From IMG/VR virus record IMGVR_UViG_3300021964_000012, positions 186,001 through 250,000 of that record: a DNA stretch of 64,000 nucleotides. The stretch is one strand, 5' to 3'. Shown here piece after piece: positions 1 through 64,000 of the stretch; position 1 is the stretch's first letter, and the number at the start of each line of letters is the position of its first letter. The position numbers and the translations under genes are program-made. The notes beneath the pieces are model-generated. The model had not been told where the DNA came from. It searched no databases and saw only the letters and a list, made by a program, of their open reading frames with translations.

Positions 1-905
1 CCGTGTATAACAATTGGTTTTCCATCTGCATGCTCTATTAAAAAATCTGCTAGGTTCTTTGCTTGTACTTCTCTGGCACCCATTATAGTATCAAACATGT
101 CGTAACCAATGTTGTATTCCTGTGCTAGCCAACGCAGAGCAATATTATCTCTTGGATGGCATGCTCCTGCATCTCCCATGCCGGCAGTCATATACTTTGG
201 CCCCATAATACGCATTGTACTTTGTGCTAGAGCATCAGTAACAACATCAACGTTGATATTACCTATCTTAAGTGCAAAGTCCTGTATCATATTTACAAGC
301 CCTACTTTAGCACTAATAAATGTGTTGTAGAATATTTTAATTGCTTCACATTCGTCCCAAGTTCCTGTAACATATCTTGGATCATTTTTCATCAATGGTT
401 TATATAGATTGATAAGATCTTCCATCTCACTTGGATTGCCTGTTTCTGTTCCTATCATTACCATTTCAGGATTTGCAAAATCCCATTTTACACTACCCAT
501 TGCAATTAAATATGGATTGTACAAAAATTGATGCTTGTTATCCAACAGGGTATAGAAGTGTCTACGTGTTGTACCAGGTAAGACTGTTGATATCAATACT
601 ATACGTTTTGGTTTGGTTGCATTTTCATTCACCATTTGAATTGCATCTTTAACTGCATCATGACCAAAGTCTCGTGGTTCCATATGTGAACTTGGCACAC
701 TGCCATCATAGCCTTCTGCATGGGGCGTTTGTACTGCAATAAATATCCAGTCACTGTTGTCTATCATTTCTTTTGGTGTGTTGCAAACTTTTACACTGTC
801 GCTGGTACGTGGGTAAATATCATAACCATGCACACTATATTTTTCAGCCATAACTTCAGCACAATCAAGACCAAGTTTTCCCAAGCCTATAAATCCAATT
901 TTCAT
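1..905 (-). CDS. ugd: UDP-glucose/GDP-mannose 6-dehydrogenase (3' end runs off the window; missing from the ORF track)
   Basis: My translation from the ATG at 905 gives MKIGFIGLGKLGLDCAEVMAEK (Rossmann GxGxxG). Further on are E-A-I-K-IFYNTFISAK and GMGDAGACHPRD, matching the catalytic Lys and Cys motifs of the family. Confidence 0.9.
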   Translation of the reverse strand, partial: MKIGFIGLGKLGLDCAEVMAEKYSVHGYDIYPRTSDSVKVCNTPKEMIDNSDWIFIAVQTPHAEGYDGSVPSSHMEPRDFGHDAVKDAIQMVNENATKPKRIVLISTVLPGTTRRHFYTLLDNKHQFLYNPYLIAMGSVKWDFANPEMVMIGTETGNPSEMEDLINLYKPLMKNDPRYVTGTWDECEAIKIFYNTFISAKVGLVNMIQDFALKIGNINVDVVTDALAQSTMRIMGPKYMTAGMGDAGACHPRDNIALRWLAQEYNIGYDMFDTIMGAREVQAKNLADFLIEHADGKPIVIH

Positions 906-926
906 TTTTTAATGGAACCTTTCTAA

Positions 927-2126
927 ATGTCTATTCCTACTAATAATTTATACAATTTTGTAGCCCAGGCCTTAGAAAACAGGTATCTGATAAAATACTT
1001 TTATCCCTGGGGACAAAAAGGATTTGCAAATATTACCTGTAATGATGAGGACAAACATCCTAATTACTTCAGTGACCTCTTATTGGATAAGCCTACTGTG
1101 ATGTGTCACGACCAGGAACCATTGGATTTTGACTTATACAACGATAATGCCCTTAGTGAACAAATACACAACATGAATCCACATATTTTACGAGAATACG
1201 AAGGTCACAAAACTGATAAAAGCAGACGTAACTCTTGGCACGATTTAAATCTTAGATGGCATCTACCTAACGATAGCAGTAACTTTTGGGTTCTATTACA
1301 TAGTGAACTGAATTCTCCTGAAATTGCAAAGTATGAAAACACAGGTTTGTTTAAATGTGCGTATTGGTGGGCACATGCACCTATTGCAATTGATTGGTTT
1401 AGATTTGCTCGTTATGATAACAGACTAAAACGACAAAGTCAAGACATAAAGGCAAACTTTTTACTCTATGCTCGAGAAACTACAGGAAAACGTGCATATA
1501 GGAAAAATTTTTTAACACAATTAAAAAATACAGATAGTGTGCAACTAGGTAGTTTTAACAAATATCCTATATCTAGCAATAGCAGTGCAATATACGACCC
1601 AGACGACTTTGCATACACAAACTGTAGTATTGTATTAGAAACTGTAAATGATAGAATACATCTTACAGAGAAAACACTTCGTCCACTTGCATGTGGACAT
1701 CCTTTCTTGTTGGTAAACGGTCACGGCGCCTTAGAAAAAATAAGGTCGTATGGATTCAAGACATTCCATCCATTCCTTGATGAAAATTACGATCTAGAAC
1801 CAGATCGAGACAAACGTATGGCAATGGTAATAGCAGAAATCGACAGAATAGACACCTCAAGTGAAAAGTATCAACAGTGGATATGGAACGGTTGCCAAGA
1901 AATTGCGGACTATAACAAACGTTTATTCTTTGATGATAAATTTATATGGCGTGTTAAGACTGAACTTCAGCGTACTGTTAGAGAACACGGTATGCCAACT
2001 CTTACACATAAAAGATTACGTAAAATATCTGCTATGATGTCACGAGAATATAGATTAAGTATGGATCAGACCAAAAGACGCAGACGTGCAGAACTATATC
2101 TAAAGTTAAAATCTTCTTCTGTATAG
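927..2126 (+). CDS. Hypothetical protein with a GT10/fucosyltransferase-like C-terminal motif
   Basis: SIVLET...LTEKTLRPLACGHPF...GFKTF resembles the SENx..YxTEK motif region of GT10-like proteins. It lies next to ugd and a sulfotransferase. Confidence 0.45.
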   Translation: MSIPTNNLYNFVAQALENRYLIKYFYPWGQKGFANITCNDEDKHPNYFSDLLLDKPTVMCHDQEPLDFDLYNDNALSEQIHNMNPHILREYEGHKTDKSRRNSWHDLNLRWHLPNDSSNFWVLLHSELNSPEIAKYENTGLFKCAYWWAHAPIAIDWFRFARYDNRLKRQSQDIKANFLLYARETTGKRAYRKNFLTQLKNTDSVQLGSFNKYPISSNSSAIYDPDDFAYTNCSIVLETVNDRIHLTEKTLRPLACGHPFLLVNGHGALEKIRSYGFKTFHPFLDENYDLEPDRDKRMAMVIAEIDRIDTSSEKYQQWIWNGCQEIADYNKRLFFDDKFIWRVKTELQRTVREHGMPTLTHKRLRKISAMMSREYRLSMDQTKRRRRAELYLKLKSSSV

Positions 2127-2729
2127 TTCATAATCTTCTTCAATATAATTTTCTATATAGGTTTTATTTTGTGCAAACCATTTGTTATACTCAATGGTAA
2201 ATTGTGTGGTATATCTACTGGTATTTTCCTGCATCCATTTAATGTCTATACCACTTAATGCACTTAGTATGTGTCTTAGTTGTCGCATATCGCCTGTACT
2301 GAACCAATTGTCAATGTTAATAGGTGCATTTTTAATAAAAACATGCTGAGGCACAAAATGCACCAGCAGGTCAACTTGATTAGGTGTGAATTCTTTTGGT
2401 AGTTGTTTACCAAGAAACCAATTGCCAATATCTTCAACTGTAAATTTGTACTGGTATTTTGCACTAGTTCCATAGGCAAATGCACTCTTAAGTCTTCCAT
2501 AAGGTTCACGTAGGATAGTGAATGTATAAGGAAAATCAATCTTACCATCCCGAGTTGCCATTTGTGCAGCCCATGCGGCAATGGTTTGTGTAGCACATTT
2601 TGGAATGTTCACAAACAAGAAATTGTCAACAGTTGGTTTGCTACAATGATATTTTGCTGTTGCAGTTTGAAATCTGTCAAAAAATCTAAATTGTAAGTTG
2701 TCACTTACCTTAGATAACAGATACTTCAC
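2106..2729 (-). CDS. Sulfotransferase family protein
   Basis: FVNIPKCATQTI (5'-PSB-like), FTILREPYGRLKSAF (3'-PB-like) and HFVPQ. Confidence 0.75.
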   Translation of the reverse strand: MKYLLSKVSDNLQFRFFDRFQTATAKYHCSKPTVDNFLFVNIPKCATQTIAAWAAQMATRDGKIDFPYTFTILREPYGRLKSAFAYGTSAKYQYKFTVEDIGNWFLGKQLPKEFTPNQVDLLVHFVPQHVFIKNAPINIDNWFSTGDMRQLRHILSALSGIDIKWMQENTSRYTTQFTIEYNKWFAQNKTYIENYIEEDYELYRRRF

Positions 2730-3058
2730 TATTTTTTAGCTTTGCCTACTGCTTGTGCACCAAAAAATGCTGCCACAATAGCCGCAACTGATACAAAGTA
2801 TACTGCTGCCATATCACCTAATATCTTAGCAGCTTGATCCATGCCAATTATATTTGCTATTAGTACTATTGCAGGATATAGTAACATACCAAACAGTGCA
2901 AACCATGCCATGCTACGTTGTGCATCACGCATAGCATCTGCATCTTCTAGTTCTTTGCGTTTGAACTCTAGATACATTGCCTGTTCTTCTTCAGTTACTT
3001 TTCCATCACCGTTTGTATCTGCAGGATGAAAACCTGCTTGTTTAATTTCTTCTGCCAT
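2729..3058 (-). CDS. EF-hand-loop membrane protein with 2 TM segments, possibly holin-like
   Basis: Canonical 12-residue EF loop DTNGDGKVTEEE followed by two hydrophobic helices. It has its own TAAATA promoter at 3084-3089. Confidence 0.5.
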   Translation of the reverse strand: MAEEIKQAGFHPADTNGDGKVTEEEQAMYLEFKRKELEDADAMRDAQRSMAWFALFGMLLYPAIVLIANIIGMDQAAKILGDMAAVYFVSVAAIVAAFFGAQAVGKAKK

Positions 3059-3086
3059 TCTAGCTCTCCAATGGTTAACTTTCTAT

Positions 3087-3620
3087 TTAGTTTGCTAATG
3101 GGTTGTCCAAAGCCCTTTGTATTTTACGCATAAGTCTATCTTCTAGTTCTTTAGTATCGCGATTTACTGTTTCTCTTAAACTATCTCGTTTAGTTTCAAA
3201 TCTACTTTCAGCATCGGTTATCATATTACGCACATCATCTACACTTTTACGAACCATGTCTTCAGTTCTATCTGCTTGTTGCTCAATACGCAGTATGTCA
3301 TCACGTAATCCGCCTTTAATATCACGTGTATATTCCACAGTGTCTTCCATTTTGGATTCCATGATTTGCATACGTTTGTCATATGCATTGATTTTTGCTT
3401 CATATTCTTCTTGTTGTTCAACAAACTCTATAGCTTGTTCAACCTTTTGATACATTAGAAAGCCACCATATAATGCACCAAGCACACTACCAATAACTGC
3501 AACAAGAGCAGACATTGACATAAAACTCACTTTAAAACCAAGGATACGAAACTCTTTATTTTTAAGGTTTTCTATACCCTCTTCGATATTTTCAAGTTCA
3601 TCTCCTAAATTTTTAGCCAT
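3087..3620 (-). CDS. Single-TM coiled-coil protein, last gene of the pilin-like operon
   Basis: Hydrophobic segment MSALVAVIGSVLGALYGGFLMY followed by a long charged heptad region. RBS GGAG. Confidence 0.6.
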   Translation of the reverse strand: MAKNLGDELENIEEGIENLKNKEFRILGFKVSFMSMSALVAVIGSVLGALYGGFLMYQKVEQAIEFVEQQEEYEAKINAYDKRMQIMESKMEDTVEYTRDIKGGLRDDILRIEQQADRTEDMVRKSVDDVRNMITDAESRFETKRDSLRETVNRDTKELEDRLMRKIQRALDNPLAN

Positions 3621-3632
3621 GTTCTCTCCAAA

Positions 3633-4082
3633 CTACTTTACAGTTTTTTCAATTTTAACATTATTCTTAAGTTTGTTTTTAAGTTGCAGTTCTCGTAACT
3701 TTTTTAGTTCTTGTTCCAGTTTCAAAACTTCTAGTCTTTTCTTTTTAAGCTCTAACTGGTATAGTGTATTACAGTTTATACGTTCTTTAGGACCGTCTAA
3801 TGGTACAGTTATTCTTGCATAAACACCTATATCTTTGGTACTGTTGCCTACGGTTGTATTGTCGTCAAAAGGACTTTGATAGTTATCAATGATGCCAGTC
3901 ACACCAAATTCCAAGTTGGTACTACCACCGATAGCATTTTGGCAATCTAAATCGCCTGCTTTGAATTTATCACTGGAAAAGTTGCTAGATGCGTTTGGTA
4001 ATTGAAGATTTAATGAACTACTGTTAGCGAATGCATAGTTGGATAAAATTGTTAAGATTAATAATAATAAAAAATTTTTCAT
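3633..4082 (-). CDS. Exported protein with a Cys-flanked amphipathic beta-hairpin and C-terminal coiled coil
   Basis: Sec signal ending AFA; C...TNLEFGVTGII...DIGVYARITVPL...C; then a Leu/Lys/Glu heptad tail. Confidence 0.55.
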   Translation of the reverse strand: MKNFLLLLILTILSNYAFANSSSLNLQLPNASSNFSSDKFKAGDLDCQNAIGGSTNLEFGVTGIIDNYQSPFDDNTTVGNSTKDIGVYARITVPLDGPKERINCNTLYQLELKKKRLEVLKLEQELKKLRELQLKNKLKNNVKIEKTVK

Positions 4083-4084
4083 GC

Positions 4085-4468
4085 CTATTCATGCTTGAAT
4101 CTAGAACATATTTTTGAAGAAATGGTTGAAGATCTTAAATCTTCAGTTCTTATCTTCGACCTACTACATATATATTCAGCCTTGTATTTGTCAATTTCTC
4201 TTATATAAACATCTACTTCAGTACGTTCTAAATATTTTATGTTCAATATTGTATATTGAGACACAAATGGTATAGGTCTCCAGTCCTTGTCAAACACTCC
4301 TATCTCATAATAGTCCACATCATTCCTTTTGTTGAAAATTTCCATACGAGTAACCAAGAGGTCATCCATATAAGCATATTTCCACTTAGGATAGGTTGGT
4401 GTCATCTCATGACCAAAACTGCCATGTGAAAACAATATCAACCATAATATTATGAAATATTTATACAT
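4085..4468 (-). CDS. Exported single-Ig-domain PapD-N-like pilus chaperone homologue
   Basis: Signal peptide, then MTPTYP..., MEIFN, YEIGVFDKDW, PF..TILNIKYLERTEVDVYI. This follows the PapD N-domain pattern (PtR, l.l.N, F..P.l..l...q.v.i). There is no second domain. Confidence 0.5.
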   Translation of the reverse strand: MYKYFIILWLILFSHGSFGHEMTPTYPKWKYAYMDDLLVTRMEIFNKRNDVDYYEIGVFDKDWRPIPFVSQYTILNIKYLERTEVDVYIREIDKYKAEYICSRSKIRTEDLRSSTISSKICSRFKHE

Positions 4469-4972
4469 CTATTGGGCTACACAAACTGCCTCAACATTTG
4501 CAGTATAGTTTCCACCTGGAAATGCTTTGTTACCGCCATATGTTGCAATCGAAGTTGATTTGAACCAAGTTGATCCAGTTGCAGTTAAATCATACTGTGT
4601 TGTCTGTCCAAATGTGGTTTTGTTTGTGTCATAGCTTGCCATACCAGTTGCATCACTTACTGAACTTACACTTGTTGATCCTGTCCATGTTACAGTGTCA
4701 CCAAGTGAAGGACTTGTACTAAATGATGTTGGTGTTGTAATCTGTGCATAATATGCATCAGCAAGTGTTACATCATATCTAACTATAGGTTCTACACCAC
4801 CATCTGATGCTGACGTTGTAAGTGTGTAAGCATTAGGGTTACCATATGTTCCTGGTGTGTCTGTTGTTATAACACACCGTGACTGTACAGTTCCACTGAT
4901 TGGTACATCAACTGCTTGTGCCGAAAATGCAAATAAACTCATAGCAATAAAAATTGTTGCTTTTTTGAGCAT
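4469..4972 (-). CDS. Fimbrial/Csu (spore-coat-U-like) pilin-like exported protein
   Basis: Signal ending AQA; N-terminal V.ISGTVQSRC strand; Thr/Ser/Gly-rich beta body; C-terminal PGGNYTANVEAVC (G.Y.a.v pilin-type last strand). Confidence 0.6.
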   Translation of the reverse strand: MLKKATIFIAMSLFAFSAQAVDVPISGTVQSRCVITTDTPGTYGNPNAYTLTTSASDGGVEPIVRYDVTLADAYYAQITTPTSFSTSPSLGDTVTWTGSTSVSSVSDATGMASYDTNKTTFGQTTQYDLTATGSTWFKSTSIATYGGNKAFPGGNYTANVEAVCVAQ

Positions 4973-4983
4973 GTTTCTTTCTC

Positions 4984-5874
4984 CTATTTGTACTGCTGAG
5001 AAACCATTTTCTCATGCAATATTTGTTGAGCTAGGCCATTCCTAAGACCTGCTTTGTTCTCTGGTAGTTTAGCATCTACCAATCTAGTTGTTTCTTTGTA
5101 CTGTCCGCCTGGAATAGTTGCAGTAAGATATTGATTACTAACTGCTACATCCATTGCTCTATTCATCTGTTCTATTCTTTGATTTTCAGCAAATAGAGCT
5201 GCGGCATCTGTAGCACTCATTAGTTTTTGCAATCTATACTTTCGTTTTGCTTCTTCTGCGGCTTCTTTCTCTTCTTCTTCTTTTTCGCTTAATCTTTCTT
5301 CGTTTTCTTCTATAGATACTTTTTCTTCACTGCTTAAATTTACGTATTCATCTTGTGTTGCATCATACAATTCTACTTTTACTTCTGGAATAACTGGAAC
5401 TGGCGTTTTGTATCCAGGACAGTTAGGACTAAACTGAGGATCATAACAAGGATCAACTTTGTAACTGTAGATCACAGTTGGTTCTTCAATAGTACCTGTA
5501 CCCTCTACTTCTATTGATCCATCGCCCCATGCTTCTCTTGGAATATCTCCTATTCCAATAACCTTACGTACTTCTATTCCTCCTGGTGCGCCTGACCAGT
5601 CTTCTGTATCTCTAAAAACGTATCCAGTTCCATTTGCATTTTTGTTCTGTACGTGAACTTTCATGTCGTCTTCTGTTTTCTTGTTAGGTGTGTATTTGTA
5701 AAACACACCATTGATGTCTAAACCTGGAGGAGCAGGCAATATGTTAGGCATACTCCAACTCAAACCGTTTTGTGCCGCGTTTGGAGTTGTACCATAATAT
5801 GGTGCAATGTTATCAGAGTAACAATAGTAGGGATAAAATCCCACCAATACTCCAAGTAGCAGCTTTTTTAACAT
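4984..5874 (-). CDS. Exported multidomain protein (beta domain, DPCxDPxxxPxCPGY motif, acidic linker, helical tail)
   Basis: Signal-like N-terminus; Cys pair in DPCYDPQFSPNCPGY; Glu-rich coiled coil. Overlaps the upstream gene by about 62 nt. Confidence 0.55.
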   Translation of the reverse strand: MLKKLLLGVLVGFYPYYCYSDNIAPYYGTTPNAAQNGLSWSMPNILPAPPGLDINGVFYKYTPNKKTEDDMKVHVQNKNANGTGYVFRDTEDWSGAPGGIEVRKVIGIGDIPREAWGDGSIEVEGTGTIEEPTVIYSYKVDPCYDPQFSPNCPGYKTPVPVIPEVKVELYDATQDEYVNLSSEEKVSIEENEERLSEKEEEEKEAAEEAKRKYRLQKLMSATDAAALFAENQRIEQMNRAMDVAVSNQYLTATIPGGQYKETTRLVDAKLPENKAGLRNGLAQQILHEKMVSQQYK

Positions 5875-6364
5875 CTACTTGTTCTTCCTTACCGTTCTTT
5901 TCGTGTTTCTGTTTATCTTCATGTGATTCCCAACCAATCTTGGCTGCTTCTCCAATTTTGCCTTCATATGGACAAGGAGTACCTGCCATCATCATTGCAT
6001 CAAACACTTTTGCATCTTGACACATAACGGAAACTGCGGCAACTTTCATGCCCATGTCATACAATGTCTTTGCATTTTTTAATCTTATACAGTTGTCTTC
6101 TGTAAATGTGGTACCTGCACTTATACCTAATATCTGTGTTTGTACTGCACCAGCAACACCTATTGTACATAAATCGCTATTGTTGCCTGTGTTAAACTGC
6201 GGCGATATAGCACTTGGTGGTGGCGATTTTACAGTTGTTTCCATATTTCCTTCAGTAATAATTTTACTGTTCGTTGTGCTTTCTGTTACTATTGTTTCTG
6301 CAAGTACATTGGTCATAGTCATAAAAAACACAATTATTGTGCAAATAAATAATTTTTTAATCAT
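5813..6364 (-). CDS. Exported Cys-rich protein with beta-hairpin and C-terminal TM, first gene of the operon
   Basis: Start moved to MIKKLF (AGGA upstream). Signal ending VLA; SPPPSAISP; C-TIGVAGAVQTQILGISAGTT-...-C; MCQD; AGTPCP; hydrophobic C-terminus. Confidence 0.6.
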   Translation of the reverse strand: MIKKLFICTIIVFFMTMTNVLAETIVTESTTNSKIITEGNMETTVKSPPPSAISPQFNTGNNSDLCTIGVAGAVQTQILGISAGTTFTEDNCIRLKNAKTLYDMGMKVAAVSVMCQDAKVFDAMMMAGTPCPYEGKIGEAAKIGWESHEDKQKHEKNGKEEQVDVKKAATWSIGGILSLLLLL

Positions 6365-6391
6365 TGATTCTTTTCCTAGATAATACACGAC

Positions 6392-6437
6392 TATTTATTT
6401 GCATAAAAACATTAGTTTCTTACTGCAAATATTTATA
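6392..6437 (-). promoter_or_regulatory. Tandem T4-like late promoters (TAAATA at 6392-6397, TATAAATA at 6430-6437) for the pilin-like operon
   Basis: Motif read on the minus strand just upstream of the 6364 start. The same motif precedes many late genes in the window. Confidence 0.65.
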
Positions 6438-6463
6438 GATCTCATGATTTGTTTTTCGTACGA

Positions 6464-6522
6464 ACAAAATTTTGACGGTCACAATAATTTGTACCAAAAT
6501 TAGGTACAAAATTTTGACGGTC
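6464..6522. repeat. Two perfect 17-bp direct repeats ACAAAATTTTGACGGTC (6464-6480, 6506-6522) flanking an 8-bp inverted repeat
   Basis: Read directly. Period is 42 bp; each copy contains the palindrome CAAAATTTTG; TTTGTACC (6488-6495) and GGTACAAA (6503-6510) are inverted. Confidence 0.9.
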
Positions 6523-6525
6523 TGT

Positions 6526-6747
6526 CTAATAGATTTTGGTTTTTTTTGGGTCAACTCGACGTGGTTCGCATACTGCGATATAATTTTGAGTTTTTACTTC
6601 ACCTTCGCCTGCACGTGAATTTGGCACACTGGGTTGGTTGTTGAGTCTTTCTGCAAAATACTTACAACTATCAATGCTGTGAAAGTACATATTTTGATTT
6701 ACTATATTTTTTCCAAGGTAGACTATTAGTAAAAACACATGAGTCAT
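6526..6747 (-). CDS. Small hydrophobic-N-terminus, 2-Cys hypothetical protein
   Basis: Hydrophobic start, F.SIDSC and AVC. Same layout as 7281-7481. Confidence 0.5.
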   Translation of the reverse strand: MTHVFLLIVYLGKNIVNQNMYFHSIDSCKYFAERLNNQPSVPNSRAGEGEVKTQNYIAVCEPRRVDPKKTKIY

Positions 6748-7217
6748 GAGTACATTATAGCACTAATAATACCACCAGCAATAACAATAAGTATACCGAA
6801 TCCCATTAATGCCATCTTTATATCTGACCAAAGTTCTTCATTTTCTTTTTTGGCTTTGATACGTGCTTGACGTTGTGCTTCTTTGTGTTCAGCAATACGT
6901 CTTGCACGTTCTTCGAGTATGCCTGCCCAAGTTCCTGGGCCAAATCGTAGATTGACAAGTGTGGCTATTTCTTGTAGTTTTTCAGCAGCTAGTTTTTGAT
7001 CAATTGTTTCTTGTGCAATGTGAGCAGTGTCAAATTGTTCTTTGACACCCATCTGGCGTTTGTTAACTTTTTTGTCTAACTCTTGTTTTCCACGTAATAG
7101 ATTGTCGATATGACCGCCTATCTCGCTTATGTCTTGACAGGTTTGAATATTTGATTTTATAAAGTCAACACTACTTTTTACCAGGGCAATCCCTGCTAAT
7201 ATTTCTGCAACTGGCAT
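6744..7217 (-). CDS. Helical protein with C-terminal TM anchor
   Basis: Coiled-coil body and C-terminal ALMGFGILIVIAGGIISAIMY. Has a structured leader and its own late promoter (7269-7274). Confidence 0.55.
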   Translation of the reverse strand: MPVAEILAGIALVKSSVDFIKSNIQTCQDISEIGGHIDNLLRGKQELDKKVNKRQMGVKEQFDTAHIAQETIDQKLAAEKLQEIATLVNLRFGPGTWAGILEERARRIAEHKEAQRQARIKAKKENEELWSDIKMALMGFGILIVIAGGIISAIMYS

Positions 7218-7280
7218 ATCATTCCTCTGTTCCTCCAGGTAGGAACCTATCTAGCTCCTGGACAGCTATATTTAGCGGTA

Positions 7281-7481
7281 CTAAGGAATTAAATTCTTAT
7301 CAGATAATATACACACGGCACTGGTATTTTTTGGAAACCGATTACTGACATCTTTGTATTTTTTTGTTGCAATGTTACACACTTCTTCAGTTTCAAACAC
7401 ACCAATAAACTCTACGTGTGCATCTACTGTCAGTAGGTGAACTATAACTAATATCCAAACCATAACATTATATTTACTCAA
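7281..7481 (-). CDS. Small 2-Cys hypothetical protein, probable paralogue of 6526-6747
   Basis: Hydrophobic N-terminus, FETEEVC and AVC. Confidence 0.45.
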   Translation of the reverse strand: MSKYNVMVWILVIVHLLTVDAHVEFIGVFETEEVCNIATKKYKDVSNRFPKNTSAVCILSDKNLIP

Positions 7482-7484
7482 AAA

Positions 7485-7509
7485 AATAGCACCCGAAGGT
7501 GCTACTTTT
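7485..7509 (-). terminator. Intrinsic terminator after the porin gene
   Basis: TAGCACC-CGAA-GGTGCTA hairpin followed by a U-tract on the minus strand. Confidence 0.8.
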
Positions 7510-7526
7510 ATAATGTTTATTGTGTA

Positions 7527-8513
7527 TTAGAAAGAAGCGGCAATTTTAAATTGTAAAACTGAACCATCATCATCTGTTGATGCTTCTCCACCGTTCTTGT
7601 ACTCATAGTCTGTGTAGTTTACATAACCAGTTAAACCTGGTGCAATAGCATGTTTAAGTTCAACCATGTTTTGCTTTAAGTTTTCTTTTTCAGAACCTGA
7701 TACATCTAATGCATCTTCTGATTCCATTGTTGAAACTGCAACAGTTGTAGTGTCATTAATTGCATAACTTGCACCACCGCCTACTGTTTCAATGTCCTCG
7801 TCTGCACCTTCTACAGTACTCATTGCACCAATAAGTGTTACTGCACCAAATGATACTTTAGCACCAATGCTTTGTGACTCATTGTCAATTGCACCTGATA
7901 CTTCTTGCATGCCTTTTGTGTAACCAATTTTGATGTTTTCATGAGTGTAACTTGCACCATATGCAGTTGAATCAGTTGCGCCTGTTGCGCCTGAATCCAT
8001 GTAACTTACACCAGCTTGTATTCCGCCGAAACTTGGAGAAATGTATGATACTTTGTCAAGATCTGCACCATATGTTTTTTCACCTGCATTTGATTGAATT
8101 GAAGCATTGGTGTATGTGCCAGTTACTTCTTCGTCCATGATGTCTTGCTCACCAATACCAAAGTTGTCTGTAACTGCATCGTTACCGCCTAGTATTAGTT
8201 TACCAGCAGCACCTGAAATATAAATTGATGATTCGTCAATGGTTGCATTTGTGTCTGCAACTGTTGCCATTTCAACAACCATACCATAGTTTAGGCCACT
8301 ATCAGTTTTGTTTGAGAAAGTAAATTTAATTTCATTATCTGTGTTGCCCATTGAATCACCTTTTTGTGAAGCAATTTGTGAATCAACATCTTTATAATAA
8401 AATTCGGAACTACCAGAAATAGTAAATTCTGGCTTATTAACTGTGGCTTCTTGTGCCAAAGCAGTTGTACTCAGCAGTGTAGCTATCACTGCCAACGGGG
8501 CTAGTTTTTTCAT
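7527..8513 (-). CDS. Gram-negative porin (alphaproteobacterial type)
   Basis: Signal ending ALA; alternating beta strands; N-terminal FTISGSSEFYY; GLNYG; YISPSFGGIQAGVSY; C-terminal Phe (IAASF). Confidence 0.85.
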   Translation of the reverse strand: MKKLAPLAVIATLLSTTALAQEATVNKPEFTISGSSEFYYKDVDSQIASQKGDSMGNTDNEIKFTFSNKTDSGLNYGMVVEMATVADTNATIDESSIYISGAAGKLILGGNDAVTDNFGIGEQDIMDEEVTGTYTNASIQSNAGEKTYGADLDKVSYISPSFGGIQAGVSYMDSGATGATDSTAYGASYTHENIKIGYTKGMQEVSGAIDNESQSIGAKVSFGAVTLIGAMSTVEGADEDIETVGGGASYAINDTTTVAVSTMESEDALDVSGSEKENLKQNMVELKHAIAPGLTGYVNYTDYEYKNGGEASTDDDGSVLQFKIAASF

Positions 8514-8546
8514 AGTCTTCTCTTATGTCCTTAAGGTTTAATTTTA

Positions 8547-8594
8547 AATGTAGGAAATATATAGAATATATATTTCGTTCCTACATTATATTTA
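8547..8594 (-). promoter_or_regulatory. Porin late promoter (TAAATA, 8589-8594) and long 5'-UTR hairpin
   Basis: AAUGUAGG/CCUACAUU and GAAAUAUAUA/UAUAUAUUUC can pair in the leader. Confidence 0.55.
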
Positions 8595-8602
8595 GTCAAC
8601 AG

Positions 8603-8881
8603 TTATCTACTCTCTAAATTTTTAATTCGTTTTTCTAGTAGATCAATCTTCTTTGTGATTTTTGGATAACGTTTACGCCACAAGTCTTCTGGCTCTTGTA
8701 ACCATGTCCATCCATACTTTTGTGCAATGTTCTCCATGAAGGTGTCAAACTTACTCACTGCCCATATTGCCATACGTGTATCTTTGAACCAAAACAAAAA
8801 TGCCGCACCTGCTAAACTTCCTACTATGCCAGTATATATCCAAAGTCTATCACTTGCCATACGTTCTATCATTTCCCACAT
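8603..8881 (-). CDS. Small single-TM hypothetical protein
   Basis: LWIYTGIVGSLAGAAFLFWF followed by a basic coiled-coil tail. Confidence 0.55.
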   Translation of the reverse strand: MWEMIERMASDRLWIYTGIVGSLAGAAFLFWFKDTRMAIWAVSKFDTFMENIAQKYGWTWLQEPEDLWRKRYPKITKKIDLLEKRIKNLESR

Positions 8882-8890
8882 ATCATTCTC

Positions 8891-9247
8891 CTATTTGTAA
8901 AGTATTGGATCCCAATCTTTATTATCTTGTTCTTTGTATTTACAGATTCTGTCAGACATTATTTGATAGTAACTATCAATCTCGCCTCCCCATTTACCAA
9001 CAAGATGTTCTAGTGCTTGTTCGCAAAAAGTAAAGTTACCTTTTTGATAATTTTCATAAAACTTAATGTGTAGGTTTGCATACTCATTGATTTTATTGAT
9101 TTCTGATACGGGAATTTTTTCAATTAGACAGTATGCAGTTGTAGCAGGAAGATCTGGATTGCTTTTAAACTTCATGTCTTCTAAAGGCAGTACTGTATAC
9201 TTTGACTTCATTGCTTCTGCATTGTCTTTGCCAATAATTATGTTCAT
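8891..9247 (-). CDS. Stand-alone helical domain resembling the C-terminal TPR-like tail of class III adenylate cyclases
   Basis: FYENYQKGNF..C...L......DSYYQIM.DRI..Y......WD pattern. RBS GAAGGAG 6 nt upstream. Confidence 0.45.
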   Translation of the reverse strand: MNIIIGKDNAEAMKSKYTVLPLEDMKFKSNPDLPATTAYCLIEKIPVSEINKINEYANLHIKFYENYQKGNFTFCEQALEHLVGKWGGEIDSYYQIMSDRICKYKEQDNKDWDPILYK

Positions 9248-9276
9248 CCATGTCTCCTTCGTTAAGTATAGTTATA

Positions 9277-10071
9277 ATGAAAATACACTTTGATTTAATT
9301 TCTGATCTACATGTAGATACTTGGGATGAAGAATTCACCTGGGAAGGAAAAGCCACCAGCCTGTATGCCGTTGTAGCCGGAGATATCAGCAGAGATAGAT
9401 CCAAGTTACGTCCAGTGCTTGAGGAGATCAGCAAGCACTATCTTATGACCATGTTTGTTGATGGAAACGATGAACATAGATGGACCATGGATAATTTAGC
9501 TGAAAGTTATAAAACACTAAAACAAGAATTAACTGGTATTCCTAATTTTATTTGGCTACAAGATGACTCTTTAGTGATAGATAATATAGGATTTATTGGG
9601 ACCAACGGTTGGACAAGTTTTGATTTTGCAGAGGACAATTCCTATCTTGAAAATAAAAAATGGATGGAACAGACATATAAAATAAGCATGTTTGCTGGAC
9701 AACAAATTGAAGCAATGGCAATGCAAGATGCAGGTTTCTTGGTCAAGACTGTTGAAAGGCTGCAAAGACATCCTGATGTAAAAAAGATTGTTGTGGTATC
9801 TCATTTTGTTCCTAATGTAAATCTAATCAACCATGACACACAATTAGTTAACCAACCAAGTAGACTTAACACAACTGGTAATAGTTTTTTACTGAGATGT
9901 CTTGAAGAAGATCATGAACATAAAATTGATACATGGTGTTTTGGACACTATCACAGTGACGTTGATAGAGTTTTAAACGGTGTAAGGTATGTGAATAATT
10001 GTCGTGGTCGAGGTGGGACTAACTGGTGCAAACCAGTTTATTATCCTAAACGTATTGAAATTGGTTTTTAA
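9277..10071 (+). CDS. Calcineurin-like metallophosphoesterase
   Basis: DLH (ISDLHVD), AGD, GNDEH, SH and FGHYH motifs. Start moved to MKIHF. Confidence 0.85.
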   Translation: MKIHFDLISDLHVDTWDEEFTWEGKATSLYAVVAGDISRDRSKLRPVLEEISKHYLMTMFVDGNDEHRWTMDNLAESYKTLKQELTGIPNFIWLQDDSLVIDNIGFIGTNGWTSFDFAEDNSYLENKKWMEQTYKISMFAGQQIEAMAMQDAGFLVKTVERLQRHPDVKKIVVVSHFVPNVNLINHDTQLVNQPSRLNTTGNSFLLRCLEEDHEHKIDTWCFGHYHSDVDRVLNGVRYVNNCRGRGGTNWCKPVYYPKRIEIGF

Positions 10072-10373
10072 AGATCAGGTTCTAGTTTAACCTGCAAAGG
10101 AAAACCTTTGCTTCTAGCACACACTGTCACTTCTACGCCTTTTTGTTCAGCCATTTCATAAGGAAGTACTGCAACCACTGCACTGCCTTTTTCATGAATG
10201 TCTACAGTAATTTTTTCAGCAGTTGTTGGTGTATAATGAAAAATGTCAACAAGTGTTTCGATAACAAATTCCATTGCAGTTTTATCGTCGTTGACATAGA
10301 TCAACTTGAATAAGTGTGGTTCAGCTAGGGTAGTGCTTATTTCGGTTTTAACACTGGAATCTGGACTTGTCAT
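10068..10373 (-). CDS. clpS: ATP-dependent Clp protease adaptor ClpS
   Basis: NDDKTAMEFVIETL, IHEKGSAVVAV, YEMAEQK and FPLQVKLEP. Confidence 0.92.
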   Translation of the reverse strand: MTSPDSSVKTEISTTLAEPHLFKLIYVNDDKTAMEFVIETLVDIFHYTPTTAEKITVDIHEKGSAVVAVLPYEMAEQKGVEVTVCARSKGFPLQVKLEPDL

Positions 10374-10391
10374 GTATTTTCCTATTGTTGC

Positions 10392-10417
10392 TTAGTAGAG
10401 GGGAGACCCTCTACTAA
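10392..10417 (-). terminator. Intrinsic terminator/hairpin after hsp20
   Basis: TTAGTAGAGGG-GAGA-CCCTCTACTAA, an 11-bp stem. Confidence 0.7.
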
Positions 10418-10430
10418 TACTTATCTTTGG

Positions 10431-10874
10431 TTATTTGATTTCAATAGTTTTTGGCTTGAGGGCATCTGGAATGATTTTTTCTAAATGGATACTTAATACT
10501 CCATTTTTCATTTCTGCACTTTTTACTTCCACATACTCTGCAAGATTAAAAGTTCTTGTAAAGTTACGTCCTGAAAGTCCTCTGTGTAGATATTCAATTC
10601 CGTTTGCTTCATCTTCACCGTCAATCTTCTTAGGTTGGTTACCTGTGATTGTCAGTGTGCCATTTTCCATTTCTATCGTCATGTCTGCTTTTTCAAAACC
10701 AGCGGCCGCAATTTCTATGGTATAATTGTAATCATTCTCTCTGATGATATTATATGGCGGATAGTTCTGTGAACTTGTCATTTCAAAATTTGATGTGATT
10801 CTATCAAATAAAGAATCAAATCCAACAGCGTTACGATAAAAAGGGGTTAAGTCGAGTGAGGTTATTCTTGTCAT
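10431..10874 (-). CDS. Small heat-shock protein (Hsp20/IbpA type)
   Basis: GFD, NYPPYNI, EIAAAGF, YLHRGLSGRNFTRTFNLAEYVEV and NGVLSI.LE. Confidence 0.95.
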   Translation of the reverse strand: MTRITSLDLTPFYRNAVGFDSLFDRITSNFEMTSSQNYPPYNIIRENDYNYTIEIAAAGFEKADMTIEMENGTLTITGNQPKKIDGEDEANGIEYLHRGLSGRNFTRTFNLAEYVEVKSAEMKNGVLSIHLEKIIPDALKPKTIEIK

Positions 10875-10932
10875 TTTTATTTCTCCTATTAAAGCAAGAT
10901 TAAAATGTAAGTCCTATTAAGCAACTTACAAT
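10875..10932 (-). ncRNA. ROSE-like RNA thermometer (two tandem UUGCU...AGGA hairpins)
   Basis: The SD hairpin is UCUUGCU-UUAAU-AGGAGA with a bulged G. The upstream hairpin UGUAAGU/ACUUACA encloses UGCUUAAUAGG. Confidence 0.75.
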
Positions 10933-10934
10933 AT

Positions 10935-10965
10935 TATTTATACACGGAATAAGGTATGCTGTCAA
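10935..10965 (-). promoter_or_regulatory. Composite sigma70 (TTGACA-17-TATAAA) and late (TATAAATA) promoter of hsp20
   Basis: -35 at 10960-10965 and -10 at 10937-10942, overlapping TATAAATA at 10935-10942. Confidence 0.75.
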
Positions 10966-10980
10966 TAAAAAAGGTAAAAA

Positions 10981-11019
10981 AAAGTTGCTAGGATAAAAAC
11001 AAAAATACCTAGCAACTTT
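10981..11019 (-). terminator. Intrinsic terminator after the FG-GAP gene
   Basis: 12-bp inverted repeat AAAGTTGCTAGG/CCTAGCAACTTT with a following U-tract on the minus strand. Confidence 0.75.
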
Positions 11020-11057
11020 ATAGTTAGAGGGATAGGAGTCCCTTTGTCAAATTTTGA

Positions 11058-13418
11058 TTAGAATGTCCAAGTATAATTGATACTTGCATTCTTATCACCG
11101 CTTTGACTTACGGCACCACCTACCTTAATCTTAGTATTAGTATCTAAGTTAAAGTTGTAGTTTGCTTTCAAGTAACCATTTATGTTTGTTGGTAACTTGA
11201 ATTTGTGTTCAGTGTAGTTAAGGTTGCCTGTTGAATCAACACTAGTAGGCACATTAGCAGTAACATCACCGTTTAGTAACACAGGATGTACACCAGCACC
11301 TAAGTCTAAGTTGCCTTGCTTGTATCCAAGCTCCCCCCATATACCAAATTGATCACTAACTTTTGTTATTAAACCTTTTTGGAAGTTTGTTTTAACATGC
11401 ATGGCACTTGCTCTTGCAGTAAAGCTACCTTTCTTGTATGTAACAACATTGTCAACAATGTTAGTGTTATCAACTTCACCCCATATGCCTGAGAAACCAA
11501 TCCATGGATTGCTATTCAACTTTGACAGATGCACACTGTAAGTTGTTCCATTGCCAGTTACTGCATTAGCATTGGTCCACATGTTTTGTCCTAGTGTGAA
11601 CTGTTGTGTTTTTGTATCGGCGCCAGCAATAACACCATTTTCAGTTGTAGTATTAAAACTAGAGATACTGTTGAACATTGTTGCACCATCAGAATCAATA
11701 TTTGTTTGTGCAAGGTTAACTGCATAGTTTCTTCCTATGCCGTCAAGTGCTTGACCAGTAACATCACCAATGTCAAATCCGTATACACTACCATTAAGTT
11801 TTAAACCGTTCATGGTAAGTGTGCCAATTGGTTGGAATGCTTTGTTGATATCAATTATTGTACCACCAGCAAATGATTGACCTGTATCAGTAAGTGCTTG
11901 AGCAGCTTGTGCATCACTTAGGTAACTCCAAGAATTTTGTATCATATTGATCGCAGTTCCTGCGGCTATTGTAGTTCCATCTAGCCTACTCATAAAAAAC
12001 GTAAGTTTATTATCATTACTGTCTCCGCCACCGGCACTGTTTGCCCATGTTACAAGATACTTGTAACCATCATCTGCTTGAAAAATGTTTACAGTACTAC
12101 CATTTATATCAGTCAAACCATTGGAAGTAGCAATTGATCTAACATCTGTCATAAAGTTAGTGAGTATGTTTTGATAAGCCGCAACGTATTTGTTATCAGA
12201 TGTTTTTAACAAAAACTGGTGACTGTTGTGTGGATTGTTCATAGTACTTGAATCACCACCACTGACCAATATGTCTGTTTTACCATCACCGTTAATATCA
12301 AAGAACCTTGGTTTATATGTACTTGAAGTATTGTTTTGATAACCAATTAGTGTAGAGCTTGTTGTATCAGTAAACACTCCACTACCGTTGTTTTGCATAA
12401 ACTGTATTTCGCTTAATTTGTCATCACCATTGTTTACTTTTTTGCTGAATACAATAACGTCTGCATATCCATCTTCATTAAAGTCGTGGTTGGCAATTTC
12501 AACACTATGATCTATACCGCTGGTACTAAATGCTGGAAGGTCTCTTTCATGTGTAAATTTAAGTACACCGCCTGTCCAGTCAACACTGTACATTTTAGTT
12601 GTGTTACTATCACTGCAAGTGCCGCTTACTACTGCACACTGAGCATCAGTAAGTATTACCTCATTGTTGTTACCGTTGTTCATAAAATTGCCTATTGCAA
12701 CTGCTGAACCACCGTATCTGAGATCACCTGTATTGCCTAATGCATCAACGTGTGTGGTAAATCCATTCACTTGGTTGTTGAGTGCAATAGTTGTATTTTT
12801 ATTTTTTAGATCCGGCATGATAATATCAATATAACCATCATTGTTCAAGTCACCAACATCACTACCATGTGACCAAACGTCTAAGGTTGGAATACTAACT
12901 TTGGTAAAGTTTGATCCATTATTAGTAAAGAAGGTAGCAGGACCAAAGTGTCTCATATCAGTACTGTGCGAAACAAACATATCTTTTCTGCCAGTTTTAA
13001 AGAAGTCAGCAAAATGAACATTAGGCTCTGTGCCCATTATTTCATTGTCGGTACCTGAAAACCACTGTGCAGTCTTATCAACCAATGAACCATTTTCAAA
13101 AGACAGCATGCTTAGTTTAGTGTTGCTCCATGTACCAGCTGTAGCAGGTTGTGTCTTCCTACCAGCAACTATAAAATCATCTGCATAACCATCACCATCA
13201 ATATCTTCTACAAATGTGTCACCAACGAACCATGCATTATCGTTACCACCTGCCATTGGATCAACTGTTACTTGTTGAACTGGCGGGGTATAATATAAGA
13301 CTGGACTTGGAGGATTTGGTGTGTAACCACCTCCGCCACCACCACCACCTCCGCCACAAGCGGAAAGAGCAGTTGCACCTAGTAGTGCGGCCACTATTCG
13401 AGTGTTTTGTTTTATCAT
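11058..13418 (-). CDS. Lipoprotein with FG-GAP/VCBS beta-propeller and C-terminal autotransporter-like beta-barrel
   Basis: Lipobox LSA-C, then Gly10. About six DxxxDGxxD repeats (DIDGDGYADD, DLNNDGYID, DFNEDGYAD, DINGDGKTD). Amphipathic C-terminal strands ending NYTWTF. Confidence 0.75.
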   Translation of the reverse strand: MIKQNTRIVAALLGATALSACGGGGGGGGGGYTPNPPSPVLYYTPPVQQVTVDPMAGGNDNAWFVGDTFVEDIDGDGYADDFIVAGRKTQPATAGTWSNTKLSMLSFENGSLVDKTAQWFSGTDNEIMGTEPNVHFADFFKTGRKDMFVSHSTDMRHFGPATFFTNNGSNFTKVSIPTLDVWSHGSDVGDLNNDGYIDIIMPDLKNKNTTIALNNQVNGFTTHVDALGNTGDLRYGGSAVAIGNFMNNGNNNEVILTDAQCAVVSGTCSDSNTTKMYSVDWTGGVLKFTHERDLPAFSTSGIDHSVEIANHDFNEDGYADVIVFSKKVNNGDDKLSEIQFMQNNGSGVFTDTTSSTLIGYQNNTSSTYKPRFFDINGDGKTDILVSGGDSSTMNNPHNSHQFLLKTSDNKYVAAYQNILTNFMTDVRSIATSNGLTDINGSTVNIFQADDGYKYLVTWANSAGGGDSNDNKLTFFMSRLDGTTIAAGTAINMIQNSWSYLSDAQAAQALTDTGQSFAGGTIIDINKAFQPIGTLTMNGLKLNGSVYGFDIGDVTGQALDGIGRNYAVNLAQTNIDSDGATMFNSISSFNTTTENGVIAGADTKTQQFTLGQNMWTNANAVTGNGTTYSVHLSKLNSNPWIGFSGIWGEVDNTNIVDNVVTYKKGSFTARASAMHVKTNFQKGLITKVSDQFGIWGELGYKQGNLDLGAGVHPVLLNGDVTANVPTSVDSTGNLNYTEHKFKLPTNINGYLKANYNFNLDTNTKIKVGGAVSQSGDKNASINYTWTF

Positions 13419-13450
13419 TGTAAAGTCTCCTATTCTCTAACAATATAAAC

Positions 13451-13478
13451 ACTATAGCATGCTATTTAGAACTGTCAA
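13451..13478 (-). promoter_or_regulatory. sigma70-type promoter (TTGACA-16-TATAGT, extended TG) with a 12-bp palindrome ATAGCATGCTAT in the spacer
   Basis: Read directly. The palindrome is at 13454-13465; a partial copy GCATGCTA at 13502-13509 overlaps the divergent late promoter. Confidence 0.65.
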
Positions 13479-13519
13479 CCTTTTTTATTATTGCATGGCA
13501 GGCATGCTAAATACATATA

Positions 13520-13563
13520 CGTTCACCCAAGAGGGCGGAAGTAGGCAATCGCTGAAGGAACGC
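13520..13563 (+). ncRNA. Glutamine riboswitch (glnA-motif class)
   Basis: CGUUC-A-[CCC AAGA GGG]-CGGAAGUA-[GGC AAUC GCU]-GAAG-GAACG-C. The P1/P2/P3 three-way junction has the conserved GGAAGUA and GAA E-loop strands. Confidence 0.85.
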
Positions 13564-13588
13564 ACTTAACCTTAAAAGGGAGAGTGTA

Positions 13589-13834
13589 ATGACAAACATA
13601 ATCGAAACTAAATTTGGTACCTTGGTTAATACAAAAAAGGTAGCCGCAGGAAGTGCATCTAGTATAAAAAAATCTGGTGCGTTTTATAGTTTTTCAATAA
13701 AAATAGCAAATGATGATATAAGAGAATACTCATTTACGGATCTTGCAAGAGCTCAGTATATGAGAACAATTATGATTGGTCATTTAGAAGAAAAAATTAA
13801 AAACGAAACTAAGAGTATTTCTAAAACTGCCTAG
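13589..13834 (+). CDS. Hypothetical 81-aa protein under glutamine-riboswitch control
   Basis: RBS GGGAGAG; directly follows the riboswitch; TAAATA promoter at 13508-13513. Confidence 0.7.
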   Translation: MTNIIETKFGTLVNTKKVAAGSASSIKKSGAFYSFSIKIANDDIREYSFTDLARAQYMRTIMIGHLEEKIKNETKSISKTA

Positions 13835-15045
13835 GCTGCTAATTTTAGTGGTTTCTTAACGAGGCCTGGAGTTATAACTACTTCGGTAATATCCTGTTTA
13901 GCATATTCTTTTAGGCTAAACATATGCGGCATCAATATACGTTCAAGCTCGGCTTGCAAACTTCTTGCTCCAGTTTTACGTGTTGCCGCATTTTTTGCGA
14001 TTTCAAGCAGTGCTTCATCGCTAAATTTTAATTTTACACCATCACATTCAAACAGATAGGTATATTGATCAATTAAACTGTTTTTAATTCCAGTAAGCAC
14101 ATATACCAACTGTTTTTCTGAAAGTTCTTTCAAACCTACCCATGTTGGAAAACGTCCTACAAATTCGGGAATCATACCAAACTTTACCAAATCATCTGGC
14201 TCCATATTATCAAGTTCACCTTCTGCATTTGTTTTAACATCAACACCAAAACCTATTCCAGAACCTTCAGCACGTCTTTTGATAACATCATTAATACCAA
14301 CAAAGGCGCCACCAGCAATAAAAAGTATATTTGTTGTATCAATATCTATCATTTCAGCCTGTGGATTTTTCCGACTAGCATTTTGTGCAGGAACTCTACA
14401 AACAGTTCCTTCTACCACTTTCAACAATGCTTGTTGAACGCCTTCTCCACTTACATCACGTGTAATGCTTGTGTTTTCACTTTTGCGAGCGATTTTATCA
14501 ATCTCGTCTAAAAATATTATACCTCTTTGGCATTTTTCAACATTACCACCAGCATTGCTTAATAATTTTCCAATCAGTGACTCAACATCATCACCTACAT
14601 AACCAGCTTCAGTAATACTTGTTGCATCAGTGACTGCAAACGGCACATCTAGATACCTTGCTACTGACTTTGCTAATAGTGTTTTACCACAACCAGTTGG
14701 ACCAAGGAGCAGAACGTTTGCTTTATCTAGTTCTAGATCTTTTGATTTGTTTTGTATTCTTTTGTAATGGTTTGCCACTGCAACACTTAGAACTGTTTTA
14801 GCGGATTCTTGTCCTATTACATATTTGTCTAAAAATGCTTTTAATTCGGTTGGATCAATGTCTTTGAATTTTACTGAATCAACTGTTTCTTTTGTAAGAG
14901 ATTTTAGTAAGTCGCCACATAGGTCTACACATTCGTTACAAATAGCAACTCTATCACCTACAATAAGTTTATTAACTTTATCTTTTTCTTTATTGCAAAA
15001 ATCACATCGATTGTATTGTTGTTTTTGTTCTTCGTCCATGGTCAT
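13831..15045 (-). CDS. clpX: ATP-dependent Clp protease ATPase subunit ClpX
   Basis: C4 zinc domain (CDFC...ICNECVDLC), Walker A GPTGCGKT, FLDEIDKI, RDVSGEGVQQALLK, IGF loop and GARSL. Confidence 0.95.
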   Translation of the reverse strand: MTMDEEQKQQYNRCDFCNKEKDKVNKLIVGDRVAICNECVDLCGDLLKSLTKETVDSVKFKDIDPTELKAFLDKYVIGQESAKTVLSVAVANHYKRIQNKSKDLELDKANVLLLGPTGCGKTLLAKSVARYLDVPFAVTDATSITEAGYVGDDVESLIGKLLSNAGGNVEKCQRGIIFLDEIDKIARKSENTSITRDVSGEGVQQALLKVVEGTVCRVPAQNASRKNPQAEMIDIDTTNILFIAGGAFVGINDVIKRRAEGSGIGFGVDVKTNAEGELDNMEPDDLVKFGMIPEFVGRFPTWVGLKELSEKQLVYVLTGIKNSLIDQYTYLFECDGVKLKFSDEALLEIAKNAATRKTGARSLQAELERILMPHMFSLKEYAKQDITEVVITPGLVKKPLKLAA

Positions 15046-17249
15046 TATAGATCCTGACTTTTTAGTTGACTTTCTATTTGTAATCTTTCTGCATCTGTAA
15101 GTAAATCAGGATCATATTCGCCTGACCCTAGTTTGTCTATAAGATATTGTACATAGTCTGGATTGTTGGCGAATGTATCAGAGTTATTCTTGTCAATTTG
15201 GATCCAGTTTGTACCATTCCATCTATACAGTTTGCTTGGCAAGTTATCAACTCTTACAAATGTGTCACCTTTGATTGGATCTGGAGGGAAGGTTGTTCCA
15301 AAATCTGATTTGGTATATTGATTTAATTCGTCTTCTGATGCTTCTATAAATTTTTGCCAAGGAACTTCGTCAATCAACCCTTGTGATTCCATTGCTTCTT
15401 GATTTTTCAATGTATCTTCTGGATTCAAACGTTTCCATATACGTTTTGCACGTTTTTCTGGATTATTAGGGTCGTTTATATCTTCTTCTATTGCTTGTGT
15501 TTCTTCTGTAATATGACTGTCTATGTCACGATTTATTTCTTCTTGGATTTGAGTATCTTCTTTGTTTTCAATTTCTTGCCAATTGTAAATATTTGCACCT
15601 TCATTGCTTATTTCAGGCTCACTAATTTTTTCTATCTCTTCTTCAATTTCTGGATTAGGAACATACTCATGATCATAGTCTATTTTTTCTTCTTTAATAG
15701 CAGGATCAGGTAAGACTATGTGTTCAACATGCAGTGTGCGGTTTAGGGTTTTATTATCTTGCTTAGGCTCTTCAGTATCGACTCCAGTTTCTCCTCCATC
15801 AGACTTATCCTCGCCTCCAGTCTTATCAGGCTCTTCATCTGCTGGTCCATCCTCAACTGTTGGTTCTGGTTCTGGTTCTTGTTCTTGTTCTTTTTGAACT
15901 TGTTCAGTCTCCTCAACCGGCAGTGGGCTCGGCACTTCTTCAGGAGTCTCAACGGCAGACACTTTTGTTTCTTGTTTAACAATATTATTGGCATATTTTT
16001 CCTCTCTACGCCATGCAAACGTTTCTGTTGCGGCTAGTAACATCATTATTGCAAGGGGATCAAATACTGCTACGATTAGTATTATGACCCAACGTACTGC
16101 CGCCTCGAGCAAATTCTGGTCAGGATTATCACCGTAGATTAACTGGGCTATGTATTTAACTGGGCCAACTTCTGCTTCAAACTGTCTATATTGTTTTTCA
16201 AAAACAAACTTTTCTTCACGTAGTCCATCTATTTCTGGTTGAATATTTTCTATGTTGAGTTCAAGTTCTTTAATTCTTGCATCAACATTTTTATTACTGC
16301 TTCCTGCTTCAATTGTATACTTGGCAATATTTGCATTAGCACTTTCTATAGTGTCGTTAATACTTGCACGTATCTTGGCTACATTTTGTTCAACACCTTT
16401 GATTTGTCCTGCCAAACGTTTGTTTATGTTTGTAATCTCACGTTGTACTCGACTTGCTACACCAATTTCGTTTTGTTTTGCTTGTTGTATTGTTCGAGCT
16501 AGTTCATCACGTTCAGGTTTTTGTTGAGCTCTAAGTTGGTTACCTTTTTTAACATTGTCTATATCAGCGGTAAAAACACCACCTTTGACTGTGCCCTGCG
16601 AAGTATAGGCGGCAACATCTTTATCAAGTTGCGCCAATCGTTTTTCTGCAAGGTTGATATCTGCTTGAGTACGTTTCTGTGCATCACTAAGTCTTTTGTT
16701 TTGTTGCTCTACTTCAACAGCGGCCTGTTCTCTAAAGCCTTTAATTTTTGCATTTTCTTGATCTATCTGTGGTTGTATACGTATATTTGCATTTTTGATA
16801 CGATCTTGTTCTCTTAAAATCAAACCATCTATACGTCCAGACGTTTCTCCTCTATTAAGTCTACCAATTTCATCATTCCAACGTTGTACTTTTGCTTGAG
16901 CTCTAACCAGTTTATCATCTATTACTTTTACTTGAGCAATTTGTTCTGTACCCAAAGCACTTTGTTCTATATGACTTTTACTTAAAAAGCCAAATATACC
17001 CATTGATGTAATAAACATCAGTATTCCGACTGCTGGCACAAGATATATCTTCATCACCATTCTAGCACGTTGCCAGTTTTGATGTAACCAAACTGTACAG
17101 GATAGTTTTGCAACTTCAAGTATTCCACCCATAACAATAATAGGCACTACGGCGGCGGCAAAAATTGCAGTCAATCCTATAATACTGTAATAGGCCGCAA
17201 TGCCACTTAAGGCTAGTGCGACAAATAAAATTAGTAATCCTAAAAACAT
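15045..17249 (-). CDS. Membrane-anchored long coiled-coil protein with acidic Pro-rich tail
   Basis: Three N-terminal TM helices, about 270 aa of heptads, a TM (WVIILIVAVFDPLAIMMLLAA), an acidic linker and an FPPDP..GD.FVRVD..P..LYRWNG..W motif. Confidence 0.65.
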   Translation of the reverse strand: MFLGLLILFVALALSGIAAYYSIIGLTAIFAAAVVPIIVMGGILEVAKLSCTVWLHQNWQRARMVMKIYLVPAVGILMFITSMGIFGFLSKSHIEQSALGTEQIAQVKVIDDKLVRAQAKVQRWNDEIGRLNRGETSGRIDGLILREQDRIKNANIRIQPQIDQENAKIKGFREQAAVEVEQQNKRLSDAQKRTQADINLAEKRLAQLDKDVAAYTSQGTVKGGVFTADIDNVKKGNQLRAQQKPERDELARTIQQAKQNEIGVASRVQREITNINKRLAGQIKGVEQNVAKIRASINDTIESANANIAKYTIEAGSSNKNVDARIKELELNIENIQPEIDGLREEKFVFEKQYRQFEAEVGPVKYIAQLIYGDNPDQNLLEAAVRWVIILIVAVFDPLAIMMLLAATETFAWRREEKYANNIVKQETKVSAVETPEEVPSPLPVEETEQVQKEQEQEPEPEPTVEDGPADEEPDKTGGEDKSDGGETGVDTEEPKQDNKTLNRTLHVEHIVLPDPAIKEEKIDYDHEYVPNPEIEEEIEKISEPEISNEGANIYNWQEIENKEDTQIQEEINRDIDSHITEETQAIEEDINDPNNPEKRAKRIWKRLNPEDTLKNQEAMESQGLIDEVPWQKFIEASEDELNQYTKSDFGTTFPPDPIKGDTFVRVDNLPSKLYRWNGTNWIQIDKNNSDTFANNPDYVQYLIDKLGSGEYDPDLLTDAERLQIESQLKSQDL

Positions 17250-17256
17250 GCTGTAT

Positions 17257-17484
17257 TTATCGTAAATTTGGGTTGTTTGACATTTTCAACTCTATAAACG
17301 TTTTGAATGCTAGGTCAGGTACGTAAAACCAAACTTTTCTTGGTTCATATAACCAACCTGGATGTTTGAATTTTTTACGTATTCCACGTTGACCTTTCCA
17401 GTCATTTCCAAACCAACGTTTGAGTTCTCGTATAATATCATACCATTCATCTATGGTTTGTAAAGAAATATAAATTTTATGCAT
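17257..17484 (-). CDS. Hypothetical protein
   Basis: 75-aa ORF translationally coupled to the ligase. Confidence 0.55.
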   Translation of the reverse strand: MHKIYISLQTIDEWYDIIRELKRWFGNDWKGQRGIRKKFKHPGWLYEPRKVWFYVPDLAFKTFIELKMSNNPNLR

Positions 17485-18869
17485 TAGATTTTCTCGCCTG
17501 CTTCAAATCCTCTAAATCTTTCAAATCTTGGAAATCTCAAACTGTATGTTCCGTCTTGATTCTGAGTAACTGCGTCTGCCTTTACTTCAACAACATAACC
17601 AACTAGACTATCTTTTCTAGTCCAAAAATCATCCCTATCACTATCAGACAAGCCGCTTCCAACGTTAACACGTATGGTGCGATTGTCGTCAACACCTTCG
17701 CATACAAGAGCTCCCAAACGTCCGGCATTTCTTCCTGTTCCTTCTTCAATGTCAATTACCTCCAAGTCTACTGTTATAACTGGCTTCCACTTCATCCAAA
17801 ATGTACTACGTCTACATTCGTATGGAGCATCAAGTTTCTTAATCATAATGCCTTCGTATCCTTCAGCAACACAGTCATTTGCATACTTTGCCATAAATTC
17901 GTGTGCTTCAGGTTCGTCTAGGTTAATTTGCTTACCTTTAACCATAACAACATTTTGCATTTGTACTCTATTTACTATACTTTCTAATGCAAGTAGTCTA
18001 TCAATTTGACTTGTGTTACTAAAGCCACGTTTGAAATCCTCTAGGTGCATAAAATCAAACACATTAAACACACTGTCAGTTGCAGTATGGTCTTTTTTAG
18101 TAGCACCTCTCATAAGTTCTTGAAAGCTCTTGCCAGTAATCTCACCATCAATTACAATATCATCAGTATCGTGTGATCTAAATGTGTCTGCTATCTTAGC
18201 AAGTTCTTGTGCAATGTGTGGGAAATTTTCAAACTCTTTACCGTTTCTACTGTACAAGTTTACAGTACCATTTGCATGGATGATTGCAATAGTTCTCACA
18301 CCATCTAACTTTGGCTCAATCATAACTTCACCAGCAAGTTTCTTAGGATGTCCTTTTGAGTCTGTTGCTAGTTGTACTTCAAACACAGGAATCTTCCATT
18401 CTGTTTTGCCAACGATTTTGTTAAGTGTTTTACTTGTGATACCACAACGTAAATCTTTTATAAGCACACGTCTAGCAAGTAGATTCCATTGATCACTGTC
18501 AAACTTTTCACTCATTAGTTCTACTGCTTCTCTGGCAGCATTACCTGTAATAGTTCTTGTACGTAAACTTTCACATAATCCCCAAAAAGATACCCATGGA
18601 TTTTCTCTGTGTTCATAGCCAGATGTTTCAGCAACTTGTTTTATGTTATACATGAAGTATGGATTATATGCTAGGTAGCAGTTGTACAAAAAGCACTCTG
18701 CACTATGACTACCAAGTCTAGCCGCCACAAGTGCTTTTTCAATTACACCTTCTTTGTGTAAGCGACTATTGCTTTCCTCGAGATCTTGTATCCAATCGCA
18801 AGCCACTTGTAATCCATTATAATTTTTTGAAGTATATTTTATTTTGTTTAGCACGAGTGATGTCTCCAT
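17484..18869 (-). CDS. ATP-dependent DNA ligase
   Basis: Motif I EPKLDGVR, IDGEI, EGIMIK, MKWKP and an OB domain (SLRFPRF). Confidence 0.95.
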   Translation of the reverse strand: METSLVLNKIKYTSKNYNGLQVACDWIQDLEESNSRLHKEGVIEKALVAARLGSHSAECFLYNCYLAYNPYFMYNIKQVAETSGYEHRENPWVSFWGLCESLRTRTITGNAAREAVELMSEKFDSDQWNLLARRVLIKDLRCGITSKTLNKIVGKTEWKIPVFEVQLATDSKGHPKKLAGEVMIEPKLDGVRTIAIIHANGTVNLYSRNGKEFENFPHIAQELAKIADTFRSHDTDDIVIDGEITGKSFQELMRGATKKDHTATDSVFNVFDFMHLEDFKRGFSNTSQIDRLLALESIVNRVQMQNVVMVKGKQINLDEPEAHEFMAKYANDCVAEGYEGIMIKKLDAPYECRRSTFWMKWKPVITVDLEVIDIEEGTGRNAGRLGALVCEGVDDNRTIRVNVGSGLSDSDRDDFWTRKDSLVGYVVEVKADAVTQNQDGTYSLRFPRFERFRGFEAGEKI

Positions 18870-18891
18870 TTCTGTTACATATCATACTATT

Positions 18892-18920
18892 AATATACAA
18901 CAAGAATGGAAGTTTGTCAA
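18892..18920 (-). promoter_or_regulatory. sigma70-type promoter of the ligase operon
   Basis: TTGACA-17-TATATT on the minus strand. Confidence 0.65.
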
Positions 18921-18921
18921 C

Positions 18922-21045
18922 CTAATTTCTAATTATAATTGCATCTGCTTCTGCAACTGTATATGTTCCACTTAACAACGAACCTGGATTACTTGGTGGT
19001 GTTGTTGGAATAGGACCATCTTGCACTATATTTGCTTCGGCTAACTTATCAATGTTTCTTGCTTCTCTCATTGCGGCTACACTTGCTTGGCCACCTGTGC
19101 TATCAAAATTCATAACACGTTCTAAAAGTTCACCAGTACCGCCAGCTGATGTATCAAGGCCATAATTTGGTAAATTTGCTGCCAATTGAACTGCGTTATT
19201 TGTATTTGTAGGCACAACATCAAGATCCAGATCAATTTTTGCACGAATTAATTTTTCTCTGGCCTGTTGTTCTTGTAATCTTTTAAAGTTTGCTTGTATT
19301 GTTTGTGCCTGCGGATGAGCATTATAAAAGTCTTGCATCAATTGTTGTGCGGCAGCTATTATACCATTCCAACAATCTTCTTGAGTTGCATAAGTTCCTT
19401 CACCATAAACGCCTGCTGGTATAACATATGGTGTGGTTGCTGGAGCAGTGGGATCATAAGCACCTGCTATAAAATAATCCATCACAATTAAAATGCCAGT
19501 ATTAGAACTAGATGAACCATTATCCGCATAGAACACATTCATTGCACCACTGTCAATTAGTTCCTGCATTAGTATCTGGTTCTGTTGTAGAGGAGCAAAA
19601 CTATTATATCCTGCAGCATATCCAATCACATCACTTACACTAAAAGTTCCATCTGGCCCTGTGGCTAATTGTATGTTACTTTCTGTTCCATAAGTGGTTT
19701 TCCAATAATTTACTACATCGTCTGAAACATATTGTGTTTGGTTTTGTACTAATGGCAAATCTTTGTTTACTTCAAGAGTATTAACTGCGGTTGTTAAATC
19801 ATCTGTATTGGTCTTTTCGATTCCTTTGATTTGACCAAAACTTCTTGCCAATGCTCCATTTGCAATAGCAAGATCTTCTGGCAAAGCACCTAATAAATTA
19901 TTACCTAAGCTGGCAAATTCTTCATTAACTGCACCGTTTGCAGTGTATATTGCTCTATTTCCAACACTCGAAGTCCTTAATGGTGCAGTCAGTGTCGATG
20001 AACTTGTTGGAAAAAGTTTTTGCGGATTCATAAAATCTGTACCATCGACAATGGTAGGTTGTGTATTTTTTAGTATGCCTTTTACTTCAGAAACTTCTGT
20101 GGTTGTTAAGTCCCCAAACGCATCGTAAATTTGTCCTTGAACATTATTTGGTAAAGAAGGGCCTATTTGTGCAATATCACTTGCACTTATGCCAAGATTA
20201 CCAACAGTGAGTCCACCTGTGTTATTTGCTATAGCATTTGTAACACTGCTTAGTGATCCACCAAGAGAACTTGCGACTCTTGGATCTACTTTAATATTTG
20301 CTACTTTTTCGTACATTGGTCCGAGATTACCAGCAACATCCATGTTCTTTAAAAGTTGCCCTGGTGATCCAAGATTGCTTATACTATCAAAATCAACTGT
20401 GCTTCCTAACTTACCAAGATCTGTTCCAAAATCTGGTAAAGCATTTGTAATACCGCTCAACCCACCTGAACTAATTGCGTCCATTCCTGGAAAGGTCCCA
20501 CCAGCAAAACTACCTGCGGCATTTGTTGCGGCGGCTATCATTTGATTCGAACTTCCTACAAATCCTTCAGCTGCACCGAGTACACTTCCAAATTTGCTTG
20601 CGTTACCAACAATATTTCCAGCACTTACACTACCGCCCATGACTTTAGCGGCATTATTAAGTCCAGTTGGAAGTACATTAGATATTCCACTGCTGGCACC
20701 CATAACTGACAGTGCATCTCCAGAAAATACATCAAAACCTGCACTAAACACATTATCGCCAAGTCCACTGGCCATGTTGCTAAAACTTTGTTGATAGCTT
20801 GCAGGTAGGCTACTGGTAATTCCTGATACAGTACTGGTCACAGCCGCCATGTTAGGCAAACTTTGCACTGCACTCTGTACATTGGTTAAACCAGCCATGG
20901 TTGGAGAACCAGCCAGTCCAGTTGTTGCATCTGTGATATTAAGTGGAGCTCCACTAATTGATTCTAAAGGATTGCCGCCAACGTTTCCTGCGAGTCCAGC
21001 ACCAGCGGTTAAAACTGTTGCGGTAATTGCACCACCACAAGCCAT
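18922..21045 (-). CDS. Gly/Ala/Ser-rich putative tail/baseplate protein
   Basis: Composition, and position immediately downstream of the PAAR gene. Confidence 0.45.
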   Translation of the reverse strand: MACGGAITATVLTAGAGLAGNVGGNPLESISGAPLNITDATTGLAGSPTMAGLTNVQSAVQSLPNMAAVTSTVSGITSSLPASYQQSFSNMASGLGDNVFSAGFDVFSGDALSVMGASSGISNVLPTGLNNAAKVMGGSVSAGNIVGNASKFGSVLGAAEGFVGSSNQMIAAATNAAGSFAGGTFPGMDAISSGGLSGITNALPDFGTDLGKLGSTVDFDSISNLGSPGQLLKNMDVAGNLGPMYEKVANIKVDPRVASSLGGSLSSVTNAIANNTGGLTVGNLGISASDIAQIGPSLPNNVQGQIYDAFGDLTTTEVSEVKGILKNTQPTIVDGTDFMNPQKLFPTSSSTLTAPLRTSSVGNRAIYTANGAVNEEFASLGNNLLGALPEDLAIANGALARSFGQIKGIEKTNTDDLTTAVNTLEVNKDLPLVQNQTQYVSDDVVNYWKTTYGTESNIQLATGPDGTFSVSDVIGYAAGYNSFAPLQQNQILMQELIDSGAMNVFYADNGSSSSNTGILIVMDYFIAGAYDPTAPATTPYVIPAGVYGEGTYATQEDCWNGIIAAAQQLMQDFYNAHPQAQTIQANFKRLQEQQAREKLIRAKIDLDLDVVPTNTNNAVQLAANLPNYGLDTSAGGTGELLERVMNFDSTGGQASVAAMREARNIDKLAEANIVQDGPIPTTPPSNPGSLLSGTYTVAEADAIIIRN

Positions 21046-21046
21046 A

Positions 21047-21340
21047 CTAACCTCTTGGGATTATAACGTCGGTACTGCCAGTTGCTCTTGTATGAGCACA
21101 AGTATCTGGAGAACCAACGTAGTTGATTGGTTTGTTTTCTGCAAGAACACTCATTGATCCAAGTGTTGTGCTTGCTGCACAATGTATAGAACATCCAGGA
21201 GCACCACAACAAGGATGCGGAGTTACGTTTGTTCCTGTCAGACAAGCAGGCCTTCCATTAATAATTACTGACAAGGCACCTGTACCAACTGCGGCCCCGC
21301 CTGCTGAGTTTACATCGCCAATTCTAACTGCTCCTGGCAT
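21047..21340 (-). CDS. PAAR-motif spike-tip protein
   Basis: AVRIGD, VIINGRPAC.TG, H-C/H metal ligands, VLAENKPI..VG and CAH.RATGS. Confidence 0.9.
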   Translation of the reverse strand: MPGAVRIGDVNSAGGAAVGTGALSVIINGRPACLTGTNVTPHPCCGAPGCSIHCAASTTLGSMSVLAENKPINYVGSPDTCAHTRATGSTDVIIPRG

Positions 21341-21342
21341 CT

Positions 21343-21639
21343 CTATCCTTTTAATATTCCTTTTGGTGCGGTTACAAGTCCAGTAACCGCTTGAATATAA
21401 CTTGAAACAACATCTTTATTTGTTTCAGTGTACATTGTAATGTTATTTGTATTTATGGTCACATTTTTTGTCTCGTCTGCACTCATCATTGCAGGCAAAA
21501 GTTGTACACCTTGTTGTGTGGGTATTAAAGTAAATGGATTAGCAATAATTGTTTCATTGCTATCTGAGCTAACAATCTTGCATATAATTTCACTACTATC
21601 ACAAAGACGCAATGAGTAAGTTTTATTTGGTTCTAACAT
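21343..21639 (-). CDS. Small beta-rich (Sm-like) phage protein
   Basis: LRL.DSSEIICKI, I.NP, and a C-terminal Y...VTGL..P pattern seen in T4-like phages. Confidence 0.45.
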   Translation of the reverse strand: MLEPNKTYSLRLCDSSEIICKIVSSDSNETIIANPFTLIPTQQGVQLLPAMMSADETKNVTINTNNITMYTETNKDVVSSYIQAVTGLVTAPKGILKG

Positions 21640-22848
21640 TTAAAATCCTTTGTCAGTTATTGCAGTTTTTCTCTCTGGAAAATAGTCCTTTTGTATGCCC
21701 TCACGGCTTAGGTCAAGTGTAATACAATGTAATCCACCGTCCCAAAAATATCTATGACGCCACGGCACGTACACAGGTTCCATTTTGTGTTTTCTTAAGA
21801 ATGCATTTACAATTTTATTATCTGGTTGACTTACACAAACATGATGTTCGTCAAGGACAAGTACATTTACATCAAATACTGATTCTTCTACATAACCCAC
21901 CCAATCTTGTAGCCATGTTTCTACAAAGTGCGTAAACTCTTCATTATCTTCTTCGCCCGGCACCCACCACTTTCCAGAATTTTTCGTTTTCAACTCTAAG
22001 AATTTATTAACTTTGCTCCAACTTTGATCTGGTAAGTAACATATATCCCATCCAGGAAACGTTTCACTATAAGTTTGTATTTCATATAAACTAAGTATTG
22101 CACCAGGTTTGATAGTATGAAAACAAGCGTCGTTATGTCCACCAATGCTTAGTAGATTTATTCTGAAATTTGGAAACATTTTTGCAAACTGTTTACAACA
22201 ATATTCAAGCAAAATAGGATAAGTTTCACTGTAGACATCAACGTATATATCTTGTCCAACCACAGTAATTGATGGAGCAGGCATAGCAAATCCAAAAGGT
22301 ATTTCTTCTCTAAGTCTATCTAAAAGTTCATTGTGTATATCAGGTTTATCACTGAATGGTTGGTTATTGACAAATCTTCGTACATATTCTACATATGTAG
22401 GCCAATCAGGGGCATCTTCTCCTTTGTGACCATTAAAGGATGCTTCATTAATTGGAGAACGTATATGTTTAAAATTTTTATTATAATCATCAAGTGATTG
22501 TTTTATTCCAAGATGATCATGACCAGTATAAAACAGGGTATCACCAATTACTAATTGACAATCTCTTGGTTGTAACGGACTACGTGGTATTGCTGACAAT
22601 TTTCCGTCATGATCAGTATAACTCATAATAGAATCATTTTTATTCATATTAGGTCGAATAACATCACATCCAAAGTCTTTTAAAACTTTTTCAAAGCCTT
22701 CAAGATCTTCTTGTGTTTGACTGGCAATGTGTTGCAATGCTGAACGTACTTTTGTAGATTTTATATCACGGAAAAATTCTGGTGAATAGCATTCGCCAAG
22801 CATTACTGTTTGGAGTTTATCCCACTTGTTCCAGATGTTGTAATTCAT
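21640..22848 (-). CDS. Amidinotransferase (Gly/inosamine-phosphate amidinotransferase superfamily)
   Basis: QPRD, HNDACF, FDVNVL and catalytic GGLHCIT. Start moved to MNYNIW. Confidence 0.85.
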   Translation of the reverse strand: MNYNIWNKWDKLQTVMLGECYSPEFFRDIKSTKVRSALQHIASQTQEDLEGFEKVLKDFGCDVIRPNMNKNDSIMSYTDHDGKLSAIPRSPLQPRDCQLVIGDTLFYTGHDHLGIKQSLDDYNKNFKHIRSPINEASFNGHKGEDAPDWPTYVEYVRRFVNNQPFSDKPDIHNELLDRLREEIPFGFAMPAPSITVVGQDIYVDVYSETYPILLEYCCKQFAKMFPNFRINLLSIGGHNDACFHTIKPGAILSLYEIQTYSETFPGWDICYLPDQSWSKVNKFLELKTKNSGKWWVPGEEDNEEFTHFVETWLQDWVGYVEESVFDVNVLVLDEHHVCVSQPDNKIVNAFLRKHKMEPVYVPWRHRYFWDGGLHCITLDLSREGIQKDYFPERKTAITDKGF

Positions 22849-22856
22849 GCAACTAC

Positions 22857-23105
22857 TTAGTAGCCAGAACCATTCCATCCTGTATTTTCAATATACTCAA
22901 CTAAGTCGTCGTAACCACCAACAACCTTGTTGTTGATTACAATTTGTGGTGCAGTACGTGCATGAGGAGCAATCTCAAGCAACTCTTCTCTGGTTATATC
23001 TGTTCCAATTTTTGCTTCGTTAAATTGAACCTTCATTTTTCTTAGGAGACTTTTTGCCGCATCACAGTAGCCACACAAGTCTTTTGTATATACAGTCACA
23101 CTCAT
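22857..23105 (-). CDS. Glutaredoxin
   Basis: CGYC, TAPQI and VGGYDDL. Confidence 0.93.
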   Translation of the reverse strand: MSVTVYTKDLCGYCDAAKSLLRKMKVQFNEAKIGTDITREELLEIAPHARTAPQIVINNKVVGGYDDLVEYIENTGWNGSGY

Positions 23106-24226
23106 AAACTAAATCCTTTAAATGTATTGTTATCTACGTCTTGTTTTGTTCCACCGTTAACATAACTTGTAATTTCTGTTTCCTGTGGAGCCACTTGTAC
23201 ATCGCCACCAGCGATCCATTTCTGTGTCCATGGAAGTGGGTTGCTTGCACCTTTGTAACTGCTAGGAACTCCAACGGCAGTCATACGTTTATTTGCAATC
23301 CACTGTACATATTCTTTTAGTAATTGTGCATTAAGCCCTATCATTGATCCATCTCTAAACAAATAGTCTGCCCATGCACATTCTTGATCAACTGCATCTT
23401 CAAACATTTTTATCACTGTTGGTTCACACTCTTTTGCAATTTTTACAAAATCAGGATCATCTTTTGGCAACAACTTCATTAACTGTTGTGTTGAACCTAG
23501 ATGAACATTTTCATCACGTGCAATAAACTTGATAATCTTAGCATTGCCTTCCATCTTCTTAAGTTCAGCGAATGCCCAACTACAAGCAAATGAGACATAA
23601 AAACGTACACCTTCCAGTATGTTTACACTTGCTATGCAGGTCCAAAGTTTCTTTTTAAGTTCATACAAATCCACTACTACCTTTTTACCATTCACAGTGT
23701 GAGTACCTTCCCCAAGCAAGTTATAATAACTACAACTTTCGATAAGGTCATCATAGAATGCAGTAATATCATCTCCACAATCAATGATCTCTTGTATGTC
23801 CATCATTTCATCAAACACTTTACTAGGATTTGAATAAACGTTTCTAATTATGTGTGTGTAACTTTTTGAATGTATGGTTTCTGAAAATGTCCAGGTTATA
23901 ATCCAATTTTCTAGCTCAGGCAAACTAACAATAGGACCAAATGCTTCAATTGGTGCTCTACCTTGTACACTGTCTAATAGTATTTGTCTTTTTAAATTGC
24001 TTGTAAAAATATGTTTTTCGTTTGCAGTAAGCTCTTTAAAATCTTTTGCATCACGCAGTACGTCTACTTCTTCCGGACGCCAGAAAAAACCCAACTGCTT
24101 GTCAGTTAATTTGTCAAACTGACGATACTTTAATGTATCATAACGTTGTATACCTACTCCGCCGGCAGGATCTAAAAATGCTAAACTGGTCGTATGGTCT
24201 CTATTAGCAGTATTTAATACACTCAT
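23102..24226 (-). CDS. nrdB: Ribonucleotide reductase class Ia beta subunit
   Basis: FFWRPEE, LDSVQGR, ETIHSKSY, LEGVRFY and RDENVH. Start moved to MSVLN. Confidence 0.96.
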   Translation of the reverse strand: MSVLNTANRDHTTSLAFLDPAGGVGIQRYDTLKYRQFDKLTDKQLGFFWRPEEVDVLRDAKDFKELTANEKHIFTSNLKRQILLDSVQGRAPIEAFGPIVSLPELENWIITWTFSETIHSKSYTHIIRNVYSNPSKVFDEMMDIQEIIDCGDDITAFYDDLIESCSYYNLLGEGTHTVNGKKVVVDLYELKKKLWTCIASVNILEGVRFYVSFACSWAFAELKKMEGNAKIIKFIARDENVHLGSTQQLMKLLPKDDPDFVKIAKECEPTVIKMFEDAVDQECAWADYLFRDGSMIGLNAQLLKEYVQWIANKRMTAVGVPSSYKGASNPLPWTQKWIAGGDVQVAPQETEITSYVNGGTKQDVDNNTFKGFSL

Positions 24227-24234
24227 TGTTGTTC

Positions 24235-26541
24235 CTATATGGTGCAACTATCGCAAGCTTCTTCGTACATTGGCTCTTCGATAGTTATATCTTGTTGTTG
24301 TGTTTCATTCATTTTGTCTATGTCTATTTCTCCTGCACCGTCAAATGTGTTGAAGTAATAGAGTTGTTTGTGTCCATATTTATAACATAGTAATAAATGT
24401 TGTAACATGGTACTCATTGGAATCTTTTCATCTTCAAAGTGTTGAGGATTGTAACTGGTGTTTACACTTATTCCTTGATCTATATACTTTTGTAGTACTG
24501 CCATAATCTTCAAGTAACCTTCTGGTGACTTTTGATCCCACAGTAGCTCATACTTGTTTTTGTAACGTGCATATCCTGGTACAACCTGCTTCAGTACTCC
24601 GTCCTTGCTTTGTTTGATACTAACAAATGCTCTTGGTGGTTCAATACCATTTGTACTATTACTGATTTGTGCAGATGTTTCTGCTGGCATCAGTGCCATT
24701 AATGTACTATTACGTATTCCTGTTTTACGTAACTGTGTTCTTAGTCCTGTCCAATCAACTGCATCTACATGAACTACTAGTTCGTCAACATCTTTTTTAT
24801 AGGTGTCTACTGGTAATATTCCATCTGCGTATTTTGTTTCATTGTTCAGCGGACAAGCACCAAATTCTTCTGCTAGATCAGCACTGGCTTTGATAAGATA
24901 ATAACTCCAGTGTTGTGCCCAAGTATCAACCAATTTCAGTGCATCTGGATCACTGTAACTGACATCATTTTTTGCAAGAAAGTATGCAAGATTTATAATA
25001 CCAACACCAAGCGGACGTCTGCCTTCAGTGGCTAACTGTGCAGCCAATATCGGATAGTTTTGATATGAAAGCAATGCATCAAGTCCACGCACTGCAAGTG
25101 TACATGCTTTTTCCATATCCTGTGGGTTTGAAAAATTACCCCAGTTTATTGCACTCAGTGTACACAATGCTATTTCACCATCAGGATCGTTTACATCATT
25201 TAAGGCTTTGGTTGGCAAATCAATTTCACAACACAAGTTGCTTTGCTTGATAGGAGCAACCTCTGTTTTGAAACTACTGTGTTCATTGGCATGGTCGACA
25301 TTCTGTAGATATATTCTGCCTGTATCTTTGCGTTCTTGCATAAACGAACTGAAAAGTTCTATAGCACTTATTTTCTTTTTTCGTATGCTTGTTTTACGTT
25401 CTGCCGATTCGTACAATTCTTTAAACTTGTCCTGATCTTGAAAGAAAGCATCATAAAGTCCAGGAACATCGTTAGGAGAGAACAATGTGATGTCTCCGCC
25501 TGACATTAAACGTTCGTACATCAGTTTGTTAAACTGCACACCATAATCCATGTGTCTGACTCTGTTGTCTTCTGTGCCTTTGTTGTTCTTAAGTACCAAA
25601 AGGTCTTCAACTTCTAAGTGCCAAATAGGATAGTAAAGTGTAGCGGCTCCGTTACGTACTCCACCTTGACTACAACTACGTGTGGCAGCCTGAAACATTT
25701 TGTAAAATGGAACAACACCTGTATGATAAGCATCACCATTGCGTATTGGCGAACCTAAGGCTCTGATACGTCCACCGTTAATACCAATGCCTGCTTTTTG
25801 CGAAACATACTTAACAATTGAACTTGATGTTGCATTAATACTGTCCAAACTGTCATCTGCTTCAATAAGCACACAACTTGAAAACTGTCTTTGTGGTGTA
25901 CGTACACCTGCCATTACAGGAGTTGGTAGACTTATTTGATGTGTTGATATAGCATCATAGTAATCTTTTACCCAACGTAATCTTGTTTTACGATCATAGT
26001 CTTGAAAAAGAGTAGCGGCTATAAGCATGTAACACATCTGTGGTGTTTCATAGAGTGTTTTTGTAACTCTGTTTTGCACAAGATACTTACCTCTAAACTG
26101 TTCCATGGCAGCATAGGTAAGTTGTTCATCTCTATCATGCTTTATCCATCCGTTGATAGTGTTCCATTCTTCTTCGGTGTATTCTGTGAGTAGTTCTGGA
26201 TCATAGAATCCTCTTTGTACATTTTCTTTGACCAATTTGTATACATGCCATGGTTTGAATTCGCCATAAACCATTTTGTTAATATGATAACTTATAAGTC
26301 TACCTGCTACAAATTGGTAGTTAGGAGTTTCTTCCGAGATTAAATCAGCAGCACTTTTGATTAGTGTTTCTTGTATATCTGTACTGGTAATACCATCATA
26401 AAATTGCACATTACTGCTTATCTCCACTTGACTAGCACTTACGCCTGTTATGTTTTCAGTTGCCCACCAAACAACTTTGTGTAATTTATCAATATCTAAT
26501 GCTTCTTTACTTCCGTCTCGTTTGGTAACTTGAATTGTCAT
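24235..26541 (-). CDS. nrdA: Ribonucleotide reductase class Ia alpha subunit
   Basis: ATP cone (VTKRDG), FSSCVL, QSNLCCEI, MPAETS and C-terminal CDSC. No intron or intein is apparent. Confidence 0.97.
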   Translation of the reverse strand: MTIQVTKRDGSKEALDIDKLHKVVWWATENITGVSASQVEISSNVQFYDGITSTDIQETLIKSAADLISEETPNYQFVAGRLISYHINKMVYGEFKPWHVYKLVKENVQRGFYDPELLTEYTEEEWNTINGWIKHDRDEQLTYAAMEQFRGKYLVQNRVTKTLYETPQMCYMLIAATLFQDYDRKTRLRWVKDYYDAISTHQISLPTPVMAGVRTPQRQFSSCVLIEADDSLDSINATSSSIVKYVSQKAGIGINGGRIRALGSPIRNGDAYHTGVVPFYKMFQAATRSCSQGGVRNGAATLYYPIWHLEVEDLLVLKNNKGTEDNRVRHMDYGVQFNKLMYERLMSGGDITLFSPNDVPGLYDAFFQDQDKFKELYESAERKTSIRKKKISAIELFSSFMQERKDTGRIYLQNVDHANEHSSFKTEVAPIKQSNLCCEIDLPTKALNDVNDPDGEIALCTLSAINWGNFSNPQDMEKACTLAVRGLDALLSYQNYPILAAQLATEGRRPLGVGIINLAYFLAKNDVSYSDPDALKLVDTWAQHWSYYLIKASADLAEEFGACPLNNETKYADGILPVDTYKKDVDELVVHVDAVDWTGLRTQLRKTGIRNSTLMALMPAETSAQISNSTNGIEPPRAFVSIKQSKDGVLKQVVPGYARYKNKYELLWDQKSPEGYLKIMAVLQKYIDQGISVNTSYNPQHFEDEKIPMSTMLQHLLLCYKYGHKQLYYFNTFDGAGEIDIDKMNETQQQDITIEEPMYEEACDSCTI

Positions 26542-26552
26542 TTGGGGCCTTT

Positions 26553-26987
26553 CTATCTAATCTTGTGTGCAAACACAGCAGAGTCTATGTTTTTAGTTAC
26601 TTTATGTTTTTCTAACAATGTGATATTTACTACTTCATTAACGTTCCAATTCAACATATATAATCCATTGTTTACTAGGACTATATAGTCATTATTGTCA
26701 ATCTCAGATATACAAAGAACAGATATGTCTTGTCTATCTAACATGCAAATAGTATAGCACATTCCCAAACACTTTGCAAGACTACAATATGTGTTTTCGG
26801 CAATTAATTCCCAAGGATCAGGCCATTCTTTTACTAAATCAGTATGTAAATATCTCAACACCATCGGTGCTTGTTGCCACCACTCGTGTATGTTAGTTAT
26901 CACTGATTCAAGATTAGGGTTGTCTTTACATTCGTTACGCAGGTTAGCCCATGCGATTAAACGCTGTTCAGGATGGCTTTGCCACAT
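26553..26987 (-). CDS. Hypothetical protein
   Basis: RBS GAAAGG follows it for nrdA; ORF intact with WPDPWELI motif; function not recognised. Confidence 0.55.
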   Translation of the reverse strand: MWQSHPEQRLIAWANLRNECKDNPNLESVITNIHEWWQQAPMVLRYLHTDLVKEWPDPWELIAENTYCSLAKCLGMCYTICMLDRQDISVLCISEIDNNDYIVLVNNGLYMLNWNVNEVVNITLLEKHKVTKNIDSAVFAHKIR

Positions 26988-26990
26988 AAT

Positions 26991-28586
26991 TTACACACTA
27001 AAGTGTTCTATGGAATATTGAAAAGTATTTGCAATTGTGCTGGTATATTGAATACTAATTGTTGAGCCACTTTGTATTGCACTTAATACAAAGTTGTTTG
27101 GATTGTCTTCACTATAGTCGTCAACGTAAGCAAGTGTTCCAGCACTATCATCTGTGTCTTGACCGACAACTCTTAGTGTGCCAAAACGTACTACATTGGT
27201 TGATGATTCTTTCATTTGGTAATTTACATTAAATGCAGTTGCATTACCAGTATTAACAGTAAAAATTGTAGTTGCACTACCTTCCACTGATAGGTCTGTA
27301 CTGACTCCAGCTAGTCTATGGTAGGTTCCGAACTCAATTTCGTTACCGCTTATAAGTGCATAACAGGCTTTGTTGTTAAGTTCTACTCTTGGTTGTGTAA
27401 GATTATCAGCGTCGCTTCGTTCAAACATATCGCCAATGCTTACATTATCATCTCCGTTGATTTCGATTACTGGAGATGATGCATTACCTGCTCCTAAGTA
27501 GTCATTGCCGACATCTAAGAATATATTATATGCACTCACATTGAATGCAACTGCACCTATGCTTATACCTTGCTTGCCAATATTATCAAATAAGTTTTGT
27601 ACAATACGTACACCTTCAGGCCCACCATTGTCTGGAGTGCCTGTGCCTAACATTACACCTTGATAAAGGTGTCTAAGATCACAATTTTGTATTGTAACAC
27701 CTTGTATGTTTTCATCAGTGATCAGTCCGTAAGTTAAATAACTAAATTTACAATTCTCAAATTCAATTGCTTTACATGTAAAACTTGGAGTACTATCAAA
27801 ACGTACTCCAGCAATGTCTGCACTTGCGTCTACAGGATTTGCACTTAGGTTACCTTTGAAGTTACAATTGCTTACATTCACACCATGAGCTCTATCAATA
27901 AGCATCATATCAACACCAGCTTCTAAGCTGGTAAAGCTCATTCCAGTAATAACAATATCTATAGGATGCTGGGCACTATTGTTCCCAATGTTCGCACCAG
28001 TTTGTTGTAAACTATCAGCAGTTTGTATTACATATGCACCAAAAGAACTGTCTGATCCTACATCCATTTCTAAGATTGAACTATCCGGCCCATCACCCCA
28101 AAGTTTAGCATAAGATGGTACTAAAATTGACTGGGTAATTCTATAAGTCCCTGCAGGGAAATAAAGACTGCGTCTTATAGTTGTATTTGTTTGTACACAA
28201 AACAATTGAAATAAGGCTCGATTTATAGCATCAGTATCATCAGTAACTCCATCACCAGTTGCACCAAAATCAAGGACACTTGCAAAGTTATCTAATTTTG
28301 CCTGTAATGTTTGTTCGATAGGATCATTTGTAGTTGGACCAGTTTGTGCAGTATACCCAGCATGTTCGCCTTTGTAAGTATAGGCGGTTGCAATATTTAG
28401 GATATCACTGTATTGTGTTAGGATTTCAGTATTGCCAACTGCCGGTGCACCTTCAGCAAGTGTTCCATTTCCAATGTATAATCTTCTTTCATCGATTACC
28501 CATCCAAATTCAGCTGCTGCTAACTGCGGTAAGTTATCAGCTAATCCTTTTCGGTTGGTAATCCGTGATACTTGTACTATTGCCAT
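26991..28586 (-). CDS. Virion fibre/appendage protein with pectate-lyase-like beta-helix
   Basis: N-terminal LPQLAAAEFGW..DERRLYIGNG (tail-fibre/Mtd-N-like). SVLDFGATGDGVTDDTDAIN and LYFPAGTYRI are the Pectate_lyase_3 signature. Late promoter at 28607-28612. Confidence 0.75.
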   Translation of the reverse strand: MAIVQVSRITNRKGLADNLPQLAAAEFGWVIDERRLYIGNGTLAEGAPAVGNTEILTQYSDILNIATAYTYKGEHAGYTAQTGPTTNDPIEQTLQAKLDNFASVLDFGATGDGVTDDTDAINRALFQLFCVQTNTTIRRSLYFPAGTYRITQSILVPSYAKLWGDGPDSSILEMDVGSDSSFGAYVIQTADSLQQTGANIGNNSAQHPIDIVITGMSFTSLEAGVDMMLIDRAHGVNVSNCNFKGNLSANPVDASADIAGVRFDSTPSFTCKAIEFENCKFSYLTYGLITDENIQGVTIQNCDLRHLYQGVMLGTGTPDNGGPEGVRIVQNLFDNIGKQGISIGAVAFNVSAYNIFLDVGNDYLGAGNASSPVIEINGDDNVSIGDMFERSDADNLTQPRVELNNKACYALISGNEIEFGTYHRLAGVSTDLSVEGSATTIFTVNTGNATAFNVNYQMKESSTNVVRFGTLRVVGQDTDDSAGTLAYVDDYSEDNPNNFVLSAIQSGSTISIQYTSTIANTFQYSIEHFSV

Positions 28587-28609
28587 TTATTAACTCCGAT
28601 TACGTGTAT

Positions 28610-29323
28610 TTAGCTTGAGATATAGTATTGCTCAACCCTCTTCCACCATTGTTGGCGCCAGTGCTCAAAATCATCTCCCTCAACAATAAATTCTTGGTAT
28701 AGTGGATCTTCTTTAAGATGTCCCATTTCATCAACTGCCGGCTTTACTGCCATTAATACTATCCCTTTACGTATTTTAGTTCCATAAACTTCATTGTGTG
28801 CTTCAGCATATGCACAAAGTTGTAGTTTATAGTCCTCAATCCATTCAACTTTTTTTGGTTTGTTTGACTGCTTAAAATCCATTATAGCATGTTCGCCTTT
28901 ATGCACACCAACACAATCTGTTGTTCCAGCATATATATTTGGAAAGTACATAGGTACTTCGACTCCCCATACTTCGTCTACATTACACATACCTTGTTTG
29001 ATCACTGCTTGTGCCATAGCATGTGATTGCCAACTAAATGGATTGTTGCCACGCTCTTTAATAGTTCCATCAATACAGTAGTTTTCTAAATAGGTATGCA
29101 TTCGTGTGCCTCTGTTGGCAGCTTCAGTAACTATCTTTTGTGCTTGATCAGTTCCTACACGTTTACGCCAACGTGCTAGTCCTTCTTGCTTTTCTTTTGA
29201 TTGTGTAGCACCAAGTATAGTAGTAACACTGGGCACGGCATTGCCATCGGGAGTAGAATACAGGCGCTTGCCGTCAACCTGTTTTCGTGAGAGATTTTTG
29301 TATTGAAATTTTTCTATAAGCAT
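28610..29323 (-). CDS. PD-(D/E)XK exonuclease
   Basis: PSVTTIL, RGTRMH, E, YAGTTDC, IMDFKQS and QLCAYA. Confidence 0.88.
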   Translation of the reverse strand: MLIEKFQYKNLSRKQVDGKRLYSTPDGNAVPSVTTILGATQSKEKQEGLARWRKRVGTDQAQKIVTEAANRGTRMHTYLENYCIDGTIKERGNNPFSWQSHAMAQAVIKQGMCNVDEVWGVEVPMYFPNIYAGTTDCVGVHKGEHAIMDFKQSNKPKKVEWIEDYKLQLCAYAEAHNEVYGTKIRKGIVLMAVKPAVDEMGHLKEDPLYQEFIVEGDDFEHWRQQWWKRVEQYYISS

Positions 29324-29335
29324 CTATCTATTATA

Positions 29336-30034
29336 CTATAGTTTGATCCATTCTGCAAGTTTTTTTGCAATAACAGCATGTCCATTATGATTAGGATGGG
29401 CAAAGTTTGGACGTATATATTCATTGTCTTGTACTCCTAACAGATGCTCGCCATTGTGATCAGTTGCTCCAAGCCAGTCAGCAGCAGTTTCAGCACCACC
29501 TTTGTAGATTTTGTTAATATCTACACCTGGTAACCATTCAGTTTGCCTGATCCATCCTGCAAAATAATAATCGTCAATATCAAGTGATTTACACATCTGT
29601 TGAAGTGTAAGTACTGCCATGTTAGCCCTAATTATATCTCGATTACCATTATGAAAGTGTAACTTTAGTTCTTTAACAAAATCTTTAGCATCACCAGGCC
29701 AGTGTTTTCTTTCATTGCTTAAAGCATTCCAACTCGTACTCAATGGCCAGTGCATACTTCGTGCTGGATTTGTTAGGAAAAAAATTGCAGTAACATTTTC
29801 TAACTTTGATTGTATTAGTTGCAGTACCATATCTTCAATACTTGCACCTGCTGACCCGTAGTTTATAAACTTATATCCATATTGTTCTGCAAGTTGACGT
29901 CCATAAGGATATTGACCTAAATCTTCTTTTAGTTCTCCGCCCTGTGGCCAACTGTCGCCAAAAGTAACTAGTGTTTTATGTAAGTGGGTTTGCTGCATCT
30001 GCCATGCCGGCAACAGTATCTTGTGCTTGGTCAA
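29336..30034 (-). CDS. SGNH/GDSL-hydrolase-like protein
   Basis: FGDSW, NYGSAGAS and C-terminal HPNHNGH..IA. Confidence 0.7.
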   Translation of the reverse strand: MTKHKILLPAWQMQQTHLHKTLVTFGDSWPQGGELKEDLGQYPYGRQLAEQYGYKFINYGSAGASIEDMVLQLIQSKLENVTAIFFLTNPARSMHWPLSTSWNALSNERKHWPGDAKDFVKELKLHFHNGNRDIIRANMAVLTLQQMCKSLDIDDYYFAGWIRQTEWLPGVDINKIYKGGAETAADWLGATDHNGEHLLGVQDNEYIRPNFAHPNHNGHAVIAKKLAEWIKL

Positions 30035-30326
30035 CTGTCATGGTGTCAGAACCTTCTTCACCAGTGATGCCAGCTCCAACAAGTACAATGTTATCTGCAT
30101 CTACATTTTGAATAATGTTCTTTAGAGGATCTTGCGTTGCTAAAGTACGTAGTTGTTGATCAGTGATGTTCACACCCATGTTGTGTGCCATGCTTAGAAA
30201 AACATCTATTGGTACTGTGTGTTGTGTATCTTCGTCATCAGCTCTGCCCAGCAGATATTCTGCGAGTGCAGTTAGTTGTTGTGCAGATGGTTTATCTGAT
30301 CTACTTGTGAACTCAAGTATACGCAT
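29976..30326 (-). CDS. Acidic hypothetical protein, putative internal head protein
   Basis: MRILEF N-terminus ([IL]xE motif); coupled to the upstream gene. Confidence 0.5.
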   Translation of the reverse strand: MRILEFTSRSDKPSAQQLTALAEYLLGRADDEDTQHTVPIDVFLSMAHNMGVNITDQQLRTLATQDPLKNIIQNVDADNIVLVGAGITGEEGSDTMTVDQAQDTVAGMADAANPLT

Positions 30327-31358
30327 TTATCTTCTTGCTCTACCAAGAGCTCCATCTTGTACATCAACATTTACATCAACTGCTTCACCGCCTGCTTCTG
30401 CATCAACGTTTACATCTGCAACTGCATCAATTGGATCTGCCGCTAGTGGATCTGCTACTGGCTCATCTATTGCTGGAGTGCCTGCAACTTCTTCTTGTCC
30501 TGGTACTACAGGAGCAACACCTGTTAGTGTTCCTTGTGCAGTTTCCATTTCAACTTTTGCAGCCTGTATTGAATCAACTAGGACTGCTAAACTTTGACCG
30601 GCAGCATCATTAAATGCTTGTGCTTCTGTAGTGCCTATGGTTGTTTGTATTGAACTACTCAATGCAGGTAAATCTTTAAACTGCATTGATGTTACATCTT
30701 CTAACATCTTCTGCATTCTGTCTACCATGTCCTGTGCAGCCAACACAACCTGTGCTTGTTGTACTTCACTTTCAGTTAGATAACGTCCTGACTTGGTTCT
30801 AAGTTTTGCGCCTTCACGCATTTTTGCAAGTATAGCACCAGCAACTCGATCACCGGCCGCTTTGCTTCCGTATCTTTTAGAGGCATCCTTGGCAATCTTT
30901 TTAAAGTTCTTTCCTGGTTTTCCTATGTCTTTACCAGCACGAGCTTTTTTTGCACTGTAATCTTCTTTGGCTTCGTCCATATCATCAAGATTTATTTTTC
31001 CAGACTCGACATCACTTTTAAATTGTGTTGCAGTAGCCATATCTGCAGTTCCGATGCTTTGTCCATTAGCACTAATTTTTGTTGCACCAGTTTGTGGTTC
31101 AAGTTTTACATCTGCTTCACGAACTCTTGCGGCCAATCCTCTTTCCATAACCAATAATTTTAGATAAGATGGATCTTTTTCACTGCCTGCAAGTGGGTTA
31201 GTAGAACGATGTTCGTAGATTAATCCACGTACTTTAGTGAGCATGTCACTGGCCTTTTTACTAGGCATTTTTGTAAAATCAACACGGTTACCAAAAAAAC
31301 TCTCAAGCACTTGCTGAGACTTTTTGGTCTGAGGTGAATCTAAGTCAAATAATTTCAT
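30327..31358 (-). CDS. Putative prohead core/scaffold-like protein
   Basis: Start moved to MKLFDL (AAGGA RBS, TAAATA at 31382-31387). Several xE sites (VREA, MDEA, MREG, LTES), a basic AGKDIGKPGKNF module and an acidic Pro/Ala tail. Confidence 0.5.
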   Translation of the reverse strand: MKLFDLDSPQTKKSQQVLESFFGNRVDFTKMPSKKASDMLTKVRGLIYEHRSTNPLAGSEKDPSYLKLLVMERGLAARVREADVKLEPQTGATKISANGQSIGTADMATATQFKSDVESGKINLDDMDEAKEDYSAKKARAGKDIGKPGKNFKKIAKDASKRYGSKAAGDRVAGAILAKMREGAKLRTKSGRYLTESEVQQAQVVLAAQDMVDRMQKMLEDVTSMQFKDLPALSSSIQTTIGTTEAQAFNDAAGQSLAVLVDSIQAAKVEMETAQGTLTGVAPVVPGQEEVAGTPAIDEPVADPLAADPIDAVADVNVDAEAGGEAVDVNVDVQDGALGRARR

Positions 31359-31839
31359 TGTCGAATCCTTTTTGCTGACAGTATTTAGCAACATTTATAC
31401 TTTTGGTCAATTGTTTTTGTATGATATTGTATTCATATTTTGCACTTGATAGTCTATGTAATACAACTTCTTTACGAAAATTGTCTGTGCGTGGACTAGT
31501 TATTACATGCCTGTAGTGCATCATTTCATTTTGTCTGTGCAGTAATTTGTCTTCAAGAGCAACTAAATGTTTTGCATCCATTTGCATTTTATTTTTATCT
31601 AAAATACAGTAACTAAGTGCAATTCTAATAGTACTACAACTTGTTACGTACAATTCGTTTTTGTAAATTTTATACTCGTTTGGAGTAACTTTTTCTATTT
31701 CATATTCAGCAAAAGCCATAATGCTATCGCCGTTGCGAAAAATTGCATTGGGATTTGAGTTCAGAAGTTCATCTGCAATTTTGTTTAATAATCTTGAGGC
31801 TTTTTCTGTTACCCGACTACGTAAGTGATCACTAACCAT
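31345..31839 (-). CDS. Hypothetical protein
   Basis: Intact ORF in the late-gene run. Confidence 0.5.
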   Translation of the reverse strand: MVSDHLRSRVTEKASRLLNKIADELLNSNPNAIFRNGDSIMAFAEYEIEKVTPNEYKIYKNELYVTSCSTIRIALSYCILDKNKMQMDAKHLVALEDKLLHRQNEMMHYRHVITSPRTDNFRKEVVLHRLSSAKYEYNIIQKQLTKSINVAKYCQQKGFDNEII

Positions 31840-32072
31840 CCAACTGTTCCTAAAAGAGCTGCAATAATTCCTGTTCCCCAGCCTATCAACTGGTCAGTCC
31901 TACGTTGAGTCATTTTCTCAACCATAGTATGGACTTCATTAATCATCATTTCCAAGCGATCTACTTTTTTATCTAAGCCTTCTATATTTGAGGCCATAGA
32001 TTTATATCGCTCTGCACATAAATCAACATGTGCTTCTAAACTCTTTTTTTCGATTGGTGTTGTGTCAGCCAT
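31809..32072 (-). CDS. Coiled-coil plus C-terminal TM protein (XhlA/holin-like architecture)
   Basis: Heptads followed by LIGWGTGIIAALLGTVGWLVITYVV. TATAAATA at 32099-32106. Confidence 0.5.
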   Translation of the reverse strand: MADTTPIEKKSLEAHVDLCAERYKSMASNIEGLDKKVDRLEMMINEVHTMVEKMTQRRTDQLIGWGTGIIAALLGTVGWLVITYVVG

Positions 32073-32121
32073 CGGTATCTCTAAATTCTTGTTGCAAGTA
32101 TTTATAAAATCTCATTGATTT

Positions 32122-32568
32122 TTACTGTTCAAAATTATCAATAATATCAAAGCTAATATTCTTTTTTTCGCCCTTTGCGATAAGATAAGGCATTAAAAAA
32201 CCTTCGGTATAGGTTTCTGATAAACCAACTATCATTGGTACACCATGAACTTCTTGTTTTAGCAAACCAAGTGGATCGTTTCCATCACTGAAAATATCAG
32301 TGTGTTCTATACCAAAACTAAAAGTCCACATGGTATGTGAATGTTTTTTTATAATTTGTGGATCAGATACATTCAGTGGTTGGGTTTGTAGACTAACGCA
32401 CTGTAGAATTGTTTCCCAATTGCGTTGTTGATTACGACTATAGTTCCATTCGTCGATGGTTTTTATTTGTTTGCCTGTGTTGTCGGCATAGCCATGTTGT
32501 AGTTTTCTGTAACTTTTAGTTCCAGTTGGAGTGCAGTCAAAGTATGTCATTACACTAATTGTTTGCAT
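32122..32568 (-). CDS. Hypothetical protein
   Basis: Start moved to MQTISV (GGAG RBS). Confidence 0.55.
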   Translation of the reverse strand: MQTISVMTYFDCTPTGTKSYRKLQHGYADNTGKQIKTIDEWNYSRNQQRNWETILQCVSLQTQPLNVSDPQIIKKHSHTMWTFSFGIEHTDIFSDGNDPLGLLKQEVHGVPMIVGLSETYTEGFLMPYLIAKGEKKNISFDIIDNFEQ

Positions 32569-32779
32569 TACGCAGGCTCCAGTATACCTGTAGTTTATCA
32601 AGCATTTCTTTGAGAGCAGGATCAAAAGGAGATTCAGCTACAATGTTATCTATTTGGTCTGCAATAGGATGGTCTTTTTCTTTTTTTAACACAAGTTCAC
32701 GTTTGGTGCTATTTGCACGCCTACGGTAAACTGTGTCGCCTCGATCCGGACTTTCATATATCCATTCAGTCTTTTGCAT
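32555..32779 (-). CDS. Hypothetical protein (WIYESPDxGxTVYRR motif), probably leaderless
   Basis: ATG lies 5 nt downstream of TAAATA (32785-32790). Confidence 0.55.
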   Translation of the reverse strand: MQKTEWIYESPDRGDTVYRRRANSTKRELVLKKEKDHPIADQIDNIVAESPFDPALKEMLDKLQVYWSLRNANN

Positions 32780-32795
32780 GCGAATATTTAGCCAC

Positions 32796-32828
32796 AAAAA
32801 AACCCTAGTTAATAAAAACTAGGGTTTA
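32796..32828 (-). terminator. Intrinsic terminator
   Basis: CCCTAGTT-AATAA-AACTAGGG stem with a U-tract on the minus strand. Confidence 0.8.
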
Positions 32829-32852
32829 GTATTTGGTTATAGCAAATTAAAA

Positions 32853-33266
32853 TTATGCTAACTTGAAACCACCTGTTGTTACAGTTGAACTTGAACAGTC
32901 TACGCTGTTTGAACCAGCGGCTGTTAATGTTCTAATTGATGTTTGTAATGTTGATGCTGTGTATGCACCTGTTGGGTAGATACCAACTGAAATCTGTCCA
33001 CTTGTGTCATCTTCAACTTGGTATACAGCCACTGTAGATGTCTGCTGGATGTTTTCTAAAATTGCTTCTACTGCTAATCCTGTTCCAACTTCTGCTTGTA
33101 AGTCTACGGCTGAACCATCATCAATTAAAAGTTTGAAGAAGTCTAGTTTTGGACCTTGTAGGTTAACTGGAGCTGATTCAGCTAAAGCACCTGAAAGTGC
33201 ACCGTTGTTTGTGTCAATATGGAATACCTGTTGTGCATTACCATGGGTTCTTGTAAATTCTGCCAT
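32853..33266 (-). CDS. Small Thr/Ser/Gly-rich putative structural protein
   Basis: Monocistronic: late promoter at 33315-33320, hairpin leader, AGGAG RBS and its own terminator. Confidence 0.55.
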   Translation of the reverse strand: MAEFTRTHGNAQQVFHIDTNNGALSGALAESAPVNLQGPKLDFFKLLIDDGSAVDLQAEVGTGLAVEAILENIQQTSTVAVYQVEDDTSGQISVGIYPTGAYTASTLQTSIRTLTAAGSNSVDCSSSTVTTGGFKLA

Positions 33267-33317
33267 TTTAATCTCCTATATCTAATGGTGGAATCCGTAA
33301 TCGGTTCCTACTTTTAT

Positions 33318-34964
33318 TTACCTTTTTACCCTCATTAATGACCTACGCATAAACTCATAGAATTCGTTCTGCAAACCGGTTTTACGCATCTGTAGCATAA
33401 GTCTTTGACGAATTGTGTTTTTGTCTCTTGGTGTTTGTCTTTCCCAGTTTGAGATTTGTCTACGCATTTGTATCAGTGGCGCAGGCAGAAAATCTTCCAT
33501 CTGGCGTTGTAACATCAACATCATGTAGCTGTAATCACTATTGTTGAATTCTCTTTTCATTATCTGTCGTAGATTACGTTTCAGTCTAAGTTCAGGTATT
33601 GTAATTTGTGCGTTTTGTACAACTCTGTCTTTGAACTTTTCTGGCTTCATCAGTATAGCAATTACATTGTAGAGATCTGGTTGAGAAGTTCTAAATCCAG
33701 GCCAGTTCTGTAAATTCATTATTTCTTCTGCTATTCGGGCAGCATACGCAGGATCACTGTTTACAAATATTTGCAATGCTAACAGTTGTTCAAACAGTTG
33801 CTCACCTAGTTGTTTCAATGTCAATCCATTTAGATGTCTTGGTGTTCTATATGCACGACTTTCTGTCAACCAATCAAAAGCAATTTTTTCTTTCTCTTTG
33901 CTTTCTGTCAGTCCTTTGACACGTGCAATAGCATTCCATCTTTGACTTACAGTGTCTACCCATTCCCATTTGTCGCCTGTAAATGCACTTACGCCTTTTA
34001 CAAATATATCCCATTCGCCTCTGTGTATATCGTTATCATCTAGGTGTCTTGATATTTTGTATTCTAATCCATTGTGCGTCATCAAATATGCACCTGGCTC
34101 TTTAGGATGCTTTTTAGTTGCTCCTTCGCTGACAGTAGTTTTCATAATTACTTCTGGCATTTTCATATGTGAAATATTACTACCAAATGGTACGATACTT
34201 TTTTCGTACCTACGTGCTAGATCTATTTTTTCTTCTTCATCATCAGTGCGATAAAACTGGTTAGCAATTGCCATGTCTGCAACTACTGTGCCCGCAGGAG
34301 GGTCAATAAATGTAGGGCGATATAGATTTACTTTTTTTAGATCTTTATTGGTTAAACTATAAAACGTGCTTTCCCATTTGTCTGGATGAAGTGCATAACG
34401 ACCATTGCGTTGTGGCACATAGTCTACTAATTCATCATCTCCATCATGGAACTTGCCTAGTTTTTGTAAATGCACAACTTTGCCTTCAGTTGGTTTTTTC
34501 AGATAGTACTCTAGTCTTCCTCTTTCTGTGCTTACATCAACTTCTTCTCTAACTGTGCTACGTGGCATTTCATAACGTGTGCCAATTCTGAATGGCGAGT
34601 CTTCAACTGTGAATACTCTGTTTGGTGTGTCAAAATTTTTCTTACGCATTACAGTTTTAGCAATTAAATCTAGTTCGTCATTGTCTTTGTCTAACACTAA
34701 TGCAAAAGGCACATTTATGTCTGTCTGTAAATCACGCATGACCGCTTCACTGTCAGGACCCATCTGTGCAATAGGTTTGCCATAACGTTTGCGTTCTTGT
34801 TTAAACAGTCTTGTAAGCTCTGCTGGCACTATTGGTTTTTCATTACGTTCACTGTTTACTCTATCCATAAAGTGTTTTGTAAACTCCACATCGATACCTA
34901 CATCAGCAAATATTCTATCTGCGAATGTTTCTAGTTGCTTCATATCGACTGCGGTTACTGGCAT
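33318..34964 (-). CDS. Modular putative internal head protein with an N-terminal HFxDR (RNase-toxin-like) module
   Basis: FTKHFMDRVNSERN...I...EL..LF and LIAKTVMRK. Modules are separated by VREE, VSEG, LTES and LTES. Confidence 0.45.
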   Translation of the reverse strand: MPVTAVDMKQLETFADRIFADVGIDVEFTKHFMDRVNSERNEKPIVPAELTRLFKQERKRYGKPIAQMGPDSEAVMRDLQTDINVPFALVLDKDNDELDLIAKTVMRKKNFDTPNRVFTVEDSPFRIGTRYEMPRSTVREEVDVSTERGRLEYYLKKPTEGKVVHLQKLGKFHDGDDELVDYVPQRNGRYALHPDKWESTFYSLTNKDLKKVNLYRPTFIDPPAGTVVADMAIANQFYRTDDEEEKIDLARRYEKSIVPFGSNISHMKMPEVIMKTTVSEGATKKHPKEPGAYLMTHNGLEYKISRHLDDNDIHRGEWDIFVKGVSAFTGDKWEWVDTVSQRWNAIARVKGLTESKEKEKIAFDWLTESRAYRTPRHLNGLTLKQLGEQLFEQLLALQIFVNSDPAYAARIAEEIMNLQNWPGFRTSQPDLYNVIAILMKPEKFKDRVVQNAQITIPELRLKRNLRQIMKREFNNSDYSYMMLMLQRQMEDFLPAPLIQMRRQISNWERQTPRDKNTIRQRLMLQMRKTGLQNEFYEFMRRSLMRVKR

Positions 34965-35104
34965 TATCTTTTGCCTTGTCCTCTATACATTTTGTAGGAT
35001 CGTCTTTTGTGTTTGTTCATTTTACATAAAGACGGCTTTCTTCCTATGCTGGTTTTTACAAATGTAGGTTCGTGTGTTGAACTTGTTGCATACATTTTTG
35101 CCAT
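34964..35104 (-). CDS. 46-aa basic peptide MAKMYATSSTHEPTFVKTSIGRKPSLCKMNKHKRRSYKMYRGQGKR (missing from the ORF track)
   Basis: My translation. TAATG overlaps with both neighbours; the YRGQG tail is typical of small marine T4-like phage proteins. Confidence 0.75.
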   Translation of the reverse strand: MAKMYATSSTHEPTFVKTSIGRKPSLCKMNKHKRRSYKMYRGQGKR

Positions 35105-36984
35105 TATGCTACTCCTGGGTTATTAGCCGCAAAGTTTACACGGCTGAATTTATCTCTATCAACAAGTTTTATGCCGTCTCCGACATAGCCCTCATGTCCG
35201 CTTACGCCTTTAATATCTGCTTTTACATCTTGATCTTGATCGTCAAGATCTTTAATCAATTTATCTTTTAGCAGTGCTATATTTACAAAAGAACTAAACA
35301 ACGCACTCACTGCACCTTGATTTTCGTTCATCCATTCAATTATTCTTGGTGCTTGTGTAGGCATTTTTTGTGTTACCCAAGGACCAAAATCTTTTACCAT
35401 GTTTGTAAAACCACCTTGACGTACCTTAAAATTTATGTATTGCTTCATCAACTTTGGAGTGCTGGTAATTTTCCTATTTCTTAGCTCTGATGGATTTAAA
35501 AATGCATCAATTGCAGGTGCATATTCGTTAAAGGTGTCTTGTATTTTAATTAACAGTCCTTTGTCTAATTCTATTGCACTTCCAGTATCTTTCATTGTAC
35601 TGTCTAATGCTAATACACCTGGAACCTTGTCGAGAACCCGAGTTGTTACTGGACGCACTGTTCCTTTAGGCTTGTCTATTTCTGTATGAACTGCAATACC
35701 TACGTTACTGTTTCCTATTTGTTTTCCAAGTGGCGTATCAGCACTTACTCTGTAGGTTACTTGGTTAGGTGTAAACACATATGAGTTGTCTTCTACAGGT
35801 GGTGTTGCACTGTACAACAGATCTGCTTGAACGAAACCTCTAAAATGCTGCGGCACAGCTCTGCTTAATAACGGAAATAACTTTTGATATACACCGATTA
35901 AATCTGTGTAATCACCCTTACGATTACTAAACACTCTTGCCATATCTTTTGCACTAGTAGCCAAACCATTATATCCTGTGGCTACAAATCCGCCTTTGTC
36001 TGTAAGAATAAACTGTCCATTGTTATCTCTGCCGAATACTATAGCAGGTTTGCCATCCCATTTGATAGTGTTAACTTTTGCTGGTTCTTCTGCACTGCGT
36101 CTTATTGCATCAATTGCTTGTTTAATTCCTTTGGATCCCATGTCAAAAACTAGATCTTCAGGATGTTCAATCCTAGCACCTTCAGCCAAATATGGTTTGT
36201 AATGAGCAGGGTTGTCTGAGACTACTTCCATGCCTTGATTGATGATTCTATCACGTAGTCTTGCCAACCAATCACTGCCGCCTTCTACAACTGATTCAAA
36301 GGTAAATCCTTCTCTTTCAGCATAACCACGGAAGTCTTCAAGTTTTTGATCACGTTGTGGATCATTTTGTAACGCACCTAGTATTGCTTCTACACTGAAC
36401 AAATCTTTTTCAGTAGCACCTTTGTTAAGTATTACTCTTGCAATGTCTGCTGGTAGATCTGTTACAAATTCGTTTGTTGATCTACTAACCAATCCTTGAT
36501 TTGGTGAAAGTTTATATCCGGCAGCTTTTGCAATTGAATTCATCAGTACATTACGTGTAACACCTTTGTAATCACTAGCTGGATCAGCACGCATTAGAAA
36601 CTTTGAAAAGTCTGGCTTCTGAACAAACATAAAGTCAGTCTGTATATAGCCTTGATCTTCTCTGCCTGTGATTGGTGCTTTGAAATGAACACTTATTCCA
36701 CTCTTACGCACCCATTCTCTAGGATCAAAGCCGTGAGATTCAGCCCACTGAGTTAGTTTGTTTTCAAGTTCTTGTTTGCTTATCGTTTTAGGGTCAACTG
36801 CTAGATCTAAATCACCTGATGTTGGTTTTTGTCCTGTGCTACCAAGCATGTTATCCATGAGAGACAATCCAGTGAGTTGCTCTAACCAAAGTACAGTAGG
36901 CTTTACATCTGTTTGATTAATACGCTTAGTTTGTATAGCACCATCAGCATCTTTGAAGACGTTGCCACCCTCTTTTAGTTTCAT
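35104..36984 (-). CDS. Fusion of a Pol-beta-family nucleotidyltransferase and an RNA-ligase-like adenylation domain
   Basis: N-domain LGS..QKPTSGDLDL with a third Asp in QTDF. C-domain KWDG (motif I), QADLLY (III), HEGYV (IV) and IKLV (V). No OB fold. Confidence 0.7.
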   Translation of the reverse strand: MKLKEGGNVFKDADGAIQTKRINQTDVKPTVLWLEQLTGLSLMDNMLGSTGQKPTSGDLDLAVDPKTISKQELENKLTQWAESHGFDPREWVRKSGISVHFKAPITGREDQGYIQTDFMFVQKPDFSKFLMRADPASDYKGVTRNVLMNSIAKAAGYKLSPNQGLVSRSTNEFVTDLPADIARVILNKGATEKDLFSVEAILGALQNDPQRDQKLEDFRGYAEREGFTFESVVEGGSDWLARLRDRIINQGMEVVSDNPAHYKPYLAEGARIEHPEDLVFDMGSKGIKQAIDAIRRSAEEPAKVNTIKWDGKPAIVFGRDNNGQFILTDKGGFVATGYNGLATSAKDMARVFSNRKGDYTDLIGVYQKLFPLLSRAVPQHFRGFVQADLLYSATPPVEDNSYVFTPNQVTYRVSADTPLGKQIGNSNVGIAVHTEIDKPKGTVRPVTTRVLDKVPGVLALDSTMKDTGSAIELDKGLLIKIQDTFNEYAPAIDAFLNPSELRNRKITSTPKLMKQYINFKVRQGGFTNMVKDFGPWVTQKMPTQAPRIIEWMNENQGAVSALFSSFVNIALLKDKLIKDLDDQDQDVKADIKGVSGHEGYVGDGIKLVDRDKFSRVNFAANNPGVA

Positions 36985-38873
36985 GTTGTAACCGCATCTA
37001 AATACTGTAGTATTTGTTTTTTAATTCCAGGATTGCTATTGATTTGTTGAGCCAGTGTTATTACAGGATCATCACTGGCAATTTTCTTTAGATCAGGCAT
37101 CTTTATACCAGCAGTTTGAAATGCTTGTTGCATCACTGCTCCGTCTATGCCTTGAGTTGTAAGCCATTGTGCAATTTGTACACTGTCAGTTGGTTTGCCG
37201 GCTTTTGTCCATGCTTTCATAAGTTTATCAGCAGTTACTTTAGTTGTGATATTTGTACCGACTTGACGAGCTTTTTGTCCAAGTTTGGTAACACCTTTAC
37301 CAATTTGTTGTTTTAAGTTTGAAAGCATACCGCCTGGTGCTTCCATAAGATCTTGCTTGTAGGCAACTGCAACAAAAAGTTTTGTAATTTGATCTTCTGT
37401 GAGTGCATTCGCAGTACTGTGTCCGCTCTGCAACAATGATCTTCGTTTTGCTAGTTGCTCTGGAGATAGGTTCTTAAGTCTTTCTGCTTGAGCAGCGGCT
37501 TTTGCATCTAAATTTTCAGCGGCACCGGGTACGTTATCTTTTAGCCATTGTGTAGCCTCTGGACTCATAGCCTGTGTTCCTGGAAATTGTGAGTTGAATT
37601 GATCTATTAGTTCTGGGTCTGTAATTGGTATATCACCACGTACGACAATACCTTCGCCTGTGCCGCCTGGTGCAACTAGATCAGCTTTTGCTTGTAGGTC
37701 CGCTCTGCCTTGTGCAACTTTATCCCCTACACTACCACTTTGAGCAGTTGCAGTTCTATCAGCACCTGTTCCACCACTTACTTCATCAGGGTCAACAACA
37801 TCACCACCAGTTGTACCGTCTAAATGACTTTGTAGTTGTTTATTGTATTGATCTATTATATCGTCAGGAATATTGTCTTGATTTGGAAGGTCAATCAACC
37901 CATCCATTTGTTCTGGTGTTAAAGGTTGTCCTGGTTGATATGATGCAAGATTCAGTCCATTTTCATCATACATAGGTCCTAGTTGTGCATTGTATTGATC
38001 AATTACATTCTGCGGTATACCGTCTTGATTTGGCAAATCCTGTATCATGTTCATTTCAGCAGTTGATAGTTTACCATCAAAGTCTGCAACAATATCATCT
38101 ATACTAGTAGCACCTGCTATATCTTGTATGCCGGCAGCTCGCATATCTGCGGCCGTTCCGGCGTCAACATCGGTGATTCCGTCGAGGCTATTTCCTCCAC
38201 CAGCAAATCCTCCTTGTGTTGATTGTGCAGTATCAGCAGTTGCTCCAACAGCATCTCCGCCACCACGCACTAGATCGCCAAGTGTACTTGCACCGGCCGC
38301 CAACGCACCAGTTTTACCTGCACTGTATAACGCACTTCTTATGTCTTTACCTTGTAACAGTTGATCTGTAAGTTTAAACAAACCTAATGCGGCAGCACCA
38401 CCTAAACCTGCACCACTTACACCAGCGGCTGCAATCAATGCGGCATAGATAAAACCTTGCATAATAGGATGTTTCTCTGCAAACTGACGATATTTTTTAA
38501 CAGCTTGCATTACACGACCTTCGTCGCCACCTGCACTTTGCTTCAGTTGTTCGGCGGCGGCATCATATTTTTGTGCAAAGCCTTGCATAGGTCCAGAATT
38601 GTAAACTTTTGCCTTTAGATCATTCCAAGGTTTAACAATTGCTTGATTAACTTTGTCTAATCCTTTACCAACTGCCGTACGGTTTGATCCAGCCTCAGTT
38701 GCAGTTTTTTCTATTTCTGCAAACAAACCTTGTATCTGTTGTGGTGAAAGTGCAGCTTCACGAAGTTGATATCCCACGTTTTCCCAAACAAGATAGGTAT
38801 CGAGATTGGTTCGGTTAAGACTTTCTAGTAATGCATGTCTTGATTCATGTTTTTTTAATTCGGTGATCCTCAT
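36981..38873 (-). CDS. Large Ala/Gly-rich putative internal/ejected virion protein
   Basis: MRITEL, LLES, LREA and LMEA sites; a hydrophobic Gly/Ala helix; an internal 22-aa duplication. Confidence 0.5.
   Translation of the reverse strand: MRITELKKHESRHALLESLNRTNLDTYLVWENVGYQLREAALSPQQIQGLFAEIEKTATEAGSNRTAVGKGLDKVNQAIVKPWNDLKAKVYNSGPMQGFAQKYDAAAEQLKQSAGGDEGRVMQAVKKYRQFAEKHPIMQGFIYAALIAAAGVSGAGLGGAAALGLFKLTDQLLQGKDIRSALYSAGKTGALAAGASTLGDLVRGGGDAVGATADTAQSTQGGFAGGGNSLDGITDVDAGTAADMRAAGIQDIAGATSIDDIVADFDGKLSTAEMNMIQDLPNQDGIPQNVIDQYNAQLGPMYDENGLNLASYQPGQPLTPEQMDGLIDLPNQDNIPDDIIDQYNKQLQSHLDGTTGGDVVDPDEVSGGTGADRTATAQSGSVGDKVAQGRADLQAKADLVAPGGTGEGIVVRGDIPITDPELIDQFNSQFPGTQAMSPEATQWLKDNVPGAAENLDAKAAAQAERLKNLSPEQLAKRRSLLQSGHSTANALTEDQITKLFVAVAYKQDLMEAPGGMLSNLKQQIGKGVTKLGQKARQVGTNITTKVTADKLMKAWTKAGKPTDSVQIAQWLTTQGIDGAVMQQAFQTAGIKMPDLKKIASDDPVITLAQQINSNPGIKKQILQYLDAVTT
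37833..38043 (-). repeat. Two copies of a 22-aa module (IQDLPNQDGIPQNVIDQYNAQL / LIDLPNQDNIPDDIIDQYNKQL)
   Basis: Read directly from the translation; boundaries are approximate. Confidence 0.8.
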
Positions 38874-39877
38874 GCTATTGCTTTCTTCAATTTCTGTTTG
38901 CTCGGAGCATCTAATTTATCTATTGCACCTATCGTACCGGGGGATGCTTTTTCGATAGCCGCACGTAGTCCTGCCATCTTTGGATCATTGAGATCAATTT
39001 TTTGTCCACCAATCTTAGCAGTAGGAACTTTTGTTTTTTGAGCAACGTCTTTTGCAGTGGTTGATACTATCTTACCTGTACTGTCTCTTTGCGGTGCGGT
39101 TGACTGTTTAGCTTGTTGACTTTTAGGAACATTGGTCATGTAACTTGGTTTGCGTTTTTTCCAATCATCATTGGCTTGATCCATGCCTTGCTTCACTGCA
39201 CTTGTTTTGCCCTTGTTCATTGCTTGCGAAATTGGATCAGTTCCTTGACCTTGCTTGTTTTGATTACGTGCAATGCTTTTCTGTATTGCTTTTTGATCCT
39301 GGTTAGCAGCAGAGGCTTGTGCACCTGTTGTTCCTAGTTTTTTTTCTAGTTCTGCTTTTCTTTGTGCTTCGGCATCGGTTTTTTGTAACTTTGCAGCCAA
39401 TCCAGCAGCCTTATTACGTTGTGTAATACTACCACTTTGAGCGTTTTTTCCAATACTTGCACCCCCAACACCGGTGTAGGTTTGTTGACTGCGATCAGGA
39501 AGACCACTTTGCCAATTATAACTGGTTACATCGTCAACTTTGTCCAGTGTTTTTTGTGCAAGTGCATCTGCTTTGCCAATTCCAGTTTGTACTGCACCAG
39601 CGGCTCTTTTTAGAAACCCTGGACCTTGTGCTTGTGCTTTTGCAGTAGGTGCTTTATAATCTTTTCCAGCAACTGCTTTTTGTGTTTGTTGTTTGCCTTG
39701 TTGGAATGACTTGCCTAATGCATCAGCACTACGCTTAGTAACACCTTTGATCTTTTGTCCTGCTCCTTGAACCGCACCAAGGCCTTGGCCAATTTTTTTA
39801 GTGATGGCTTTAGAGAAATCACCAATTTCGTCTAAGAGCTCTTCTTGTAGTTGTTGTTCTGTTAATCTATTTGTCAT
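38870..39877 (-). CDS. Basic Lys/Gln/Ala-rich putative internal head protein
   Basis: RLTE, LQEE and LLDE at the N-terminus, followed by a low-complexity basic body. Confidence 0.5.
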   Translation of the reverse strand: MTNRLTEQQLQEELLDEIGDFSKAITKKIGQGLGAVQGAGQKIKGVTKRSADALGKSFQQGKQQTQKAVAGKDYKAPTAKAQAQGPGFLKRAAGAVQTGIGKADALAQKTLDKVDDVTSYNWQSGLPDRSQQTYTGVGGASIGKNAQSGSITQRNKAAGLAAKLQKTDAEAQRKAELEKKLGTTGAQASAANQDQKAIQKSIARNQNKQGQGTDPISQAMNKGKTSAVKQGMDQANDDWKKRKPSYMTNVPKSQQAKQSTAPQRDSTGKIVSTTAKDVAQKTKVPTAKIGGQKIDLNDPKMAGLRAAIEKASPGTIGAIDKLDAPSKQKLKKAIA

Positions 39878-40127
39878 TGGCTCTTTTCACTGATCTTGCA
39901 AACTTACTCGGATCACGCAAACGAATAGCATTCAGTAGTTTGCGTTGTAGATTTTCACTTTGCTCTGCATCATATAACTCGTCGATCTGTTCCATTAAAC
40001 GGATAGCACTGGCAATCACATTGCTGGCACGACTTTCTACGATGTATCCACGCTCTTGACGTTTAGCATAGCGTTCTACGTAGATGCCGTCTAATTCTTC
40101 AAAGATGCTACGAGTCTTTTTTTGCAT
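39867..40127 (-). CDS. Hypothetical protein
   Basis: Start moved to MQKKTR (AAGGA RBS, TAAATA at 40145-40150). IFEE and IVES sites. Confidence 0.55.
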   Translation of the reverse strand: MQKKTRSIFEELDGIYVERYAKRQERGYIVESRASNVIASAIRLMEQIDELYDAEQSENLQRKLLNAIRLRDPSKFARSVKRANDK

Positions 40128-40210
40128 TTTTGTTCCTTTTGCAGTATTTAGCAGTTTTTGCTGATTCAAATATTTATAGTAGCATAGATTCTGTAGTAAA
40201 TATACCTATT

Positions 40211-40240
40211 AAGGCATCTTTAGGCAAACATAGGCAAACA
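40211..40240 (+). repeat. Perfect tandem 10-mer TAGGCAAACA x2 (a third AGGCA lies one period upstream) directly before the dnaE-like ATG
   Basis: 40221-40230 and 40231-40240 are identical. AGGCA starts at 40212, 40222 and 40232. Confidence 0.85.
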
Positions 40241-41940
40241 TGAAAACAGAAATAGAACAGATACAATTATTATTAGAACAATTTAGAAGACCAACTCCCG
40301 AAGGCGAAGAATATCAAAACAGACTAGCAGAAGAATTTGAAATTATACTTCAGCAACGTTTTACAGATTACTTTCTCAAAATAAGACTCATACTTGATCT
40401 CAACGAAGACATACCACACATGACCAGAGGCAGTGCTGGTAGCAGTTTGGTTTGCTATCTCATGGGCATAACTGATGTTGATCCAATTGAATGGAACATA
40501 CCACTAGCAAGATTTTTAAATCCATACAGAGATGACTTGCCTGATGTGGATATTGATATACCTCATCACAAACAAGAACTTGCAATGCAACGTGTGTTTG
40601 ACAAATGGCCAACACAGAGTGCTAGGATATCAAACTATGTGCTTTACAGAGAGAAGAGTGCAAAACGCGAAGCTGCCAAACGCCTTGGAGCAAAAGGCAG
40701 ACTGCCAAAAGATATAGACTACGCAAAACTAGGCGTTGACGAACAAGAAGCACGTCGTATTGAACGCAAACTCATGGGCAAAAAACGTTGTATCAGCAAA
40801 CACTGTGGTGGTGTGCTGGTTTTTGATCGTCCACTACCTAAAAGCCTGTTCCGTGATGACAATCTTATCTTGCTTGACAAAAACGAAGTAGAGGATTTGG
40901 AACATCTAAAAGTAGACATACTTGCAAACAGAGGATTATCACAGTTACTAGAAATAGATCCTCACACAAGACTGGATGCATATCCAAAACAGGATGAACG
41001 TGTTGCTGATTTGTTGTGTAGAGGTGATGTACTTGGTGTAACACAAGGTGAGTCGCCAACTATGAAGAGACTGTTTCGTGCATTGCAACCAACCGGAGTT
41101 GAGGACTGTGTGTTTGCCAGTGCATTAGTGCGTCCAGTTGCTATGGAAGGCAGACGCAAGGCCAGTTGGTTCCGTGACTGGAGTGAAAAAGGCATACAAA
41201 AGAATGCAATAGTATATGAAGATGATGCCATACATAAAATAATGAAATTGATTGGCATATCACCATACGAAGCAGATATGTATCGTCGTGCTTTTGCAAA
41301 AAAGAATGAAGAAAAGATGATGCAGTTTATGGCACGCTTAGGTGATCATCCAGACAAGCATGATATCTATGAACAAATGCAATCACTAAGTGGGTTTGGC
41401 TTGTGTAGAGCACACGCAGTTAATTTAGGCAGACTTATATGGGCATTAGCATATCACAAAGTATACAATCCAAAAGAGTTTTGGCGTGCTTGTTTAAAAC
41501 ACTGCCAAGGATCATATGCACGTTGGGTATATCGTAACGAAGCAAAACGTGCTGGTTGGGATCTGCGTGAACTAGGTTTTGACAACTGGATTACAGAAGA
41601 TCCAGTTGAGAGTTTCAAACAACATGGTGCATGGAATAGTCCTGGCTTTTTGCCAAACATGGGATTGCAAAATTTATTCTTAGACAAGTTTCAGTTTGCA
41701 GGTATAATTGCCGCCAGCAGAGTGTTTAAAAGTGATATAAAAAGTTATATACACTTCATCACACTAGGTGTTGGTGAAGGTCGCTATGTGGATCTTGTTG
41801 TTGACAAACCAGTGAAATACGGTAAAGGAACTGTAGTCTTAGGAGAAGGAGAACTACACAGCAGAGACAACAGCGAGTATCTCAAAGTAAAACGCAAATC
41901 AGTAAAAGTGATGTCAATTGACGACTATGTTCAGAGCTAA
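40240..41940 (+). CDS. dnaE: PHP-less, compact DNA polymerase III alpha (DnaE-like)
   Basis: RGSAGSSLV, RFLNP.RDDLPDVDID, KHCGGV, KVDIL, GVTQGES and GFGLCRAHA. All three catalytic Asp are present. No PHP domain; 566 aa. Confidence 0.85.
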   Translation: MKTEIEQIQLLLEQFRRPTPEGEEYQNRLAEEFEIILQQRFTDYFLKIRLILDLNEDIPHMTRGSAGSSLVCYLMGITDVDPIEWNIPLARFLNPYRDDLPDVDIDIPHHKQELAMQRVFDKWPTQSARISNYVLYREKSAKREAAKRLGAKGRLPKDIDYAKLGVDEQEARRIERKLMGKKRCISKHCGGVLVFDRPLPKSLFRDDNLILLDKNEVEDLEHLKVDILANRGLSQLLEIDPHTRLDAYPKQDERVADLLCRGDVLGVTQGESPTMKRLFRALQPTGVEDCVFASALVRPVAMEGRRKASWFRDWSEKGIQKNAIVYEDDAIHKIMKLIGISPYEADMYRRAFAKKNEEKMMQFMARLGDHPDKHDIYEQMQSLSGFGLCRAHAVNLGRLIWALAYHKVYNPKEFWRACLKHCQGSYARWVYRNEAKRAGWDLRELGFDNWITEDPVESFKQHGAWNSPGFLPNMGLQNLFLDKFQFAGIIAASRVFKSDIKSYIHFITLGVGEGRYVDLVVDKPVKYGKGTVVLGEGELHSRDNSEYLKVKRKSVKVMSIDDYVQS

Positions 41941-42944
41941 CAGGTACCACAGTTATCATCGCAAATGACTAACCGTCCATTTTCATAATCTTTAAGTATC
42001 CAACTTTGTTCCACTTTGCCAAACCATTCAATACATTGTTCCAAAGTGTAAACTAATGCATTATTTTTTTCAATCATTGGAATTAATTGACTGTTGGCAG
42101 CTTGATGATACTGCCCTTTCCCGTATGTCTTAGGGTAAAACCCAGTGTAACAACAAGGATACACATCTCCATTGGCAGAGATATAAATGCTTTTAAGTTT
42201 TTTTGTTTCACAGATTACACTGGCGCAAGGTTTTCTTCCTGGAATAATATCTTCTAATAAAATATCATCAGTTTTTTTACTGTCAAGAAGTTTTTCAAAA
42301 TTGGTTTCTCCTGAGTATGATCCTAATGTATGAGCCAGGTTACCTTTCTTGTCAAATACAGGAGCAGTGTTTCTTCCTTCGTCAACTATTTTAAATTTTG
42401 AAAATTCCAGTTGAATGCTCAGTTGTTTACATTCTTCGATTTGATGACGATTATGATCAAATTCTATAAACTGCCAAATTGCATTTCCTCCGTTTGAAAT
42501 AAAAGTTTTAGCATTTTTAATCACAGTTTTCCAAGAAGTATCTTGACGATATAAACTGTGGGTGTCTTCTAATCCATCAATTGCAAAATTAACCGTGGCA
42601 CTACTGCTGGCAAGGCTTTTCCAAAAATCTTCTTTTCTAGCTCCGCCGTTGGTGTTAATCGAAATATTCATTTTTGGATTATTATCTCTAAAGTATTTTA
42701 TAATATCTTGACCTTCGGGATTCATCACAATATCGCCAAAATTTCCATTAACACGAATTGATTTCAATTGTAGCAGAAATTTTTTTGAAAATATTTTTTT
42801 TGTTTGCTCTAATGTCAAATACGTTTCAGGATAACCTCCATTATAAGGATACCCCCAGAAGTTTCGAGGACACCAAGGACATCTCGCATTACACAAAGAT
42901 GCAATTTCTAAATGAACATCACGAATTTCATTGTAAGATATCAT
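41937..42944 (-). CDS. Radical SAM protein with SPASM/twitch-like C-terminus
   Basis: CNARCPWC, GNFGD, NTNGG, DVYPCC and terminal C..NC. Confidence 0.9.
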   Translation of the reverse strand: MISYNEIRDVHLEIASLCNARCPWCPRNFWGYPYNGGYPETYLTLEQTKKIFSKKFLLQLKSIRVNGNFGDIVMNPEGQDIIKYFRDNNPKMNISINTNGGARKEDFWKSLASSSATVNFAIDGLEDTHSLYRQDTSWKTVIKNAKTFISNGGNAIWQFIEFDHNRHQIEECKQLSIQLEFSKFKIVDEGRNTAPVFDKKGNLAHTLGSYSGETNFEKLLDSKKTDDILLEDIIPGRKPCASVICETKKLKSIYISANGDVYPCCYTGFYPKTYGKGQYHQAANSQLIPMIEKNNALVYTLEQCIEWFGKVEQSWILKDYENGRLVICDDNCGTC

Positions 42945-44344
42945 TTTTGTTTGATACCTGCTAACATCTGTTTAAGTTTTGTGCTTTGTACATCAGCAAC
43001 AATCTTACCTGGTTCGTCTGCCACAGTTGCATCGTTTACAGTGTCAGTTGTGAGTGTCTTGGCTTTTATTTGATCATAGATACTTGAACTCTGTTTCTTA
43101 AACTGTTGATATTCTTCATCATCTCCTAAGTCACGTATACGCAAACTTTCTATGTCAAACTCCAAGTCTACTTTCTGTCCAACACCTGAACTACTTCTAG
43201 TCTTCATAGCCTGTATCTGATATCTGCCACGTTCTCTCATTGCACGGCTTGTAAAGATACCAAACACATTGTCAGCAGTATTGATCTTACTGATACCACC
43301 TGATATATGCGAATGATCAAACTCTATTTCTTCAACTGCACTTCTATTCAACTGTGAAGCAGTTACAAACAATATGTTAAGTTCCCTTGCAAGGTTACGC
43401 AGTTCTTCAGATACATACTTGTCCTTAACAAACAGATCATTTGGCGATACTTTTGCACTTACTGGCATAAGCAAATCCAAATAGTCAACACACATAAAGT
43501 CTATTTCTTTTCCTTGTTTGATGCTTAGTTCTTTTACAAATGCTCTTATGTCGTTAACTGTGCTCTGTGCAGGCATGTATTTTATTTGAAGTTTTCCTGA
43601 CTTCTTGCCCATCATTTTAACTTTCATTTCAACAGTTTCAATGTCTTTGAACAACTGTTTACTAGGAGTGTTTGTTAACATACTGTCAATACGCATAGCT
43701 GTCAACCCTTCACTCAATTCGAGTGTAATGTATACTCCGCTGAGTCCTGCTTCCATCCAGTTCACTGCCAAGTTTTGCATGAACAAACTTTTACCTGATC
43801 CTGACCCGCCTGCAAATATCTGTAGTTCTCCTCTGTTAAACCCACCATACAATAATTTGTCTAAGTTTGCCCAACCTGTTGAATTCTGTCCGTTGTTGTC
43901 TTTCAGTGCCGCAAGTCTTGCACGAGGATCTTCAAAGTAATCTGTACCCAGATCCTTTGTTAAACTTATCTGTACTGCATCCTTGATTAGTTTCTCAACT
44001 GGTGAATACTCTCCCTTTTCTAACAGGTCTGCACTTTTAAGTATGGCACGTTCTAGTTCAGTACGTCTGGTAAATGCTTCAAATTCGTTCAAAAACCAAT
44101 CTGTATGTCCACTATTGAGATCTGGAATCTCCAATAGTTCAACGTTTGTCACTGCTTTTATCTGTGCTCTGTCAGGAAGTGTTTTATGTTCGTTTGCATG
44201 GTCATAGATAAACTTTGCAGTTTCACGCAAGTCTCTGTCAAAATTTTCTGTATTGAATATATTTTGTACTCTCAAAAAACTTTGTGCATCATGCATCATC
44301 ATTTCTAAAAATAACTTTTGTACATCATAGTTATAATCTGTCAT
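42941..44344 (-). CDS. DnaB/gp41-like replicative helicase
   Basis: GGSGSGKS, YITLELSE, VDYLDL, TASQLNRS and KTRSS. Confidence 0.92.
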   Translation of the reverse strand: MTDYNYDVQKLFLEMMMHDAQSFLRVQNIFNTENFDRDLRETAKFIYDHANEHKTLPDRAQIKAVTNVELLEIPDLNSGHTDWFLNEFEAFTRRTELERAILKSADLLEKGEYSPVEKLIKDAVQISLTKDLGTDYFEDPRARLAALKDNNGQNSTGWANLDKLLYGGFNRGELQIFAGGSGSGKSLFMQNLAVNWMEAGLSGVYITLELSEGLTAMRIDSMLTNTPSKQLFKDIETVEMKVKMMGKKSGKLQIKYMPAQSTVNDIRAFVKELSIKQGKEIDFMCVDYLDLLMPVSAKVSPNDLFVKDKYVSEELRNLARELNILFVTASQLNRSAVEEIEFDHSHISGGISKINTADNVFGIFTSRAMRERGRYQIQAMKTRSSSGVGQKVDLEFDIESLRIRDLGDDEEYQQFKKQSSSIYDQIKAKTLTTDTVNDATVADEPGKIVADVQSTKLKQMLAGIKQK

Positions 44345-45312
44345 ACTATCCTCGCTAGGCGTTTACGTGCCATTTCAATTTTTATCTTACTACGTTCTGC
44401 ATGTTGATGAATTTGATGTAGTGTTTCGGCTACACCAAAACGCACCACTGCATCATTTACATCTTTTACATCTTTGGGCCATTCGGGTATACTAACTTCA
44501 AACTTGTGTTCTACTGCGGCATCAATTATACTTAATCCTGCACGGTCCTGATCTGGTACTACTATAATTCTACGTTGTAACTGCTTCAACAACTGTGCTT
44601 GATCTTTGCTAATGGTCTCATGCATACATGCTAATCCGGATATACTTAGTGCATCAAATATACCCTCAACAACTATTGCACTAGTCCAGTCAGACTTTTG
44701 TAAATCGTAACCAAACACATACCCAGGTTGTTGATTGTTTATAAACTTTGGTGTACGATTATCCAAGTAACGTGATGTATATCCTACTATCCTGTTTTTG
44801 TAAGTGTATGGTATAACAATCCTGTCTCTTGGTCCACGTTTTTTATCTACTAAAAATGGATAACCAAACACTATACCACGATTACGCAGGTATTCAACAT
44901 AATGAAAGTGACCACGATTGTTCTCATCTATTCGTTCAACACCTGTGGGTATTTCTTGTTCTTCAAAGTCTATTTGTTTTTGTTTAATGGTATTGCGTTC
45001 AGCAGTTAAATCTAATAAATTTTTACGTTTCAAACTTTCTAAGTTGAGCCTTTCAATATCAGTTGGATCAACACCTAGCCATTCTAATAGTTTACGTGTT
45101 TTGTAACCAACGTTGCGTCCAGCAACAAAACTTGCTGTAAAACCACAGTTAAAGCAATGATAACTCCAATCGTCATCCTGTTGTTTGATTCCACCACGAA
45201 GACGCTTGTCTTTTGATTCACCTTGATGAACACAACAAGGTGCATTGAAACTTACCCATCCAGAACTGGTATGTTTTCGCTTTTGCGGAATGTAACTCAA
45301 TAGATCGATCAT
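44341..45312 (-). CDS. gp61-like DNA primase (Zn finger plus TOPRIM)
   Basis: NAPCC..YHCFNCG, VVEGIFDA, PDQDRAG and KDVND. Confidence 0.9.
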   Translation of the reverse strand: MIDLLSYIPQKRKHTSSGWVSFNAPCCVHQGESKDKRLRGGIKQQDDDWSYHCFNCGFTASFVAGRNVGYKTRKLLEWLGVDPTDIERLNLESLKRKNLLDLTAERNTIKQKQIDFEEQEIPTGVERIDENNRGHFHYVEYLRNRGIVFGYPFLVDKKRGPRDRIVIPYTYKNRIVGYTSRYLDNRTPKFINNQQPGYVFGYDLQKSDWTSAIVVEGIFDALSISGLACMHETISKDQAQLLKQLQRRIIVVPDQDRAGLSIIDAAVEHKFEVSIPEWPKDVKDVNDAVVRFGVAETLHQIHQHAERSKIKIEMARKRLARIV

Positions 45313-45318
45313 TATGTA

Positions 45319-45347
45319 ATAGTAACATAACCTAGTGCTTTATGCAA
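45319..45347 (-). promoter_or_regulatory. sigma70-type promoter of the primase-helicase operon
   Basis: TTGCAT-17-TACTAT. Confidence 0.55.
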
Positions 45348-45356
45348 GTGTTTTGA

Positions 45357-46349
45357 TTATCGATAGGTGATTTGGCTAATAGTACCGTTATTAATTTCCA
45401 CAGTAGGAGTTGCTTCATAGCCTTGCCCACCATTAGTAACAGAAATTTCTGTAACTACATTTCCGCTTATGGTTGCAGTTGCAGTGGCTCCGGTGCCTAG
45501 TCCTGTGATTTCAACATTTGGTGTACCAGGACCATAGTACTCACTACCACCCGTTGCACTAATCTCAGTTATTACGCCGTTCTGTACAGTGGCACTGCCA
45601 GTAGCAGCCACACCATATTGATTGATTTCAAAACGTACCCAGTTGTGTCTTCCCTCAACATTCACAAATGCTCTTTTAGTTTGATTGGTATAGACTGTTT
45701 GACTCCCTATATCATACCAATCTGGACCTATCTGTGTGTCACTGCCTTGTGCTTTTACATTACCTGAGAAGTTGTCAAAGTCAAATTGAAATGTTGTGAG
45801 TGTATTATTCGCAGTATATGCTATGCTAGTATATCTTCTATCACCAGATTCAGTTTTTATTCCATATTCATCTGGTTTAGGAATTTCAAGTAACCTGCTT
45901 TCAACAAAATTAGGATATACACTGTCTACTATTTCAACTTGTCCACGTCCTGAACTATATGCATCTGTAAAGACTGCTTCATAGAGATTGCCACTAGCAC
46001 GTTCTAAACTCCAGCTTGCAGTTTGCTCTTCAATAAGATCCAGTTCTTCACTAGTAAGTGTAACCTTTGCTCTTCCAAATGTTGCACTCAATGTTTCTAA
46101 ATCTTTGGCTATTAACTGTTCTTCTCCGTCTGTAGACATCATTCTATAGGTAATAGTGCTACCACTAATATTCACTGGTTTTTGATCTTGATTTATAAAT
46201 TCAAATAATATGACATTGTCAACACCGCGGTTGACTTTTAATTTCTTAGCATACACTGGTTGCCATCTCCTTTGAAAGTATGCGCCACTCGTATCAGGTA
46301 ATAACACCTGCTGCTTCTGCTGATATAAATATACGGGTGTAGAATACAT
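45357..46349 (-). CDS. Putative virion protein (BppU-N-like domain plus Gly-rich beta repeats)
   Basis: KVNRGVDNVILFEFINQDQKPVNISG, and C-terminal ATATI.G..I.VTNGG.GY...PTV repeats. Late promoter at 46372-46377. Confidence 0.5.
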   Translation of the reverse strand: MYSTPVYLYQQKQQVLLPDTSGAYFQRRWQPVYAKKLKVNRGVDNVILFEFINQDQKPVNISGSTITYRMMSTDGEEQLIAKDLETLSATFGRAKVTLTSEELDLIEEQTASWSLERASGNLYEAVFTDAYSSGRGQVEIVDSVYPNFVESRLLEIPKPDEYGIKTESGDRRYTSIAYTANNTLTTFQFDFDNFSGNVKAQGSDTQIGPDWYDIGSQTVYTNQTKRAFVNVEGRHNWVRFEINQYGVAATGSATVQNGVITEISATGGSEYYGPGTPNVEITGLGTGATATATISGNVVTEISVTNGGQGYEATPTVEINNGTISQITYR

Positions 46350-46375
46350 AAATTAACTCCAATTATAAGGTATTT

Positions 46376-46753
46376 ATGGGCGTAGAGCTGTTCGAAAAGA
46401 TTGCAGGACGATATCCGTTTATCACTTTCTGTACCTATGCAGGTAATGAATATGTTGGTGTAATCCAAAACCGCGATGATCAAATCACTACTATCTATGA
46501 CTTTGGAAGTATCGTCGAAGATGATATCAAACGTGATTTTCTAGAACTAGCCAATCAATGGTGGTGGGAATCTAATCGCAGTATACCAATTAACATTTTT
46601 TTAAAACAAGATTGGGAAAAGTTTAAACCTTATTTAAAAACTTTCATAAACAAAGATCTACAAATTTTACTAGGGCCAAGCACAAGCCTAGCAGAACTTA
46701 GTCGTAAAAAAATAAAACGAAGAAGTATTACACTGGTTCGCAAAGTAGATTAA
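46376..46753 (+). CDS. Hypothetical protein
   Basis: Intact ORF with TATAAATA at 46324-46331. Confidence 0.6.
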   Translation: MGVELFEKIAGRYPFITFCTYAGNEYVGVIQNRDDQITTIYDFGSIVEDDIKRDFLELANQWWWESNRSIPINIFLKQDWEKFKPYLKTFINKDLQILLGPSTSLAELSRKKIKRRSITLVRKVD

Positions 46754-47288
46754 TGTGTAGTGCAACAAGACGTGCATAACTGATTGCATGTGATTTTTTA
46801 AATACAAAACCAGCACTATTATCTCCATCCCACACAGTAGCAAATACATCAGTCCAACTCTTACGTTGTAGGTGAGATTTACCTGGACGTATTATACTGA
46901 TAAATGCTGCCATGCGTTGTATGTTGTCTGGTTGCATTGCAACTATTAGGTCATGATAGTTCCCAATATGCACTATCTGTTCGCAAAAATCTTTGTCTTG
47001 TAAACGTGTCCAGTCTGTTTCTTTTGCCAACATAGCATCATAGTGTGCTTGGTCACGTATCAGTGTGTACACACTTTGATTAAGTAAGTCTAATTTAAAA
47101 TACCCACGTTGTTCTGCATACTCATAGTCTATGCTTGCACAACTGTTTATTGCATCAAATGGTACAGGAGTAACATAAACACCACTATTGTGCTTTTTTC
47201 CTTCTGCGTTCATTCTTGCCGGTGTACATTGAATCAAATCAATTATCTGTTGCCTATCAGCAAAATCTATGTCAACATCAGCACTCAT
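46728..47288 (-). CDS. Miniature DnaE palm-like protein (186 aa)
   Basis: ADVDIDF at the very N-terminus, KHNSGVY, GYFKLDLL and FKKSHAISYA: four DnaE motifs in the correct order. Confidence 0.75.
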   Translation of the reverse strand: MSADVDIDFADRQQIIDLIQCTPARMNAEGKKHNSGVYVTPVPFDAINSCASIDYEYAEQRGYFKLDLLNQSVYTLIRDQAHYDAMLAKETDWTRLQDKDFCEQIVHIGNYHDLIVAMQPDNIQRMAAFISIIRPGKSHLQRKSWTDVFATVWDGDNSAGFVFKKSHAISYARLVALHINLLCEPV

Positions 47289-47536
47289 TTACTAATGTAG
47301 TGTCCTATGTTAGCAAATTCAGCAATCGCAAATACTATTGCAGCCATAACTAAATCACCAGTTAACAATGCATAGCATCCGCCAATTCTTATCGCACTTT
47401 TTATCAGCAACATATAGAATTGTGGATCTTTGGATTTGTTTACTTTTTCCATTTGTTGGATTTTTGGTCTAGTCAATCCCATTTTCTTCTCCTCTGCAGG
47501 TAATGTAAAACTTATTTTTTCTGTGTAAAACGGCAT
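47285..47536 (-). CDS. Small membrane protein
   Basis: Start moved to MPFYTE; two hydrophobic C-terminal segments. Confidence 0.45.
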   Translation of the reverse strand: MPFYTEKISFTLPAEEKKMGLTRPKIQQMEKVNKSKDPQFYMLLIKSAIRIGGCYALLTGDLVMAAIVFAIAEFANIGHYISK

Positions 47537-47537
47537 G

Positions 47538-48239
47538 CTACCATCCTGCCTGTTTAAGTATTTCTTCACAATATGCCTGATCTGCTGGATAGTCACGAAA
47601 CTTCTTTTGCCAAAAGTCTGGATCAATCCAAGGCCATACAATTTTTGTTTGATCAGGATTCATATCTGCTAGATATCGTTGTCCTGACTCACAGTTAAAC
47701 ACCAACCAAGGTGATATGCGTCCAGTACTTATTGCAAACGCAACTGCATTATCATTTCCATAACGCAAAAAGTCCTGTGCAGGATGTCCAGTACGTTCAC
47801 TCCACTTTATACTATATTCAATGCCACGTTCAAGTGCATCTGTTAGTGCTTCCCGTCTAATATATTCATGAAGGTATTCATCATATACTGCTTCTTTGCA
47901 CCAGTGATCTAGTTTTTTGTTTTGTTTGATCACCCATTCAACAAACTTGGGTACATTGATAGCATTTATACCAACACAATGTCTACCAAATTTTACAAAT
48001 GCTTTGTAGTATGGTGATGTTGCAAAATCTGCATAGCTTTTTAGTTTTGCACTGCCCTGTGTCATGGTGTAAAACTTCAAATAACTTTGCAAACCAATTT
48101 GCACACCAACTTCTTTTTCTTCTTGGAATCTGCGTTTTTGTTCACAGAGATGTACTGCTAGTGTGCTTTCTTTTCTAAACTCACGTTCGCAGTACTTGCA
48201 TCGATAGGTTTCACTTTTTGTCTGCGACTCCGCTGTCAC
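47538..48239 (-). CDS. Protein with an N-terminal C2H2/C2HC-type zinc finger
   Basis: YRCKYCEREFRKESTLAVHLC fits Y-x-C-x2-C-x3-F-x5-L-x2-H. Confidence 0.7.
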   Translation of the reverse strand: MTAESQTKSETYRCKYCEREFRKESTLAVHLCEQKRRFQEEKEVGVQIGLQSYLKFYTMTQGSAKLKSYADFATSPYYKAFVKFGRHCVGINAINVPKFVEWVIKQNKKLDHWCKEAVYDEYLHEYIRREALTDALERGIEYSIKWSERTGHPAQDFLRYGNDNAVAFAISTGRISPWLVFNCESGQRYLADMNPDQTKIVWPWIDPDFWQKKFRDYPADQAYCEEILKQAGW

Positions 48240-48660
48240 GCATGTGTTCCTTCAGTTCTTTATTTGTTACAAGTTTACTGAGCATATCTATTTCATCTGC
48301 TTTCATTGCAGGATACAACTCCATCAACATCTTCTTTGCTTCATTATTGCCTTTTTCTTTCTTCTTTGGTGGTATCCACTGATGTCTGTGATTGCCCATA
48401 CCAGGTGAAATAGCAGTAGCACATAACCATTGTAGTTTAGGATGCTTGTTTATGTCAAAGAAATGTTTATTCAAACGTTCATTACAGGCTATCAAATAGT
48501 ATTCTTGAAGTTCATTAGGACCTTGCACACTTGATCCCCAACGTATCATGAGAAAGTTGGAAAACTTTTTGCGTTCTTCATCTGTCAGACTATCGTAAAA
48601 GTCTCTGCTTTTACTGTCAAGACAACGCATCTCATTTGCTATGTTTAGTTTTTCGCTCAT
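48211..48660 (-). CDS. Possible clamp-loader small-subunit (gp62-like) protein
   Basis: Start moved to MSEKLN. N....N..F..I..HP.LQW, WI.PKKK and Y pattern recalls gp62; replication context. Confidence 0.45.
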   Translation of the reverse strand: MSEKLNIANEMRCLDSKSRDFYDSLTDEERKKFSNFLMIRWGSSVQGPNELQEYYLIACNERLNKHFFDINKHPKLQWLCATAISPGMGNHRHQWIPPKKKEKGNNEAKKMLMELYPAMKADEIDMLSKLVTNKELKEHMRDSGVADKK

Positions 48661-48880
48661 TGTGTTTTTTCCATATCTTGTGCAGTATGTAAAACCAAAA
48701 TCCGTTGATACAAGGTTCAACTAATGCAACTGCGCCTGCTTCCCATAAACTTGAACCAGTCATCCAGTAAACAACATTCATTGCTATTATAACATGACCA
48801 ACAGTATAAATCAATGCCAATGCAATACTATCATCTACTTTTTCTTTTACAACAGTAAATATTCCTCTAGTAAATTCCAT
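48632..48880 (-). CDS. DUF2061-like small membrane protein
   Basis: YTVGH..IA...Y..TG.....A..ALVEP......YILH.IW. Confidence 0.7.
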   Translation of the reverse strand: MEFTRGIFTVVKEKVDDSIALALIYTVGHVIIAMNVVYWMTGSSLWEAGAVALVEPCINGFWFYILHKIWKKHNERKTKHSK

Positions 48881-48884
48881 ACGA

Positions 48885-49385
48885 TCACCATGCTTTGTTA
48901 TAGTCTACAATTTCGCAGTTACGACTGATATCTTTTACAAAATAAACACATCTTGGATCATTTTTGTTTTCAACCGGTACTGCCAACATCTGTCCATTTT
49001 TAAGTTTAGGAACATACCAAGTTACGTCTTGATAAACATCAATTATTTCTATATCCAGATAGGTTGGTGTAAAACTTGTGTGTGGATTGAATTGGAAAGT
49101 TTTAAAACCTCTATCATTGATACTAGTTAAAGGTAACATCTCAAGATCACCAACTTCTGGTTCACCAATCAGTACCTGCCAATCAATTGGCATTTTCATC
49201 TGTGTTTCACCAATACGCAATACCAATGCTGGCGAGTTAAATGTTTCTAAAAATATTAATGGAATATAGATGTGATCTGGATTGGTTGGATCACTGTTGT
49301 CAAAAATAGCAAAACGTAAGTCATCTATCTCTTCAGGCAATGTATCTAATTCAAACACAGTATTTTCTAGTGTTAGTATTCTCAT
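48885..49385 (-). CDS. Beta-rich hypothetical protein
   Basis: Intact ORF in the replication operon; family not recognised. Confidence 0.6.
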   Translation of the reverse strand: MRILTLENTVFELDTLPEEIDDLRFAIFDNSDPTNPDHIYIPLIFLETFNSPALVLRIGETQMKMPIDWQVLIGEPEVGDLEMLPLTSINDRGFKTFQFNPHTSFTPTYLDIEIIDVYQDVTWYVPKLKNGQMLAVPVENKNDPRCVYFVKDISRNCEIVDYNKAW

Positions 49386-50110
49386 AATGTCTCCATCAAG
49401 TATTTTGCAAATAGTTCATGAGCTCGTGCTCCAGGGTGTCCGTGTATTCCATACAAATGTTCGTCCTTTGGTTGCAATCCTTGTTCTCGTGCAAAGGTTC
49501 CAAAACTAAATTTCCAAGGGTCTATAACTCCTTCATCCTTTAGTATTGTGTCTTGTAGACTACTAATAAAAGGACTATTGTATCCAACGTATTCGCTACC
49601 TTCAAGTTTATCAACATTTGAAAATATCTTATACTTAATACCTTTACTACGTAACCAACCTATTAGCATAACTAAATCAGTACATAGTTCGGTCATTTGT
49701 GATTCTCGATTATAATGCATTAACCATTCCTTATAGTATTCACTAACTACTGGATCAACTTTTTCATGTATATTTGGTACTATTGAATCCATTAGTCCAT
49801 TAGTCCAAGATACGTTTTGCGTTGGCTTAATTTGATAAAAATGCCCATCGTTGTCGACTGCTGGCAAGTCTGGTCTCCATATTTCGCTGCGACTTATAAA
49901 AGTCAATCCTATAAGAACTAATACATCATCTGCAATTTCATTTACATCACGTAACGTGGTTCTGATTATACGTCTATTGCAAGAACCAGGTATAGCTTTA
50001 TTAATTAGTTGTGCTTTAAGAGTTTTTGCAATGATTTCAGAATATACTGGATGACTCTTAGTAGGTACACCAAAACTACAACTATTTGAATAAAGTATCA
50101 TTTGTTCCAA
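49382..50110 (-). CDS. SGNH-like protein
   Basis: NSCSFG, NKAIPGSCN.RI.R and terminal HPGARAH..FA. Confidence 0.6.
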   Translation of the reverse strand: MEQMILYSNSCSFGVPTKSHPVYSEIIAKTLKAQLINKAIPGSCNRRIIRTTLRDVNEIADDVLVLIGLTFISRSEIWRPDLPAVDNDGHFYQIKPTQNVSWTNGLMDSIVPNIHEKVDPVVSEYYKEWLMHYNRESQMTELCTDLVMLIGWLRSKGIKYKIFSNVDKLEGSEYVGYNSPFISSLQDTILKDEGVIDPWKFSFGTFAREQGLQPKDEHLYGIHGHPGARAHELFAKYLMETL

Positions 50111-50150
50111 TCCAGTTTTTCTAGTGTCAGTATTCTCATAATTTCTCCAA

Positions 50151-50753
50151 TTATTTTATCTTGTGTCTTTTCATTATTACGCCGTATTCAAAAAAGTCTT
50201 GTCGGACTATTTCAAACCCTTGTGCTAAAAGCCAAATAACATTTGCTCCACATTTTCCTACCCAACAGTCATTCAAGGTATGAGTATCATCAAACACGAC
50301 TACTGCATCGTCAGTAAGATAAGGAAATATAGCAATCATTTGTTTCATGTGTTCTACCTGGCAGGTTTGATTTGCCAATGGTATGCCTAGTTCTTCTCTA
50401 TAGAAACGTCTTTGTTTTATATCACTATCATCTAATATAAGGTCGATATCCCATATATAATCAAAATTGTCTAGATATAGACAACTAATTTTTTTATCTA
50501 ATTTTGGCAATTGATTCACGCACCAATCACTGCCCCATCCAATATGCCATGTTGCTGGTAGATCTGGAAGACGTCTTTTTGGTTCATCAATAATATCTAC
50601 AGTGTGCATTTCAGCACCATGCTTTTGTGCTAATCGTGAAAAGTATTCTGTACTGCCTTCGTGTCTATCACTGCCTATTTCTAAAAACATTGTGTTATTT
50701 GTTTCACCTAAGTACTGTTCCGTATGTTTAAATGCGTCGCCCATTAGTTCCAC
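50151..50753 (-). CDS. Class I SAM-dependent methyltransferase-like protein
   Basis: FLEIGS, TVD, LYLD and VVFDDT. Confidence 0.6.
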   Translation of the reverse strand: MELMGDAFKHTEQYLGETNNTMFLEIGSDRHEGSTEYFSRLAQKHGAEMHTVDIIDEPKRRLPDLPATWHIGWGSDWCVNQLPKLDKKISCLYLDNFDYIWDIDLILDDSDIKQRRFYREELGIPLANQTCQVEHMKQMIAIFPYLTDDAVVVFDDTHTLNDCWVGKCGANVIWLLAQGFEIVRQDFFEYGVIMKRHKIK

Positions 50754-52204
50754 TCCAGTTTTTCTACACTGTACGGATAGTTCGCTTCTCTATAGAATGC
50801 TTTACGTTTGGTTAGATGTCTTTTTGCAAATCTGCAAGTAGATGTTATGTCCCAGATTTGGACGTGGTCTTTGTCTTCCGCTTTACGAATACCCCTGCCA
50901 ATACTTTGTATAACCCGTACAAAACTTTTACCAGGCTCAAGAAGGACAAGATTGAAGATACGTGGCAGATTAATGCCCACGGCCGCGACACCATATGTAG
51001 CAATAATAATTTTACCTGTCGCAGTAGCCACTTCATCGTACTCATCCTGTCTTGCTTTTGCTTTGGTTGCACCACTTACAAATACTGCATCATCGCCCAT
51101 TCTGTTTAGTAACTCTGTGCCAGCACTTATTCTATCAACCAATACCAATGTGTTACCAGTTTTATTTACTTCAATAACCAAGCCTGCAATGGTATCAAGT
51201 CTGCCTTTTTCTTCAAATAGATACTTTAATTCACTCTGATAGTTTGTAAATTCAGCATGATCAATTAACTGTACAACATTTACGTGACAGTTTGCAAGTA
51301 CACCTTTTTCCTGTAGCTCACTTGCAGCAAGTTGATTTATCACTGGCCCTAAACTACAATGCAATGCTTGAAACTCATATGGCTCTTTTGGCACTGTTCC
51401 TGTTAGTCCCCAACGCAATGGTACACGTGCCATTACTCCAGTGAGCAATGTTTTAAGTGCATCTGCTTTAGCCATATGTACTTCATCAACTATCACTGCA
51501 ACTACGTCTTCTAAAAACTCATGTATTGTAATATCAACTGTTTGGTTCTTTGTGTTCTTTAGCAACACATTTAGACTTTGCCATGTGCATATTGTATGCT
51601 TATGCCCAAACTCTTTTCTATCACCATAGAATACGCCAACATCAAGTTGCATGTTTGAATAGTCTGCTTCTGTTTGTGTAACCAAACTTTTATTAGGAAC
51701 TATTACAATACTACGTCCATAGTTTTCTACACGTTCACTTAGACTTGCAGTCATAATTGTTTTACCAGCACCAGTTGCTACTTCTTGTATGCACTGTGGA
51801 TTTTTTAAGAAACTGTTTATGATCTCTACTTGATAATCACGCATCTTAATAGGAGTGCCAGAGGCAGGATGATTCTTCGGCCACATAATGTCACTGTAAG
51901 TATCTTCTGCCACTGGATCAAACTTGAATACTGTTTGGTATTCTCTGTTGTCTTGTATGTCAACATCGTAGTTGAAGTCTTCTAATATAGGAAGTATATC
52001 TGGTAACAAGTTTAAGTATGTGCTACCGCCCATTTGAAAGTATGCAACCTTACCATCCCAACGTCCTAGTCGTACTGCTGGCAAGTATCTTGCATGCGGT
52101 ACATCATACTTGAAAGTGTTCACGAGTTTCTTACGAACATCAAGCTCTAGTCCTGATATCTTAAGATTTACTTCATCATTTATTATTAGTGTTGCCGTTC
52201 TCAT
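50744..52204 (-). CDS. UvsW-like superfamily 2 helicase
   Basis: RDYQ, ATGAGKT, VDEVH, GLTGT, GINLP and QSIGRGIR. Confidence 0.92.
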   Translation of the reverse strand: MRTATLIINDEVNLKISGLELDVRKKLVNTFKYDVPHARYLPAVRLGRWDGKVAYFQMGGSTYLNLLPDILPILEDFNYDVDIQDNREYQTVFKFDPVAEDTYSDIMWPKNHPASGTPIKMRDYQVEIINSFLKNPQCIQEVATGAGKTIMTASLSERVENYGRSIVIVPNKSLVTQTEADYSNMQLDVGVFYGDRKEFGHKHTICTWQSLNVLLKNTKNQTVDITIHEFLEDVVAVIVDEVHMAKADALKTLLTGVMARVPLRWGLTGTVPKEPYEFQALHCSLGPVINQLAASELQEKGVLANCHVNVVQLIDHAEFTNYQSELKYLFEEKGRLDTIAGLVIEVNKTGNTLVLVDRISAGTELLNRMGDDAVFVSGATKAKARQDEYDEVATATGKIIIATYGVAAVGINLPRIFNLVLLEPGKSFVRVIQSIGRGIRKAEDKDHVQIWDITSTCRFAKRHLTKRKAFYREANYPYSVEKLEWN

Positions 52205-52210
52205 AATATT

Positions 52211-52238
52211 ATTATATACACTTTTTGTAATTAGTCAA
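52211..52238 (-). promoter_or_regulatory. sigma70-type promoter of the helicase
   Basis: TTGACT-16-TATAAT. Confidence 0.6.
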
Positions 52239-52272
52239 GGAAAGTGGGCAACATTTTTACAACATTGCCCAC
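52236..52272 (-). terminator. Intrinsic terminator after the AAA ATPase gene
   Basis: GTGGGCAA/TTGCCCAC stem (extendable with G-U pairs) followed by UUUCCUU. Confidence 0.7.
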
Positions 52273-52276
52273 CTGT

Positions 52277-52309
52277 GGTTGTCCAGGAGCTAGATCTGAT
52301 ATGACAACC
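52277..52309 (-). ncRNA. 3'-UTR hairpin with apical loop AUCUAGCUC (candidate antisense sRNA seed)
   Basis: GGUUGUC-AUAU-CAG-[AUCUAGCUC]-CUG-GACAACC. 16 nt are exactly complementary to the leader at 7249-7264. Confidence 0.5.
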
Positions 52310-52313
52310 TATT

Positions 52314-53126
52314 CTATCTGCGTTTCATCACAGTGTTTTCTGCTAACTGTTTCCAGTTAGGACTTACCTTTGTAAGATCTGCTATCTTCAACGCCATTCT
52401 CAAACTGACTTCTCTTAATTTATCCTTAACAGTATCCATGAAAGCAATTACTTCGCCTTCCATTTCTTTACTAAGATCATAATCCTTAAACAGTTCGCCT
52501 GTAGCAACAATCTGTTTAATACGTAAGAACTTGTCTCTCATAGTATCAAGTGTAAGATCCAAGTAATGACATCTTGATTGTAATGCATCTAAATGATCTT
52601 GTAGTTTTTTACTTCTAACGTTCTCAAATTTTACATTAGTAATAAAAATTACACCGCCTTTGAATTCAAACTTGTCTGGAATACCTTCTGATCTAAGTTT
52701 GTTACTATCTGCATTCCAATGTAGCACACGTTTCTTACCTGAATCAAGTGCAGCCTTAAGTATATTAAGACTAAGTTCGTCCATAAGCACACTGTCACAG
52801 TCATCAAATACTAACACATGGTTAGCATCTGCATGTCTGTATAATGTAGCATATAGTCCTAGTGCAGTCATTGCACCTTTTACGACTTCATACTTGATTG
52901 GTCTACCAGCAATGCTATCCATCATTGATGCTTTGTCTAATTCTTTTTCAACTCCATAACTCTTTCCGACTCCTGGAGGTCCAGTAACAATCATAGCTCT
53001 AACATCACCAGCAATAACTGCTTTGGTCATATCATGTAGTATATCAAAACGTGTAGCAATACGGTCCATAACCTGCTGATCAGTTTCAAAATTAATAGTT
53101 TTGGAATCTTGTTTTTTCATTTGCAT
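52314..53126 (-). CDS. AAA+/P-loop ATPase
   Basis: GPPGVGKS, VFDDCD, FITN and ALQSR. Start moved to MQMKK (AGGAGAG RBS). Confidence 0.88.
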   Translation of the reverse strand: MQMKKQDSKTINFETDQQVMDRIATRFDILHDMTKAVIAGDVRAMIVTGPPGVGKSYGVEKELDKASMMDSIAGRPIKYEVVKGAMTALGLYATLYRHADANHVLVFDDCDSVLMDELSLNILKAALDSGKKRVLHWNADSNKLRSEGIPDKFEFKGGVIFITNVKFENVRSKKLQDHLDALQSRCHYLDLTLDTMRDKFLRIKQIVATGELFKDYDLSKEMEGEVIAFMDTVKDKLREVSLRMALKIADLTKVSPNWKQLAENTVMKRR

Positions 53127-53167
53127 TCTAGCTCTCCTATGCAATGTTGTTTTCTAACTGTATAAAC

Positions 53168-53195
53168 AGCTTAACACATTATACGTATATGTCAA
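53168..53195 (-). promoter_or_regulatory. sigma70-type promoter (TTGACA-16-TAAGCT) with a TATACGTATA palindrome in the spacer
   Basis: Read directly; the palindrome is at 53180-53189. Confidence 0.5.
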
Positions 53196-53196
53196 C

Positions 53197-53319
53197 CTAT
53201 TTCTTAAGTTTTTTTGATGGTTTATAGTCTTTGCCAGCAACTTTTTTTTGCATTTCGTCTCTGCCTTCAACGTATGTATCAACTATTTCTTGCCACTGTT
53301 GTTTAATCCATTTTAACAT
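53197..53319 (-). CDS. 40-aa peptide MLKWIKQQWQEIVDTYVEGRDEMQKKVAGKDYKPSKKLKK (missing from the ORF track)
   Basis: My translation; follows the stop of 53326-53487 by a few nt. Confidence 0.6.
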   Translation of the reverse strand: MLKWIKQQWQEIVDTYVEGRDEMQKKVAGKDYKPSKKLKK

Positions 53320-53325
53320 TGATAC

Positions 53326-53487
53326 CTAACCTGTTTTCTTTTGAATCTCTGACATTTTTCCTGATCTAGTTTGCAGACCCATTTTGATATACTCATTACG
53401 AACAGCAATACACTCAGACGCAGTAAGACATTCCCAAATTTCAAAGTCACCTGTTTCGGCACTTTCACCTAGTACATAATACTTCAT
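53326..53487 (-). CDS. 53-aa peptide MKYYVLGESAETGDFEIWECLTASECIAVRNEYIKMGLQTRSGKMSEIQKKTG (missing from the ORF track)
   Basis: My translation; TAATG coupling to 53487-53678. Confidence 0.65.
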   Translation of the reverse strand: MKYYVLGESAETGDFEIWECLTASECIAVRNEYIKMGLQTRSGKMSEIQKKTG

Positions 53488-53678
53488 TATTTGTCTTCCT
53501 TTTTCTTCTTACTACGTTGCCAAGGATTTGTTAATGCGCCTTCTGTTCTTGCATTAGCAACACAGACTGTAACCTTTCCACCTTTTGCAAAGTACTCGTC
53601 ATAAGCCTGTTGCAATTCTGGGTCTTTACTTGTTCTTGGTGTAAAGTCTATTTCTTTAATTGTAGATTCGTCTGACAT
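53487..53678 (-). CDS. Small early hypothetical protein (F.AKGGKVT.C motif)
   Basis: AGGAG RBS; intact ORF. Confidence 0.7.
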   Translation of the reverse strand: MSDESTIKEIDFTPRTSKDPELQQAYDEYFAKGGKVTVCVANARTEGALTNPWQRSKKKKEDK

Positions 53679-53689
53679 ATTTGCTCCTG

Positions 53690-53880
53690 TTATAAAACTT
53701 GATCTTTTTACAATCAGTACAGATGATCAATCTGTACCGGGTAGTTTTTAGTTGTAGTGTTATGGTTCCTTGAGTCCTACCTGACTTGTAAACCTCTGTA
53801 GTTGTCGAGCACCGCTCTCCCTTAATCAACTACTTACACTTTACTGCTGGCTATGTCATATTGTTTCCTTTTCCTTACTA
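53690..53880 (-). ncRNA. Structured early leader/sRNA containing the minigene AUG-ACA-UAG
   Basis: Strong SD (AAGGAAAAGGAA) then Met-Thr-stop (53859-53851). Helices GUAGUUG/CAACUAC, GAGC/GCUC, AGUC/GACU and GUACAGAU/AUCUGUAC. Confidence 0.45.
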
Positions 53881-53887
53881 TGCTGTT

Positions 53888-53915
53888 ATAATAACACAGT
53901 TTAAGGTTAAGTCAA
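53888..53915 (-). promoter_or_regulatory. sigma70-type promoter (TTGACT-16-TG-extended TATTAT)
   Basis: Read directly, upstream of the minigene leader. Confidence 0.55.
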
Positions 53916-53936
53916 CCTTTTTATTTGTTTTGGCCA

Positions 53937-54035
53937 TAAAAAAATCGCCCAACTAGTGGACGATCTGATTAAAACCGCTTAGTAACTAAGCGAACATGTT
54001 GGCGCCTTCTCCCAACTTGCGAATTCTTTTTGTTA
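53937..54035 (-). ncRNA. Candidate ~100-nt late sRNA (three hairpins) with minigene AUG-UUC-GCU-UAG
   Basis: TATAAATA at 54040-54047; hairpins GUUGG/CCAAC and CGCUUAG/CUAAGCG; terminator AUCGUCCA/UGGGCGAU plus U-tract. No ORF longer than 3 codons from this AUG. Confidence 0.6.
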
Positions 54036-54070
54036 CTTTTATTTATACTAATAAAAAGACGACTATGTTT

Positions 54071-54655
54071 TTATGGTGCTACATATGCGGCTATGTTAGC
54101 TGGTATGCGTTGAATCCAGGATATTGTCTGTTCATTATCTAAGACAAACTGCCAACTAGAAAACGTTGGACTATCTACACCACCAGAGGGAATTCCGCCA
54201 GCATCTGCAGATGTAGCCGTTAATACCGGAGCAGATCCATCAATGAGTATAGTCTTCTTTTCTGGAATAGCACTTTCACTACCGTCACCATATGCTAGAT
54301 CGGCATTGGTTCCCGGATAGTAGTAGGTACCGTCATGTAGAAAAGGACGCTCGCTTTCTGGATATGAAGCAGAATTAGTATCGCCTGAACTTACAAGTAC
54401 TGTACCAATTGAAGCTTTTCCTGCAGTGATTTCTATACTGCATGCAACTTCTTGTTCTGCAGTATCGTCTGAATTAGTATAATCCCAAGACAAAATGTAG
54501 TGGGTGTCATCTGCTGGTGCATTTACACCATCATATGTATTAACAACGGCAGTAGATATTGCTCCGCTGAACACTTGAACGCCGCCCATTGTTACGGTTG
54601 CAGTTGTTCCGGCGTCGTGATTCCAACCTTCGACTAAAAATTTTCTTGTTGCCAT
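54071..54655 (-). CDS. Acidic Thr/Gly-rich beta protein, putative structural
   Basis: Composition; late promoter at 54710-54715. Confidence 0.5.
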   Translation of the reverse strand: MATRKFLVEGWNHDAGTTATVTMGGVQVFSGAISTAVVNTYDGVNAPADDTHYILSWDYTNSDDTAEQEVACSIEITAGKASIGTVLVSSGDTNSASYPESERPFLHDGTYYYPGTNADLAYGDGSESAIPEKKTILIDGSAPVLTATSADAGGIPSGGVDSPTFSSWQFVLDNEQTISWIQRIPANIAAYVAP

Positions 54656-54712
54656 TTCTTCATATTCCTTTTATAAAAATATGTATATAGATATACATAC
54701 GTATAACTCTAT

Positions 54713-55468
54713 TTACCTCCAATGTCCCAAAATTAAACTATCATTTACTTCATGAGGTTTTGGATTTCCATGAAAAATTACAATACTTGTTTTGGGATTA
54801 AAAGTACTTGTACCGCCAGGATTCAATGGTTTTCTATATCTAAAATCCATTCCACCTTCTTTGACTTGCCAACGATAACTTACTATTTGATCAGTGCTAT
54901 AGTAACCTACGTCGTCTTTTATCTTGCTGAAAATATAATCTTGATCTCCATGCCATGGACATCTTGGATTGTTTATAATCTGTTTTAAATCAAAGTCTGT
55001 GTATACATAATTGTATTTGAATGGATCAAACCACATTACACTGCTGTTTATTTTCCACCTACTGCTTTTCATTAGATATTGAAAGTCTCTAGCGGCCCAA
55101 AATTTATCTCTACTTACATTCCATAACCAATCCAGATTGCCTGTAATCACAGAATCTAAATCAAAATACAACATCTGTGACCAGTCTGTATTCCAATGTT
55201 TACTGTTGAACAGTTGTATCTTATACCACCAACTACGTTTAGGGCCTCTAACACCTTCCCATTCTTCTAGATCATGACGTATATAGTTTGCTGGCACAAA
55301 CCTGTTGCTTTCAGTAAACACATGCATTCTCACTGTTGGCGTGAGGTTCCGTTCTAAACCACGATAAAGTTTATCAACGTAACTCCAATCATAAAGAGTA
55401 TCATGTATAAGACAAGCACAATCAATTGTGTCGGTTACACTAGTGAGTCTTTTAATCTTTTTAGCCAT
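54713..55468 (-). CDS. GT-A (GT8-like) glycosyltransferase
   Basis: WWYKIQLF, YFDLD, NSSVM, GDQD and IFHGNPKP. Confidence 0.8.
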   Translation of the reverse strand: MAKKIKRLTSVTDTIDCACLIHDTLYDWSYVDKLYRGLERNLTPTVRMHVFTESNRFVPANYIRHDLEEWEGVRGPKRSWWYKIQLFNSKHWNTDWSQMLYFDLDSVITGNLDWLWNVSRDKFWAARDFQYLMKSSRWKINSSVMWFDPFKYNYVYTDFDLKQIINNPRCPWHGDQDYIFSKIKDDVGYYSTDQIVSYRWQVKEGGMDFRYRKPLNPGGTSTFNPKTSIVIFHGNPKPHEVNDSLILGHWR

Positions 55469-56310
55469 AAACCTTCTGCTATTTCATCTACTGTGTATTC
55501 AGTATGACTTATTTCTACTAACCATTGTTTTCTGTCTTTGGTTGGAGGATTTTCTATTTGTTCTAACGCAATACTCATTGGGTAAGCTAGACTTTTCGTG
55601 TCTACCACTACATTAGAACCAGCAATTACTGCATTGATACCAGGACCACTGCAATGATTTATTACACAATGATAGTTGTAATCAATGTTGAATGCATCGT
55701 ATGTGCTTTCTATTTGCATTGGTGTTTCTAGTGTACAATTCTCTATAACTTTGTTCATCAACAACATTTTAAAACGTTGCGTTGGAATAAAAAATGGACA
55801 ACGTGGATGGTATCTTACAACAATATGTCTATCACTGTGTTTTCTTATTCTGTGTATTAGATCAACAGTCCAATCTTCTAAACTGGGCATGCCTTCCCAT
55901 TGCAAACTTTTATTGTGTTGGGCCGCAATGAGTATTTTATCATTGAGTTGATTGTTATGTAAACTAACGCCAAGTTTACGAGGACGGTCAAGATCTAAGT
56001 TTTCAGTATGACCGTAATATCCTTCTGTAGTAATATTGTTGACTGCAATTTTCCAAGTAACTTCACGTTCTAATGCACCTGCATCAATTACCACAACTGG
56101 CTTTCCGAGCGAACGATAGTGTTCATATATCCTTTTGTTCTTGCTCATTCTGCCATTCCATAGTACACTCCATATAACAACAGCATCACAGTCGAGGGAG
56201 TCTTCAACAGGTGTTATACCAGCACCTCGACAGCTGTTTAGAAATGCTTCCATGATTGGTTTGCTATTCAGAGCACACTGAGCAGGATAATATGCTATGT
56301 TATTGATCAA
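55435..56310 (-). CDS. GT-B / capsule-biosynthesis-like protein
   Basis: Similar to the 58114 and 59063 C-terminal domains: LIAAQ, VRYHP, NHCSG..INAVIAG and QW..DE...G. Confidence 0.55.
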   Translation of the reverse strand: MINNIAYYPAQCALNSKPIMEAFLNSCRGAGITPVEDSLDCDAVVIWSVLWNGRMSKNKRIYEHYRSLGKPVVVIDAGALEREVTWKIAVNNITTEGYYGHTENLDLDRPRKLGVSLHNNQLNDKILIAAQHNKSLQWEGMPSLEDWTVDLIHRIRKHSDRHIVVRYHPRCPFFIPTQRFKMLLMNKVIENCTLETPMQIESTYDAFNIDYNYHCVINHCSGPGINAVIAGSNVVVDTKSLAYPMSIALEQIENPPTKDRKQWLVEISHTEYTVDEIAEGLWLKRLKDSLV

Positions 56311-56325
56311 AGGTTAAATACCCAT

Positions 56326-57156
56326 ATGAAACGTTACACAGTAATTACCACTTTTAATGAACAAGGCCGCAAATTATACGGACAAAAAATGGTCAACAGT
56401 TTTCAAAACTTTTGGCCGCGAGAAGTTGATTTAGTTGTCTACACTGAGGGCACAACAGTTCCTACACAAAGCTCAAATGTAAGACTTGTTGATTTGTATG
56501 CCAACAGTAAAGTATACAAGCAGTTTTTAAAAAGACATAAAAACAATCCACAGGCTCAAGGTGGTAAAGGTCCCAACAATGAAGCAAAATATGACGCAAG
56601 GAAAGCATTTAAATGGCAAGGCATAAGATTTTGTCATAAAGTTTTTGCCGTTCATCATGCAGTAAACACAATTGACAGTGACTGGATCATATGGTTAGAC
56701 GGTGATACACTAACTCATACACCAATGGCAATGCAATTCCTTGACAGCGTCAGTCCAGACGAATATCTAGCAACACACCTTGGACGAGGAGAAAGATACC
56801 ACAGTGAATGTGGTTGGGTAGGCTACAATAGAAAACATACGCAAGGCATTGATTTTGTAAACGACTTTGCTGGATTGTATATAAATGATACAATGTTTAA
56901 CTATCCTGAATGGCACGATAGTTTTTTGTTTGATGTAATGCGTAGGGAATATCAAAACAAAGGTGCAAAGTTCTTCAATCTCAATCCTCATCCAGATACC
57001 AAAGGACTTGCTGGACATCCGTTTATAAACAGTGAGCTCGGCAGATATATTGATCACATGAAAGGAAAACGAAAAATAGTTGGATACAGTAAGGCAAACG
57101 AGTACCAAATGCACAACAATATTGACTATGTGAAAAGTATACCACGTGTTAGATAG
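56326..57156 (+). CDS. GT-A glycosyltransferase-like protein
   Basis: VITTF, RFCHKVFA, WLDGD, HDSFLFD and DHMKG. Probably leaderless (TAAATA 5 nt upstream). Confidence 0.65.
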   Translation: MKRYTVITTFNEQGRKLYGQKMVNSFQNFWPREVDLVVYTEGTTVPTQSSNVRLVDLYANSKVYKQFLKRHKNNPQAQGGKGPNNEAKYDARKAFKWQGIRFCHKVFAVHHAVNTIDSDWIIWLDGDTLTHTPMAMQFLDSVSPDEYLATHLGRGERYHSECGWVGYNRKHTQGIDFVNDFAGLYINDTMFNYPEWHDSFLFDVMRREYQNKGAKFFNLNPHPDTKGLAGHPFINSELGRYIDHMKGKRKIVGYSKANEYQMHNNIDYVKSIPRVR

Positions 57157-57475
57157 TTTGATTCTTAGTTTTGCTATCAGTATGCATTTTGGACTATCAA
57201 ACGAAAGTTTCAATAATCTACATCCACATGTACAGTATCAATTGCCAAACAATTATGTTACAGGAATATATCATAACAGTGACCGTAGAGAAAGTATATA
57301 CATTGGTAAAGAAGCCACATACAAAGGCTTAGATATCACATATGGCTTAGTACATGGATATCGACGCATAGATATTGCTCCAATGATAAAAATCAACTAT
57401 GGTAACTGGTTTATTGCACCAGCCGCCACTGAAGATGATATTGGATTAGTATCAGGAATAGAGGTAAAATTCTAA
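57146..57475 (+). CDS. Small outer-membrane beta-barrel-like protein
   Basis: S.H, NNLHP, G.YHNSD.RES.Y.G, GLVHGY and a C-terminal GIEVKF beta-signal. Confidence 0.5.
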   Translation: MLDSLILSFAISMHFGLSNESFNNLHPHVQYQLPNNYVTGIYHNSDRRESIYIGKEATYKGLDITYGLVHGYRRIDIAPMIKINYGNWFIAPAATEDDIGLVSGIEVKF

Positions 57476-58125
57476 TGTATCAAGCTCATGGATGGTGGTT
57501 TGCAGACCAAGACACTCATTTTTCTCATATGATTCAAAAAAATATTAAAAAAGGTGGTCCTGCAGAATACCAAGAACCTGTTAGACAGAAAAGTTTGCAA
57601 TTTGTTAAGGATTTTGGTGTCGCAGTAGATATAGGTGCAAATGTAGGACTTTGGAGTAGAGACCTAGCCGCACGTTTTGCTAGAGTAGTTGCAATTGAAC
57701 CGGTGGTTGAGTTTCAAGAATGTTTGCGTAAGAATGTACCTATGGAAAATATCGAGATATGGCCTATTGCACTAGGTACCGAAGACACAACTATAGATAT
57801 GGTGATAACTGAAGGAAATACTGGACATTCGCATATAAACAAAGACACTATTGGTATGGGAAAGGTAGACATGAAATGCCTAGACAGTCTATGGTTCGAT
57901 CGAATTGATTATATGAAAATCGACTGCGAAGGTTACGAAATGCAAATACTCAAAGGTGGAGAACAAACTCTACGTACACATCAACCAATTGTTGTAGTCG
58001 AACAAAAACTACACAAAGACACCGGAATAACCAAAGACACACAATATGGAGCAGTAAACCTCTTGCTTAGTTGGGGAGCCAAGAAACTAGGGCAGGTACG
58101 TAACGATTGTATACTAGGTTGGTAG
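57475..58125 (+). CDS. FkbM-family methyltransferase
   Basis: VDIGANVG, IEP, ALG and KIDCEGYE...LKG. Confidence 0.92.
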   Translation: MYQAHGWWFADQDTHFSHMIQKNIKKGGPAEYQEPVRQKSLQFVKDFGVAVDIGANVGLWSRDLAARFARVVAIEPVVEFQECLRKNVPMENIEIWPIALGTEDTTIDMVITEGNTGHSHINKDTIGMGKVDMKCLDSLWFDRIDYMKIDCEGYEMQILKGGEQTLRTHQPIVVVEQKLHKDTGITKDTQYGAVNLLLSWGAKKLGQVRNDCILGW

Positions 58126-59157
58126 ATATTTCTCAAAATGTTTGTAAACAAGTCCCATGCGACTTTGATCAATAGTCCAATGTGCTTGTCCTAAATCTTG
58201 TAACCATTGGCTTCTATCTGGCTTTTGTGGGTTCATAATATATTTTAGATCATGATTAGCAACTGCCCACGTAACTGCACTTTCTTCGCTTACGAAAGTT
58301 GGTATTCCTTTTATAACACTTAGCACACTGCTTGAACTATTGTAAAAAACAGCACATCTTGCAGTTTTCATGCTTTGGTGTAATGTAACATTGATACTAT
58401 CAATTAGTTCAACACCTTCTATGGAATTTACCCAACTCCAGTTGTGTTTTGTTTTGGTTCTATCTCTGTTGAGATCTCCTGGATGAGCTCTTACTTTGAT
58501 TAATTCGTTCGTATACTCGCGTATTGTCTTTATTGATTTTTTAAGCCATAATTCTTGATCAAAACCTTTTGCATTCCATCCGTTGTCTCGTTGTAAACAA
58601 ATCAGTATATAATCGCCATTATTACTCCATGGAATTGCCTCTAAACCCAAACTAGACTTAACCATATTCCAGTGTTGATCTGAGCTATTTTTGTTTGCAT
58701 AATTACCTGTGTTCCAAAAAACACTATCTAAGCTATATCTTAACCACATGTTCTCGTGTTGATGGTGGAACTTAAAACAACTGCCGTCGATGCTCATAAC
58801 TTTTGCACCATTGTCACGTTGTTTGTTTATTACAGATTCTCTAAAATATATATGAGGACCACTATAACTCATACCTACCCATCCAAGAATTACTGCTAGT
58901 CGTGTATGATAGAGTTTACGATCTGGCATAGTTTCAGTTACCAAACAACGAGCACCATGTTTGCTTGCACCTTCAGCAAATGCTCTCATTATTTGCACTT
59001 TTATATTGTGATTTTTAATCTTTGGTAGTGTATTTAGATACACTACAACATCATAATCCCATTTAGTCATTTGTTTTGTAGTTACTCTGTAGGATAAGCC
59101 ATGCAGTACCGTTTGCCATTTCATCAGGAGTAAATTGGTTGTATGCAAGGTTGGCAC
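58114..59157 (-). CDS. GT-B / capsule-biosynthesis-like protein
   Basis: ILICLQR, KVRAHPGD, FYNSSSSVLSVIKGIP and PDRSQWL. Confidence 0.55.
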   Translation of the reverse strand: MPTLHTTNLLLMKWQTVLHGLSYRVTTKQMTKWDYDVVVYLNTLPKIKNHNIKVQIMRAFAEGASKHGARCLVTETMPDRKLYHTRLAVILGWVGMSYSGPHIYFRESVINKQRDNGAKVMSIDGSCFKFHHQHENMWLRYSLDSVFWNTGNYANKNSSDQHWNMVKSSLGLEAIPWSNNGDYILICLQRDNGWNAKGFDQELWLKKSIKTIREYTNELIKVRAHPGDLNRDRTKTKHNWSWVNSIEGVELIDSINVTLHQSMKTARCAVFYNSSSSVLSVIKGIPTFVSEESAVTWAVANHDLKYIMNPQKPDRSQWLQDLGQAHWTIDQSRMGLVYKHFEKYLPT

Positions 59158-60745
59158 ATAATCTTTTTACCATTGCAGTTGTTGGCATGAAAGGTTTTTC
59201 AATTTTTGAAAGATCAGTATTTGCCAATGGCGCAGCGGCATTAGGACCCATGGTAAAAACAGGTTTGCCATAAATTAAACTTTCAACTGCGGCAATACTG
59301 TTATAGGTTACCATGCAATGAACATCTCTCGACAAAGCCATTTCCATGGTGTCATCATTGGTACGTATATGCCTACTTTGTTTTTCACGTATAACAATAG
59401 GTCGGTCTGTGTATGTTTTAATTTTTTCAGTGGTTTGCACTATCCATGTTTCAAGATTTATATTCCAGTAGTTGAGAGCTTTTTGACTTGGAGGACAAAG
59501 TAAAATATTAGTTCCAGGAGTGTGTGGCCAAATTTGTATTCCAGTTTTTTTCAATCTGTCAGTAGGGCAATCACGGCGAATAACACTATTATATTGTAAA
59601 TTGTTTTTTGTAATCCGATGATATAATTTGCCTTTACCGTGCCCAAAGTAACCAGTGTCTATATAGTAAAAATCTCTGCCATCTTCGATAGCTTTGTGTA
59701 TAACTTTTCTTTTTGCTATTCCTCTTACCACAATTGGAGTTGTGATAGGAATATCTGGTAACTGCTTGCTTCCAGCAAATACTCCAATTGAACCTTGTAA
59801 AAAACACTCTAGTATACCATCTACTTTTTTAACTTTTGTATCTACCATAACTTCATCCTCAACTAATCCAGCATCAATAATACCAACAACATTAGGCTTC
59901 TCAAACTGACGTGCTAACATTTTCAGTGATTGTGTATAATCTTTATTATAAATTTTGTATGGATCACATAGTGATGTACACAATTCGCTGAATGTTAATT
60001 TGTGTTGTTCTGTTAATTGTAACTGGCTTACTGATCCAGTTTTTTTTGTTGATTCAAGGTATTCGTCTTTATAGGTATTCCATATGTCGGCATATTCGCA
60101 GTTACAATATTGTTCGAACCACGGTCCTCCTTCGGTATAGTGTATGATACTGGGTTTATTTGTTTTGCTTTCTTTGTACCATCCTACTAACCAATTCCAT
60201 TTAGGACTAACACTTCCAATATCTTTATCCAGGAGCCAACTAAATCTGTGCAGATATTTTCCAGTTGTTAGCGGATTGTTTACAAGTTCTTTAGTAACAT
60301 GCTTATTGGCTTTATGACCACAGTTCCATACTACCATAGAACTCCAATTTTTACGTGGATAAGCAGTTTGAACTTGTCCATCCATCTTTATACCTTCTTC
60401 AGGAGTATAATCATGATGTACACAGGTAACTGCTTTAGATTTTTTTACCTGTCGTAAAAGCGTTGCAATATCATCTAGCACCAGCATATCACAATCCATA
60501 AAAATTGCAGTGCCTTTAAATTGATTTAGCTCAGGAATAAGAAATCTTGTAAATGTAAATTCAGTACTAGCTAATTTATCAACGTCGCGGCTATACCAAC
60601 CTCGCATTTTTAGTTCATCTTGTTTGAGAAATACAACGTCAACAGGTATGGTTGCATGCTTCAATATACTATATTTGCAAACTTCTGCCGCTATGGATTC
60701 ACGACTATCCCAACCAATATAAACTGTGACTGAATCTAATTCCAT
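59063..60745 (-). CDS. Fusion of a GT8-like GT-A domain and a capsule-biosynthesis-like GT-B domain
   Basis: YIGWDSRE, STEFTFTRF, FMDCD, YPRKNWSS and HYTEGGPWF; C-domain TYNSIAAVES..GKPV. Confidence 0.8.
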   Translation of the reverse strand: MELDSVTVYIGWDSRESIAAEVCKYSILKHATIPVDVVFLKQDELKMRGWYSRDVDKLASTEFTFTRFLIPELNQFKGTAIFMDCDMLVLDDIATLLRQVKKSKAVTCVHHDYTPEEGIKMDGQVQTAYPRKNWSSMVVWNCGHKANKHVTKELVNNPLTTGKYLHRFSWLLDKDIGSVSPKWNWLVGWYKESKTNKPSIIHYTEGGPWFEQYCNCEYADIWNTYKDEYLESTKKTGSVSQLQLTEQHKLTFSELCTSLCDPYKIYNKDYTQSLKMLARQFEKPNVVGIIDAGLVEDEVMVDTKVKKVDGILECFLQGSIGVFAGSKQLPDIPITTPIVVRGIAKRKVIHKAIEDGRDFYYIDTGYFGHGKGKLYHRITKNNLQYNSVIRRDCPTDRLKKTGIQIWPHTPGTNILLCPPSQKALNYWNINLETWIVQTTEKIKTYTDRPIVIREKQSRHIRTNDDTMEMALSRDVHCMVTYNSIAAVESLIYGKPVFTMGPNAAAPLANTDLSKIEKPFMPTTAMVKRLCANLAYNQFTPDEMANGTAWLILQSNYKTND

Positions 60746-61530
60746 CTTTCAATATCTTCTTCGCTAAGATATACGCCTTTCCATACTTCAATAATATGAG
60801 CAGGATCATTGCTATTGTTTACACCTTTATGCCAAACATTTGAAGGGATGTCAACTGGATTAGGTGGTGAAAGATCTTGGCGTTTTGGATCATCTGGTTC
60901 AGCTCTATTGCTTGTTAGCAAGTGTGCTTCACCGCTTACAAGATTCCATGTTTCACTTCGGTTTTTGTGACGTTGCATACTTAGACTGCTATGAGGGTTA
61001 ATCACAAGTTCTTTTACTGCAAATCCTTCACCCTTGTAAAGTTCTCTATAGTGTCCCCAATCTCTTTCTACTATCGGAGCTTCCCAATCTTTGAGTATCC
61101 AACTGCTTGAATTCTTTTTATCTGTACCACCAACACCAAAAGCAAAACCAACCTTTTTGATACCTGCTTTCTCTTCTAGTGTGGTACCGGGTTTCCTATC
61201 ACCGCCATTTGCAAAAATAATTTCAGCTTCAGGATTGTATTCACGTATGTCTTGTATAAATTTAAGGCAACTATCGTCTGCATCGTAGTCATCATCAAAG
61301 CCTACAACTTTGTCAACCATTAAGAGTTCACTTATAATTGCACCACGTTCTTCGAGTGGCATAAAAAATCTACCTTTTTTACGTTTTAACCAAGCATCAC
61401 TGTTAATACCAACAACCAGTGTGTCGCCGAGAGCTTTAGCGGCTTTAAAATATTCAATGTGACCACTATGTATAGGATCAAATCCTCCAGTAACTAGTAC
61501 TATAGTCTTTTGAGATTCTTCTTCAGCCAT
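60736..61530 (-). CDS. Cytidylyl/adenylyltransferase (HxGH type) fused to a cupin (MPI type II-like)
   Basis: TGGFDPIHSGH, FANGGDR, GVGG.DKKNSSS; RDWGHY, LSMQRH..RSETW and WH. Confidence 0.85.
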   Translation of the reverse strand: MAEEESQKTIVLVTGGFDPIHSGHIEYFKAAKALGDTLVVGINSDAWLKRKKGRFFMPLEERGAIISELLMVDKVVGFDDDYDADDSCLKFIQDIREYNPEAEIIFANGGDRKPGTTLEEKAGIKKVGFAFGVGGTDKKNSSSWILKDWEAPIVERDWGHYRELYKGEGFAVKELVINPHSSLSMQRHKNRSETWNLVSGEAHLLTSNRAEPDDPKRQDLSPPNPVDIPSNVWHKGVNNSNDPAHIIEVWKGVYLSEEDIERWN

Positions 61531-61705
61531 TTTCTACCTCTTTCTTTAGTTCATCTCTACGCATTGTCATCCAACTTATAGCAGTGTGTATATGACCTGT
61601 TGCACTTGGACGGAGATGACTTTGTGCAAACTTAATCTCATCTTCCAGTATAAAAATACGTTCAAGTTTCTGTGTTTTTGTTCTTGTCATTTCAGTGTCT
61701 ATCAT
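61523..61705 (-). CDS. Small hypothetical protein
   Basis: Probable start MIDTEM; GHIHTAISW helix. Confidence 0.5.
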   Translation of the reverse strand: MIDTEMTRTKTQKLERIFILEDEIKFAQSHLRPSATGHIHTAISWMTMRRDELKKEVENG

Positions 61706-61716
61706 TATATACCTAC

Positions 61717-62121
61717 TTAATTGTAACCCTTGTTTCTTTTTACATTCCAAGCAATAGCAGTTTGTAGTCCACCTGGCTTGTTATCGTTTACAACAATACG
61801 TTCACCGTGATGTACTCCAAATATAGCACGGTCATAACGTAGTCCATGACTGTTGATAAACTCTAAAGTTTTTTGTTTAACATCCTCATGTCTGGCAGTC
61901 ATTATTATAATCATATCATCTGCAGGAATCTGTGCCCACATCTCTTTCACTCCAGGCAAAAGTGTATCATTTTCATATGGATGCTGATTAACTTCTGCAA
62001 TGGTACCGTCAATATCAAAAATCCAAGTATGTCCTAGGTTTTTGCTTAGTTCAAACGGAAACACCTCTGCTACCTTACTAGTAGGATAGTTTGCTCTGTC
62101 GTAATCAAAATCTTCTATCAT
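61717..62121 (-). CDS. HAD-superfamily phosphatase
   Basis: FDIDGT, MTAR and NDNKP. Confidence 0.8.
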   Translation of the reverse strand: MIEDFDYDRANYPTSKVAEVFPFELSKNLGHTWIFDIDGTIAEVNQHPYENDTLLPGVKEMWAQIPADDMIIIMTARHEDVKQKTLEFINSHGLRYDRAIFGVHHGERIVVNDNKPGGLQTAIAWNVKRNKGYN

Positions 62122-63638
62122 AATATTTTTTTTATTCCTCTATTAAGCCAAAAAAGTCCATTATAAAAACTGCCAATAATACTGTCAATATCATCTTTGG
62201 CATATCCACTTAGTGAAAGCCATATCAGTCCATGTAGTAAATCTATACTAGGCATATCAGACATCAATTCTTCAAATACGTCTTGAGCAATTCTAGCAGT
62301 ATCTGGTTCACCCATGAGTATTTCGCAAGTGTCATTGTCAATATGCAATTTGAATTTTCGCTGATTGAATGTATCATAGCCACCAACTGCACTGTAGTAT
62401 ACTTTTGCAAAATCGTATAGTGGATCACCGTATATTCCAGGTTTATAAAAACTTCCGCGAGGATCAATAAACCATGCTTTGAGATTCTTATCAATTATGG
62501 TATTGCTAAATGTAGGGTCACCATGTATAGGTGTGAATGTATCTGTTTGAAGAGCTGCATCAATTTTATCCCACCATGTATTGTAGCGAGGATGAAATAA
62601 GTTGTAACATTTTACACCGTTGACTGTGAAACTTTCTCGGTCAAAATTTGGAATAATCTGTTGAACACTCTTTACTCTGTTTTGTGTTTTTGATATATAC
62701 ACGTTTGTAATTGCTTGCTCATTTGCAACTCGCTCACTTCTACTGTGTAAATCATCTAGAGTATAAATGATATCACTTAAAATACTGCGTTGTTCTCTCG
62801 GTGTCAGGTCGTCCAGTTCCCAAATGTGTTTGCCATTGATACGTTGCATGGTAAAAGGATCTGTGCTAACTACGTCGGGTATGCGAATAAATCCAAGGTC
62901 CTGTGCATCTTTGTACCAAATAATTTCATGTTCAATTAAATGTTTATAGTTTGGATCAATTGCTTGTTTCACTACTGTTTTGTCGAGTATATCAACTTGA
63001 TTGAAAAATCTGCTAAGTCCAATTCGACTGTTGTTTTCTTCTATACTGGCGAAATCACCAAGTTCTTCAAGTTCAGTTGCAACCACTGTGTCGTATTCAA
63101 GAATATTCTTACTAAACCATTTCACAAATTCACCACTTGCTGGAGGAATGGTAAACTGTCTGCGTTGAAAAAAGTAGAATATTCCTGGAACTCCAGTTAC
63201 TTCACTAGTGATTTCTTGTAAACCAGTTTCTTGGTAACTCCACCTACAGGTAAAAGCATCTGTAAGATACACAAGAGGTCGATCCGCATGGTCTGGAAAC
63301 GCAGGAAGTTCTTTGATAATAAGATCACTCCACGTAAGAAGTACAGGATCATCTTCAGGTACAAGTTTAAGTGCAATATCAATGCCACTACAAGTTCCTT
63401 TTTGATCTGTTTTAATCAGTTTATACTCGACTTGTGGAGTGTCAACTTGCAAGTAGTTTTCCAATTGGTCATATAGGTAGTCACCAATAATAATAAACCT
63501 TGCAGACGGAAATTTATCAAACAGATGATATAACAACGGTTTACCATGCACACTGACCAAGCACTTGGGTTTGTTCCATGTATGATGTCTTAATCGGCTG
63601 CCTCTGCCGCCAGCTTGTACTATTACTGTTAGTGTCAT
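62118..63638 (-). CDS. NTP-transferase fused to an APH/choline-kinase-like domain
   Basis: QAGGRGSRL..T..KPK (NTP_transferase); HGDPTFSN, IDPRG and YDFAK (kinase). Confidence 0.85.
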   Translation of the reverse strand: MTLTVIVQAGGRGSRLRHHTWNKPKCLVSVHGKPLLYHLFDKFPSARFIIIGDYLYDQLENYLQVDTPQVEYKLIKTDQKGTCSGIDIALKLVPEDDPVLLTWSDLIIKELPAFPDHADRPLVYLTDAFTCRWSYQETGLQEITSEVTGVPGIFYFFQRRQFTIPPASGEFVKWFSKNILEYDTVVATELEELGDFASIEENNSRIGLSRFFNQVDILDKTVVKQAIDPNYKHLIEHEIIWYKDAQDLGFIRIPDVVSTDPFTMQRINGKHIWELDDLTPREQRSILSDIIYTLDDLHSRSERVANEQAITNVYISKTQNRVKSVQQIIPNFDRESFTVNGVKCYNLFHPRYNTWWDKIDAALQTDTFTPIHGDPTFSNTIIDKNLKAWFIDPRGSFYKPGIYGDPLYDFAKVYYSAVGGYDTFNQRKFKLHIDNDTCEILMGEPDTARIAQDVFEELMSDMPSIDLLHGLIWLSLSGYAKDDIDSIIGSFYNGLFWLNRGIKKIL

Positions 63639-64000
63639 AGTTGAACAATTCTATCTGGTAATGGTATATCCCATAGCTTTCTTTTACGCCAGTAGTATAA
63701 GCCATTTGGCATAGCAGGATAATTGTTATACACGTGTTGAAAACTAAGATCACTAAACACAAAACTCTCCAGTTTCCATTTGCGTCTTGCTCTCATACAG
63801 TGAAACACACTGTCAATATTACGTGCAAAAAGATATTGTTCCATTTCATCTGATGTAACTTCTACAAGTTCACGCCAGTTAAGATTGGCTCTAAATAATG
63901 CTACTCCAAAGGTCCATGCATCACATGGTTTGCTATCACCTTTACGTACTTGAGTGCTATAAAAATCTAAACTAAAACCATCTAGATTGTTCTCAACCAA
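63635..64000 (-). CDS. Partial hypothetical protein (5' end outside the window)
   Basis: Open frame to the window edge; coupled to the 62118-63638 start. Confidence 0.5.
   Translation of the reverse strand: MVENNLDGFSLDFYSTQVRKGDSKPCDAWTFGVALFRANLNWRELVEVTSDEMEQYLFARNIDSVFHCMRARRKWKLESFVFSDLSFQHVYNNYPAMPNGLYYWRKRKLWDIPLPDRIVQL

What the first reader, a model, noticed from the sequence alone, without database searches (positions are those of the whole stretch)
3087..6437. Late-expressed, usher-less pilin/chaperone operon: candidate new phage-encoded fibre assembly system
Seen: six co-oriented, tightly packed genes behind tandem T4-type late promoters. Five carry Sec signals and one is a TM-anchored coiled coil. 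4469-4972 looks like a Csu/fimbrial pilin, and the next gene is a single-domain PapD-N-like chaperone. Known: chaperone-usher pili need a two-domain chaperone and an ~800-aa usher, and neither is here. Two genes (3633-4082, 5813-6364) instead share a Cys-flanked amphipathic beta-hairpin plus helix layout. Inference: these could oligomerise into an outer-membrane pore (CsgG-like logic) replacing the usher, with 4984-5874 as tip/adhesin and 3087-3620 as inner-membrane anchor. Exported products cannot join a cytoplasmic virion before lysis, so the fibre would be built on the infected cell (aggregating new hosts, blocking superinfection) or added at lysis. The pilin's two Cys lie on the first and last strands, which might allow intersubunit disulfides.
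Basis: partly seen in the sequence, partly recalled or inferred. Interest (0 to 1): 0.85.

Follow-up and report, generated by a model that had tools for sequence, protein, structure and literature searches.

The report
Usher-less pilin–chaperone triad in phages
A marine phage carries, inside a late-expressed gene string, a three-gene set (pilin-like subunit, one-domain chaperone-like protein, small hairpin-plus-coiled-coil protein) that also exists as a stand-alone operon in bacteria and in unrelated Vibrio phages, always without the usual outer-membrane 'usher', so it may be an undescribed way of building a surface fibre.

Summary
The six minus-strand genes are real. They keep the same order in about 80 related viral contigs and sit behind a T4-type late promoter.

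They are two modules, not one machine.

1. Triad g4-g3-g2 (4469-4972, 4085-4468, 3633-4082).
- It recurs in the same order in four types of Vibrio phage.
- It also recurs as a stand-alone operon in bacterial chromosomes, for example Hansschlegelia quercus. No usher is nearby in any case.
- g4 looks like a chaperone-usher pilin by fold search and carries a donor-strand-like N-terminal motif.
- g3 is a one-domain Ig fold closest to PapD_N (TM 0.71-0.74; hhalign P=0.001).
- g2 has a disulfide-closed hairpin plus a coiled coil. In some bacteria it is fused to an OmpA peptidoglycan-binding domain.

2. g6, g5 and g1 recur without the triad in pelagiphages HTVC115P and Mosig, in Mosig next to a holin. 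They are therefore not pilus parts.

g2 and g6 are not homologous. No Pfam or NCBIfam family and no paper found covers the triad.

My best reading is an usher-less, donor-strand-type envelope fibre, made late on the infected cell (confidence about 0.5). Fibre formation, export route and benefit to the phage are untested.

The parts
6430..6437 (-). T4-type late promoter box TATAAATA upstream of g6. An imperfect second copy, AATAAATA, lies at 6392-6399.
   Evidence: The box is present within 150 nt upstream of g6 in 39 of 68 relatives and is absent upstream of g5 to g1.
6488..6510 (-). Terminator-like hairpin that closes the preceding gene. It lies within a pair of exact 17-bp direct repeats (6464-6480 and 6506-6522).
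   Evidence: Two copies were found; 0.03 are expected by chance.
5813..6364 (-). g6: signal peptide, Thr/Ser/Pro-rich linker, four-Cys domain, acidic linker, short C-terminal hydrophobic tail (GG..LLLLL). It belongs to the pelagiphage-shared module, not to the triad.
   Evidence: Alignment A3. PHROG 20531, E=9.6e-15. Homologues are in HTVC115P, Mosig, HTVC202P, HTVC023P and Roseobacter phages. More than 8000 clusters at 90% identity. Not homologous to g2.
4984..5874 (-). g5: secreted 296-aa protein with a beta-rich N-terminal half containing a DPCYDPQFxPxCPGY motif, an acidic linker, and a helical C-terminus ending LHxxMVxMQY. Its start overlaps the g6 3' end by 62 nt.
   Evidence: Alignment A5. 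No family, structure or atlas lead. Weak C-terminal match to HTVC115P gp53, which sits in the same position after the g6 homologue (E=0.0019 among 150 ORFs).
4469..4972 (-). g4: pilin-like secreted Ig-fold subunit. The mature N-terminus is VDVPIxGxVQSRC (donor-strand-like). The C-terminus is GGxYTAxVxAxCIAQ. Cys33 and Cys164 are invariant.
   Evidence: A1. AF2 pLDDT 83.5, with the conserved N-terminal 12 residues left unstructured. Top Foldseek PDB hits are PapG pilin domain, CfaB, CsuA/B, FimF/G and Caf1, at E=3e-3 to 2e-2. Atlas neighbours are SCPU, DUF4402 and CS1, TM 0.52-0.58. Homologues in Vibrio phages and bacteria.
4085..4468 (-). g3: single-domain Ig-like, PapD_N-like periplasmic protein. 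The mature N-terminus HEMxPTYP is invariant, and there are two invariant Cys.
   Evidence: A2. AF2 pLDDT 82. Atlas structural neighbours are PapD_N-only clusters, TM 0.71-0.74. Foldseek against PDB gives only generic Ig folds; Caf1M ranks 15. hhalign against E. coli chaperone N-domains gives P=0.0011 over 102 columns.
3633..4082 (-). g2: small secreted protein with a disulfide-closed beta-hairpin (Cys47 to Cys104) followed by a C-terminal coiled-coil helix. It is the third obligatory member of the triad.
   Evidence: A4. PHROG 37374. 361 clusters at 50% identity at E<=1e-3. Fused to OmpA_C (PF00691) in P0202 and P0259. PDB profile hits are coiled coils only.
3087..3620 (-). g1: N-in single-TM protein with a periplasmic coiled coil and a conserved C-terminal NPLAN. 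It is part of the pelagiphage-shared module and is less tightly linked to the triad, since insertions occur between g2 and g1.
   Evidence: Homologue HTVC115P gp49, E=2.8e-32; Mosig_00200, E=4.4e-4.
6526..7217 (-). g7 (6744-7217, a coiled coil with a C-terminal TM segment) and a 73-aa ORF (6526-6747). They are frequent but mobile neighbours of the module.
   Evidence: Present in 36 and 30 of 80 loci respectively, upstream, downstream or inverted.
2729..3058 (-). g0: small membrane protein with a weak EF-hand-like N-terminus, 28 nt downstream of g1. It may belong to the same transcript.
   Evidence: EF-hand_5, E=0.004, below the cut-off. Present near the module in 21 loci. No minus-strand terminator was found after g1.

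Best explanation
The region is one late transcription unit made of two separate envelope modules.

Module A, the triad g4-g3-g2, belongs to a widespread and so far unnamed three-component system of Proteobacteria that several phage lineages have acquired. Its parts are:
- g4, a Sec-exported pilin-like Ig-fold subunit. It has an N-terminal phi-x-F/I-x-G-x-phi-x-x-x-C strand, like the donor strand of type 1 pilins, and a C-terminal G-x-Y-x-x-x-V-x-x-x-C strand.
- g3, a one-domain PapD_N-like periplasmic partner.
- g2, a small protein with a disulfide-closed beta-hairpin and a coiled coil.

Proposed mechanism (inferred):
1. g3 caps g4 in the periplasm by donating its C-terminal strand.
2. g4 subunits then polymerise by donor-strand exchange.
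3. Oligomeric g2 at the outer membrane and cell wall takes the place of the usher, as platform or conduit.

Module B (g6, g5, g1, often with g7) is a separate set of exported and membrane proteins shared with pelagiphages. Its function is unknown, and in some relatives it lies next to lysis genes.

In the phage both modules are made late, so their products act in or on the envelope of the dying cell. Receptor masking, superinfection exclusion or cell-surface adhesion are the likeliest benefits. None is shown.
For: Shown:
- Six-gene synteny in about 80 contigs and a conserved late promoter only upstream of g6.
- The triad keeps its order in Vibrio phages Brizo, K379, D82 and D56. Profile E-values: g2 2e-13, g3 1.5e-7, g4 2.6e-6.
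- The triad is also in bacterial chromosomes between housekeeping genes. Examples are Hansschlegelia quercus (nadC, triad, osmC), L097 and L095 next to uvrC. The combined profile finds the bacterial pilin-likes at 1e-14 to 3e-7.
- Larger bacterial versions add a second pilin-like subunit and a two-domain subunit of about 305 aa. The larger subunit keeps the C-terminal motif but lacks the N-terminal motif, as tip adhesins do.
- Fold evidence for g4 comes, and for g3.
- The N-terminal motif aligns with the donor strand of E. coli pilins.
- g2 is fused to OmpA_C in two bacterial cluster representatives.
- Module B is independent of the triad.
Against: - No sequence family hit supports the pilin or chaperone assignment (Pfam and NCBIfam are empty).
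- Foldseek E-values for g4 are only 3e-3 to 2e-2, with TM at most 0.46.
- Foldseek for g3 gives generic Ig folds.
- The pilin profile comparison is not significant once signal peptides are removed (P=0.04-0.18).
- The Arg8 of classical chaperones is not conserved (PTY or PMY instead), and the second chaperone domain is missing.
- The invariant Cys33-Cys164 pair could staple a closed, non-polymerising domain.
- g4 is the most conserved of the six proteins (67% mean column identity against 56-63%). That is unusual for an exposed major pilin.
- No structure or oligomer model of g2 could be made.
- Only 64 kb of a 328-kb contig was visible, so an usher elsewhere in the phage genome is not excluded.
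Confidence: 0.5

Rival explanations
1. The triad makes a non-polymerising periplasmic or outer-membrane complex. g4 is a closed, disulfide-stapled beta-sandwich that binds a host envelope target such as a receptor, a porin or peptidoglycan. g3 and g2 hold or position it. In phages it would work as a receptor mask or superinfection-exclusion device, like T5 Llp or Cor.
For: - The first-to-last-strand Cys pair is invariant, and g4 is highly conserved.
- In all four Vibrio phage types the triad directly follows a large fibre-like protein without a signal peptide (phrog_10818). It is itself followed by a small lipoprotein. This is the usual position of receptor-blocking genes (own knowledge of T5 llp and oad).
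- The sequence support for true pilin membership is weak.
Against: - The conserved N-terminal strand motif is left unplaced by AF2.
- Multi-subunit bacterial operons include an adhesin-like two-domain subunit that lacks that motif. This is hard to explain without polymerisation.
- Stand-alone chromosomal operons in free-living bacteria have no phage receptor to mask.
Confidence: 0.25
2. The whole cluster, or module B, is part of the lysis apparatus. It would be a spanin-like or outer-membrane-disrupting system, or a lysis-timing device, for hosts where canonical Rz/Rz1 are missing.
For: - g1 has i-spanin topology: N-terminal TM segment plus periplasmic coiled coil.
- In Mosig the g6-like, g5-like, g1-like and g7-like genes follow a GTA-type holin (PF11351, 25.8 bits).
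- In many relatives the module is flanked by a T4-type lysozyme, a secreted SleB-like hydrolase and an Rz-like TM-coiled-coil protein.
- In Brizo, D56 and a prophage (L107) the triad lies 0-3 kb from the endolysin.
Against: - No lipobox ORF that could serve as an o-spanin partner was found in or around the module.
- None of those lysis genes lies within the 64-kb window.
- Bacterial triads have no lysis context.
- Late accessory genes commonly sit next to lysis cassettes without taking part in lysis (own knowledge, e.g. stx and bor in lambdoid phages).
Confidence: 0.12
3. One reading: all six genes form one fibre machine, with g6 and g2 as a composite outer-membrane pore, g5 as tip adhesin and g1 as inner-membrane anchor.
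For: The six genes are strictly linked in about 80 contigs and share one late promoter.
Against: - g6, g5 and g1 occur without the triad, and the triad occurs without them.
- g6 and g2 are not homologous.
- g5 lacks both pilin motifs.
- Insertions occur between g2 and g1.
Confidence: 0.05

Closest known systems
Archaic (sigma) chaperone-usher pili, e.g. Acinetobacter Csu; SCPU (PF05229) and DUF4402 (PF14352) subunits
   Same: The subunit is secreted, about 150 aa, with an Ig fold. CsuA/B and SCPU or DUF4402 clusters are among the nearest structural and feature neighbours of g4. The subunit gene is followed by a chaperone-like gene.
   Different: - There is no usher.
- The chaperone has one domain, not two.
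- Pfam does not hit SCPU or DUF4402.
- The disulfide links the first and last strands.
- A small hairpin-plus-coiled-coil protein is the invariant third partner.
Classical chaperone-usher pili (E. coli Fim and Pap; PapD_N PF00345, Fimbrial PF00419, Usher PF00577)
   Same: - The N-terminal motif phi-x-F-x-G-x-phi..C of the subunit lines up with the pilin donor strand.
- g3 aligns end to end with chaperone N-domains at P=0.001.
- Some homologues end in RLYWP, RLIYP or NVYYP, like the KLFYRP of the E. coli chaperones.
- Bacterial variants have a two-domain subunit without the donor motif, like a tip adhesin.
   Different: - There is no usher and no PapD_C domain.
- The invariant T-R (Arg8) of the eight E. 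coli chaperones is P-T-Y or P-M-Y here.
- There is no significant sequence match for the subunit body.
Curli (type VIII secretion; CsgG channel, CsgE, CsgF)
   Same: It is an analogy only: a fibre is exported without an usher, through an oligomer of a small outer-membrane protein.
   Different: Curli subunits are amyloid repeats, not Ig folds with donor strands. g2 (about 130 aa, not a lipoprotein) shows no similarity to CsgG. No homology test was positive.
Receptor-masking and superinfection-exclusion proteins next to receptor-binding genes (T5 Llp, phi80/T1 Cor)
   Same: These are exported phage proteins acting on the infected cell's envelope. In Vibrio phages the triad plus a lipoprotein sits directly after a large fibre-like gene.
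   Different: Llp and Cor are single small lipoproteins. Here three proteins have cellular homologues in non-phage operons. No functional test exists.
Two-component spanins (lambda Rz/Rz1, T4 PseT.3/PseT.2)
   Same: g1, and the neighbouring c10 in relatives, has the i-spanin layout of an N-terminal TM segment plus a periplasmic coiled coil. Relatives have lysis genes nearby.
   Different: No outer-membrane lipoprotein partner was found. g1 is not adjacent to a holin or endolysin in this window.

Membership tests
Chaperone-usher pilus system | An outer-membrane usher of about 800 aa (PF00577) is encoded with the subunit and chaperone | tested here: not met
   - No window ORF of 600 aa or more hits Usher.
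- None is found in the Hansschlegelia locus (ORF listing of about 7 kb around the triad), in the 18-kb L097 contig or in the L103/L104 loci.
- The Vibrio phage upstream protein of about 800 aa has no signal peptide and no Usher hit.
- The rest of the 328-kb phage contig was not visible.
Chaperone-usher pilus system | A two-domain periplasmic chaperone (PapD_N plus PapD_C) with conserved Arg8 and Lys112 | tested here: not met
   - g3 is 127 aa (about 107 mature) with one domain.
- Pfam gives no hit.
- The T-R invariant in eight E. coli chaperones corresponds to P-T-Y here.
- A basic residue is kept in the last strand (CS[KR]FK, or AKVRLYWP in Vibrio phages).
Chaperone-usher pilus system | The subunit is an incomplete Ig fold with an N-terminal donor strand | tested here: inconclusive
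   - Top Foldseek hits are all chaperone-usher pilins, but at E=3e-3 to 2e-2 and TM at most 0.46.
- The conserved N-terminal strand motif is not packed by AF2.
- The motif aligns with the pilin donor strand, but P=0.04-0.18.
- Model coordinates could not be inspected for an open groove.
PapD_N domain (PF00345) | Match to the family profile, or significant profile-profile or structural similarity | tested here: inconclusive
   - Pfam hmmscan gives no hit at E<=1.
- hhalign against eight E. coli N-domains gives P=E=0.0011, probability 20%, over 102 columns.
- Atlas structural neighbours are PapD_N clusters, TM 0.71-0.74.
- Foldseek against PDB is generic.
SCPU (PF05229) and DUF4402 (PF14352) subunits | Match to the family profile | tested here: not met
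   Pfam gives no hit for g4 or for its Vibrio and bacterial homologues. The only links are feature similarity of 0.93-0.95 and TM 0.52-0.58.
Two-component spanin | An i-spanin (N-terminal TM plus periplasmic coiled coil) paired with an outer-membrane lipoprotein gene that is embedded, overlapping or adjacent | tested here: not met
   g1 has the i-spanin layout. A scan of all minus-strand frames of 2000-9000 found no lipobox ORF.
T4-type late transcription unit | A TATAAATA box upstream of the first gene and no internal promoters | tested here: met
   An exact box lies at 6430-6437. It is conserved in 39 of 68 relatives upstream of g6 and in none upstream of g5 to g1. Expression timing itself was not measured.

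The most novel reading that the evidence does not exclude
The pilin-like, one-domain chaperone and hairpin-coiled-coil triad is a previously unrecognised donor-strand fibre pathway. An oligomer of the roughly 12-kDa g2 protein replaces the 800-aa usher as the outer-membrane assembly site. Lytic phages of SAR11-type and Vibrio hosts have captured it to put fibres on infected cells late in infection.
Probability: 0.3. Interest if true: 0.85.

Novelty: new variant of a known kind. Interest (0 to 1): 0.7.

Why it matters
Every described chaperone-usher pilus needs an usher of about 800 aa and a two-domain chaperone. A three-gene set that keeps a pilin-like subunit but replaces both would be a new minimal route for building Ig-fold polymers in the Gram-negative envelope. 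The g2 family alone has 361 clusters at 50% identity.

The set is carried by very abundant marine phages and by four Vibrio phage types. This points to a late-infection remodelling of the host surface that has not been studied.

The bacterial versions and the cultured Vibrio phages make the question directly testable. Hansschlegelia quercus is a cultured isolate, and Brizo and its relatives grow on V. campbellii BAA-1116.

Tried and rejected
Searches that gave nothing useful:
- Megablast of the region against GenBank phages found no match.
- tblastn of g4 and g5 against phages found nothing.
- Pfam, NCBIfam and PHROGs on the six proteins gave only unnamed PHROGs.
- The profile search with g6 in the 5.8-billion-protein set was saturated by close relatives and gave no annotation.
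- The atlas search for g5 gave no lead.
- PDB sequence-profile searches for g4, g3, the broad g3 family and the g2 family gave nothing, or only coiled coils.
- BFVD fold search for g3 returned unnamed phage proteins.
- Literature searches for DUF4402, spore coat protein U with phage, phage-encoded chaperone-usher, orphan or single-domain chaperones, and pelagiphage spanins found nothing on this system.

Ideas tested and dropped or left open:
- g2 and g6 as paralogues: rejected.
- The Vibrio phage upstream protein of about 800 aa as an usher: rejected. It has no signal peptide and no Usher hit.
- The N-terminal His of g3 as a copper 'histidine brace'. It is conserved in marine phages and many bacteria but replaced by Leu in Vibrio phages and L098. 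It is therefore not a core feature, and I did not pursue it.
- The first hhalign of g3 against E. coli chaperones, with the narrow alignment, was not significant (P=0.22). Only the broadened family reached P=0.001.

Full report
**What is in the window.**
- Six ORFs lie on the minus strand between 3087 and 6388. In order of transcription they are g6 (5813-6364, ATG start), g5 (4984-5874), g4 (4469-4972), g3 (4085-4468), g2 (3633-4082) and g1 (3087-3620).
- The gaps run from a 62-nt overlap (g6/g5) to 12 nt.
- g6, g5, g4, g3 and g2 start with typical signal peptides. g1 has a cytoplasmic N-terminus, one TM segment and a long coiled coil. Both points are by inspection.
- The window matches IMG/VR contig UViG_3300021964_000012 (328 kb) at 100% across the module. 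It carries phage genes: ribonucleotide reductase, DNA ligase and tail-spike-like proteins.

**Transcription signals.**
- An exact TATAAATA lies at 6430-6437(-), and an imperfect copy (AATAAATA) lies at 6392-6399.
- The box itself is not enriched in the window as a whole (8 found, 6.7 expected).
- A TATAAATA lies within 150 nt upstream of g6 in 39 of 68 relatives and upstream of none of g5 to g1.
- A terminator-like hairpin (6510-6488) separates the unit from the preceding gene. This fits one T4-type late transcription unit. Timing was not measured.

**Synteny.**
- A search with g4 returned 80 viral loci at 54-100% identity.
- tblastn and ORF clustering show g6-g5-g4-g3-g2 in the same order in essentially all loci long enough to hold them.
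- g1 usually comes next, but unrelated small genes are sometimes inserted between g2 and g1. The flanks vary freely.
- The porin upstream in this window (7527-8513; Porin_4, E=1.9e-32) is not part of the conserved set.

**Family and fold of g4 and g3.** Pfam, NCBIfam and PDB sequence searches give nothing significant for any of the six proteins. PHROGs gives only unnamed families for g2, g4 and g6.

*g4:*
- The AF2 model is confident (pLDDT 83.5) and all-beta. The invariant first 12 mature residues are left unstructured at pLDDT 57-69.
- The best Foldseek PDB matches are almost all chaperone-usher subunits (PapG pilin domain, CfaB, CsuA/B, FimF/G, Caf1). They are weak: E=3e-3 to 2e-2, TM at most 0.46.
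- The ESM atlas gives SCPU, DUF4402 and CS1 clusters as the nearest named neighbours, TM 0.52-0.58.

*g3:*
- The model (pLDDT 82) is a single Ig-like sandwich.
- Foldseek against PDB is generic (VCAM-1, DUF1425, Cu-only SOD; Caf1M ranks 15).
- The atlas structure search puts PapD_N-only clusters nearest, TM 0.71-0.74.

**The triad exists elsewhere.**
- tblastn with g2 hit 50 Vibrio phage records.
- In Brizo (T5-like, 120 kb) three consecutive ORFs are homologues of g4, g3 and g2 in the same order. Profile E-values are 2.6e-6, 1.5e-7 and 2e-13.
- The g4-like protein occurs in 179 Vibrio phage records. The four genome types examined (120, 84, 79 and 60 kb) have the same arrangement.
- In these phages the triad always follows a protein of about 800-860 aa of PHROG 10818. 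That protein has no signal peptide and no Usher hit. The triad is followed by a lipoprotein of about 55-67 aa.
- An exhaustive profile search with g2 found 361 clusters at 50% identity at E<=1e-3. Many have bacterial, high-GC composition.

| Locus | Context | Gene content |
|---|---|---|
| L095 | next to uvrC | pilin-like, chaperone-like, g2-like |
| L097 | 18-kb contig of housekeeping genes | triad (pilin-like gene frameshifted) |
| L099, Hansschlegelia quercus | nadB-nadC, triad, osmC-like | triad |
| L101, L103/L104 | bacterial chromosome | extra pilin-like subunit, a two-domain subunit of about 305 aa, one or two chaperone-like genes, g2-like |
| L107 | prophage | triad beside an M15 endolysin |

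- In L101 and L103/L104 the 305-aa subunit keeps the C-terminal G-x-Y-x-x-x-V-x-x-C motif but lacks the N-terminal motif. In L103/L104 the g2-like gene is fused to OmpA_C.
- A profile built from g4 plus the Vibrio proteins finds the bacterial pilin-likes at 1e-14 to 3e-7.
- None of these loci has an usher. None of the proteins has a Pfam or NCBIfam family.

**Direct tests of chaperone-usher membership.** I fetched eight chaperones and 19 pilins of E. coli K-12.
- The broadened g3 family aligns end to end with the chaperone N-domains at P=E=0.0011, probability 20% (independent run). The narrow family did not (P=0.22).
- The invariant T-R (Arg8) of the E. coli set is P-T-Y or P-M-Y here.
- Several homologues end in RLYWP, RLIYP or NVYYP, recalling KLFYRP.
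- For the subunit, the only aligned stretch is the mature N-terminus. phi-x-F/I-x-G-x-phi-x-x-x-C in the triad lines up with phi-x-F-x-G-x-phi-x-x-x-x-C in pilins, which is their donor strand. The score is not significant without the signal peptide (P=0.04-0.18).
- The system therefore fails usher and two-domain-chaperone membership and is inconclusive for the subunit. It works like, but is not a member of, the known chaperone-usher classes.

**g6, g5 and g1 are a different module.**
- g6 has strong homologues in pelagiphages HTVC115P, Mosig EXVC030M, HTVC202P, HTVC023P and HTVC033P, and in Roseobacter phages. The g6 family has more than 8000 clusters at 90% identity.
- In HTVC115P the g6 homologue is followed by a protein whose C-terminus matches g5 (E=0.0019 among 150 ORFs), and further on by a clear g1 homologue (E=2.8e-32).
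- In Mosig the g6-like gene directly follows a GTA-type holin. It is followed by a large secreted acidic protein, a weak g1 match (E=4.4e-4) and a tail-anchored coiled-coil protein like g7.
- Neither of these phage loci has the triad.
- g6 and g2 share only their signal peptides in hhalign.
- In relatives of the window the module often adjoins a T4-type lysozyme, a secreted SleB-like hydrolase and an Rz-like protein. None of these is in this 64-kb window, and no lipobox partner for g1 was found.

**Interpretation.**
- Shown: the region is a composite late unit, and its core triad is a conserved, usher-less, three-gene system shared by bacteria and at least two unrelated phage groups.
- Inferred: g3 caps g4 and g4 polymerises by strand exchange. 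g2 provides the envelope platform; it has a hairpin closed by Cys47-Cys104 and a coiled coil, and is sometimes fused to a peptidoglycan-binding domain.
- One-domain chaperones end with the presumed donor strand as a free C-terminus. That could fit a groove stapled at one end by the Cys33-Cys164 bond. This is speculation.
- Points against a classical exposed pilus: g4 is the most conserved of the six proteins, and all fold scores are modest.
- The benefit to the phage is unknown. Receptor masking, exclusion, adhesion and a lysis-linked role are all open.

Noticed in passing
window 7527-8513 (-): The phage encodes a full-length Gram-negative porin (Porin_4, E=1.9e-32, with a signal peptide and a C-terminal Phe) about 1.1 kb upstream of the module. 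It is not conserved with the module in relatives.
   Followed up: partly
window 6464-6480 and 6506-6522 (-): Two exact copies of the 17-mer GACCGTCAAAATTTTGT lie 42 nt apart (0.03 expected by chance). Each is followed by a short hairpin. They sit between the preceding gene and the late promoter and could be a terminator pair or a regulatory site.
   Followed up: partly
window 4085-4468 (-), residue 20 of g3: The first mature residue is a nearly invariant His (HEMxPTYP). It is also His in many bacterial homologues (HAIFPG, HSHSPT, HGILSP) but Leu in Vibrio phages. An N-terminal His recalls copper 'histidine brace' proteins. This was not tested.
   Followed up: partly
window 5813-5874 (-): The g6 3' end, which encodes its hydrophobic tail, and the g5 5' end, which encodes its signal peptide, overlap by about 62 nt in different frames. 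The overlap is conserved (median -62 nt in 72 loci).
   Followed up: partly
L083 4944-5321 (Vibrio phage Brizo), L085 and L086: The g2-like ORF is not annotated, or is annotated in the wrong frame, in the deposited Vibrio phage records Brizo, D82 and D56. It spans the gap between annotated genes.
   Followed up: yes
L097 8227-8594: The pilin-like gene of this bacterial triad is split into two frames. This is either a frameshift, a pseudogene or an assembly error.
   Followed up: no
window 11058-13418 (-) and 40240-41940 (+): There is a 786-aa FG-GAP repeat protein. There is also a DNA polymerase III alpha-type fragment on the opposite strand, in a patch of reversed GC skew. The polymerase type is unusual for a T4-like phage and fits a large, atypical genome (328-kb contig).
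   Followed up: no
L107 9028-9600: In a prophage, the triad (in the order chaperone-like, g2-like, pilin-like) is followed by a small outer-membrane beta-barrel-like protein ending in ..FGYRF.
   Followed up: no
L002 10408 onward (HTVC115P gp46): A gene annotated as an RTX toxin-activating lysine-acyltransferase lies a few genes downstream of the g6/g5/g1-like set in this pelagiphage.
   Followed up: no

What the first reader, a model, noticed from the sequence alone, without database searches (positions are those of the whole stretch)
10875..10965. Tandem ROSE-like RNA thermometer on a phage hsp20
Seen: the ~58-nt 5'-UTR defined by the promoter consists of two hairpins with the same UUGCU(U)UAAUAGGA core. 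The second pairs UCUUGCU with the SD AGGAGA through a bulged G. Known: this is the ROSE signature of alpha- and gammaproteobacterial sHsp mRNAs. The promoter is sigma70/late, not obviously sigma32-type, so heat control would be translational. The duplicated core in the first hairpin is unusual.
Basis: partly seen in the sequence, partly recalled or inferred. Interest (0 to 1): 0.6.

Follow-up and report, generated by a model that had tools for sequence, protein, structure and literature searches.

The report
ROSE-type leader on phage hsp20
The untranslated leader of a small heat-shock gene in a 328-kb T4-like marine phage is a diverged copy of the bacterial ROSE RNA thermometer, and the same leader sits on hsp20 (and sometimes dnaK) in well over a hundred other marine phage sequences, including cultured cyanophages and pelagiphages, which I found reported nowhere in the papers searched.

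Summary
On the minus strand a near-consensus promoter (TTGACA, 17 nt, TATAAATA) precedes a ~56-nt leader. It has hairpin 1 (10930-10906), hairpin 2 (10899-10882, UCUUGCU against AGGAGA with a bulged G) and the ATG of an IbpA-like hsp20.

The ROSE reading is supported by comparison, not by folding energy. All 52 distinct leaders of the first 80 related viral loci, and those of 4 cultured phages, keep YUYGCU, a 4-9 nt loop and AGGAG. Hairpin 1 covaries strongly. Several relatives match Rfam ROSE_3 over its full length at 25-40 bits (threshold 43). The window's own leader matches no Rfam ROSE model.

"Tandem thermometer" is not supported. Hairpin 1 is the ordinary ROSE hairpin I, which always has a bulged G above a C-G/Y-R helix. 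In this clade one C-G pair became U-A, so it looks like hairpin 2.

Most likely mechanism: a stable 5' hairpin plus a weak helix that masks the ribosome-binding site and opens with heat, under a phage promoter rather than sigma-32. Feedback by the small heat-shock protein itself is a live rival, because the phage protein keeps the residue matching E. coli IbpA Arg93. Temperature response is untested. It is a new member of a known kind, in an unreported and widespread viral setting.

The parts
10971..11019 (-). Terminator of the upstream FG-GAP lipoprotein gene: a perfect 12-bp stem (arms 11019-11008 and 10992-10981), a 15-nt loop and a U-run. It marks the hsp20 leader as the start of its own transcription unit.
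   Evidence: inverted repeat I3, 100% complementary. RNA-library contigs leave 10982-11030 uncovered.
10960..10965 (-). -35 hexamer TTGACA, 17 nt upstream of the -10 box.
   Evidence: The same TTGACA-N17-TATAAA arrangement occurs in relatives L012, L015-L026 and L032. Function is inferred.
10935..10942 (-). TATAAATA box. It serves as a -10 element (TATAAA) and is identical to the T4-type late-promoter core. The inferred transcription start is about 10930.
   Evidence: 13 copies in the genome against about 60 expected, and most lie 25-90 nt upstream of a start codon; 34 of 54 ATAAATA sites have the ATG of a long ORF 10-120 nt downstream. T4 Gp23-type capsid gene. The box sits 3-5 nt before hairpin 1 in most relatives.
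10906..10930 (-). Hairpin 1, the equivalent of ROSE hairpin I. It has an 8-bp lower stem, bulged G10922, two apical pairs (C-G, U-A) and loop UAAU. It is predicted to be stable and to lie at the very 5' end of the mRNA.
   Evidence: in the minimum-energy fold at 4-45 C. Covariation: 94.7% of cells paired against 60.7% in shuffles, 0 of 500 shuffles as high. RNAalifold predicts the same structure. Same architecture as hairpin I of the Rfam ROSE and ROSE_3 consensus.
10900..10905 (-). A/U-rich linker. Together with the last two bases of hairpin 1, it could form an A-U lower stem with 10880-10872, which includes the AUG.
   Evidence: inverted repeat I6, 8 of 9 complementary; z-score only -0.6, so this is not significant in this clade. 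In the relatives L018-L031, L036 and L040 the linker is clearly complementary to the AUG region (z -2 to -4).
10882..10899 (-). Hairpin 2, the candidate thermosensor. Anti-SD UCUUGCU (10899-10893, bulged G10895), loop UUAAU (10892-10888), ribosome-binding site AGGAG (10887-10883) and A10882.
   Evidence: The core is invariant in 119 distinct hsp20 leaders, so it offers no covariation. The flanking pair covaries: 64.7% paired against 46.3% in shuffles, 0 of 2000 shuffles as high. Same design as the E. coli K-12 ibpA leader, CUCGCU-N6-AGGAG.
10431..10874 (-). hsp20, encoding a 147-aa IbpA-like small heat-shock protein. The ATG is at 10874-10872.
   Evidence: Pfam HSP20, 58.6 bits. PHROG 432. NCBIfam IbpA model, 119 bits, below its cut-off of 212. 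Residues matching E. coli IbpA Y34, R93 and R97 are kept as Y38, R103 and R107; K98 is T108.
10392..10417 (-). An 11-bp G+C-rich hairpin between hsp20 and clpS, with no U-run on the minus strand. It is a possible 3' end or stabiliser of the hsp20 mRNA.
   Evidence: RNA-library contigs of hsp20 and clpS break here, but palindromes also break assemblies.

Best explanation
The leader is a two-hairpin ROSE-type element that controls translation. It is homologous to the short ROSE leaders of proteobacterial ibpA genes (Rfam ROSE_3 type) and is carried by a T4-like jumbo phage in front of its own IbpA-like hsp20.

1. Transcription starts at about 10930, from a phage promoter that combines TTGACA-N17-TATAAA with the T4-late core TATAAATA. 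Unlike bacterial ibpA, it is not under sigma-32. (Inferred.)
2. Hairpin 1 is a stable 5'-terminal stem-loop. It is the ROSE hairpin I, and acts as a folding scaffold and/or mRNA stabiliser, not as a second sensor. (The structure is shown by covariation. The role is inferred from the Pseudomonas work.)
3. Hairpin 2 pairs UCUUGCU with AGGAGA through a U.G pair and a bulged G. This masks the ribosome-binding site when cold and opens as temperature rises, so phage Hsp20 is translated under heat or proteotoxic stress. (The motif and its conservation are shown. Melting and its translational effect are inferred.)
4. The helix is much weaker than in bacterial relatives: median minimum free energy at 37 C is -3.3 against -8.3 kcal/mol. 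That would fit a lower set-point for an estuarine or marine host.
For: Conservation and uniqueness:
- The anti-SD/SD/ATG pattern occurs once in the 328-kb genome.
- All 52 distinct leaders of the first 80 viral hsp20 loci (39-95% protein identity) keep YUYGCU, a 4-9 nt loop and AGGAG, while the linker, loop and spacer vary.
- With further loci this rises to 119 distinct hairpin-2 strings.
53 of the 81 matches examined precede an Hsp20 ORF.
- Cultured phages Syn33, P-TIM40, HTVC008M and Melnitz-3 carry the same leader.

Structure:
- Hairpin 1 covaries: 7 of 9 pairs change on both sides, covariation score 0.92 against 0.26 in shuffles, and at most 46% pairing when the partner columns are slid. 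RNAalifold agrees.
- The pair flanking hairpin 2 covaries: U:A 53, C:G 15, A:U 9.

Homology to ROSE:
- ROSE_3 matches the whole model in L080 (39.9 bits), L018 (35.7, E 1.8e-6), L014 (35.0), L120/Melnitz (34.1), L032 (34.0) and L022 (24.7).
- The apical part of hairpin 1 in many phage leaders is nearly identical to the ROSE_3 consensus.
- Bacterial homologues L083 and L088 score 70-73 bits on Rfam ROSE.
- Two-hairpin ROSE leaders have been shown to work this way in Pseudomonas ibpA (PMC3669281). There hairpin II alone confers thermoregulation and hairpin I stays closed.
- The E. coli ibpA leader has the same core, CUCGCU-N6-AGGAG.

Other support:
- The same leader precedes a different chaperone gene, dnaK, in three viral loci. 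That argues for a functional cassette rather than a passenger.
- The hairpin 1 type is not a generic feature of this genome.
- RNA-library contigs of 95-97% identical relatives cover hsp20 in four metatranscriptomes.
Against: - The window's leader matches no Rfam ROSE model, even in a 91-nt scan at E<=10 or a ROSE_3 search of the whole genome.
- Relatives stay below the ROSE_3 gathering score.
- The core pairs of hairpin 2 never vary, so covariation cannot prove that helix.
- Nearest-neighbour folding is unsupportive. The z-score is -0.92. The full-leader fold prefers anti-SD pairing with codons 2-3. The exact ROSE pairs have probability 0.08 or less for the window, and exceed 0.5 in only about 17% of 129 leaders.
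- Scrambling the anti-SD hexamer predicts more masking of the ribosome-binding site, not less.
- The same method also fails on the E. coli ibpA leader (0.16-0.49) and on an Rfam-positive ROSE (0). It is therefore weak evidence either way.
- No temperature experiment exists.
- RNA contigs reach upstream of the inferred start, to 10944 and 10981. The transcription start is therefore not confirmed.
Confidence: 0.6

Rival explanations
1. The leader is mainly an operator for feedback by the small heat-shock protein. Oligomers of the phage Hsp20, or of host IbpA, bind the leader and repress translation. When aggregated proteins titrate the chaperone, repression lifts. On this view the leader senses protein aggregation rather than temperature. 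This could also act together with a thermometer.
For: - E. coli, Cedecea and Vibrio IbpA repress their own translation by binding the ibpA 5' UTR. This needs Arg93, an aromatic residue at position 34 and positive charge at 97/98 (PMC10474464).
- The window's Hsp20 keeps R103 (=R93), Y38 (=Y34) and R107 (=R97). The Arg93 column is at least 90% conserved across the phage homologues aligned and is Gln in IbpB.
- The apical loop of hairpin 1 (GAUGGUC) is conserved in sequence in 7 of the 41 distinct forms of hairpin 1, on differing stems, and resembles the ROSE_3 consensus. That suggests recognition beyond mere pairing.
- The predicted helix is so weak that a protein partner would help explain repression.
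Against: - The residue matching K98 is Thr in the window and uncharged in most phage homologues, and K98A abolished repression in E. coli.
- The RNA determinants of IbpA binding are not defined in the papers read.
- The window clade has lost the conserved GAUGGUC loop and has UAAU instead.
- The dnaK genes with the same leader are not small heat-shock genes, although a trans-acting sHsp could still bind them.
- No binding test was possible.
Confidence: 0.25
2. The leader is an inherited relic that no longer regulates. Hairpin 1 simply stabilises the mRNA 5' end. The anti-SD motif is kept by descent or to damp translation mildly and constitutively. Hsp20 is made whenever the promoter fires.
For: - Hairpin 2 is very weak: -1.1 kcal/mol alone at 37 C.
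- The ribosome-binding site is predicted to be more than 55% open at 20 C and above.
- No ROSE model matches the window.
- The sigma-32 promoter has been replaced.
- Most phage leaders lack the G-C pairs that flank the motif in Pseudomonas (PMC3669281).
Against: - The hexamer and the following U are invariant in 119 distinct leaders, across proteins down to about 30% identity, while neighbouring bases drift. That is hard to explain without selection.
- The flanking pair covaries.
- The leader has been placed on dnaK as well.
- The validated E. coli ibpA hairpin is predicted to be just as weak by the same method.
Confidence: 0.13
3. This is a true tandem sensor. In the window's clade hairpin 1 acts as a second thermometer or a decoy. 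Its UUGCU could swap partners with the real ribosome-binding site, and its AGGA could serve as a stand-by site.
For: - The two cores are 13/14-nt near-repeats.
- The variant is kept in L002-L006, L012, L015-L017 and L129.
Against: - No start codon follows hairpin 1 at a usable distance.
- Hairpin 1 is predicted to be stable up to 45 C.
- In most relatives its apical part is GCC...GG, with no resemblance to a ribosome-binding site.
- The difference is a single compensatory C-G to U-A change.
- In Pseudomonas, hairpin I does not melt (PMC3669281).
Confidence: 0.05

Closest known systems
Short two-hairpin ROSE-like RNA thermometers of Pseudomonas ibpA (Krajewski et al. 2013, PMC3669281), probably what Rfam RF02523 ROSE_3 models (its source was not checked)
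   Same: - A leader of about 60 nt with two hairpins.
- Hairpin I lies at the 5' end, with a bulged G above a short G/C helix.
- Hairpin II pairs U(U/C)GCU imperfectly with the ribosome-binding site, and the AUG lies just behind it.
- The downstream gene is ibpA-type.
- Relatives of the window's leader align to the whole ROSE_3 model.
   Different: - It is carried by a virus.
- The promoter is sigma-70/T4-late type instead of sigma-32.
- The terminal loop of hairpin II is longer (4-9 nt) and A/U-rich, and most phage leaders lack flanking G-C pairs.
- Predicted stability is much lower.
- The window's hairpin 1 has U-A instead of C-G at the loop-closing pair.
- The window itself scores below every reporting threshold.
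E. coli ibpA leader (ROSE-like, three hairpins)
   Same: The sensing core is nearly identical, CUCGCU-N6-AGGAG. The protein is the best NCBIfam match. Arg93 is conserved.
   Different: E. coli has three hairpins and sigma-32 control. It also has IbpA autoregulation demonstrated (PMC10474464), which is untested here.
Canonical ROSE of alpha-proteobacteria (Rfam RF00435)
   Same: The bulged-G hairpin I architecture and the UYGCU/SD register are the same. In some phage clades the AUG is also paired by the linker.
   Different: The canonical element is about 94 nt, G+C-rich and built from several hairpins (three in the Rfam consensus shown). It gives no hit on any phage leader.
RNA thermometers already described in phages (lambda cIII, SPbeta blyA fourU, a sigma-70 candidate; listed in PMC11182007)
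   Same: They are temperature-sensing leaders encoded by phages.
   Different: They have unrelated motifs and control unrelated genes. None is ROSE-type and none controls a chaperone. That paper counts only two established cases plus one candidate.

Membership tests
ROSE-like RNA thermometer (functional class) | U(U/C)GCU motif imperfectly paired with the ribosome-binding site in the 3'-proximal hairpin | tested here: met
   UCUUGCU (10899-10893) lies opposite AGGAGA (10887-10882). This pairing is the fold of the isolated hairpin at 15-30 C. The motif is kept in all 119 distinct hsp20 leaders.
ROSE-like RNA thermometer (functional class) | Bulged G within the anti-SD strand, next to a U.G pair | tested here: met
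   G10895 is bulged and U10896 pairs with G10885 in the predicted pairing. This rests on prediction only. No probing was done.
ROSE-like RNA thermometer (functional class) | Two to four hairpins in the 5' UTR of a small heat-shock gene, with the ribosome-binding site in the last one | tested here: met
   Two hairpins lie upstream of an IbpA-like hsp20. Hairpin 1 is supported by covariation.
ROSE-like RNA thermometer (functional class) | Temperature-dependent melting of the SD hairpin and temperature-dependent translation | not testable with these tools
   Only nearest-neighbour models were available. They are ambiguous and also fail on the validated E. coli ibpA leader.
ROSE-like RNA thermometer (functional class) | Sigma-32 promoter upstream (typical of bacterial members, not strictly defining) | tested here: not met
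   The promoter is TTGACA-N17-TATAAATA, with no CTTGAA...CCCCAT motif. Bacterial homologues do have CTTGAA boxes.
Rfam RF02523 ROSE_3 | Covariance-model score of at least 43 bits (gathering score) | tested here: not met
   The window gives no hit at E<=10 in 91 nt or in the whole genome. Relatives score 24.7-39.9 bits over the full model, all below threshold.
Rfam RF00435 ROSE / RF01832 ROSE_2 | Covariance-model match | tested here: not met
   No hit appears in the window or in any phage leader. The positive controls L083 and L088 score 70-73 bits on ROSE.
Phage hsp20 leader family (defined here) | Late or sigma-70 box, then a bulged-G hairpin, linker, YUYGCU, A/U loop, AGGAG and ATG of hsp20 | tested here: met
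   The window shares every element with L002 (95% protein identity) through L014 (55%) and beyond. L014 in turn hits ROSE_3 at 35 bits.
fourU thermometer | Four consecutive U residues paired with the ribosome-binding site | tested here: not met
   The strand opposite the ribosome-binding site is UCUUGCU, not UUUU.
Rfam RF02980 freshwater-2 RNA | Covariance-model score of at least 49.9 bits | tested here: not met
   The window scores 14.8 bits and L014 30.2. The match is mostly to the unstructured tail around the ribosome-binding site.
IbpA self-repression leader (PMC10474464) | The cognate small heat-shock protein carries Arg93, an aromatic residue at 34, and basic residues at 97 and 98 | tested here: inconclusive
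   R103, Y38 and R107 are present, but the position matching K98 is Thr. RNA binding could not be tested.

The most novel reading that the evidence does not exclude
T4-like marine and estuarine phages, from 140-kb pelagiphages and cyanophages to 300-kb jumbo phages, carry their own post-transcriptional heat-shock module. A ROSE-type leader, tuned to low temperatures, is fitted to phage promoters and placed on phage hsp20 and, in some phages, on dnaK. The virus would then sense temperature or protein aggregation in the infected cell independently of host sigma-32. This would be the first widespread class of RNA thermometers in viruses. It may be coupled to feedback by the phage small heat-shock protein through the residue matching Arg93.
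Probability: 0.45. Interest if true: 0.75.

Novelty: new member of a known kind. Interest (0 to 1): 0.58.

Why it matters
- RNA thermometers in phages are counted on one hand: lambda cIII, SPbeta blyA and one candidate (PMC11182007). I found no paper linking ROSE elements to phage hsp20. hsp20 is annotated in 508 cultured-phage records that match this protein.
- If the leader works as in bacteria, translation of phage chaperones in the sea would be set by temperature or proteotoxic stress, not by the infection programme alone.
- The well over a hundred natural variants, with differing loop lengths, U or C at the wobble position, and with or without pairing of the AUG, would form a ready-made series of low-temperature ROSE switches for biophysics and synthetic biology.
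- The result also shows that Rfam's ROSE models miss this A/U-rich branch.

Tried and rejected
- **Rfam scans of the window** (701 nt and 91 nt) and a ROSE_3 search of the whole genome found no ROSE hit, only spurious miRNA and lncRNA matches.
- **MAFFT alignments of whole leaders** (A1, A2, A3) put loops and the ribosome-binding site out of register. RNAalifold on A1 predicted no pairs. I used anchor-based parsing in scripts and ungapped sub-alignments instead (A4, A5).
- **No covariance model was built**, for the same reason. So there was no model-based search of bacterial genomes for the donor or host.
- **Linker-to-AUG lower stem:** real in some clades (z -2 to -4) but not significant in the window's clade.
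- **Hairpin 1 as a generic 5' element of this phage's mRNAs:** rejected. The genome has 6 such hairpins against 5-13 in random sequence, and only the hsp20 one is strong.
- **Energy-based ranking of SD masking:** hsp20 ranks 7th of 53, which is not decisive. The probability of the exact ROSE pairs is low. The method fails on known thermometers too, so I did not use it as evidence against.
- **RNA-library contigs** show presence of hsp20 RNA or DNA in metatranscriptomes but cannot fix the transcription start. Ends fall at 10899, 10944 and 10981.
- **The freshwater-2 motif:** neither the main text of the source paper nor any held supplement mentions it, and sequence matches are sub-threshold.
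- **Megablast of the locus against cultured phages:** no match.
- **Chance:** rejected on the conservation data.

Full report
**1. What is there**

The window is part of a 328,292-bp virus record with direct terminal repeats. The record encodes a T4 Gp23-type major capsid protein (332 bits). The finding lies on the minus strand, upstream of a 147-aa ORF at 10874-10431.

- The ORF is an Hsp20/alpha-crystallin protein: Pfam 58.6 bits and PHROG 432.
- Its best NCBIfam model is IbpA, at 119 bits, below the equivalog cut-off of 212.
- No ORF of 40 aa or more overlaps 10875-11057 on either strand.

Reading the minus strand from upstream to downstream:

- The upstream FG-GAP lipoprotein gene ends at 11058.
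- A perfect 12-bp terminator stem with a U-run follows, at 11019-10971.
- TTGACA lies at 10965-10960, then 17 nt, then TATAAATA at 10942-10935.
- Hairpin 1 is at 10930-10906, followed by a 6-nt A/U linker.
- Hairpin 2 is at 10899-10882 and holds the ribosome-binding site AGGAG.
- The ATG is at 10874.

With a start about 6-7 nt after the box, the leader is about 56 nt and begins at the foot of hairpin 1. The consensus scanner did not report this promoter, because it requires T at the last position of the -10 hexamer.

**2. Is the observation right?**

Yes. Both hairpins and the repeated core exist exactly as described.

- Hairpin 1 is predicted at every temperature from 4 to 45 C.
- Hairpin 2 folded alone adopts the proposed pairing, with G10895 bulged, at 15-30 C. 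It is weak: -3.9 kcal/mol at 15 C and -1.1 at 37 C, where another register is preferred.

In the full leader the minimum-energy fold instead pairs UCUUG with CAAGA of codons 2-3, and the z-score against shuffles is only -0.92. Folding energy alone therefore does not lift the feature above chance.

**3. Comparative evidence**

A protein-guided scan of IMG/VR found 204 related stretches, of which the best 80 loci were kept.

- They yield 52 distinct leaders, from proteins 39-95% identical to the window's. All 52 have YUYGCU, a loop of 4-9 nt, AGGAG and ATG.
- 46 of the 52 also have an upstream hairpin built as stem, bulged G, C-G, Y-R, loop.
- With further loci the count rises to 119 distinct hairpin-2 strings. 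The anti-SD is CUUGCU in 105, CUCGCU in 11, and UUUGCU or UUCGCU in 3. The next base is U in 118 of 119.
- In the window's own genome the combined pattern occurs once.
- Hairpins of the hairpin-1 type are no more frequent in the genome than in random sequence.
Of the 81 matches examined, 53 precede an Hsp20 ORF.

Four cultured phages of the Kyanoviridae carry the same leader: Syn33, P-TIM40, Pelagibacter phage HTVC008M and Methylophilales phage Melnitz-3.

**4. Structure tests**

Hairpin 1 was tested on an ungapped alignment of 19 distinct sequences (A4).

| Measure | Observed | Shuffled |
|---|---|---|
| Cells forming a standard pair | 94.7% | 60.7% (0 of 500 as high) |
| Cells changed on both sides | 61 | 21 |
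| Covariation score | 0.92 | 0.26 |

- When the partner columns are slid, pairing falls to 46% or less.
- Seven of the 9 pairs change on both sides.
- RNAalifold predicts the same structure on its own.

The bulged G and the C-G above it never vary. The loop-closing pair is C-G in 15 rows and U-A in 4. The window belongs to the U-A group, and that is the whole of the "duplicated core".

For hairpin 2 the six core positions are invariant or change on one side only (U.G to C-G). Covariation therefore cannot speak for or against the helix (A5).

The pair just outside the core does covary: U:A 53, C:G 15, A:U 9. That is 64.7% paired against 46.3 +/- 2.6% when partners are shuffled, with none of 2000 shuffles as high. 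The leaders are related to one another, so this is support rather than proof.

**5. Relation to known ROSE elements**

- Rfam finds nothing ROSE-like in the window, whether in 701 nt, in 91 nt or in a whole-genome ROSE_3 search.
- Relatives' leaders match ROSE_3 (RF02523, 69 positions, two hairpins) from end to end. Scores are L080 39.9 bits, L018 35.7 (E 1.8e-6 in a 96-nt scan), L014 35.0, Melnitz 34.1, L032 34.0 and L022 24.7. The gathering score is 43.
- The apical part of hairpin I in the ROSE_3 consensus is almost the same string as in many phage leaders.
- L014 (55% protein identity) links these to the window through L012 and L015, which share the window's hairpin-1 variant.
- Bacterial homologues of the protein reach at most 50% identity and come from gamma- and alpha-proteobacteria. 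They have UYGCU...GGAG leaders behind sigma-32-type CTTGAA boxes. Two of them score 70-73 bits on Rfam ROSE, whose hairpin I also shows the bulged-G design.
- The E. coli K-12 ibpA leader has CUCGCU-N6-AGGAG.

The closest described system is the two-hairpin ROSE-like thermometer of Pseudomonas ibpA. There hairpin II melts and alone confers regulation, while hairpin I stays folded and is thought to aid folding or mRNA stability (PMC3669281).

**6. Mechanism**

Shown:
- the sequence elements;
- the structure of hairpin 1;
- the conservation of the anti-SD/SD pair, and its register, which is identical to that of canonical ROSE;
- homology to ROSE_3-type leaders;
- the absence of a sigma-32 promoter.

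Inferred:
- transcription from the TTGACA/TATAAATA promoter;
- the transcription start at about 10930;
- masking of the ribosome-binding site by hairpin 2 in the cold and its opening on warming;
- a stabilising role for hairpin 1.

TATAAATA looks like a real promoter element in this phage. It occurs 13 times against about 60 expected, mostly 25-90 nt before start codons. Of 54 ATAAATA sites, 34 have the ATG of a long ORF 10-120 nt downstream.

Predicted opening of the ribosome-binding site in the full leader rises from 0.30 at 4 C to 0.61-0.65 at 25-37 C. Phage hairpins are much weaker than those of bacterial relatives: median minimum free energy -3.3 against -8.3 kcal/mol. That would suit a low set-point.

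These models are unreliable here. The exact ROSE pairs get 0.08 or less for the window. The same calculation also gives only 0.16-0.49 for the E. coli ibpA thermometer and 0 for an Rfam-positive ROSE.

**7. Rivals**

The strongest rival, or partner, is feedback by the small heat-shock protein itself.

- IbpA of E. coli, Cedecea and Vibrio binds its own 5' UTR and represses translation. Arg93 is irreplaceable for this (PMC10474464).
- The phage protein keeps the equivalents of Arg93, Tyr34 and Arg97 (R103, Y38, R107), but has Thr in place of Lys98.

A non-regulatory relic is made unlikely by the invariance of the motif across very divergent phages, and by its presence on dnaK in other phages. 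A true tandem sensor is unlikely for the reasons given in section 4.

**8. Expression**

The stretch occurs in estuary and marine metagenomes from many studies. In four metatranscriptomes from salt marsh and seawater, contigs 95-97% identical to the window cover hsp20:

- 10383-10981
- 10467-10944
- 10427-10899
- 10430-10776

Separate contigs cover clpS and the 3' end of the upstream gene. Nothing covers 10982-11030. Contigs cannot show starts or strand, and RNA libraries can contain DNA. This shows presence only and does not fix the transcription start.

**9. Novelty and verdict**

In the papers searched, ROSE elements are described in bacteria only. Phage RNA thermometers are listed as lambda cIII, SPbeta blyA and one candidate (PMC11182007). 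No paper connects phage hsp20 with a thermometer.

The element is a new member of a known kind: ROSE-type, closest to ROSE_3. The notable points are its viral carriage, its phage promoter, its A/U-rich weak sensing helix, its wide spread in T4-like marine phages and its occasional use on dnaK. Function as a thermometer remains a prediction.

**10.

- Read laying was given 1001 letters.
- No alternative genetic code was used.
- The two large protein searches were not needed.

Noticed in passing
L154:750-2679 (+), L130:3-942 (-), L162:3-1168 (-); hsp20 at L154:2746-3165: The same two-hairpin ROSE-type leader (TAAATA box, bulged-G hairpin, CTTGCTT...AGGAG) precedes a phage-encoded DnaK/Hsp70 in three viral contigs (PF00012, 853 bits in L154). 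In L154, dnaK is followed by hsp20 with a second copy of the leader. In the papers I read, ROSE leaders are described on small heat-shock genes and ABC-transporter genes only.
   Followed up: partly
window 10068-10373 (-), 10431-10874 (-), 13831-15045 (-): hsp20 sits in a small proteostasis cluster. A ClpS-like adaptor (Pfam 82.9 bits) lies directly downstream. A full ClpX (NCBIfam 531 bits, above its cut-off) lies two genes upstream. The genome has no Hsp70. I did not look for ClpP.
   Followed up: partly
window 7527-8513 (-) and 11058-13418 (-): The phage encodes a Gram-negative porin (Porin_4, 113.8 bits). It also encodes a 786-aa lipoprotein-like FG-GAP repeat protein with a run of 10 glycines after the signal cysteine. 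Both are unusual cargo for a phage and point to a Gram-negative host.
   Followed up: no
whole genome G000; window 10935-10942, 4465, 6437, 24384, 32106, 40178, 46324, 54047: TATAAATA is about 4.6-fold under-represented (13 copies against about 60 expected). It lies mostly 25-90 nt upstream of start codons. 34 of 54 ATAAATA sites have the ATG of a long ORF 10-120 nt downstream. This is probably the T4-type late-promoter set of this phage. The gp23 gene has no such box in the about 90 nt before its start.
   Followed up: partly
L014:1426-1503, L012:1430-1503, L015:1427-1503; window 10872-10901: Rfam freshwater-2 RNA (RF02980, a cis-regulatory motif of unknown function) gives sub-threshold matches to these leaders: 30.2, 27.3, 23.2 and 14.8 bits against a threshold of 49.9. 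The matches fall mainly on the A-rich tail around the ribosome-binding site. freshwater-2 might be a related phage leader, but I could not find its description.
   Followed up: partly
L045, L053, L061 (leaders just upstream of position 1501 in each locus): In one clade of phage hsp20 leaders the bulge position reads A instead of G (CUUACU...AGGAG). The single hairpin 1 is replaced by two different hairpins. This is a natural variant that could test the role of the bulged G.
   Followed up: no
L054-L058, L065: These hsp20 homologues lack the leader altogether. They follow another ORF closely, in G+C-richer contigs. The leader is therefore not universal.
   Followed up: no
window 10392-10417: An 11-bp G+C-rich palindromic hairpin lies between hsp20 and clpS, with no U-run on the coding strand. 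RNA-library contigs break here. It could be a processing or stabilising element, or simply an assembly break.
   Followed up: no
window 10920-10927 and 11011-11018 (also 10982-10989, inverted): The 8-mer AGCAACTT (GUUGCU-containing on the minus strand) of hairpin 1 recurs in both arms of the upstream terminator stem. GUUGCU/CUUGCU therefore occurs three times within 140 nt. This is roughly what chance allows (my estimate is 0.2-0.4), and I did not pursue it.
   Followed up: no
window 10851-10887 (records 4, 8, 11, 14): The deepest RNA-library contigs (depth up to 79) share only these 37 nt, from the ribosome-binding site to codon 8, with the window. Beyond that they continue into another variant of the leader, with anti-SD plus loop ATTATA as in L007-L010. 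A more distant relative's hsp20 appears to be the more abundant one in those salt-marsh and seawater samples.
   Followed up: no

What the first reader, a model, noticed from the sequence alone, without database searches (positions are those of the whole stretch)
13506..13834. Glutamine riboswitch on a phage late promoter controlling an unknown 81-aa protein
Seen: a compact glnA-class aptamer starts about 6 nt after a TAAATA late promoter and ends about 10 nt before the SD. Known: glnA-class riboswitches bind L-glutamine and act as ON switches for nitrogen genes such as gifB. Inference: the phage senses host nitrogen status late in infection, and the small protein may tune glutamine synthetase, lysis timing or burst size.
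Basis: partly seen in the sequence, partly recalled or inferred. Interest (0 to 1): 0.7.

Follow-up and report, generated by a model that had tools for sequence, protein, structure and literature searches.

The report
Phage glutamine riboswitch on late transcript
A 328-kb marine phage carries a real glutamine-sensing RNA switch directly behind a late promoter; it probably controls translation of a small protein captured from its SAR116-type host, a new example of a known phage feature whose cargo has no known function.

Summary
Rfam's glutamine riboswitch model (RF01739) hits window 13518-13566 (+) at 53.7 bits against a cut-off of 35, and this is the only copy in the 328,292-bp phage genome. 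A TAAATA core (13508-13513) lies 6 nt before helix P1. NTAAATA is the most enriched upstream word in this genome and precedes portal, sheath and fibre genes. The genome also encodes a gp55-type late sigma factor.

The Shine-Dalgarno sequence (13577-13584) sits in a hairpin (13563-13586). The closing C of that hairpin is the aptamer's 'linchpin' C. The outer helix CACYU/RRGUG covaries without exception in 64 distinct viral sequences. The most likely mechanism is therefore a translational ON switch, as proposed for cyanobacterial gifB.

The 81-aa protein (p81) belongs to a narrow orphan family of SAR116 bacteria and their phages. In the bacteria it has no riboswitch. The same bacteria use the same riboswitch and platform, usually in tandem, for a 38-aa peptide and for a gltB-like gene. 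They also place tandem aptamers with a different 3' tail before an ammonium transporter. The phage cassette is therefore a chimera of host parts.

More than 120 viral contigs carry the riboswitch with this 3' tail, and most of those fetched also have the promoter motif and a micro-ORF. Phage glutamine riboswitches are already published. No evidence links p81 to glutamine synthetase.

The parts
13506..13513 (+). Late-promoter-like motif GCTAAATA (core TAAATA at 13508-13513), of the T4 TATAAATA type.
   Evidence: NTAAATA words are the most enriched 7-mers upstream of ORFs in this genome. They precede portal, tail sheath, tail fibre and virion genes. A gp55-type late sigma factor is encoded. The same motif lies 6 nt before P1 in relatives L008, L009, L010 and L012. 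No sigma-70-type promoter is found on this strand.
13519..13519 (+). Predicted transcription start, about 6 nt after the motif and 1 nt before P1 (inferred, not mapped).
   Evidence: Inferred from textbook T4 late-promoter geometry. In 51 of 71 distinct viral cassettes the distance from motif to CGTTCA is 6-9 nt. Metatranscriptome contigs cover 13536 onward, with about zero depth at 13308-13509 in three of four runs.
13518..13566 (+). Glutamine riboswitch aptamer, type 1 (glnA RNA). P1 is 13520-13524 with 13558-13562. P2 is 13526-13528 with 13533-13535. P3 is 13544-13546 with 13551-13553. The junction CGGAAGUA is 13536-13543.
   Evidence: RF01739 at 53.7 bits against 35. Junction and E-loop nucleotides are invariant, and P1, P2 and P3 show compensatory changes among phage relatives and SAR116 copies.
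13563..13586 (+). Expression platform: an SD-sequestering hairpin. The outer helix pairs C13563-U13567 with G13582-G13586. The inner helix pairs C13570-U13572 with A13577-G13579. C13563 corresponds to the linchpin C that pairs with the junction G when glutamine is bound.
   Evidence: The hairpin is in the minimum-free-energy fold, at -7.9 kcal/mol on its own. The outer helix covaries: CACCU with GGGUG 40 times, CACUU with GAGUG 21 times, CACUU with AAGUG 3 times, and no mismatch. The mechanism is modelled on PMC6212724 and PMC11477058.
13577..13584 (+). Shine-Dalgarno region AGGGAGAG, 4 nt before the ATG.
   Evidence: Read from the sequence. Five of the seven positions 13578-13584 are almost fully base-paired in the folded leader; their mean unpaired probability is 0.28.
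13589..13834 (+). Gene for the 81-aa protein p81 (stop codon included). It is an orphan family shared by SAR116-type bacteria and their phages.
   Evidence: There are 233 homologues at 70-99% identity and only 46 clusters at 50% identity in 1.84 billion proteins. The AF2 model has five strands and a long C-terminal helix, pLDDT 79. RNA contigs span the gene.

Best explanation
This is a self-contained phage cassette: late promoter, glutamine riboswitch, SD-sequestering hairpin and a small gene. Host RNA polymerase carrying the phage's gp55-type late sigma factor starts at about 13519, so the transcript begins almost exactly at helix P1 of the aptamer. Without glutamine, the nucleotides just after P1 (CACUU, 13563-13567) pair with GAGUG (13582-13586) and CCU pairs with AGG. 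This locks the Shine-Dalgarno sequence in a hairpin and keeps translation of the 81-aa protein low. When L-glutamine binds, a junction G (13537 or 13538) inserts at the base of P1 and pairs with C13563. This removes the closing pair and the stacking of the hairpin, frees the ribosome-binding site and turns translation on. The phage thus makes p81 late in infection only if the host glutamine pool is high. The cassette is a chimera of host parts. The riboswitch and platform match the one SAR116 bacteria use for a 38-aa peptide and a gltB-like gene. p81 is a SAR116 chromosomal gene that has no riboswitch in the bacteria. Shown: the aptamer, the motif enrichment, the sigma factor, the hairpin covariation, the chimeric origin and the presence of RNA. 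Inferred: the start site, late timing, ligand binding, ON direction and the function of p81, which is unknown.
For: Aptamer: RF01739 at 53.7 bits. Relatives score 42.9-62.1 bits, with compensatory changes in P1 (CGUUC/GAACG against CGUUG/CAACG), P2 and P3.

Promoter: ATAAATA is 16-fold and CTAAATA 8.7-fold enriched upstream of ORFs. The motif precedes portal, sheath, fibre and virion genes. phrog_234 (late sigma factor) matches at E 1.6e-23. The motif-to-P1 spacing is conserved in relatives. There is no sigma-70 promoter on the + strand and no terminator.

Platform: the SD is paired in the MFE fold. The outer helix covaries with 64 of 64 distinct sequences consistent. The same platform precedes a gltB-like glutamine amidotransferase gene in a SAR116-order genome, where induction by glutamine makes physiological sense. 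The published model for gifB is the same: the linchpin C and its neighbours pair with the RBS, and glutamine melts this helix (PMC6212724; linchpin G23-C60 in PMC11477058).

Origin: SAR116 genomes carry tandem RF01739 copies with the tail GCACCUAACUUUAA..AGGAGGGUG. p81 in SAR116 lies after rpoA, rplQ, a GIY-YIG gene and orf114, without a riboswitch. The phage p81 clusters with Ca. Levibacter p81. The cassette sits in different neighbourhoods in related phage contigs.

RNA: contigs from four metatranscriptomes span the aptamer 3' half plus p81, with about zero depth just upstream in three of them.
Against: No ligand-binding or expression data exist for this RNA. Simple thermodynamic modelling does not reproduce a switch: blocking C13563, or CAC, raises the mean unpaired probability of the SD only from 0.28 to 0.29-0.34, although the fold loses about 3 kcal/mol. 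The covariation could partly reflect two lineages rather than many independent events. The promoter matches only the TAAATA core (GCTAAATA against T4 TATAAATA). A gp45-type clamp was not found, though the control for that search was silent. The RNA-library contigs cannot fix a 5' end and may include DNA carry-over; run X15 does show depth upstream. The host assignment rests on gene similarity only.
Confidence: 0.62

Rival explanations
1. Same riboswitch, opposite sign. Glutamine binding stabilises P1 and, by coaxial stacking, the adjacent SD hairpin, so p81 is made only when glutamine is low (an OFF switch).
For: In the MFE fold P1 and the SD hairpin abut directly and both form. Modelling the loss of C13563 hardly opens the SD. 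Weinberg et al. noted glnA RNAs before GS and ammonium-transporter genes, where repression by glutamine would be logical (PMC2864571). In SAR116 the amt genes do carry the aptamer.
Against: The amt leaders use a different 3' tail (CGGAUC...), not the CACYU/RRGUG platform. The platform found here precedes a gltB-like gene, a glutamine consumer. The only type 1 riboswitch tested in vivo is ON, and the published model has glutamine melting the RBS helix (PMC6212724).
Confidence: 0.15
2. The aptamer is a hitch-hiking leader. The phage captured a host 5' UTR for its strong SD, and the riboswitch no longer regulates anything meaningful, so p81 is made constitutively late.
For: The cassette is a chimera of unrelated host parts. 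p81 is expressed without a riboswitch in bacteria and in a second phage group.
Against: All junction and E-loop nucleotides remain invariant, and the stems keep pairing through compensatory changes across diverged phage copies scoring 42.9-62.1 bits. The platform helix covaries. The same leader is kept in more than 120 viral contigs with several different cargo genes.
Confidence: 0.08
3. One reading: p81 is a phage-delivered regulator of host nitrogen assimilation, for example an inhibitor of glutamine synthetase or a PII partner, analogous to cyanobacterial IF7/IF17.
For: In cyanobacteria the riboswitch class controls the GS-inactivating factor IF17 (PMC6212724). The other cargos of the same phage and SAR116 leader are tiny basic proteins. 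The phage itself has no GS gene, so any target would belong to the host.
Against: p81 has no DUF4278 or other Pfam match and no significant fold match; it shows only weak PH-like or small-barrel-plus-helix resemblance, Z at most 5. Its bacterial orthologue lies beside the ribosomal-protein and rpoA cluster and lacks the riboswitch. In a second phage group it sits inside the structural module.
Confidence: 0.1
4. The TAAATA motif is not the promoter of this gene. Transcription comes from elsewhere or is not late.
For: The motif is AT-rich and short. Only the 6-nt core matches. Timing was not measured. A strong sigma-70-like promoter lies in the same intergenic region, but on the other strand.
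Against: There is strong genome-wide enrichment upstream of ORFs, including structural genes. The spacing to P1 is fixed in relatives whose upstream DNA is otherwise unrelated. A gp55 homologue is present. RNA depth starts at the riboswitch in three of four runs.
Confidence: 0.1

Closest known systems
Type 1 glutamine riboswitch (glnA RNA, RF01739) of the Synechocystis gifB leader
   Same: Same aptamer family, with a full-length model match and all conserved junction nucleotides. Same kind of expression platform: the linchpin C and the nucleotides after P1 pair with the ribosome-binding site. A translational ON switch is proposed (PMC6212724).
   Different: It is driven by a phage late promoter instead of an NtcA-controlled host promoter. 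The cargo is not a DUF4278/IF17 protein. The lineage is SAR116-type alphaproteobacteria and their phages, not cyanobacteria.
Glutamine riboswitches reported in phages: T4-like cyanophages (e.g. S-CREM1), Pelagibacter phage Mosig, OM43 phage Melnitz and pelagimyophage MAVGs (PMC9964418, PMC9004378)
   Same: A phage-encoded RF01739 aptamer in marine myovirus-like genomes with T4-type late transcription.
   Different: Here the genome is a 328-kb jumbo phage with SAR116-like host signals. The regulated gene is identified (p81), and the promoter and platform are defined. In Melnitz the element was interpreted as controlling a tmRNA.
Tandem glutamine riboswitches of SAR116-order bacteria found here
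   Same: Near-identical aptamer 2, 3' tail (GCACYUAAC...AGGRGRGUG) and SD context.
   Different: The bacteria mostly have two aptamers in tandem behind a sigma-70-like -10 box, and a 38-aa basic peptide as cargo (one genome has a single aptamer before a gltB-like gene). The phage has one aptamer, a late promoter and p81.
Downstream-peptide motif / glutamine-II riboswitch (RF01704) before short ORFs in picocyanobacteria
   Same: A glutamine aptamer in front of short ORFs of 17-100 aa outside known families (PMC2864571).
   Different: It is a different aptamer class (pseudoknotted type 2). It was not detected here at gathering thresholds.

Membership tests
Glutamine riboswitch type 1 (glnA RNA, RF01739) | Covariance-model score at or above the curated gathering score over the full model | tested here: met
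   53.7 bits against 35, model positions 1-53 of 53, E 5.5e-9. The whole-genome search gives the same score.
Glutamine riboswitch type 1 (glnA RNA, RF01739) | Three-helix architecture (P1, P2, P3) maintained by compensatory changes | tested here: met
   Among phage relatives, P1 is CGUUC/GAACG against CGUUG/CAACG, P2 is CCC/GGG against UCUC/GAGA against GGGGU/ACCC, and P3 is GGC/GCU against GGUUU/AAACC. All of them score above gathering.
Glutamine riboswitch type 1 (glnA RNA, RF01739) | Conserved junction CGGAAGUA (ligand-stacking Gs), the GAAGGAACG strand and the linchpin C directly 3' of P1 | tested here: met
   All are invariant in the 11-sequence alignment and match the model consensus. 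Their roles are taken from PMC11477058, which summarises Ren et al. 2015.
Glutamine riboswitch type 1 (glnA RNA, RF01739) | Selective binding of L-glutamine with a structural change | not testable with these tools
   This needs in-line probing, ITC or NMR.
Glutamine riboswitch type 1 (glnA RNA, RF01739) | Position in the 5' UTR of a gene on the same strand, with an expression platform | tested here: met
   The aptamer ends 11 nt before the SD. The SD hairpin covaries.
T4-type late promoter (gp55-dependent) | TATAAATA-like element at -10, without a -35 element, recurring before late (virion) genes | tested here: met
   GCTAAATA is present here. NTAAATA is 9- to 16-fold enriched upstream of ORFs and precedes portal, sheath, fibre and virion genes. 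There is no sigma-70 match on the + strand. Only the 6-nt core matches the T4 octamer.
T4-type late promoter (gp55-dependent) | The phage encodes a gp55-family late sigma factor | tested here: met
   phrog_234 match at E 1.6e-23, G000 319764-320069 (-), within a 313-aa open frame.
T4-type late promoter (gp55-dependent) | A gp45 sliding clamp and gp33 co-activator are present | tested here: inconclusive
   phrog_223 (gp45) was not found, but the tool's control genomes were silent as well. gp33 was not searched.
T4-type late promoter (gp55-dependent) | Mapped start site and late timing | not testable with these tools
   Only assembled metatranscriptome contigs were available.
GS-inactivating factors IF7/IF17 (DUF4278), considered for p81 | DUF4278 or IF-like sequence | tested here: not met
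   No Pfam family matches p81 at E up to 0.01. There is no PHROG match. No structural neighbour of that kind was found.
GS-inactivating factors IF7/IF17 (DUF4278), considered for p81 | Binds and inhibits glutamine synthetase | not testable with these tools
   This needs biochemistry. The single co-fold attempt gave no verdict and is listed under Tried and rejected.

The most novel reading that the evidence does not exclude
SAR116-type alphaproteobacteria and a large set of marine phages run a glutamine-riboswitch-controlled repertoire of micro-proteins: 31-65-aa basic peptides and, by cargo swap, p81. These could act as protein-level regulators of host nitrogen or translation physiology, the heterotroph counterpart of the cyanobacterial IF7/IF17 system. 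Phages would then deploy them from late promoters to reprogramme the host only when glutamine is plentiful. That would extend inhibitor-protein control of nitrogen assimilation beyond cyanobacteria, where it is currently held to be unique (PMC6212724).
Probability: 0.15. Interest if true: 0.75.

Novelty: new member of a known kind. Interest (0 to 1): 0.45.

Why it matters
Riboswitches in viruses are few. This one is a clean, compact case in which a phage ties one late gene to a host metabolite. It shows that the 'marine metagenome' glutamine riboswitches belong in part to SAR116 alphaproteobacteria and their phages. It defines a conserved expression platform, supported by covariation, that can be tested directly. 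It also shows a riboswitch leader moving as a module between cargo genes. The unknown cargo proteins, p81 and the micro-peptides, are good candidates for new small regulators of nitrogen physiology in abundant marine heterotrophs. The basic phenomenon, a glutamine riboswitch in a marine phage, is already published.

Tried and rejected
Nucleotide and protein searches of GenBank phage records with the region and with p81 found nothing.

p81 has no match in Pfam or PHROGs.

The Atlas feature search returned only unnamed viral clusters.

Fold searches against PDB (Foldseek and VIA wide), AFDB clusters and BFVD gave no significant match. The best were weak PH-like or small-barrel-plus-helix resemblances, at Z no higher than 5 and E of 0.017 or more. 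I do not use them for function.

A profile search of 1.84 billion representatives found no distant relatives, only 46 clusters, many of them fragments.

A co-fold of p81 with Ca. Levibacter GlnA scored 0.00. This is no verdict and is not evidence either way.

The micro-peptides behind other phage copies match no Pfam family, including DUF4278, at E up to 1.

Thermodynamic modelling of 'linchpin taken' states did not open the SD appreciably, so the ON direction rests on analogy and gene logic, not on folding energies. My first attempt to enforce the aptamer fold by constraints misbehaved and was discarded.

A gp45 (phrog_223) search was uninformative because its controls were silent.

Metatranscriptome contigs could not define the 5' end. 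The conserved aptamer attracts contigs from other riboswitch loci: loose ends at 13519 and 13571 lead into other cassettes.

An intrinsic terminator after the aptamer or the gene was looked for and not found, so transcriptional attenuation was rejected.

Full report
What is there. The window is bases 186,001-250,000 of a 328,292-bp IMG/VR virus record with direct terminal repeats, at about 37% G+C. Rfam's covariance model for the type 1 glutamine riboswitch (glnA RNA, RF01739) matches window 13518-13566 on the + strand. The score is 53.7 bits against a gathering score of 35 (E 5.5e-9), over all 53 model positions. It is the only Rfam hit in the window and the only RF01739 hit in the genome. 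Read against the model:
- P1 is 13520-13524 with 13558-13562.
- P2 is 13526-13528 with 13533-13535.
- P3 is 13544-13546 with 13551-13553.
- The junction CGGAAGUA is 13536-13543.
A TAAATA core lies at 13508-13513, 6 nt before P1. A purine-rich Shine-Dalgarno sequence (AGGGAGAG, 13577-13584) lies 11 nt after the aptamer match. The ATG at 13589 opens an 81-codon frame that ends at 13834.

The promoter. I called ORFs over the whole genome and asked which 7-mers are over-represented in non-coding DNA upstream of them. ATAAATA came first: 20 of 128 upstream regions, 16-fold over expectation. TAAATAY and CTAAATA (8.7-fold) followed. A second family, AGGTTGACA, looks like the -35 box of early sigma-70 promoters. 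Genes carrying NTAAATA 15-60 nt before their start include the portal protein, the tail sheath, tail-fibre and baseplate-connector proteins and several virion proteins. The genome encodes a homologue of the T4 gp55 late sigma factor: phrog_234, E 1.6e-23, at 319764-320069 on the - strand. No sigma-70-type promoter is found on the + strand in front of the riboswitch. A strong one on the - strand (13478 to 13451) serves the divergent 786-aa FG-GAP lipoprotein gene. From textbook T4 geometry, where the motif's last A is near -6, the transcript should start at about 13519, one base before P1. For typical late genes here the motif lies 15-30 nt before the ATG. For this gene it lies 75 nt before, which is a normal late leader with a 49-nt aptamer inserted. 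Late timing and the start site are inferred, not measured.

Relatives of the cassette. Six viral contigs carry the same arrangement: L007 is identical, and L008-L012 have p81 at 86-99% identity. Of these, L008, L009, L011 and L012 were scanned with Rfam and score 42.9-62.1 bits. In L008, L009, L010 and L012 an ATAAATA or TATAAATA lies exactly 6 nt before P1, although the DNA further upstream is unrelated. The stems keep pairing through compensatory changes: P1 is CGUUC/GAACG against CGUUG/CAACG, P2 is CCC/GGG against UCUC/GAGA against GGGGU/ACCC, and P3 is GGC/GCU against GGUUU/AAACC. These contigs come from phages that share other genes with this genome, but the cassette sits in different neighbourhoods. 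It therefore behaves as a mobile, self-contained unit.

The expression platform. Folding the predicted leader gives P1 followed directly by a hairpin at 13563-13586. CACUU pairs with GAGUG and CCU pairs with AGG, so most of the Shine-Dalgarno region is base-paired. The hairpin alone is -7.9 kcal/mol. The 80 loci that were fetched, together with the cassette loci already held (L001, L009, L011), gave 71 distinct leaders. In those leaders the outer helix is CACCU with GGGUG 40 times, CACUU with GAGUG 21 times and CACUU with AAGUG 3 times. There is not a single C-A or other mismatch. The seven remaining leaders could not be scored. The position that is U-A in this phage is C-G in most others, and both forms occur in front of several different cargo genes. 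This is good comparative support for the helix, with the caveat that lineage effects were not corrected for.

C13563, the closing base of this hairpin, is the C directly 3' of P1. In the solved Synechococcus aptamer the equivalent C60 forms the glutamine-dependent 'linchpin' pair with junction residue G23 (PMC11477058, summarising Ren et al. 2015). For the Synechocystis gifB leader, Klähn et al. proposed that this C and the nucleotides after it pair with the ribosome-binding site, and that glutamine binding melts that helix. They showed in vivo that the switch is ON (PMC6212724). The phage leader has this design. There is no U-tract terminator, so control should act on translation. A simple energy model in which C13563, or CAC, is made unavailable costs about 3 kcal/mol but barely raises the predicted accessibility of the SD, from 0.28 to 0.29-0.34. 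The ON direction therefore rests on analogy and on gene logic, given below, and not on folding energies.

Where the parts come from. p81 has 233 close homologues at 70-99% identity, but only 46 clusters at 50% identity in 1.84 billion representatives. It is a narrow orphan family. The cellular members are in SAR116-type alphaproteobacteria, including Ca. Levibacter, SCGC AAA536-G10, Ca. Marisalimonas and many single-cell genomes. There the gene lies in conserved synteny after rpoA, rplQ, a GIY-YIG gene and a 114-aa ORF. None of these bacterial loci has a riboswitch.

A second and larger group of viral contigs (L013-L053) carries p81 inside a structural module, between a phrog_12985 protein and tail genes. 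There it is translationally coupled to the upstream gene and again has no riboswitch. Three of the seven contigs of this group that were scanned carry the Mu-gpT-DE RNA. In a maximum-likelihood tree the riboswitch-linked phage p81 sequences group with Ca. Levibacter p81 (support 95/87) inside the bacterial radiation. The structural-module group is separate.

The same SAR116-order genomes do hold RF01739: 14 of 121 genomes sampled have it, and 12 of those 14 have it as a tandem pair. In one class the second aptamer is followed by GCACCUAACUUUAAUAGAGGAAGGUG...AUG and a 38-aa basic peptide (MTYRPYQWNKF...). This tail and SD are nearly those of the phage. One genome has a single aptamer with the same CACUU/AAGUG platform before a GATase_2 protein that is probably glutamate synthase. 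Another class has a different tail before an ammonium transporter. Induction of a glutamine consumer by glutamine fits the ON reading of this platform.

The phage cassette is thus assembled from three parts: a phage late promoter, a host-type riboswitch leader reduced to one aptamer, and a host gene that is normally unregulated by it. The likely host is a Levibacter-like SAR116 bacterium. That assignment rests on gene similarity only.

How common the design is. Of the 71 distinct viral leaders recovered, 56 have TAAATA within 30 nt upstream. The forms are TATAAATA 27, ACTAAATA 17 and GCTAAATA 8. The motif mostly lies 6-9 nt before CGTTCA. Their cargos are short, basic ORFs of 31-65 aa in several families, one of which is the SAR116 38-aa peptide family. 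Among the fetched loci p81 appears as cargo only in this phage, in L124 (the same contig as L007) and in its close relatives L009 and L011; L008, L010 and L012 carry it too but fell outside this analysis. None of the peptides matches a Pfam family, DUF4278 included.

Expression. Four metatranscriptomes from salt-marsh and marine samples hold assembled contigs covering 13536-13923, 13551-13798, 13563-13798 and 13557-13803, with few mismatches. In three of them depth is about zero across 13308-13509 and rises at the riboswitch. This fits a transcript that starts at the aptamer. However, contigs cannot fix a 5' end, the conserved aptamer also recruits RNA from other cassettes, and DNA carry-over cannot be excluded.

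The protein. AlphaFold2 on a 29-sequence alignment gives five short strands and a long C-terminal helix, with pLDDT 79 and pTM 0.61. Searches of PDB, AFDB clusters and BFVD, and a Foldseek-independent scan, gave only weak PH-like or small-barrel-plus-helix resemblances, with Z no higher than 5. The phage has no glutamine synthetase gene. I found nothing that ties p81 to GS, PII, lysis or burst size, so its function is unknown. Its conserved place beside the ribosomal and rpoA cluster in bacteria, and inside a structural module in other phages, argues against a dedicated nitrogen role but does not exclude one.

Comparison with what is known. Glutamine riboswitches were described in cyanobacteria and marine metagenomes, sometimes in tandem, before nitrogen genes (PMC2864571). 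They are reported in several phages: T4-like cyanophages (PMC9964418, PMC9602691), Pelagibacter phage Mosig, OM43 phage Melnitz and pelagimyophage MAVGs (PMC9004378). An earlier pelagimyophage survey using another tool found no riboswitches and could not define late promoters (PMC7029224).

The element here passes every membership test that sequence analysis allows for RF01739, and it works like the gifB switch. Four things are new:
- the genome, a jumbo phage with SAR116 signals;
- the cargo;
- the explicit late-promoter and SD-hairpin architecture with covariation support;
- the evidence that the leader moves between cargo genes.
I found no paper describing the SAR116 tandem riboswitches with their 38-aa peptide, or the phage micro-ORF cassettes, but my literature search covered open-access text only.

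Verdict. This is a new member of a known kind. Interest is moderate. It would be higher if the cargo proteins prove to be a heterotroph counterpart of the cyanobacterial GS-inactivating factors.

Noticed in passing
L066 1472-1640 (- strand), and L067, L068, L093-L096: SAR116-order genomes carry tandem glutamine riboswitches 4 nt apart behind a TATAAT-like box. They are followed by a conserved 38-aa basic peptide (MTYRPYQWNKF..ARxRAxxHKxLNYR..), an unannotated micro-ORF. 14 of 121 genomes sampled have RF01739.
   Followed up: partly
L088-L092 and L097: Other SAR116-order glutamine riboswitches precede an ammonium transporter (PF00909; tandem aptamers with a different 3' tail, CGGAUC...) and a GATase_2/gltB-like gene (single aptamer with the same CACUU/AAGUG platform as the phage).
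   Followed up: partly
L108-L187 (IMG/VR contigs): More than 120 viral contigs carry the riboswitch with the GCACYUAAC tail. Most of the 80 fetched have a TAAATA motif 6-9 nt upstream and a basic micro-ORF of 31-65 aa in several families, none with a Pfam match.
   Followed up: partly
window 13451-13478 (- strand) and 11058-13418 (-): A near-consensus sigma-70-type promoter (TTGACA, 16 nt, TG-TATAGT) overlaps a CTAAATA motif. It serves the divergent 786-aa gene, a lipoprotein-like protein with a poly-glycine run after the Cys and FG-GAP repeats.
   Followed up: no
window 10068-10874 and 13831-15045; G000 125417-127711: The jumbo phage carries a set of proteostasis genes: ClpX with its zinc finger, a 101-aa 'ATP-dependent protease' PHROG protein, Hsp20, and a 764-aa phrog_4871 ATP-dependent protease behind a TAAATA motif.
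   Followed up: no
whole genome G000: A second enriched upstream word, AGGTTGACA (8- to 10-fold), probably marks early sigma-70-type promoters.
   Followed up: no
L013-L053: A second phage group carries p81 without a riboswitch inside a head-tail structural module, start-stop coupled to the upstream gene. Three of the seven contigs of this group that were scanned also carry the Mu-gpT-DE RNA, RF03012.
   Followed up: partly
L002 (ENA contig of 633,835 bp) and L061: p81 also lies on a 634-kb metagenome contig packed with very small ORFs that lack Pfam matches, and on a 117-kb 'MAG' contig with a similar upstream region. Neither shows the SAR116 synteny. They may be very large phages or other elements.
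   Followed up: no
G000 319764-320069 (-), L087: The gp55-like late sigma match lies in a 313-aa open frame, much longer than T4 gp55 (185 aa). Only profile positions 35-136 match.
   Followed up: no
window 14520-14721: Very high metatranscriptome contig depth (up to 314) falls inside the clpX gene, with loose ends on both sides. This is most likely cross-mapping of conserved AAA+ sequence from other organisms.
   Followed up: no
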